A DNA stretch of 64,000 nucleotides from Eledone cirrhosa (taxonomy: Eukaryota), in the NCBI GenBank assembly GCA_964016885.1, contig OZ024741.1, positions 28,954,001 to 29,018,000 of the forward strand. Direction: 5' to 3'. Below, in pieces: positions 1-64,000 of this stretch (position 1 is the stretch's first letter; every line of letters starts with the position of its first letter). The translations under genes were made by a program, and so were the position numbers. The notes below the pieces were generated by a model that saw only the letters and a program-made list of their open reading frames with translations, ran no database searches and was not told where the DNA came from.

Positions 1-13809: not shown

Positions 13810-14642
13810 AGGAGAAAATACAGGGAGAGAGGAAGACAGCGGGGAGAGAGGGGAAGAGAGAGGAAGAGAAGAGAGGGAGAGGAAGAGAGAGGAAGATAGA
13901 GGAATAGAGAGAGGGAAAGAGATATTGAGAGGAAGAGAAAGTGGAAGAGAGAGACGAAGAGAGAGAGAAAGAGAGAGAGAGGCAGAGAAAGGGGAGAGAG
14001 AGGGGAAGAGATGGAGAGGAAGAGGAAGAGAGAGAGAGAGAGAGAGAAAGAGATAGAGAGAGAGAAGAGAGATAGAGGAAGCGAGAGGAAGAGAGAAGAA
14101 GAGAGAGGAAGAGGAAGAGAGAGAGGGTGTTTGTTTGTATGTATGTGTGAGCGGGTGTGAGTGTATGCGTGTGTATGTGTGTATGTATGTGAGTATGTGT
14201 GAGTGTATGTGTGTTTGTTTGTGCATGTGTGTATGTGCTAGTGTGTGTGTGTTCGTGAGTGTGTGCCTTTTGTGTGTCTGTGTATGTGTGTGTGTGTGTG
14301 TGTATGTGTACGTGTGTACGTGTGAGTGTATATGTGTGTTTGTATGTCTCTGTGTGTTTATGTGTATGTGTATGTATGTGTGTAAGTATGTATGCATGTG
14401 TGTGAGTGTGTATGTATGTATATATTATTTTGTATGTATGTGCATGTATGCACGTGTGTGAGTGTGTATGTATGTGTATGTATGTATGTATATATGTATG
14501 TATGTATATATGTATGTATGTATGTATGTATATGTATGTATGTGTGTATGTATGTGTGTGTGTATGTATGTATGTATGTATGTATGTATGTATGTATGTA
14601 TGTATGTATGTATGTATGTATATGTATGTACGTGTATGTATG
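13810..14642. repeat. GA-rich, then (TG)/(TATG) low-complexity tract
   Basis: Direct inspection. Confidence 0.9.
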
Positions 14643-14679
14643 TTCTTTTGGTTTCATAATTTCACAAATTTTTTCCCAA

Positions 14680-15092
14680 TAAAGAGAGAGCCGGTTTCTA
14701 ACATAGATACAAGACTCTCATTGGAATTTACACAACATCAACTAGGTAGATTATGTATGCATGTCTGCATGTGTAGATATGGATGTTATTGTATGTGTGT
14801 ATGTGTATGTTTTGAGTTGTATGTTTGCATGTGTATATGCTTTGTATCTGTACATGTGTATATGCAGTTATTAGATGCAAACTTTTTGGAATGTTTTACA
14901 TATTTTTACTGTTCCATTAATGGATTGTACTTGTAATTTCCTAACTAGTTGTGTTCTTTCTGTTCCTGTGAAGCCCAGCTTCTTAAGATTTGTATTGAGG
15001 CAGTTACTAACATACCCCAGTACACCAATAATCACAGGCATAAATCTGAAGGTGTAATCAGGGTGGCGTATCTACAGATTTCTCATCAGTTC
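14680..15092 (-). mobile_element. R4/Dong-like RLE LINE 3' fragment
   Basis: Minus translation ELMRNL*IRHPDYTFRFMPVIIGVLGYVSNCLNTNLKKLGF...LQVQSINGTVKICKTF, typical of the C-terminus after the RLE domain. Confidence 0.6.
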
Positions 15093-15205
15093 TGTATGTA
15101 TGTATGTATGTATGTATGTATGTATGTATGTATGTATGTGTATGTGTATGTATGTATGTATGTATGTATGTATGTATGTATGTATGTATGTATGTATATG
15201 TATGT

Positions 15206-18200
15206 ATTTTTTCCAATTCAATGATGTTCCGGAACAATATAAAAGAGATAATTGGCAATTTAGGTTCTGGAACAAAAAAGATAATTGGCAATAAGGGCAG
15301 GGGCCCCAGGTTATCACAGCCTGGGCCCGCTCGTCATCGTGCCATTGTAATAGAGCCAAACAAGGCATTTAGTCTTGGCTGCTGGAACGTACGGACGCTA
15401 CTTGACAGGGATTCCTTGGAGCGTCCTGAACGAAGGACCGCTCTTGTTGCAAAGGAGCTTCGACGTTACGATCTTGACATCGTGGCTTTATCTGAGACGA
15501 GGTTAGCTGGAGATGGGCATCTTACAGAATTTTGTGAAGAATATACATTCTTCTGAAAAGGAAGAGATGAAGGAACCAGAAGAGAGGCTGGGGTAGGATT
15601 TACTGTTAAGACTGTACTTGTGAATAAATTAGAAGAATTCCCAGTAGGGATTAGTGAGCGTCTTATGTCCATGAGAATTCCGCTGGACAAGGGAAGATAT
15701 GGGACCCTGGTGAGTGTGTATGCTCCAACTATGAATTCTGTCGATGAAGAAAAAGTGTCCTTTTACCATGCCTTGAAAGGTGTTTTAAGAAATATCCCTC
15801 AGGCAGACAAAGTCATCGTGCTTGGTGACTTTAATGCTAGAGTGGGTAGGGATTTTAACACATGGAATGTAATCGGAAGGCATGGGGTGGGAAAGTGTAA
15901 CAACAATGGTATGCTCCTGCTGCAGATGTGTGAGGAGCTGGATCTGTGTGTTACCAACACCATGTTCCAACAAAAGAACAAATTCCAGACCACATGGATG
16001 CATCCTGCATCTAAGGAATGGCATCTTTTGGACTACGTCCTAGTCAGGATGCGTGACAGACAGGATGTGCAGTGTGTTCGTGCTCTTCGTGGAGCTGAGT
16101 GCTGGACTGACCACCGCCTGGTACGCGCAAAAGTGAAACTAATCACTAAACGTAAAATCCGGGCTCCTGGTGTTGCCCTGCCCAAAAGATTGAATGCTAC
16201 TCGTCTTAAGTATAAAAATGTGAAGAGGACATTGGAAGAAGCGATGCAGGCTGCAGATCTTGGTGAGGATTGGCCGACCCTTAAAAAGTCGGTTTATGAT
16301 GTAGGCAGGCGTGTTCTGGGATTGGTGCAGAGAAAACATCAGGACTGGTTTAATGAGAATGATGTACTTATCGAAGACTTGTTGGCTGATAAGAGGCGTG
16401 CTCTGTCACGCTACTTGACGGCAAAACCACAGGAGAGGAATACGTTGCATGAGGAACTCAAGGATGTAAAATCACGTGTTAGGCAGAGTCTTTCTCAGAT
16501 GAAGGATCAGTGGGGGAGTGAGAAGGCTGGTGAGATACAAACTGCGTCAGATTCCAATAACACAAAGCTGTTGTACAGTCTCTTGCGTGAGGTTTATGGA
16601 CCGTCTTCTTCTCTGGTGACACCGCTTCGCAGCAAGGATGGCAAAGAACTTCTTCGTGACTCACAAGGAATTCTACGAAGGTGGCAAGAGCACTTTCATG
16701 AACTTTTGAATCAGCCGTCTGTGGTCAGTGAAGATTTCCTCAATCTCATTCCAGAAAGTCCTGTGAAAGTAGCTCTCGCAGAACCTCCGACGCTTGTTGA
16801 GGTTGCAGTGGCTATTTCGAAGCTGAACAGTGGATGATCTCCAGGTATGGATGGCATACATGCTGAGCTCCTACAATATGGCGGTGAGAGACTCCTGCAA
16901 CATCTTCACTCTTTGTTTGGCAGGATATGGGCTAATGAATCAGTACCTGAGGACTGGAGAGATGCAGTAATGGTGGTCTTGTACAAGGGAAAGGGTAACA
17001 GGAATGATTATGGGAACTACAGAGGTATATCATTGCTTTCTGTCGTAGGGAAAGTTTTATATAGGGTGCTTCTCGACCGTCTGCTGACACACATTGCAGA
17101 TTGTGTTCTACCTGAAAGTCAATCTGGTTTTCGTGCTGGACGCGGCACTACTGATATGATTTTCTCAGCTAGACAGCTCCATGAGAAGTGTATGGAACAA
17201 GGCTTGGATCTGTATCAGGTTTTTGTCGATCTGACAAAAGCTTTCGATACTGTTAACAGAGATGCATTATGGAAGGTTCTCCAGAAACTTGGTTGCCCTG
17301 ATAAGTTCCTTGCTTTAGTTAGGTCTTTCCATGACGACATGATGGCTTGGGTTAATGTCGGAGCCTATCTCAGTAAAAAATGGAGTGAAACAGGGGGATA
17401 TTCCAGCACCGACCCTGTTTGCCATATACTTTGCAATGGTTTTCTGTATTGCATTCAGGAATTGCGAGCATGGTGTTTACATCCGATATCGAACCTCAGG
17501 CAGAATATTTAACATCAGGCGCTTTGCTGCAAAGACAAAAGTATTTACATCAATCATAAGAGACCTCTTGCATGCAGATGATTGCGATCTTGTAGCGCAC
17601 ACAGAGAGTGATATGCAGCACATTTTGAATGCATTTTCTAACGCTTGCACTGCCCTAGGATTGACTGTCAGTCTCAAGAAAACCGTCGTCATGTACCAAC
17701 CTGCCCCTGGTAAGCAGTACACTGAACCAAACATCTATGTGTATGGTAAACGAATTGGAGTGGTTGATCAGTTTGTCTACCTGGGAAGCACTGTGAAATC
17801 TCACTCAGGATTAGGAAAGCAAGTGATGCTTTCGGAAAGCTAGAAAGGCGACTCTGGGGTCGGCGAGACATATGTAGGAGGTCAAAGGTAAAGGTGTACA
17901 GGGCATGTGTGCTCTCTTGTCTTCTTTATGCCTGCGAGACCTGGGTCACATATCCACACCACCTTAAGCAATTGGAGCGTTTCCATCAGATGTGTCTCAG
18001 ACGGATCCACGGCGTTCACTGGAGGGACCACATCAGTGATGTCGAGATTTTGGAAAGCTCTATGTGTGACAGTATAGAAGCTCTTGTGCTTAAGCAACGA
18101 CTTCGTTGGGGTGGTCACCTTGCCAGGATGAAGGATTCTAGAATACCAAAACAACTCTTTTATGGAGAGTTGGTTAAAGGAAAACGACCGCCACATAAAC

Positions 18201-18735
18201 CGAAAAAGAGGTATAAGGATTCCTTGAAAGCCTCTCTGAAAGACGCTAACATCTCTGCTGATACATGGGAAAATATTGCTGCTGATCGTAATAAATGGAG
18301 AAAGACTGGATATGAGGGAAAAGTTGCCTTTGAGGCATCTCGAATCGCATACGAGAAAGTAAAGCGGGATGTGAGGAAGGGCATTGCTGTTGCACTTCCA
18401 GACGGCGAGGGTCCTCCTATGGTGCTGACATGCAGCGTCTGTGCGAGACTCTGCCTAAGCAAAGCTGGACTCGAAAGTCATCTTCGCAGTCATAAAGTAA
18501 GACCAGTGGTTGACTACCAGGCTGGTGTTGGAGATGCTACTCATCATGCTTGCCAAACATGTGGTAGAGAATGTAAATCAGCAGGATGGCTCAAGCGACA
18601 TGCAAAATACACGAACTCCAACTCCAGCCGACTATTCCCAGTGAATGTTTTGGTTGCCGACTCTGTGCAAGACATTTTAGATCATTGGCTGGGCTAAAAA
18701 GCCACATTCGATCGCAGCGCTGTTAGTTGCTATCG
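15206..18735 (+). mobile_element. RTE-clade LINE, near full length, inactivated (APE-RT-C2H2 fingers)
   Basis: APE motifs GCWNVRTL, ALSETR, GDFNA, DYV, TDH. RT motifs YRGISLLS, FVDLTKAFD, GVKQG, LLHADD. C-terminal CSVC..H and CQTC..H fingers. Stops at ~15554 and ~16835; frameshifts/deletions near 17360, 17795 and 18600. Flanked by (TATG)n/(TG)n. Confidence 0.95.
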
Positions 18736-18835
18736 TGTGTGTGTGTGTGTATGTAGATATGCTTATGTGTGTGCGTGTATGTGTATATATATATGTATAT
18801 GTATATTATTATTGTTGTTGTCGTTATTATTGTTG

Positions 18836-18873
<38 letters not shown>

Positions 18874-18923
18874 GTTATTAATGTATGTGTGTGTGTATAT
18901 ATATGTGTGTGTATATATGTATA

Positions 18924-18954
<31 letters not shown>

Positions 18955-19186
18955 TTCTTTTTTTTTTTCATTTTTTATTTATTAATTTTTTTTTCTCCTC
19001 GTGCAATGGCCATACTCGATAACGAGGGGCAGCCATCATGTATGTGTGTATGTATGTATGTATGTGTATGTATGTATGTGTGTATGTGTATGTATGTATG
19101 TATTTTGTATGTATGTATGTATGCATGTGTATGTATGTATATATGCATGTATGTATGTATGTATATATGTATGTATATGTGTATGG
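18736..19186. repeat. (TG)/(ATT)/(TATG) microsatellites
   Basis: Direct inspection. Confidence 0.9.
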
Positions 19187-19775
19187 GTCTGTGAAAGACA
19201 GACTACGTTTACGGAGCTGTCACAATCTTCCCACTTTCCTCTTCTCTCTCCGCCATTTCATTAATCCCTGACATTGTTTTACACCGTCATCGTTTTTATT
19301 TCTCTAGAGCTGTCGTTGCCAGAAGCAACCAGTCATAGTACCACGTGTAGCAAATGTATTTATATACTTAATCATATGGAAACACATTAACTCATTGACT
19401 TACCTTAATGCTTAATTACAGGTGTGAAATTTCCCATCGAATTTTGAATTACTTTTATTGATCAACGTACAAGTTTCCACTTGAGAATTGGACAAATTTT
19501 TAATTAATCCCTCCTTATAATAAAACAAAACAGCAACAAGAACATAACCTGCAAGCGGTTTGTTTCTTAATACAGTTTCTTTCCTTGAAAGCTGTAAGCA
19601 ACAACCAGATATCATCTAGAAGTTTCCATTCTCTAACTAACAATACAACACTTATATACCACTTCCCTCCTTATTTATATTCCCAATCTTACATATTTCC
19701 GCTGGTAATTAGTAAAACAATGGGACTTGACTTCCATTACGTCGATTCTTTTTTTTCAGTCTGTATAATTAAATT

Positions 19776-19938
19776 AGGCGGCGAATCGGCAGAGTCGTTA
19801 GAACGTCGGATAGAATGTTTTATGGTATTCGTTTTGGCTCTTTGCTTTCTGAGTTCAAATCCCACCGAGGTCAACTTTGCCTTTCATCCTTTCGAGGTCG
19901 ATTAAAAAAAAGGTGCCAGTCTAGTACTGGGATCGATT
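19776..19938 (+). mobile_element. SINE family B, sense orientation
   Basis: GGCGGCGAATCGGCAGAGTCGTTAG (A box) ... GAGTTCAAATCC (B box) ... TTTCATCCTTTCGAGGTCGAT. Confidence 0.85.
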
Positions 19939-20355
19939 CTTCCTTTTTATCTCTTTTTCTTTTCCTTTCTCTCACTTTCTATCTTTCACTGGAAGAAATC
20001 TGCTATATTCAGGCCTGGAGAAGGATGGGCTCCCCAGGCCCAAGAAACGCCGTGTGTCAATAAGGCGCCCCTACGACCATATTAGGAGTTACGGTACCAT
20101 ACCATAATTAAATTAATCTGAGTTAATGAGGTCTCTACGATGTCGCACTATTTGCTAGAAATAGTAGCAAAATATATTTCTCAAATCATAACCTACTCTA
20201 TTAAAATGGAAGTTTTATACTTTTATATGGGCCCTATCTCTTTGGTTTGCTAGAAATAGTAGCAAATACCTTTCTCAAATCATAACCTACTCTATTGAAA
20301 GGGAAGTTTTCTACTTACATATGGGTCCTATCTCTTTGTAGTTGTGGTAAATATT

Positions 20356-20706
20356 TGTGAAGGCGCGTGGATTTGTGATTAAAGTATTCGGTTCACAATC
20401 GTAAGGTTGTGAGTTCGATTCCCGATGGCGCTTGTGTCTTTGAACACGACACTTTCTTTCATGTGGCTCCATGCCACTCAGCTGGCAAAAGTAAGTTATG
20501 CATGTAATTTGAAGGGCTAGTTTTGTCACATTCTGTGTCACGCTGAATTTCTCTGAAAACTACGTTAAGAGTACGCAGAAAACTACGTTAAGAGTACGCA
20601 TGTCTGTGGAATGTTCAGCCACTTGCACGTTAATTTAACTTGCAGGATGTTCCGCTGATCAGATCAACTGGAACAATCGTCATCGTAACCGATGGAGTAC
20701 CAGTTA
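20356..20706 (+). mobile_element. tRNA-SINE related to family A, long 3' part, with TSD
   Basis: GTGAAGGCGCGTGG...GAGTTCGATTCC head. 12-bp TSD TGTGGTAAATAT at 20343-20354 and 20707-20718. Confidence 0.85.
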
Positions 20707-20718
20707 TGTGGTAAATAT

Positions 20719-20890
20719 AATTGTTTCTACTTTTAGCACAAGGCCAGCAATTATCCCAGTGTATTACTGGTACTTTATTTTATCGACCTCGTAAGGATGA
20801 AAGCAAAGTTAACCTCGGTGGGATTTGAATTCAGACCATGAAGGACCATAACTCTATGCTGTGAAGCAAGGTATCCGACTCTACCGATAA
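20719..20890 (-). mobile_element. SINE family B copy
   Basis: Same consensus as 5776-5920. Confidence 0.85.
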
Positions 20891-21179
20891 ATATAATCTC
20901 TCACAATCAGATTTTCTGTTGTACTAATGCAGTCACTATATTTTACGTGTTATGTCTGATTATAATGATGAAGTATCTAATAAAAATTAAACACACTACT
21001 AAAGGGAACAGAAAAGGAAAATGAAAAGGAGAAAAAGAAAGAAGGATGAATCGGCGAAAGAAAGGGAGAGGGTGAGGGACAGTGTCTTCAGTTAAAACAA
21101 TATAACTCCTTGCGGGAACAGCTCAGCATTCTTCCTATTATCTCTTGTATATTGTTCTGTTTTTAATACATGTATTAAT

Positions 21180-21515
21180 CATTTTTCAGAGGCCACCATC
21201 GGTCACTAATGACCATAGTTTTGCACCTAGAAAATTCCCCTCTGAGACACAAGCCTGGGCAAGGTTTGTTTGTGGAAGTCCAGTAGCCGCCCATGCATAC
21301 CAGTCTCCCCTCTCCACGCCATCAATGTTGTACAAGGGAAAGGCTATGGCTGATACAGCTTGGCACCAGTGACGTCGCAACTCATTTCTACAGCTAAGTA
21401 AACTGAAGCAACGTGAAATAAAGTGTGTTGCTCAAGGACACAACGCATCACTCGGTCCTAGAATCGAACTCACAACCTCTCAACTGCAAGCGTTCTAACC
21501 ACTAAACCATGCGCC
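21180..21515 (-). mobile_element. tRNA-SINE related to family A, with TSD
   Basis: Head GGCGCATGGTTTAGTGGTTAG...GAGTTCGATTC on minus. 9-bp TSD TGTATTAAT at 21171 and 21516. Confidence 0.8.
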
Positions 21516-22019
21516 TGTATTAATTTAACGTATCTAATATACACAGTCCTAACCCGTGCTCTTATTGGTGTGTCTATTGTTCTCTATTTACTCAACCGAA
21601 ACAGGAGTATTTATATATCTCTTTCGTCTAATTATCTTTATATTTCTTTCTTTATGTAACATATTTGTGTTCTTAATAAATTTTCCTCTCAAGGTTGTGT
21701 TGGCGAATTTATAATTCATATTTCATATCAATTCCTCCCGTAAATCCTTGGACTATGCGTAGCAGTGTTTGTAGTTGTTAATCTAAAATAGACTTGGTGT
21801 AAACAATGCATCATAAAAGATATGCGAGAGAGAGAGAAAGAAAGAGAGAGAGAGAGAGAGAGAGATAGATAGATAGAGAGAGAGAGAGAAAAGAGAGAGA
21901 AAGAAAAAAAGAAAAGAGAGAGTGATAAAGAGTGTGTGGGAGAGAAAGTGAATAAACTCTTAGATATGAAAATTAACAGAGATTGAGAAATTAAGGTTTA
22001 TCCATTGGATATTATTGAT

Positions 22020-22195
22020 AAGTATCGGTAGAGGGTTGGACGCCATGTTTTCTAGCATAGTTACGTCCCTTTACAGTCTGAGTTCAAATCCCGCCGAGGT
22101 TAACTTTGCCTTTCATCCTTACGGGGTCGATAAAATAAAGTACCAGTAATGTACTGGGTAATTGCTGGCCTTGAGCCTAAAGTAGAAACAATTAT
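22020..22195 (+). mobile_element. SINE family B copy
   Basis: GAGTTCAAATCCCGCCGAGGTTAACTTTGCCTTTCATCCTTACGGGGTCGATAAAATAAAGTACCAG. Confidence 0.9.
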
Positions 22196-22599
22196 TGATA
22201 AGGAGAACTAGGAGAGGAATTGCCCTCTAATTGAAATAGTCTCAAAAGACGATAATATGTTTAATAAAGAATTGGAGAAATTATTAAAATACGGAAATAA
22301 AGATAAGCAGAATGTAGGAGCTAAAAGACCAGAAAGAATCCCTATAATACACATGTGTTTTGGGAAAGACTAAAAGTACATTCAAAGAAATACATAGCAA
22401 AAAGTTCAGTACATAAAAATGTGTAGGTAATAGAAAACAACATTACTATTCCCTACACTCACCTTATATAGAGAACTGTCAATACAAAATCAAAATAAAA
22501 GACAGCACATACCCAAGACACATATAGCTACACTCGGTTGTGTAATAAATTCACGAAACAGGCACATCATCAGGAACTTAAGAGATGTAGTGTAGTCAA

Positions 22600-22995
22600 A
22601 TTAGTTGACACCAATATTTAACTGGTATATTATCTTATCGAACGTGGAAGGACAAAAAACAAACTTTACCTCGGCGGGGTTCGAACTCTGAACGTATTTA
22701 GCTCCTACATGGCTGTTGCTAAATGCCCACAAATCATCTTGTCCGAGGCTCTAACGATTCTGCCACCATCACCATTATGATGGTTCTAATAAGGATAATG
22801 GTTTCTGATTTAGGCACAAGGCCAACAACTTTGGGGAATGGAAAGTCGATTAAATCGACCTCAGTATATTACAGGTACTTTATTTTATCGACCCCGTAAG
22901 GATGAAAAGCAAAGTTAACCTCGGTGAGATTTGAACTCAGAACTAAAGGACCATAAATATATGCCGCAAAACATGTTGACCGACGCTCTGCCAAT
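22600..22995 (-). mobile_element. Two tandem SINE family B copies
   Basis: B-box complements at ~22680 and ~22930. Confidence 0.8.
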
Positions 22996-23007
22996 CCACC
23001 ACCCCTG

Positions 23008-23226
23008 GTTCTTCTTCCTTTTCTTCGTCCATTTATTCTTGAGAGGGTCGTGGGGGCAGAGTCCTCAAACATTCCTTCCGGTTGGTCCTGTCAGAAGCAA
23101 CCGTCTCCAAATGATCCGACTGGATCCCTAAGTGTGACCAGCCAAGCTCATGGATGTTATCCAACCAACTTGCTCGGGGTCTGCCCTTGGGTCTCCTGTC
23201 GGTTGGTTCTGCCCATAAAAATCTGT
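23008..23226 (-). mobile_element. RTE (Expander/Rex3-like) LINE 3' end
   Basis: Minus translation WAEPTDRRPKGRPRASWLDNIHELGWSHLGIQSDHLETVASDR...LPPRPSQE*, followed by a GAA-rich tail. Confidence 0.75.
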
Positions 23227-23235
23227 TTTATTAAT

Positions 23236-23392
23236 GATAATTGTTTCTACTTTTGGCACAAGGCCAGCAATTACCCAGTACATTACTGGTACTTTATTTT
23301 ATCGACCCCGTAAGGATGAAAGGCAAAGTTAACCTTGGCGGGATTTAAACTCAGAATGGAAAGGGCCGTAACTCTATGCGTCAAAGCATGAT
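23236..23392 (-). mobile_element. SINE family B copy
   Basis: Same consensus. Confidence 0.85.
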
Positions 23393-23649
23393 CCTATGAT
23401 AATATTAATTGTTTCGAGCAGAGAAACAAAGCTAGAAGATTAGGAGCAGAGTTCATGGACTTAATTTGGCCAAGTACTTTACTAATACATTATTTATGTC
23501 GACATCGGATCTATGAAAGTCAATGTTGTCCTCGGTGGAATTTGAACACAGACAATAACGGATTGTAATTAAATACCACTAACGATTCTTTCAAAATAAT
23601 AATTAGGTTGGGAATACTTCTATTGCTAACGATAATTAAACCATGAAAA

Positions 23650-24545
23650 ATAACAAAACAGCAGCAGCAGTGACAGCGGCAGCGGCAGCAGCGGCGAAAG
23701 CAGCAGCAACAACAGTAACAATGATGACATCAATAATCACCACAACCATTGAAATAATAACAACTACAACAATAACAACTACAACAACAACAACTACAAC
23801 AATGAGACATCTACAACAACCACAGTCACAACAACAAAAACAACGACACCCACAACTACCACAATAACAACTACAACAACAACATCAATGACGACGACAT
23901 CTACCACCACCACCACAACAACAACAAAAGCAACAACAGTAACAATAACATCACCTAAAACCACCACCACCACCACAACCACCACCACCACCACCACCAC
24001 AACCACCACCACCACAGCCATCACCACCACAACCACTACAACCACAACAACAATAACAATAGCAACAACAAAAGCAACAACAGTAACAATGACATCACCT
24101 AAAACCACCACCGCCACCACCACAACCACAACAACAATAACAATAACAACAACAAAAGCAACAACAGTAACAATGACACCACCTAAAAACCACCACCACC
24201 ACAACAACCGCAATAACAATAAGAACAAAAGCAATATCAGTAACAATGACATCACCTAAAACCACCACCACCACCACCACCACTACCACACCAACCACCA
24301 CCACCACCACCACCACCACCAACACCACCACCACACCCACCACCATCACCACCACCACCACCACCACCACCACCACCAGCACCACCAGCACCACCAGCAC
24401 CACCACCACTACCACACCCACCACCACCACCACCAGCACCACCACAACCACCACTACCACCACCACCACCACCACCACCACCACCACCACCACCACCACC
24501 ACCACCACCACTACCACCACCACAACAACAACAAACATTCACAAA
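23650..24545. repeat. (ACA)/(ACC) trinucleotide low-complexity tract with internal duplications
   Basis: Repeated AAAGCAACAACAGTAACAATGACATCACCTAAAACCACC block. Confidence 0.9.
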
Positions 24546-24879
24546 CAACAGCAAAGACAATATGGCCACTGAGAGTGAAAAAAGCTATAATAGTTGTACC
24601 GTTTTAAAATAAATTTATCAAAAATAATCATTATCAAATTGTTATCAATGAAGCATGTCTAATATTTTTGGCCACTGTCTGATCGTGGCAATCATATTTA
24701 TTTTCATGGTTATTATTCTAGTATTATTCAAAATGTTGACACCTTCTTCTCGTCTGCTAACAGATAACTACAGAAAAGGTCATCCGCCTGTCACTAGTTT
24801 CGTCTTCCATTTCCTTCTAGTCATCGCACACTTTTCTACTCTCTTTTGTTAAAACATTTTACTCTCACATAATCTATTT

Positions 24880-24903
24880 TTCTCTCTCTGCCTCTCTGTG
24901 TGT

Positions 24904-24982
<79 letters not shown>

Positions 24983-25127
24983 GCTCTCTCTGTCTCACAT
25001 ATTCTCTCTCTGTTTCTCTCTCTCTCTCTGTCTGTCTCTCTCTCTCTCTCTGTCTGCCTCTCTCTCACACTCTCTCGCTCTCTCTGTTTCTTTCTCTCCC
25101 TGTTTCTTCCTCTTTCGCAGTCTCTCC

Positions 25128-25159
<32 letters not shown>

Positions 25160-26400
25160 TTCTCTCTCTCTCGCTCTCTCCCCCACTCTCTCTCTCTCGC
25201 TTCCTTAGATTTTTTTTAGTTTCTTTGTTAAAGAAATCTACTCACCATTTCTCTCTCTCTCCCTCTCTCGCCTACTCTCTCTCTCTCATCTTTCTCTCTC
25301 TCTCACTTACTCTTCTCACCTTCTCTCTCACTGTCTCTCTCTCTTTATCGATCTCTATATCTACCCACCTCTCTCTCTCTCTCTCACTCTCTCTCTCTTT
25401 ATCGATCTTTATATCTATCACTCTCTCGCTATATTTCTTACAATATATCTCCTTATGTAACATTTGTCTTTCTTTCTTTCTTTCTTTTTTTTTCAGTCTT
25501 TCTTTCTTTTTTCTTTTCTCTCTTTGTTTGTTTGTTTCTTTCTTTCTTTCTCAACACACAGACGCACACGCACACTCTCTCTCTCCCTCTCTTCCACTGT
25601 CTCTCTCCTTCTCTCTCTTACTTTATATCCCCCCTCTCTCTCTGTCTCCCTCACTAATCAATGACGTCTCTCTCATCCTAGCTCTTACTCTTTCTAACTT
25701 ACTCCATTATACTCTCCCCAATTTCTCCCATTTTATATATTTTAAATAAAACATTAAGGCTCCCTCCTTCTCTTTCTACCCCCCTGCCCCCTTGTCTCTC
25801 CATGTCTTCAGTCTCACTTTCTTTTTTTATTCTCTCATTCTGTCTCCTACTCTTTCTCCTTCTGTTTATCTATCTGTTTGTCTCCCTTGTCTTTCTTTTA
25901 TACACGCCCCTCTCCCCCTCTCCACCAATCTCTCTCTCTCCCTATCCTCCACTCCTCCTCCCCACCTCTCCTCCCCACCTTTTCTCTCTTCCCCTCCCCA
26001 CTCTCCCTCTCCCCCCATCTCCCCACCTTTTCTCTCTTCCCTCCCCACCCTCCCCACCTTTTCTCCCCCTCTCCCCACCCCGCTTTCTCCCCCCTCTCCC
26101 TCTCACCACTCTCTCTCTCTCACTTTCAGCCACTCTCTCTCTCCCTCTCCCCCACCCTCTCTTCCCCTCTCACCAACTCTCTCACTTTCAGCCACTCTCT
26201 CTCTCCCTCTCCCCCACCTCCTCTTCCCCTCTCACCAACTCTCTCTCTCACTTTCAGCCACTCTCTCTCTCCCTCTCCCCACTCTCTTCCTATCCCCCAC
26301 ACTGTCTTTTATTCTTTCTCTCCCACCCTATCGCCCTCACTTCCCCTCATATTCTCTTATCCTCTTTCTCTTTGTGCCTCCCTTTTGTAATGTCTACCTC
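24880..26400. repeat. (CT)n / pyrimidine-rich low-complexity tract
   Basis: Direct inspection. Confidence 0.9.
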
Positions 26401-26733
26401 ACACCACTCCGCAATACCAGTCTATAGGTTCCACCATCTCATTATTTTTATTATACATTTTTAATTATCAATTTGTCCTCTTCATTACTTCGTAGTATTC
26501 ATTCACACCTTATATATGTTTTCACCTCCTCTCATTGTAATGTTTTCTGTTTTGTCTCAGTATATATCGGTTACTTCCCCTTTGTTAAACCTCTCCTACG
26601 TCTCACTGCTCCCTCCTCCGCCCAGTTTAATATTTATTTCTGTCTATTTTCAATCTTCATTGCATTATCTAAATTCCATTAAATGTCTTTGTCCTAAATT
26701 TACCGCCGCCCCATGCATTGCATTGCATTGCAA

Positions 26734-26800
<67 letters not shown>
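26734..26800. repeat. (TATC)n microsatellite (LINE target)
   Basis: ~16 units abutting the LINE 5' junction. Confidence 0.97.
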
Positions 26801-26801
<1 letters not shown>

Positions 26802-29800
26802 GGTGGGGGATTGGAATGGTATCCTGGATGCACGTTGGGACTATGCAGGGGCATGTCCCGATAGAGAGGGGTGCAACAGCCTCAAGGGGTTACTCGGCCG
26901 ATTTGACCTGGCCGATAGATTTCGACTAGATTTTCCGACGGTGCCAACCTGGTCTTGGTCAAATCGCAGCGGATCATCTAGGTCGTACCTAGATAGATTT
27001 TTAGTTAGAAATAAGGACAGGGACTTTTTAAGTTGTCCAGAAATGCTCATGGTTGGCTATTCAGACCACAAGTTGGTGACCTGCATGGTCAACCTTGATA
27101 GAACGCATAGACAGGGCCCCGGTTACTGGAAGCTCAACTTGTCCTTGCCGGCAAGTAGAGCCTACAGGGATCGGATTAGTACGTTAGTTAAGGAACGGTT
27201 GACTGGAGCGATCGTCAACAGCAGGTGGTGGGTATCTCTAAAGAGAGAGATTAGAGTAGTCTCGATAGAATTTAGTAAGGTTCTAGCTGCGGATAGGAAT
27301 AGGAAGGAAAGGGAGCTAATAGATAGAGTAGAAGAGGCTATTAGAAGCGGCGACGTGGCCAGAGTGCTAGCGTCGAGAACGGCTTTGAGCCAGTTTTTCG
27401 ACGCGAAGCACGAAGGTTGCGTTGTCCGAAGTAAAATACGTGCTCTAGGGAACGAGGGGACCAAAGCTGTTAGCTGGGCCCGCGTGACAGAGGCCAACAG
27501 TGGAAGTAAATCCACCATCCGGTCTTTGCGAGACCTGGATGGACGGGCGATTCTTGAGCCTAAGCAGATGTGTGAGGCCTTTCAAAGGCATTTTGCCCGA
27601 CTGTTCGGGAGGGGCAGGGAGCCGGTTGGGAACGTGGACTTCGGTCCATACCTCGACGGCCTGCCGCGCCTCTCGGACAGGGAGGCGAAGTCCTGCGAGG
27701 AGCCGATTTCGGCCGCTGAGATAGAGGACGTGCTGAGCCAATGCGGCAAACGCAAATCCCCCGGGTCTCGATGGTCTTCCTTACGAATTATATCTAGCTA
27801 TGCCGGACTTGTTCCCCGATCTCCTCGAGGCGGTCTACTGCAACTGGCAACAGAACGGGAGAATTCCCTGTACTGTGACCAAGGGCGTAGTCACGCTAGT
27901 GAGGAAGGACGAGAACAAGGGGGACGAAATAAGTAACTTCAGGCCCATAACTCTGCTAAATACAGAGTTACAGATTTTGGCCAAGGTGCTAGCAAAGAGG
28001 TTGGCGCTTGTCGTGGGCAACCTGGTGGGAGATGCGCAGACATGTGCTATCCCGTCCAGGTCCATCCACGATAACCTCCACCTCATGCGATACGTCATAG
28101 AGAGGGTTGGGAACAAACCCGGCTTTGGTGGGGCCCTGATCAACTTGGATCAATCTAAGGCATTCGATAGGGTCGACCATGGTTACCTGGATGCGGTGCT
28201 AGCGGCGGCAGGCTTCGGACCCGTTTTCAGGGGCTGGATCAATGCCATGCACAGCAGCCACATCTGCTCTAGGGTCAAGGTGAACGGCTACCTCTCGGAG
28301 CCGTTCAAAATCGCGCGGTCCATCCGACAAGGGTGCCCTCTCTCCTCCCTTCTGTATGTGTTGACTCTCGAGCCACTACTGCGGAAGTTGGAGTTGTTGC
28401 AGGGCATCCCTTTGGAACCGGGATTGCGGAAAGCGGTGTCGGCCTACGCCGATGACGTGACAGTAATGGTGTCGACGGCCTCCGAAATCGAGGCGGTCGG
28501 CACCTTACTGGAGGAGTACGAAAGGTTCACAGGGGCTAAGCTGAACCGGGACAAGTCGATCGGTTTGCAACTCGGCACGTGGAGGGGCAGACCGATGCCC
28601 TCCGATGGCGTCGTCGGACGCTGGACGGAGGGCCCGGTGAAGTTGCTCGGGGTCTGGTTCGGACCGGACCTCCAGGTGGAGAAAAACTGGGTGGAGGTTA
28701 CGAACAGGGTGTTTGCACTGACCCAGAAGTGGGCCAGTTGCAAACTATCCCTGAAAGGTCGGGCGGAGGTGGCGAACACCTACATAGCGTCCGTCATCTA
28801 CTACCGCCTGACCGTAGTGCCCTGCCCAAGGGAAACCCTCACCAAGATGGAGCGCGCACTCTTCCAATTCCTTTGGAAGAGGCGGGCTCCTATGGTGAGG
28901 AGATCCATCTGCTGTCAACACCCTTCGAAAGGAGGGCTGGGGATGCCGTGGCTAATGATGCGTAAACACGCATTAAGGCTACGGCACCTCTACGTATTCC
29001 TCACCGGTCAACCGGTGTGGGCCTCGTTTGTGAGACGAACCTTTCCCAGACTCGTCTCACTCACCGAGCTGCAATCCTGGGTCAAGCAAAGACCGAGAAA
29101 ACTGGGCGCCTGGCACACTGAGTGTGCCCAGGCGCTCACCGCCCTCTGGCAGGCGGATCCGGTTGTCAGTGGAGACTCCACCGCAACATTCTATAGAGGG
29201 CTGGTACGCAGCAGGTGCGACGACGCCCTCGGAGAAGCCCTAGACATGGAGGAGTACGAACTGGCCAGCCTGTTCGGTAGGACATTCAGCCCGGGACCTA
29301 TGGACAACTTCCAGAAGTCCCTGGCCTGGCAGTGCTACCGAGGGGCTTTACCCGTTCGAGAAAGGCTCTACAGACACGGGCGCCCGGGTAGGGATCCCGC
29401 CCAAAAGATCTGTCCCAGATGCGTGTGCGACGAGGAAACCGTTGCACACGAATTGGTACACTGCTCGGGCGTAGCCGATCTGTGGGGCTATGTCGAACAA
29501 CTGCTGTCAAGGGAGGGACCGATCCGGTTGACCACCGAGTCTATTGTAATGATCAAGCCGCCTCCCCCCTTCAAAGATGAAGCAGAGGCGGTGTTTCTGT
29601 GCGTAATAGCCACGGCGAAAGAGGTTGTATGGTGGACGCGTCTGAAAGGACTGAGGTCAGGCACCTTTCTCTCTGGCCAACAACTGGTCCGTTTCTTCCG
29701 ATATCATTTCGGAAGAAGGATCAGGATGGAGAGAGAGGTGCTCCACCCCAGTCGTTTTTATGAAAGGTGGGTGAAAGTGGCGAGAATGGCCCGTGTGAAT

Positions 29801-30090
29801 GGGCATTCTCTTTACATAAGCCTGTAGGTGGAAAGGAGGAAGGAACGAGGGAGCACCCCCTCTCTGTGCTCCTGAGGAAAAGGGTTGCACACTTTTTTCG
29901 GGGGTGTGTGCGACCCCCCAAGGCGCCTTCTCTCTATCGAGGATTTTGTTATAAATTTTATTTTTTGTTATATTTTATTTTATTTTTATATTTTGTTATT
30001 GCCTCCTCCTTATTGAGGACGCCTTTTTGTGTAAACTCCCCCCTTTGTACTTGTCCCACTTTTGATGCCCAGGTGGCAAATAAAAGAAAC
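26801..30090 (+). mobile_element. Tx1/L1-type LINE, 5'-truncated within APE; ORF2 intact except one frameshift
   Basis: APE remnants GDWN, SYLDRF, SDHK, GYWKLN. RT motifs FRPITLLN, DQSKAFDRVDH, RQGCPLS, AYADDV. CCHC finger CPRC-x8-H-x4-C. Single +1 frameshift at the C5 run 27758-27762 (KSPGLDGLP). AATAAA at 30079; (TATC) resumes at ~30094. Confidence 0.93.
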
Positions 30091-30173
30091 ATATATCTAT
30101 CTATCTACCTACCTATGTCTCTCTCTTTCTCTCTCTCCCTATATATATATGTATATATTCATACGCCCCTCCC

Positions 30174-30236
<63 letters not shown>

Positions 30237-30237
<1 letters not shown>

Positions 30238-30558
30238 TTGTGTATAATGGTAGCTATGGTGCTTCCGTAGACGGTATGCCAAAATTAGCACTCAATATTC
30301 AACAGAGTAGAGTGTATAGTATAAAAAAACGAAAAATCAGTGATGCATCTGGACTCAATTTATTGCGTGTTACAATTGTTTCGCCGGCAGGTAGCTCGAG
30401 ACATGCTCCGAACGAACTACCCGTGTCTGAAGTAACCTGCAGCCGTAGAATCAGCCAGATCCATACAGGGACCATGTCTCGAGCTACCTGCCGGCGAAAC
30501 AATTGTAACATGCAATAAATTGAGCCCAGATACATCACTGATTTTTCGTTTTTTTTTA

Positions 30559-30565
<7 letters not shown>
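30237..30565. mobile_element. (TA)n-flanked inverted-repeat element (Penelope pLTR/retrozyme-like) with a degenerate hammerhead
   Basis: Arms 30315-30405 and 30473-30565. CGTGT-CTGAAGTA...GAAAC-AATT-GTA-ACATG (30422-30512), then AATAAA. Confidence 0.7.
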
Positions 30566-30604
<39 letters not shown>

Positions 30605-30690
30605 TATACATAATATATATATTATGAATTACTGTTGGCTTCTTGCTCACATTAATTTCTCTATTTTCATTTATTTTCATTTATATTTTC

Positions 30691-30728
<38 letters not shown>

Positions 30729-30999
30729 TATATATATATATATGTGTGTGTGTGTGTTTGTACATGTGTCATATGTCAGTATAATGAAAAAGTAGTTAAA
30801 CATATTATTATTACAGTTAGCAATCAATGTCAAAACATGTTACTGATAGTTTCAGATGGATGACATTGATAATAAAACTATTGAAATAATTAAACTAATA
30901 AATTATAGAAATGTTGAGTCTAAAATCATCGGAGCTGCACCAATCTTAACTCCTTATTTATAATTTGTACTCAAGGAAAACCCTTTTCTTAAATGTGAC

Positions 31000-32150
31000 A
31001 ATGAAAGACAAACATATATTTCTAGAGGAAACTTAGTCGATAAGGTAGGCTTATGTGAAACAATGTTTTTCGTGTTTACGGCAGAACTAGCTAAATTTAA
31101 CATTAAAGCAAATATGGATCGCCTCTATCTCTTTAGCCAAAACGGAGGTAGAGTAATGTTCCAGCTTGAGATTTCATGCAAAATATCAATCATTGGACTC
31201 GAACAATACCTTAATACCGCAGATTACTGGATGCTGAAAATGGTTGCAGATTACGAAAGGAAGAAGAGGTTACATTCAATCACAAAGGTAGTTTGTAGAA
31301 GTAATGGGAATACATTTTGAAAATGATGGCAATTCTACTATTAAAGCTGCAAAGGACATCAAAATGTTAGCAAAACATGAAGGTCAACGAAGACTGTGCA
31401 CTAAATGAGAGGAAAAACGTTGTATGAACAGTAAAAAAAAAACCTGATATAGAGCAGCCTCTTACCTATTAATAGTTGTGACGTTTTGGGCTAAAAGCAG
31501 AGAGTGCGAAATTGAGTTTGGTTACACAAGACCAGTGTTATTCAATGCGCGACTTTCAAGCCAATGTAATCAGAAATGGAATTGACTCAAAGTATCGATT
31601 CTGCGACCATTGACAACATGGTTTCAAACTGCAAAGTATTAGCTCTCCAGGAATATAAAATAAAGCATGGTAGTTTGAGGCAATATTTACACTAGGGTAA
31701 TATGCAGGCTTTATGATATAAAAAGAGAGGGAAAATTGTAAAAGCATCACTCAGTTGCAGTAACAGGAGGAGAGAATGTGACAATCTTATGGGACTTCCC
31801 TGTGAACACCGACAGAACGATTAAGTCCAACAGATCTGATATAATTGTGAAGGACTATAAAACGAAAAGATACTCTTTAATTGACATGAGCATTCCACCA
31901 GATCGTAACATCTGCTCGAAGGAGTTCAGAAAGCTCATTAAATATAAAGATCTGACAAATAAAATTGTGAAAATGTGGCATCTTAAAGCCTGTACAATAC
32001 CAGTGATAGTCTGCATTTGGAATGATAAAAAAGGGAACTGAAAAATATTTGGACCAGATACTTGGAGAGCCATCTCTGCAAGAGAAACAAAAAAACAGTG
32101 TTGACTGGCACTGTCCTTGTCATGAGAAGGACAACATTATCAATTTAGAT
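31000..32150 (+). mobile_element. Degenerate R4/Dong-like RLE LINE 3' portion
   Basis: DRLYL...GGR; TILWDFPVNTDRTIKSNRSDIIVKD...LIDMSIP...KYKDL (RLE PD..D motif, decayed). Many stops. Confidence 0.8.
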
Positions 32151-32659
32151 ATCTTGTAAAGCCATTTACTGTAGTTTGTGCCATTGTAGGACATTTCATT
32201 GTAAAATGTATATATTACCAAATTTTGCCTCAGGTGTTAGGTTGACACTCGGCATGATTTGGGAAAGAAGGGCTCAAGGCATTAAGGGTGAAAGGAAACA
32301 AGATGGTGGGGTTTACATCGAGTAAAGGAAAGGGGGCATGACTGAAGAGAAAATAATAGGGATAACAAAAGTTAAATTTGTAGTAAATATATATAACAAT
32401 AGAAAAGGGTAGTAATAACGAATGTCAACGGGGTTTTGATCCCAAATAGTGGGATGGGCGTGGTAGTGGTGGTGCGTTTGGAGTAATTCCAAGGAAGACA
32501 CTACACAAAACCCTGGGATACTCGGTTGCCTCACGAGCATTGAAAGTGGTCTCTCTCAGTTTCCTTTTCCTACTTAAAAAACCATAGTTAGTGTATACCA
32601 AGTCAATCTCGTCAATCTCACTCCTCTAACCAATCTTTCATAAAACACACGACAAGACA

Positions 32660-32910
32660 CCACCTTCTCCTCTACCCTCACCTTCTCTCTAGCCTTATCT
32701 TCTCTCTAGCCTTACCTTCTCTCCACCTTCACTTCTTCAGCCTCACCTTCTTCTCTCCAGCTTCACCTCTCCAGCCTTACCTTCTCTCCAGCTTCACCTC
32801 TTCAGCCTCACCTTCTCCCCAGCCTCACCTTCTTCTCTAGAGCTTCACTTCTCCAGCCTCACCTTCCCTCTAACTTCACTTTCACCTCTCTAGCCTCACC
32901 TTCTTCTTCA
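32660..32910. repeat. Imperfect ~17-bp CT-rich tandem repeat (CAGCCTCACCTTCTCTC)
   Basis: Direct inspection. Confidence 0.75.
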
Positions 32911-33299
32911 ACTGGAATAGAAATAATTATTAATAACAGCAGCAGTAAAAATTTTAAGGAGACCATTTCTAAATGTCACTTGAATACCCAAAGATCCTTT
33001 TGGCTTTTGCTGCCCCCCCCCCCCCCCCCCAAAAAAAAGTATTTTATTCTTATTGGGTTTTCAGTCATATTTTAGCATTCCGTTAAATTTTCGTTTTCCG
33101 TTTTTTTTGTAAAGTTTCATTCTCAAGAATTGCTGTCTGCCTGATGGAGTTGAATATTTATACACTGGTACTGGTTAATTTCTTCACTGATCTGTGTAAT
33201 CAAGAATGCATTCGACTGGAATCGAAGAATTTTGTGTCCTTCCATTTTTACATTCTCCATCTCCTTACCGCCATCAACACCACCACGCCACCAACTCTT

Positions 33300-33800
<501 letters not shown>

Positions 33801-34748
33801 CACCGCTTAAAGGAATTTTACTTTTTCCGACTTAAAAACATATGGTGTTTCCAAAATATGTTTTTTTTAAATATAAATGTGCAGAATACTTTAATGATAT
33901 ATTACTATACAGATATATTTTTTAAATTTGAATTATTGATGCTATGGAGCTATTGAGCTTTTTCACTGAGAGACATATTCCTCTTACATATTGTATATGT
34001 TATGATACTTTAAATTAGTATATATCTGCTCCAAATTCTTAATTTGTTGAGCTGCTTGAACTGTGACTGTCACAATGCAGCTAAACTATTTCTAGCGGAC
34101 GTGACGTCTACTTATATTTATATCTGTCGTCATTGTTAAATATTATTTCACCCCATGTGGTCTGGATTGACTATTTCTCTGAACATGACAGATATAAAAG
34201 TATTTTGTATTTTATTGAACTTATAACGAGACGATTTCCTCTGACGATTGGTTCCTCGTCTCCTGAAGCCATACCAAAATCGATAATCGATTGCTTAGAT
34301 CGATTTTCAACCCGGTTCTAGTAGCTATGAAACAGCGCTGTAAGGAACTTTAGTTTTTCCACATTAAAACATTTGGTGTTTTCAAAATATATGTTTTTTT
34401 ATATATATGTACAGAATACTAAATGTTTCTCTCACGATACATGACTATATTTATATATTTTTTTGAATTTGAATATATATGTATGTATGGTCCCGTAACT
34501 TCGTTGGGGCGGAATGTTGATATACGGCGTTTTGGGGACATTTTAAGCCTGGCACATCCCTCTCCAGGCCTGAGTACAGTAGATTTCTCCCAGGAAATCG
34601 TCTCGTTATAAGTTCAATAAAAGCGAGAAAGAGGAAACGAGAAAGAGTTATAATGGAAGAATCGATCCCAGTATTAGACTGGTACGTTTTTTATCGACCT
34701 CGAAAGGATGGAAGGCAAAGTTGACCTCGGCGGGATTTGAACTTAGAG

Positions 34749-34792
<44 letters not shown>

Positions 34793-34890
34793 TGAGTATT
34801 TGCTGGTTGTTTACCGACACATCAGTATGCAGGCTGAAGCACTCAACGAAGTGCGCAGGTGGGACTGTTTACTCCGGAGTAAAGTAAAAA

Positions 34891-35217
34891 GAAGTGTAAG
34901 TCAACAGGTTAAAATTACCTTCGTTTATTCATAGTCGCTGTTATATATATTTCAGTTAGAACTTGAACAGAAAAAACAGGAAAACATAATGTTGGAATAG
35001 ATTTTACCTTGTTAATTCATTGATATGTTCAGATCCAGAGTGTTCTTTTCAGTTCCTTAGAGGATTAACATCACTCTCTGGATCTGAACATATCAATCAA
35101 AGTTCTAACTGCCTGATGAGGTCATAGCTGTTGAATAATGGCTATCACTGAAATACTGTATATATAGCAGAGAATATGAATAAACGAAGCTAATTATACC
35201 TGTTGACTTACACTTCT
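34891..35217. mobile_element. Nested inverted-repeat element containing a hammerhead
   Basis: Outer arms GAAGTGTAAGTCAACAGGT / ACCTGTTGACTTACACTTC. Inner perfect 22-bp arms at 35019-35040 and 35076-35097. Confidence 0.8.
35109..35170 (+). ncRNA. Type I hammerhead ribozyme
   Basis: CTGC-CTGATGA-G-GTCATAGCTGTT-GAAT-AATGGCTATCAC-T-GAAA-TACTGTATATATA-GCAG: stem I CTGC/GCAG, long stem II, AATAAA downstream. Confidence 0.7.
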
Positions 35218-35332
35218 TGTTTATATATATAATGTAGAAAAGTTTCTACAGGACTAGAACTGTTTCATTCGTGAGAAATGAAATCATCAGGAAGCTCTTA
35301 CTGTGGTTACCCCCGATTGAACCCGGGACAAA

Positions 35333-35427
<95 letters not shown>

Positions 35428-35428
<1 letters not shown>

Positions 35429-35613
35429 ACGAAGAAAGTGTGGTAAGGAACCAGATGGACCATAACGCACCAGAGTACTCAATACTTAGGGTAGTAGAGT
35501 GGGTAATAGGAAAATGTTCAGGACCCCGACGGCAGAGCTCAAGCCGTTTCGACGGCTATTTCTGCCGTCGAAACGGCTTGAGCTCTGCCGTCGGGGTCTT
35601 GACCATTTCCCTA
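35428..35613. mobile_element. Miniature head-to-head remnant of the same Penelope family as 39958-44340
   Basis: 35428-35557 matches 39958-40085, then folds back (GCCGTCGAAACGGCTTGAGCTCTGCCGTCGGGGTC). (TA)n on both sides. Confidence 0.9.
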
Positions 35614-37264
35614 TATATATATATATGAATTGAAATAGAAATAGAAGCGTCGGCGTAACATTGCCTACATGATATAGTCTAAAAATAGACCATATAAACC
35701 CACTGAAGGGAAAGAGATGGACATCAGCGAACATAAGGGTCAAAGCCATATCTCTTGTTTGCCGGACAACTAGGCTACCATTATACCAATGAACCCACCA
35801 GCTTTTCTCGTTATATTTAGAAGCTATAACTAAATAGCAACCTATATGTATCAGTAACAAATATTAACATACATATAGAAATAGTTTTTCCCCGTTGTGT
35901 GTGTATGTGTGTGTTTCTGTATATACCCATGTACTATCTATATGAGTATGTGTACCCTTGTAGATATGTGGATGTATGTGTGTGTGTGTGCGCACGTACA
36001 TGTGTGTATGTGTAAGCGGTGTGTGTGTATGTGTGTATGCGTGTGTGTGTGTGTGCGTGTGCGTATACCCATATGCTATTTATATGAGTATGTGTACCTG
36101 TGTAATTATATATGTGTATGTGTATGTGTGTGTGTGTATGTATACCCATGTACTATCTATATGAGTATGTGTACCGGTGCAGATATATATATGTGTGTAT
36201 GTGTGTACCCCACACGTTATAAATAAGATCTGATACCATCAATTACCATTCCTGAATCTTATTTCATGCATTAATAAACTTACGTTACAGTTAACTACAT
36301 GTATGTATATTTTTATGACTTTTACATGAGTCAACCTCCATATATATATATATACATTGAACTTCATATATTTCCTATGTTTATTTATTTTACATTCACT
36401 TCATTCCTTATATGGTTACATCACAACCCTTTCGTTTATTTCAGCTTTTATTTTCATTTTTTTTCATCGGAACAGAATTATGAATTTGCTATGGTTTTAA
36501 TATAGAAATGCATTTAAAATTAAGATTAAGAAAGAAAACATATTTTTTTTTATCATTCCCCACCACACTAAATAGTTATAGCTATAGCCCACAATATTTT
36601 TATTTGTTAAATATAAAGCATATTTTTTAACCAGTCTCCATCACCACCAAATAGTTATAACTAAAGCTCGCAATATTTCTGCTAGTTAAATATAAATAAA
36701 CTACATATGATTTACATATAGATGTCTCAAAATCGATTTAGTTTCTTCAACATTTATTTTTAATAATACATTTTTTGCAGAGATACATTCGCGGAGATGT
36801 AGATTAGTATTTCCTTAATAAAAATCCTGTTTCTTTTATACCATTCCTAGTTATTGAAATGACATTAATAAACTTCACATTATCTTCATTAATATTATTC
36901 TTTAGCAACATAAAACTGAAAGTCGTCGTCTTGAAAAAATTTTCGAATTTACGTTTAGTGAATACTTTAAAAATTTCACCAGCATGTTCGTGAATACACA
37001 TTTTCAAACGTATCTCTTCAAAATCTCAGAGATATGCAATATTAAGAGTTATGAAAAAACAGATTTGAGTGTTAGTTGGATAAATTGCAGTTATGCTTTG
37101 TAAGTCCTGTAAATTAGTTAACATATTCAAAACATCTGAATCAAGCGTTTAAAATAATTTGCAGAAAATGTTTTACGTTTCAGTTAATAAAGAGAACGGA
37201 TGAGTCACCAACACTAAAACTTTCAGAAAATTAAGAATTTATTGTGGATAGCATGCAGTAAACC

Positions 37265-37293
37265 ATACACGCACACACGCACACACATACAGA

Positions 37294-37391
<98 letters not shown>

Positions 37392-37745
37392 GACATTCAC
37401 CCCCCCCCCCACACACGCATACACATACAGACATTTACACTCGCACAAACACACACACATTCACACATACACATATTCACACACACTAACACACATACAT
37501 ATATACACACACGCATACAGATACAAACACTCATTCACATACACACACACACATTCACACACACACGCACACACATTCACACACACGCACACAAACACAC
37601 ACACACACACACACATACATACACACACATATATATGCCTATATATATATATACCCGGATTACTATTAGTAAACATATACATGCACACACAAACACACAC
37701 AAACACACACACATATATGTATATATATCTATATATCTATATATC

Positions 37746-37779
<34 letters not shown>

Positions 37780-37941
37780 CATGTATATATATACATGTAT
37801 ATATATATATATACATGTATATATATATATATACATGTATATATATATATATACATGTATATATATATACATACATATATATATATATACATTTATATAT
37901 ATATTATTTTTATTTATTATTACTATATATATACATGTATA

Positions 37942-37981
<40 letters not shown>

Positions 37982-38010
37982 CATGTATATATATATATAT
38001 ATATACATAC

Positions 38011-38044
<34 letters not shown>

Positions 38045-38125
38045 ATATTATTATTATTACTATATACATATACATTTATATATATATTATTTTTATTTAT
38101 TATTACTATATATATATATATATCT
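37265..38125. repeat. (CA)n then (TA)n compound microsatellite
   Basis: Direct inspection. Confidence 0.95.
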
Positions 38126-38501
38126 GTATTACTACTAGTAATACCCACCGCCAGCAACACTGTATTCACAACATGTAAAAACATGTATTATCGCCGATTG
38201 ATGTCTAGACGTTTGAAAAGCAATAAATTAAACTTTTTTTCCGGAATACTTCGCAAAAATCGCAAAGAAATCAATTTAAAGACGATAATAAATGGATTTG
38301 CTGCAGTTTTATTTTTGATGAGTTCACTGACTTATTTCAGTAAATTTACTTCAGTAAAAAAACCGAAAAGTATTTAAATGTTTATTTTTTAATGGCGAAC
38401 AATTGTTGTTCCTGACCGTCTTTGGCCCTCGGGCGGATGAATCTGGTTTTAATACGATTTTCCTGCATACATTCTTTTTACAGTATTTCGTTTGTGTTTC
38501 T

Positions 38502-38942
38502 TCATCATCACCATCATCATCATCATCATTGTCATCATCACCACCATCACCATCATCACTATCATCACCATCATCATCATCATAATCGTCACCATCATCA
38601 ACACCATTATCACTACCATCACCATCACCATCCTCCTCCTCATCATCATCATCATCACCATCATCATCATCACCATCATCACCATCATCATCACCATCAT
38701 CATTATCACCATCATCATCACCATCACCATCATCACCATCATCACCAGCATCATCACCAGCATCATCACCATCATCAGCATCATCATCATCATCATCATC
38801 ACCACCACTACCATCATCATCATCACCACCACCATCACCACTACCATAACCATCATCACCACAATCACCACCACCACTACCATAACCATCACCACCATCA
38901 CCACCACCACCATCATCACCACCATCATCATCATCACTATAC
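38502..38942. repeat. (CAT)/(CAC) trinucleotide repeat
   Basis: Direct inspection. Confidence 0.95.
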
Positions 38943-39092
38943 CAACGTCACTTCTCTTAAGTAAGTGACTTGAAACCCTGAAAACATTCATCACTAATCT
39001 ATTGAAGACGTCCCTAAACCATCTCACAGACTTTAAGAAATGACAGACAAATCTGCTACTGAGTTAACCTGATAAAATATATTGGATACACT

Positions 39093-39245
39093 AATAGTGT
39101 TTCTACTTTTGGCACAATGCCAGCGATTACCCCAATGGATTACTGGTACTTTATTTTATCAACCCCGCAAGGATGAAAGGCAAAGTTAACCTCTGCGGAT
39201 TTGAACTCAGAACACAAAGGGCCATAACTCTATGCTGCAAAGCGA
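39093..39245 (-). mobile_element. SINE family B copy
   Basis: Same consensus. Confidence 0.85.
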
Positions 39246-40049
39246 ATATGTCTGAAAAGAGGTCAAGAAATACAGCTTGAAAGCCGGTAGATCGATGTAT
39301 TTTCTGGACTGGAATATGTTCACAATGCAAGCGAATGAAATTACAGAGGGCAGAAGTCATGAACTATGTAGGATGTAGGTTCTAAAAAAAAATATTACAT
39401 TTAGATTATGCTGTCTTTTATTATACAAAGCATATAAATAAATTTACTGTAGAATAACATTACAAATATGTTTTAAATATATACAAATGCTTAAATGATA
39501 TTATAAATTGCTCGTGATTCTTTCAGAAAGATATATTCTTTTAATGTTGCAACATTAAAGGAAATGTAAAGGAAGGTGTGAACAACCGAGCCAACACCAG
39601 AGCAAAAGACAGCAGCGTCGCGAGGAGTACTGGGCAACCTCTCGAATGATTTTTGAGGCAAGCCAGCACACTCGCAGCGTTGCCTCGCCATCACTCGAGG
39701 CAACGCTGCGGTTCTAAAACATCTATACAGGTAAATGTTTTACACATTTTAGAAAATATGCACACGTACGTTACCAGACCACACCATTTAAAAATACTTG
39801 GGAGTACACGAAGAGGAAAATATAGCAATGGCGGTAAAACAGGAAATAACGTGGTTATCTCCCTTTCCTACGTTACAACTATGCACAGAATACGTAAATG
39901 GATAGATAAATACCACAATTCTCTCTCTTTCTCTGTGTGTATATATATATATATATAACGAAGGAAATGTGGTAAGGAACCAGGTGGACCATAACGCACC
40001 AAAGTACTCAATACTTGAGGTAGTAGAGTGGGTAATAGGAACCAGTAAG

Positions 40050-40143
40050 ACCCCGACAGCTGAGCTCAAGCCGTTTCGACGGCTAATTCTGGACTAAATG
40101 AAAATTTATCCTGGTATTTAAATAGCCGATCTTCTCAAGGGGT
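40050..40143 (-). ncRNA. Hammerhead ribozyme, U3-A8 core variant (left arm)
   Basis: Mirror copy of 44233-44326. Confidence 0.75.
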
Positions 40144-59985: not shown

Positions 59986-61029
59986 AATAATGATTTCAAT
60001 AATAATGATTAAAAGTGATGCCTTCTGTATTTTTATGTTCAGACAGCGAAGGAATAAAAGTGCTCATGGCCCTTTTTAGGGCTTCCAAGAAAGGTATCCT
60101 TAAACTGTGGACATGGCTTGAATGTTTACAACAGACTGGACACTGCTAAAGACATCTGCAAGGAAGTTGGTGGGGTTGAACTGGGAACGAATGAAGTCCA
60201 CAACGCTGTCCACAAGTGGAGGACATTACGAAATGTCTTATAACATTCTTATAATATTACCGCGCGAAATCATGTTGGGCTAGAAGGAAGCTGAGGATTA
60301 CGACGCTATAGTTCTTTGATTTACTTTCTTCATTCTTTCACCACTGTTTATCTTTGTTTTTGCACCATCGTTCTCATTCTCGCTTTTCTTCTCATCTCTC
60401 TCTATACTTCTCTCATTTCTCATCATATGCTTTAGACTCCATTTCTTTCATTCGCTTCCTCTCTCCCTTCTTCTCAGCTCGTTATATTTTAACCCGACGT
60501 TTTGCTATGCACCTGGCCGCTTTACACATACTTCCGTGTTTAGGTTTACTATAATTTTATAAAAAAGGAGTGTAACCTAGGCACAACACTAGACATTTTG
60601 TAGGTAACGATATAGTCAAGTTTCATTGCTCCATCCAATAGATACGAACAGTAAGTGCCTTAATCATAAATATAAACATTATTCTCATCCTAAACTGAAC
60701 CAAGAATGTAATCGAACCTAAGTAACCAATAATCATTAAATGATCTGATCAATAGATAAAATCGTAGTCAGCCTTTTGTTGCCCCAAATATTGCTGACAA
60801 CTACAGTACATCTTAGACAGTATATCTCATTTTTCCTAGGATTAACAGATATTAATTATGTATTCATGAAATTTCTACACAGAAATATAGCAAATAAAAA
60901 CAGAACAAAAGAAGAAATTAATAAGAAATGATTTCAAAGAATATAAGATATTGCTTAGTATAGAGAATGATGGAATGGTAGTCACGTTCCAAGTACACGC
61001 CTATATTCATACATCTCTCTCTCTGTATA

Positions 61030-61577
61030 TATATATATGAATGTATATATAATGTATTTTTCAATACACTGTATGCTTGATTAAAAGCATTTTGAAGACT
61101 ATACGGTATTGTTTTAAAATAGTGACAATGTCACTTATTAAATTTTCAGCAAACAGGGGGAGATAAACTGACAGAGCTCTGTTTCGTACTTTTTGGTACT
61201 TATCAAAGTTCACTACCCCTCCTGTTTGCTGAAAATTTAAATTAGTGACATTGTCACTATTTTAAAACAATAGCGTATGGCCTTTAACATGCTTTTAATC
61301 AAGCATACAGTGTATTGCAAAATACACTATATATACATTCATATATATATCGCTATTTCACAGCACCAATTCTAATTTTCAATTTCTGCTGGACCGGCGA
61401 CCGCTCTCTATAATCAGTTCCTGATTATTACTGGAATTCTATAAGAATCCAACACATATAATTTTCAGCAAACAGAAGGGGTAGTGAACTTTGATAAGTA
61501 CCAACAAGTATGAAACAGAGCTCTGTCAGTTTATCTCCCCTGTTTGCTGAAAATTTAAAAAAATGACATTGTCACTT
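61030..61577. mobile_element. ~318-bp hammerhead-containing unit (sister of the 311-bp family), ~1.1 copies plus an inverted partial copy
   Basis: CCTGTTTGCTGAAAATTT recurs at 61221 and 61539. 61345-61423 aligns with 45551-45629. Confidence 0.85.
61487..61531 (+). ncRNA. Hammerhead ribozyme, U3-A8 variant (mirror on minus at 61166-61210)
   Basis: AACT-TTGATAA-GTAC-CAACAA-GTAT-GAAAC-AGAGCTCT-GTC-AGTT. Extended stem TTTTCAGCAAACAG/CTGTTTGCTGAAAA. Confidence 0.78.
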
Positions 61578-61589
61578 TGTTTATCTATA

Positions 61590-63000
61590 TTACTCTCACT
61601 CTGGAGCTTCCTGGCAACATATCCATTCAGGGTTTTTTACTGATAAGCATGAACATTTTCATCCATGCATTCACTGCGGTACTGTGATTTTGATTATCCA
61701 CAGGGGATATCTTTCCACATGAGTTCCTTCCCAACTCTCACGGCCGTATCTGTCTCTTGCAGATAGACTTGTTCGAGAGACGGGCTCCTACGCTTCGAGG
61801 TTTGTAGATGTTGTCGGAGGGATATGATGCGACATTCAAATGTCTGGACTGATGTTAAGGCTCTGCCTCCCTGCTTACGTTTCAAGTAGAGGCGGTCTAT
61901 ATCACTGTTGATGTGGAAGGAAGTTTCCGGTGTTGTTTAGTATTTTTCGAGTTCCAACATCAACTGCTCGGATTTCGTCTATCGTCCAATTGAGTATTCC
62001 AAACGTTGGTATTAAGGCAGGCACAGCAAACACATTGTGAATCACTGTTTTGTTGTGCGCAGGGAGTTCCGATGATCATATTTTTCTTAATCGGGTGTAA
62101 TATTCCCTGGTTACGCGTTCCTTATTACAGATACCATTATAGAATATGTTCTCATCTATCCCCAGGTATCTGTAGCAGTCCTCATCAGATGTCGGTGAAA
62201 CAGTTAGGCCATTGATAACAATGTTGCTAGATTGGGTTGTTGTTTTTCCCCGCTTTACAGTCATATATGAACATTCATCTTGACCAAACTCCATTCCTAT
62301 ATCCTTTGAGAATGTTGAAACCAGGTCAAGATGTTTCTTCATCCCATCTATGTTCTTGGCATAGAGTTTCAGATCATCCACAAAGAAATTATGGGTTAGT
62401 TTCGTATTTCTGTCCTCCTGTGAGCCAATGATGTATCCTTCACATTTCTTGAGAACAAAGGGCAAGGGGTTTAATGACAGGATAAATAGTATCACAGAGA
62501 GATTGTCTCCTTGAAATATACCCCTGAGATATTCGTATGATTAGGAGTTGTTCAGCACACCCCCAAACCCCTTTCTTTCCAGCTGCTTGTTCATCTGTGA
62601 TGATGTTATTATTTTCACAGTGATCTTGGAGGAATAGGTTCAGGCAGGCTGTATACATCTTATACATCAGGTTCTGGCATGCAATGGGTCGGTACATATT
62701 TATATTATTTTTACGTTCAACAAATGTTGCTTGTTGGCGTAATTGTTTCGCTGTAATATGATTTAGTTCTGGATGTATTTCGTCCCAGTGTAGCTTCATA
62801 TAGACAACGGAAGGATTTTTTTTGACATTTTATAGCAATTAAATAAATCATCATTAAGTTCGCAACTCTAAGAGAAATGCGATTTATAATTTCGGTTTCT
62901 TCTGTAGCTACAACTGAATAACTTTTGTTTACCTTTCTCATTGTTTTGCTACGGTACTTCCTTAATGTTGTTGATGTTGTTGTGTTCACTCATGCTGTTT
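61590..63000 (-). mobile_element. Internally deleted R4/Dong-like LINE (N-terminal and RT fragments)
   Basis: YRPIACQNLMYK, EQAAGKKGVWGCAEQLLI, GIFQGD.LS..LFILSLNPL, THNFFVDDLKLY, YRYLGI, DRLYLKRKQGGR. Confidence 0.88.
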
Positions 63001-63187
63001 GTAGCAAATCCTTGTAAAATGAATTATGTATTTAGTCGGATATCTCTACGAATTCGAATAAAAGTTGTCTTCAGTGGATATAGTTAGAAGAATCCCTAGT
63101 CATTGAACATGACTGGTAGTTGTGGCATTACTGTCGGAGATCTTAAATTTAATGAATAGTGCGCCAAAATGTGCGATTCAATCATCA

Positions 63188-63965
<778 letters not shown>

Positions 63966-64000
63966 TGTATGCATATCATTGCGATCTTGTAGCGCACACA

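Follow-up and report, generated by a model that had tools for sequence, protein, structure and literature searches.

Is a 318-bp repeat carrying a hammerhead ribozyme, located near the end of the window, a relative of the 311-bp repeat found around 45 kb, is the RNA fold of the two under selection, and which machinery inserts such units in the genome? The window is the whole stretch of 64,000 nucleotides of the Eledone cirrhosa contig OZ024741.1 that was analysed. The two units, hereafter called A (311 bp) and B (318 bp), had been presented in a preliminary description as colinear homologues, and they are: identity is 77% over 155 nt (E=6e-27), 203 of 321 columns match in a global alignment, and all the strings quoted in that description were found in place. 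They are two subfamilies of one non-coding, hammerhead-bearing family. Their features are listed in Table 1.

Both loci are made of two arms in opposite orientation, which overlap by 2 nt in A and by 17 nt in B, where the overlap falls inside the stem closing the hammerhead. The period of B is 318, as the tract 61221-61258 is repeated at 61539-61576. The B locus is not an array: it consists of a plus arm just longer than one unit and of an incomplete inverted arm. The 3' end of the B direct arm is atypical: it lacks a TA run, coincides with neither of the fixed ends described below, and directly adjoins a decayed LINE reverse transcriptase (RT) fragment (61578-62829, minus strand; Pfam RVT_1, E=4e-9). 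Elsewhere in the window, at 15557-18697 and 26698-29827 of the plus strand, lie two long ORFs of LINE type that contain endonuclease and RT motifs; they are presumably RTE-like and Tx1-like. In the A multimer the longest ORF starting with ATG is 30 aa long, and no ORF exceeds 30 aa; the coding scan of B covered only ORFs of at least 120 aa.

Table 1. Coordinates of the repeat units, their parts and the neighbouring Penelope-like element in the window
Feature	Position	Strand	Remarks
Two-armed Penelope-like element, Hydra clade	39959..44341	.	marks RWR, DKT, CxCx5C
Hammerhead of the Hydra-clade element	44234-44325		type I, U3-A8; stem II insert of ~40 nt
A inverted arm	44929..45361	-	1.4 units; tailed end (site 2), next to (TA)n
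A direct arm	45360..46178	+	311-bp unit, 2.6 copies; site 1 end, next to (TA)n
A hammerhead cores	45386, 45697, 46008	+	CTGACGA (subfamily A: CTGANGA), C3-G8
A post-hammerhead hairpin	45454-45468	+	place equivalent to that of B; not letter-homologous
A hairpin P6	45496-45512		ATGTTT/AAACAT
A hairpin P7	45515-45534	+	AGAATATT-TTCG-AATATTCT
B inverted arm	61029..61237	-	0.66 unit, hammerhead included; site 1 end, next to a TA run
Hammerhead of B inverted arm	61163..61213	-	U3-A8; stem II GTAC/GTAC
B direct arm	61221..61577	+	1.1 units of 318 bp
B post-hammerhead hairpin	61243..61259	+	TAGTGACA-T-TGTCACTA
B hairpins P6 and P7 together	61289..61328	+	showcased in the preliminary description; 1 double change, 2 stepwise via G-U
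B hairpin P6	61289-61306		ATGCTT/AAGCAT
B hairpin P7	61309-61328	+	AGTGTATT-GCAA-AATACACT; loop GAAA in inverted arm
Site 1 and site 2	61342..61381	+	the two fixed places where genomic copies end (3'); site 1 in the internal ATATATAT, about 61350; site 2 61376-61381
Conserved block	61350..61445	+	CGCTATTTCAGAGCA ... GGACCGGC ... TTCTATAAG; putative RT-binding region
Closing stem P1	61461..61554	+	carries hammerhead; 8/19 compensatory events including P1b
B hammerhead	61484..61534	+	type I, U3-A8; core TTGATAA 61491-61497; stem II 61498-61511; GAAA; palindromic stem III ACAGAGCTCTGT 61515-61526
Predicted B cleavage site	61527	+	after GTC

Metazoan non-LTR retrozymes are tandem units of 170-400 nt, low in GC, which carry a type I hammerhead (Cervera and de la Pena 2020, PMC7229834). 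A and B units similarly lack ORFs, as ascertained on the A multimer, and LTRs. They are also short, low-GC and tandem, and their length falls in the range of about 150-450 bp expected for the class. Each unit features a type I hammerhead, recognizable by core, stems I-III and 9 compensatory events. Copies are moreover dispersed, as expected for mobile units. The pattern of the conserved block discussed below has 17,659 exact matches across the assembly, which measures 3.0 Gb and is rich in microsatellites, and the reversed control has 0. A units 100% identical to each other are found on many contigs; the best B copies reach up to 95%. The class of elements is already known from other animals, and what is gained here is mechanistic detail, not a new kind of element. 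In open-access texts, supplements excluded, no paper was found on the A/B family or on two-armed retrozyme insertions; the supplements of PMC7229834 and of a 2026 preprint cited below may include the family.

One contig was sampled by the block pattern. This gave 123 unit-length stretches, 120 of which were within the length range and 92 remained when near-duplicates were removed. Five subfamilies are represented among the 92 copies, A, B, C/C', D and E, the last four of which are arranged as a series; A sits on a long branch. A further subfamily, featuring another stem II and a palindromic stem III, was noted outside of this set (L201:3359-4078).

Neither the A nor the B hammerhead was detected by a Rfam scan of the window at the gathering threshold, which gave 0 matches, and the assignment relies therefore on core motifs, stems and covariation. 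The change of the core pair from C3-G8 in A to U3-A8 in B, and the palindromic stem III of B, which is made of four pairs, are both as first reported. The A hammerhead has a U-U at the base of stem II, a one-pair stem III and the palindromic loop CGCG; its cut is predicted after GTA (45727). One-pair stem III and palindromic tetraloop are features of the axolotl HHR_Amex1, the U-U base of helix II is a feature of HHR_Amex2 (PMC7229834). When constrained, the active fold of B is the minimum-energy fold in one circular register, not in another. The single-hammerhead fold of A lies 8.6 kcal/mol above the circle minimum, and this cost suggests that the A ribozyme may be dimer-dependent, as HHR_Amex1 is (PMC7229834).

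The B unit had been said to carry a different ribozyme. This view is not supported. At the 3:8 pair, 49 of the 92 copies have C-G and 35 have U-A, and by parsimony the switch took place twice on one tree, in the B and E branches; subfamily C' combines C3-G8 with the stem II of B. Hence the B ribozyme is a descendant of the same lineage, not a replacement. U3-A8, which arose twice, is a described variant, found in hammerheads of Cercyon, a Penelope-like element (PLE) of Schistosoma (Cervera and de la Pena 2014, PMC4209133). The core covariation is the same, but U3-A8 is hosted in Cercyon by minimal pLTR hammerheads, in the A/B family by a ribozyme with a full stem III, and in the latter both switches can be traced on one family tree. 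The family is also a natural set of mutants of a single hammerhead, in which C3-G8 switched to U3-A8 twice independently. Another hammerhead repeat, unrelated to the A/B family and about 458 bp long, was noticed on TA runs at L016:1900-3000, L134:1-530 and L141:2400-3100. It features CTGATGA, a stem II with a U-U base, a palindromic ACTAGT stem III and the octamer ATGCAAAT.

Compensatory changes between the two units had been read as the mark of selection on an RNA fold. In 33 selected copies both sides changed in 27 of 84 named pairs, versus 8-12 in slid controls. On the internal branches of the 92-copy tree, double changes keeping the pair account for 19 of the 61 events monitored at 78 pairs; the background, calculated across 44,227 column pairs, is 397 of 21,947 events (1.8%). 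The pair was kept in 38 of the 61 internal-branch events; on terminal branches this was so in 150 of 408 (Fisher p=2e-4; all covariation p-values are nominal, because the helices were partly chosen from the same sequences, and derive from tree-based counts). Better pair-keeping on internal branches is expected if master elements are selected and inserted copies decay.

Covariation across the 92 copies is real, but its location is mostly not the one pointed out at the beginning. The hammerhead accounts for 9 of the 19 compensatory events, the closing stem (P1 and P1b) for 8, the block for 1, and the two showcased hairpins, P6 and P7, also for 1. Taken by themselves, P6 and P7 fall short of significance (1 of 8 events, p=0.14), and two more changes occurred there stepwise through G-U; P6 is missing from the minimum-energy fold of A. 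The swap from a UUCG to a GNRA tetraloop in P7 is weak as evidence. The loop is GCAA in 37, GCCA in 25, TTCG in 9, ACCA in 6 and GAAA in 1 of the 92 copies, GCCA is found in the older subfamilies, UUCG is closed by a U-A pair, and no GNRA/UUCG rule is followed.

The same covariation could be a DNA-level effect, as template switching or conversion may perfect inverted repeats without any selection on RNA. Some inversion junctions do use the arms of the closing stem (17 nt at the B locus of the window, 16 nt at locus L135), and the lack of significance of P6/P7 alone also fits. This origin is nevertheless highly improbable, as the 3:8 core pair switched twice outside any DNA palindrome, stepwise changes go through G-U, and G-U is kept over A-C pairs. 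G-U pairs are 375 and A-C pairs 159 in total; they are 81 versus 6 in stem I, 60 versus 23 in P1, and 35 versus 6 in P7. This excess argues against a DNA-palindrome cause and denotes the plus strand as the selected one. Selection on an RNA fold of the plus strand, as originally proposed, is supported by both the 19 pair-keeping double changes and the G-U excess.

The strand is not picked by folding, z-scores being -4.8 and -5.2 for the minus strands, -4.0 and -7.6 for the plus strands. When A and B are folded as circles, closing stem, stem I, post-ribozyme hairpin and P7 agree, but the block differs. The hairpin following the hammerhead, described as replaced, is present in B; the A and B hairpins lie 5 columns apart in the alignment and share no letter-by-letter homology. 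A and B-E are unalignable there, and this hairpin was excluded from the covariation count.

The block is conserved in primary sequence, as had been noticed. No substitution occurred on internal branches in CGCTATTTCAGAGCA (15 columns) and TTCTATAAG (10 columns), versus 3.3 and 1.1 substitutions per column, respectively, on terminal branches. Letters, and not pairing alone, are therefore conserved. The idea that the block may be an RT-recognition element is reinforced by its invariant letters and by its position, which is at the two fixed insertion ends and immediately downstream of them. By analogy with a PLE in which RNA located 3' of the RT start sites is required (PMC11167929), the block is likely an RT-binding site. 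As to the promoter role also suggested for the block, neither a Pol III nor a snRNA-type promoter was recognized: A box, B box and octamer were sought in the unit and none was found; several T4 runs are present.

Genomic copies end at two fixed places, both followed by (TA)n. Site 1 lies 140-141 nt, site 2 166-172 nt beyond the predicted cleavage site, and the tail in between measures 26-31 nt. All the 17 two-armed A insertions with both ends visible have one end of each type (unit position 197 and 221-228). Among 44 two-armed non-A insertions, whose ends were tallied by hand, the two end types are combined in 34, while 9 end at site 1 on both sides and 1 at site 2 on both sides; the expected fraction of one-of-each ends is 0.48 (p=8e-5). 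Arms meet head to head and in most cases overlap by 0-6 nt. Their 5' ends are scattered; in A, truncation points do not cluster at the cleavage site.

Insertions of PLEs feature partial tandems, an adjacent inverted copy truncated at the 5' end, and a tail of 30-40 bp at one side only (Craig et al. 2021, PMC8557442). Naiad and Hydra PLEs target (TA)n (PMC8557442), and two internal RT start sites located downstream of the hammerhead, with a need for RNA 3' of them, have been described (Frangieh et al. 2024, PMC11167929). Inverted copy, one-sided tail, bias for (TA)n and two sites downstream of the hammerhead are all found in A/B units, and inverted arm, one-sided tail and microsatellite target occur together in the 17 A insertions and in the 34 non-A insertions with one end of each type. 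A/B units differ from PLEs because they have no RT/endonuclease ORF, both arms are multimeric, and the tail is 26-31 nt long; moreover, site 1 is homologous to the target, unlike the RT start site of the anole PLE. One end of each type per insertion and the (TA)n target match what is described in PMC8557442 and PMC11167929. The A/B family is probably a non-LTR retrozyme inserted by the RT-endonuclease of a PLE. Two observations count against this: 10 of 44 non-A insertions do not have one end of each type, and in the window the right end of B is itself atypical.

A link of retrozymes to PLEs has been put forward by Li, Clavereau and Pollet (bioRxiv 10.64898/2026.07.22.740005), who see retrozymes as non-autonomous PLE derivatives, both in origin and mobilisation. 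In the preprint text the argument is built on pLTR homology in Xenopus, and arrays are attributed to local expansion; for A/B it is built on insertion scars, and no homologous pLTR was found in the PLE sequences compared. The text of PMC7229834 does not contain the words inverted, microsatellite, octopus or cephalopod, and leaves priming undecided. Compared with the retrozymes described there, ends, target and two-armed structure are fixed in A/B; circles have been demonstrated for the former. The paired scar of two-site priming, and the haplotype shared by the two arms, go beyond these papers. The scar makes the priming of animal retrozymes, and the enzyme involved, testable, and the family supplies exact coordinates for this: two start sites, the target and a candidate binding block whose letters do not vary. 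One of its subfamilies is, in addition, active at present.

The following course of events would account for such insertions. The plus strand would be transcribed as a multimer, which the hammerhead would cut to unit length, and circles would be closed by a host ligase, as known for other retrozymes. A Penelope protein would bind the invariant block and cut both strands of a (TA)n tract. Pairing with the internal AUAUAUAU would prime one DNA end at site 1; the second end would be primed on the same RNA at site 2, which lies 26-31 nt further downstream. Each cDNA would proceed past the ribozyme site, round a circle or along a multimer left uncut, and end at a variable position, and the two would be joined head to head by 0-6 nt of microhomology or via the closing stem. 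Selection would act on the master RNA, for pairing in hammerhead and closing stem and for the exact letters of the block, and inserted copies would decay neutrally.

The template must be a circle or an uncut multimer, since arms longer than about 0.55 unit cross the cleavage site; of the two, the circle appears somewhat favoured. Circles of coral, mussel and axolotl retrozymes have been demonstrated (PMC7229834). Both arms of an insertion can be multimeric, up to 9.8 and 6.0 units in A, at about 100% identity, which is at odds with a scheme in which the PLE copies an uncut multimeric or read-through RNA and arrays grow later by unequal crossing-over or slippage. Equally against this scheme, the long closing stem covaries strongly, as would be expected if it positions the ends for ligation. 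Mobilisation of the same family without any circle keeps a modest probability: local expansion through unequal crossover is what Li et al. propose (bioRxiv 2026.07.22.740005), and A precursors may stay uncut, given the 8.6 kcal/mol cost of their single-hammerhead fold. A single haplotype was found in both arms at all 9 loci having full units on both, with 7 haplotypes among loci, and this is compatible with either template.

Arms reach 9.8 units in A; in the non-A set the median of 170 arms is 1.04 units and the maximum, without the A-type arrays of L183 and L187, is 2.1, the two samples having been drawn differently. The contrast could result from ribozyme strength or from age-related collapse. 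We tentatively suggest a reading in which the PLE enzyme uses two fixed sites on one circular RNA to prime the two ends of a break, and rolls round this RNA in both arms. Ribozyme strength would then set the length of the array, and the block would act as a portable RT-binding site, recognized in trans by a PLE sharing no sequence with the units. If this is true, the dimer-dependent A should give arms up to about 10 units, the monomer-competent B-E arms of about 1-2 units.

Viroids replicate from RNA to RNA without a DNA stage, and those of the Avsunviroidae type carry ribozymes in both polarities. The A/B units had been called a family of viroid-like mobile RNAs. A mobile RNA family they are, but of the known class of non-LTR retrozymes, and replication from RNA to RNA, with genomic copies as by-products, is quite unlikely. 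The unit is small, structured and hammerhead-bearing, as a viroid might be; there are at least 7 A haplotypes, which differ mostly at tolerant hammerhead positions, and three runs of unrecorded kind, labelled as other organisms, host each one self-closing contig of 340 nt, about 98-99% like A. Tandem DNA yields such contigs too. The hammerhead motif is found on one strand only, the fold is branched and about 60% paired, and thousands of DNA copies, which bear RT-type scars, suffice as templates. A pattern scan of metagenomes matched 120 loci, and 0 of these are family members by profile at E<0.01.

Which PLE could be the partner of A/B units? The Hydra-clade PLE of the window belongs to an active family with 113 scored matches at 98-100% and intact ORFs of 717 aa. 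It targets (TA)n and follows the one-sided tail rule, as A/B units do. Its ends are located about 17 and about 95 nt past the hammerhead and the tail measures about 80 nt, versus 140, about 166 and 26-31 nt in A/B units. The window copy and a full tandem copy, compared with the units by blastn, revealed no similarity beyond TA runs. This PLE, or a close relative, may possibly be the mobiliser, and is regarded as a tentative candidate. Tiny two-armed insertions of 60-140 nt, with a single tailed end, are also produced by the family.

No pLTR was found by the family profile over loci L001-L212 and the window. A block pattern with longer spacers gave 10 matches, all ordinary variants, and 30 of 167 variants with GAGCA followed by a purine were examined and found to be all members of the A/B family. 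No autonomous element sharing the block was identified in the one full-length PLE family and in the PLE fragments of the fetched loci. PLE fragments found at no more than 100 nt from a retrozyme are, L018 and L346 aside, nearly all arranged tail to tail over a shared TA run, an arrangement that denotes independent insertions. At L346:1500-1723 a PLE-like stretch extends beyond the normal end, and runs straight into about 35 nt that correspond to site 1 and tail of a retrozyme; this single case is ambiguous, being either a chimera or a nested insertion. Another Hydra-like PLE fragment is located at L158:363-1100, and carries a canonical-looking hammerhead about 45 nt before an end flanked by TA. 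AT-rich element ends with minimal-type hammerheads and a long stem II, found at L212:8200-8330, L004, L153 and L157, probably represent a further PLE family.
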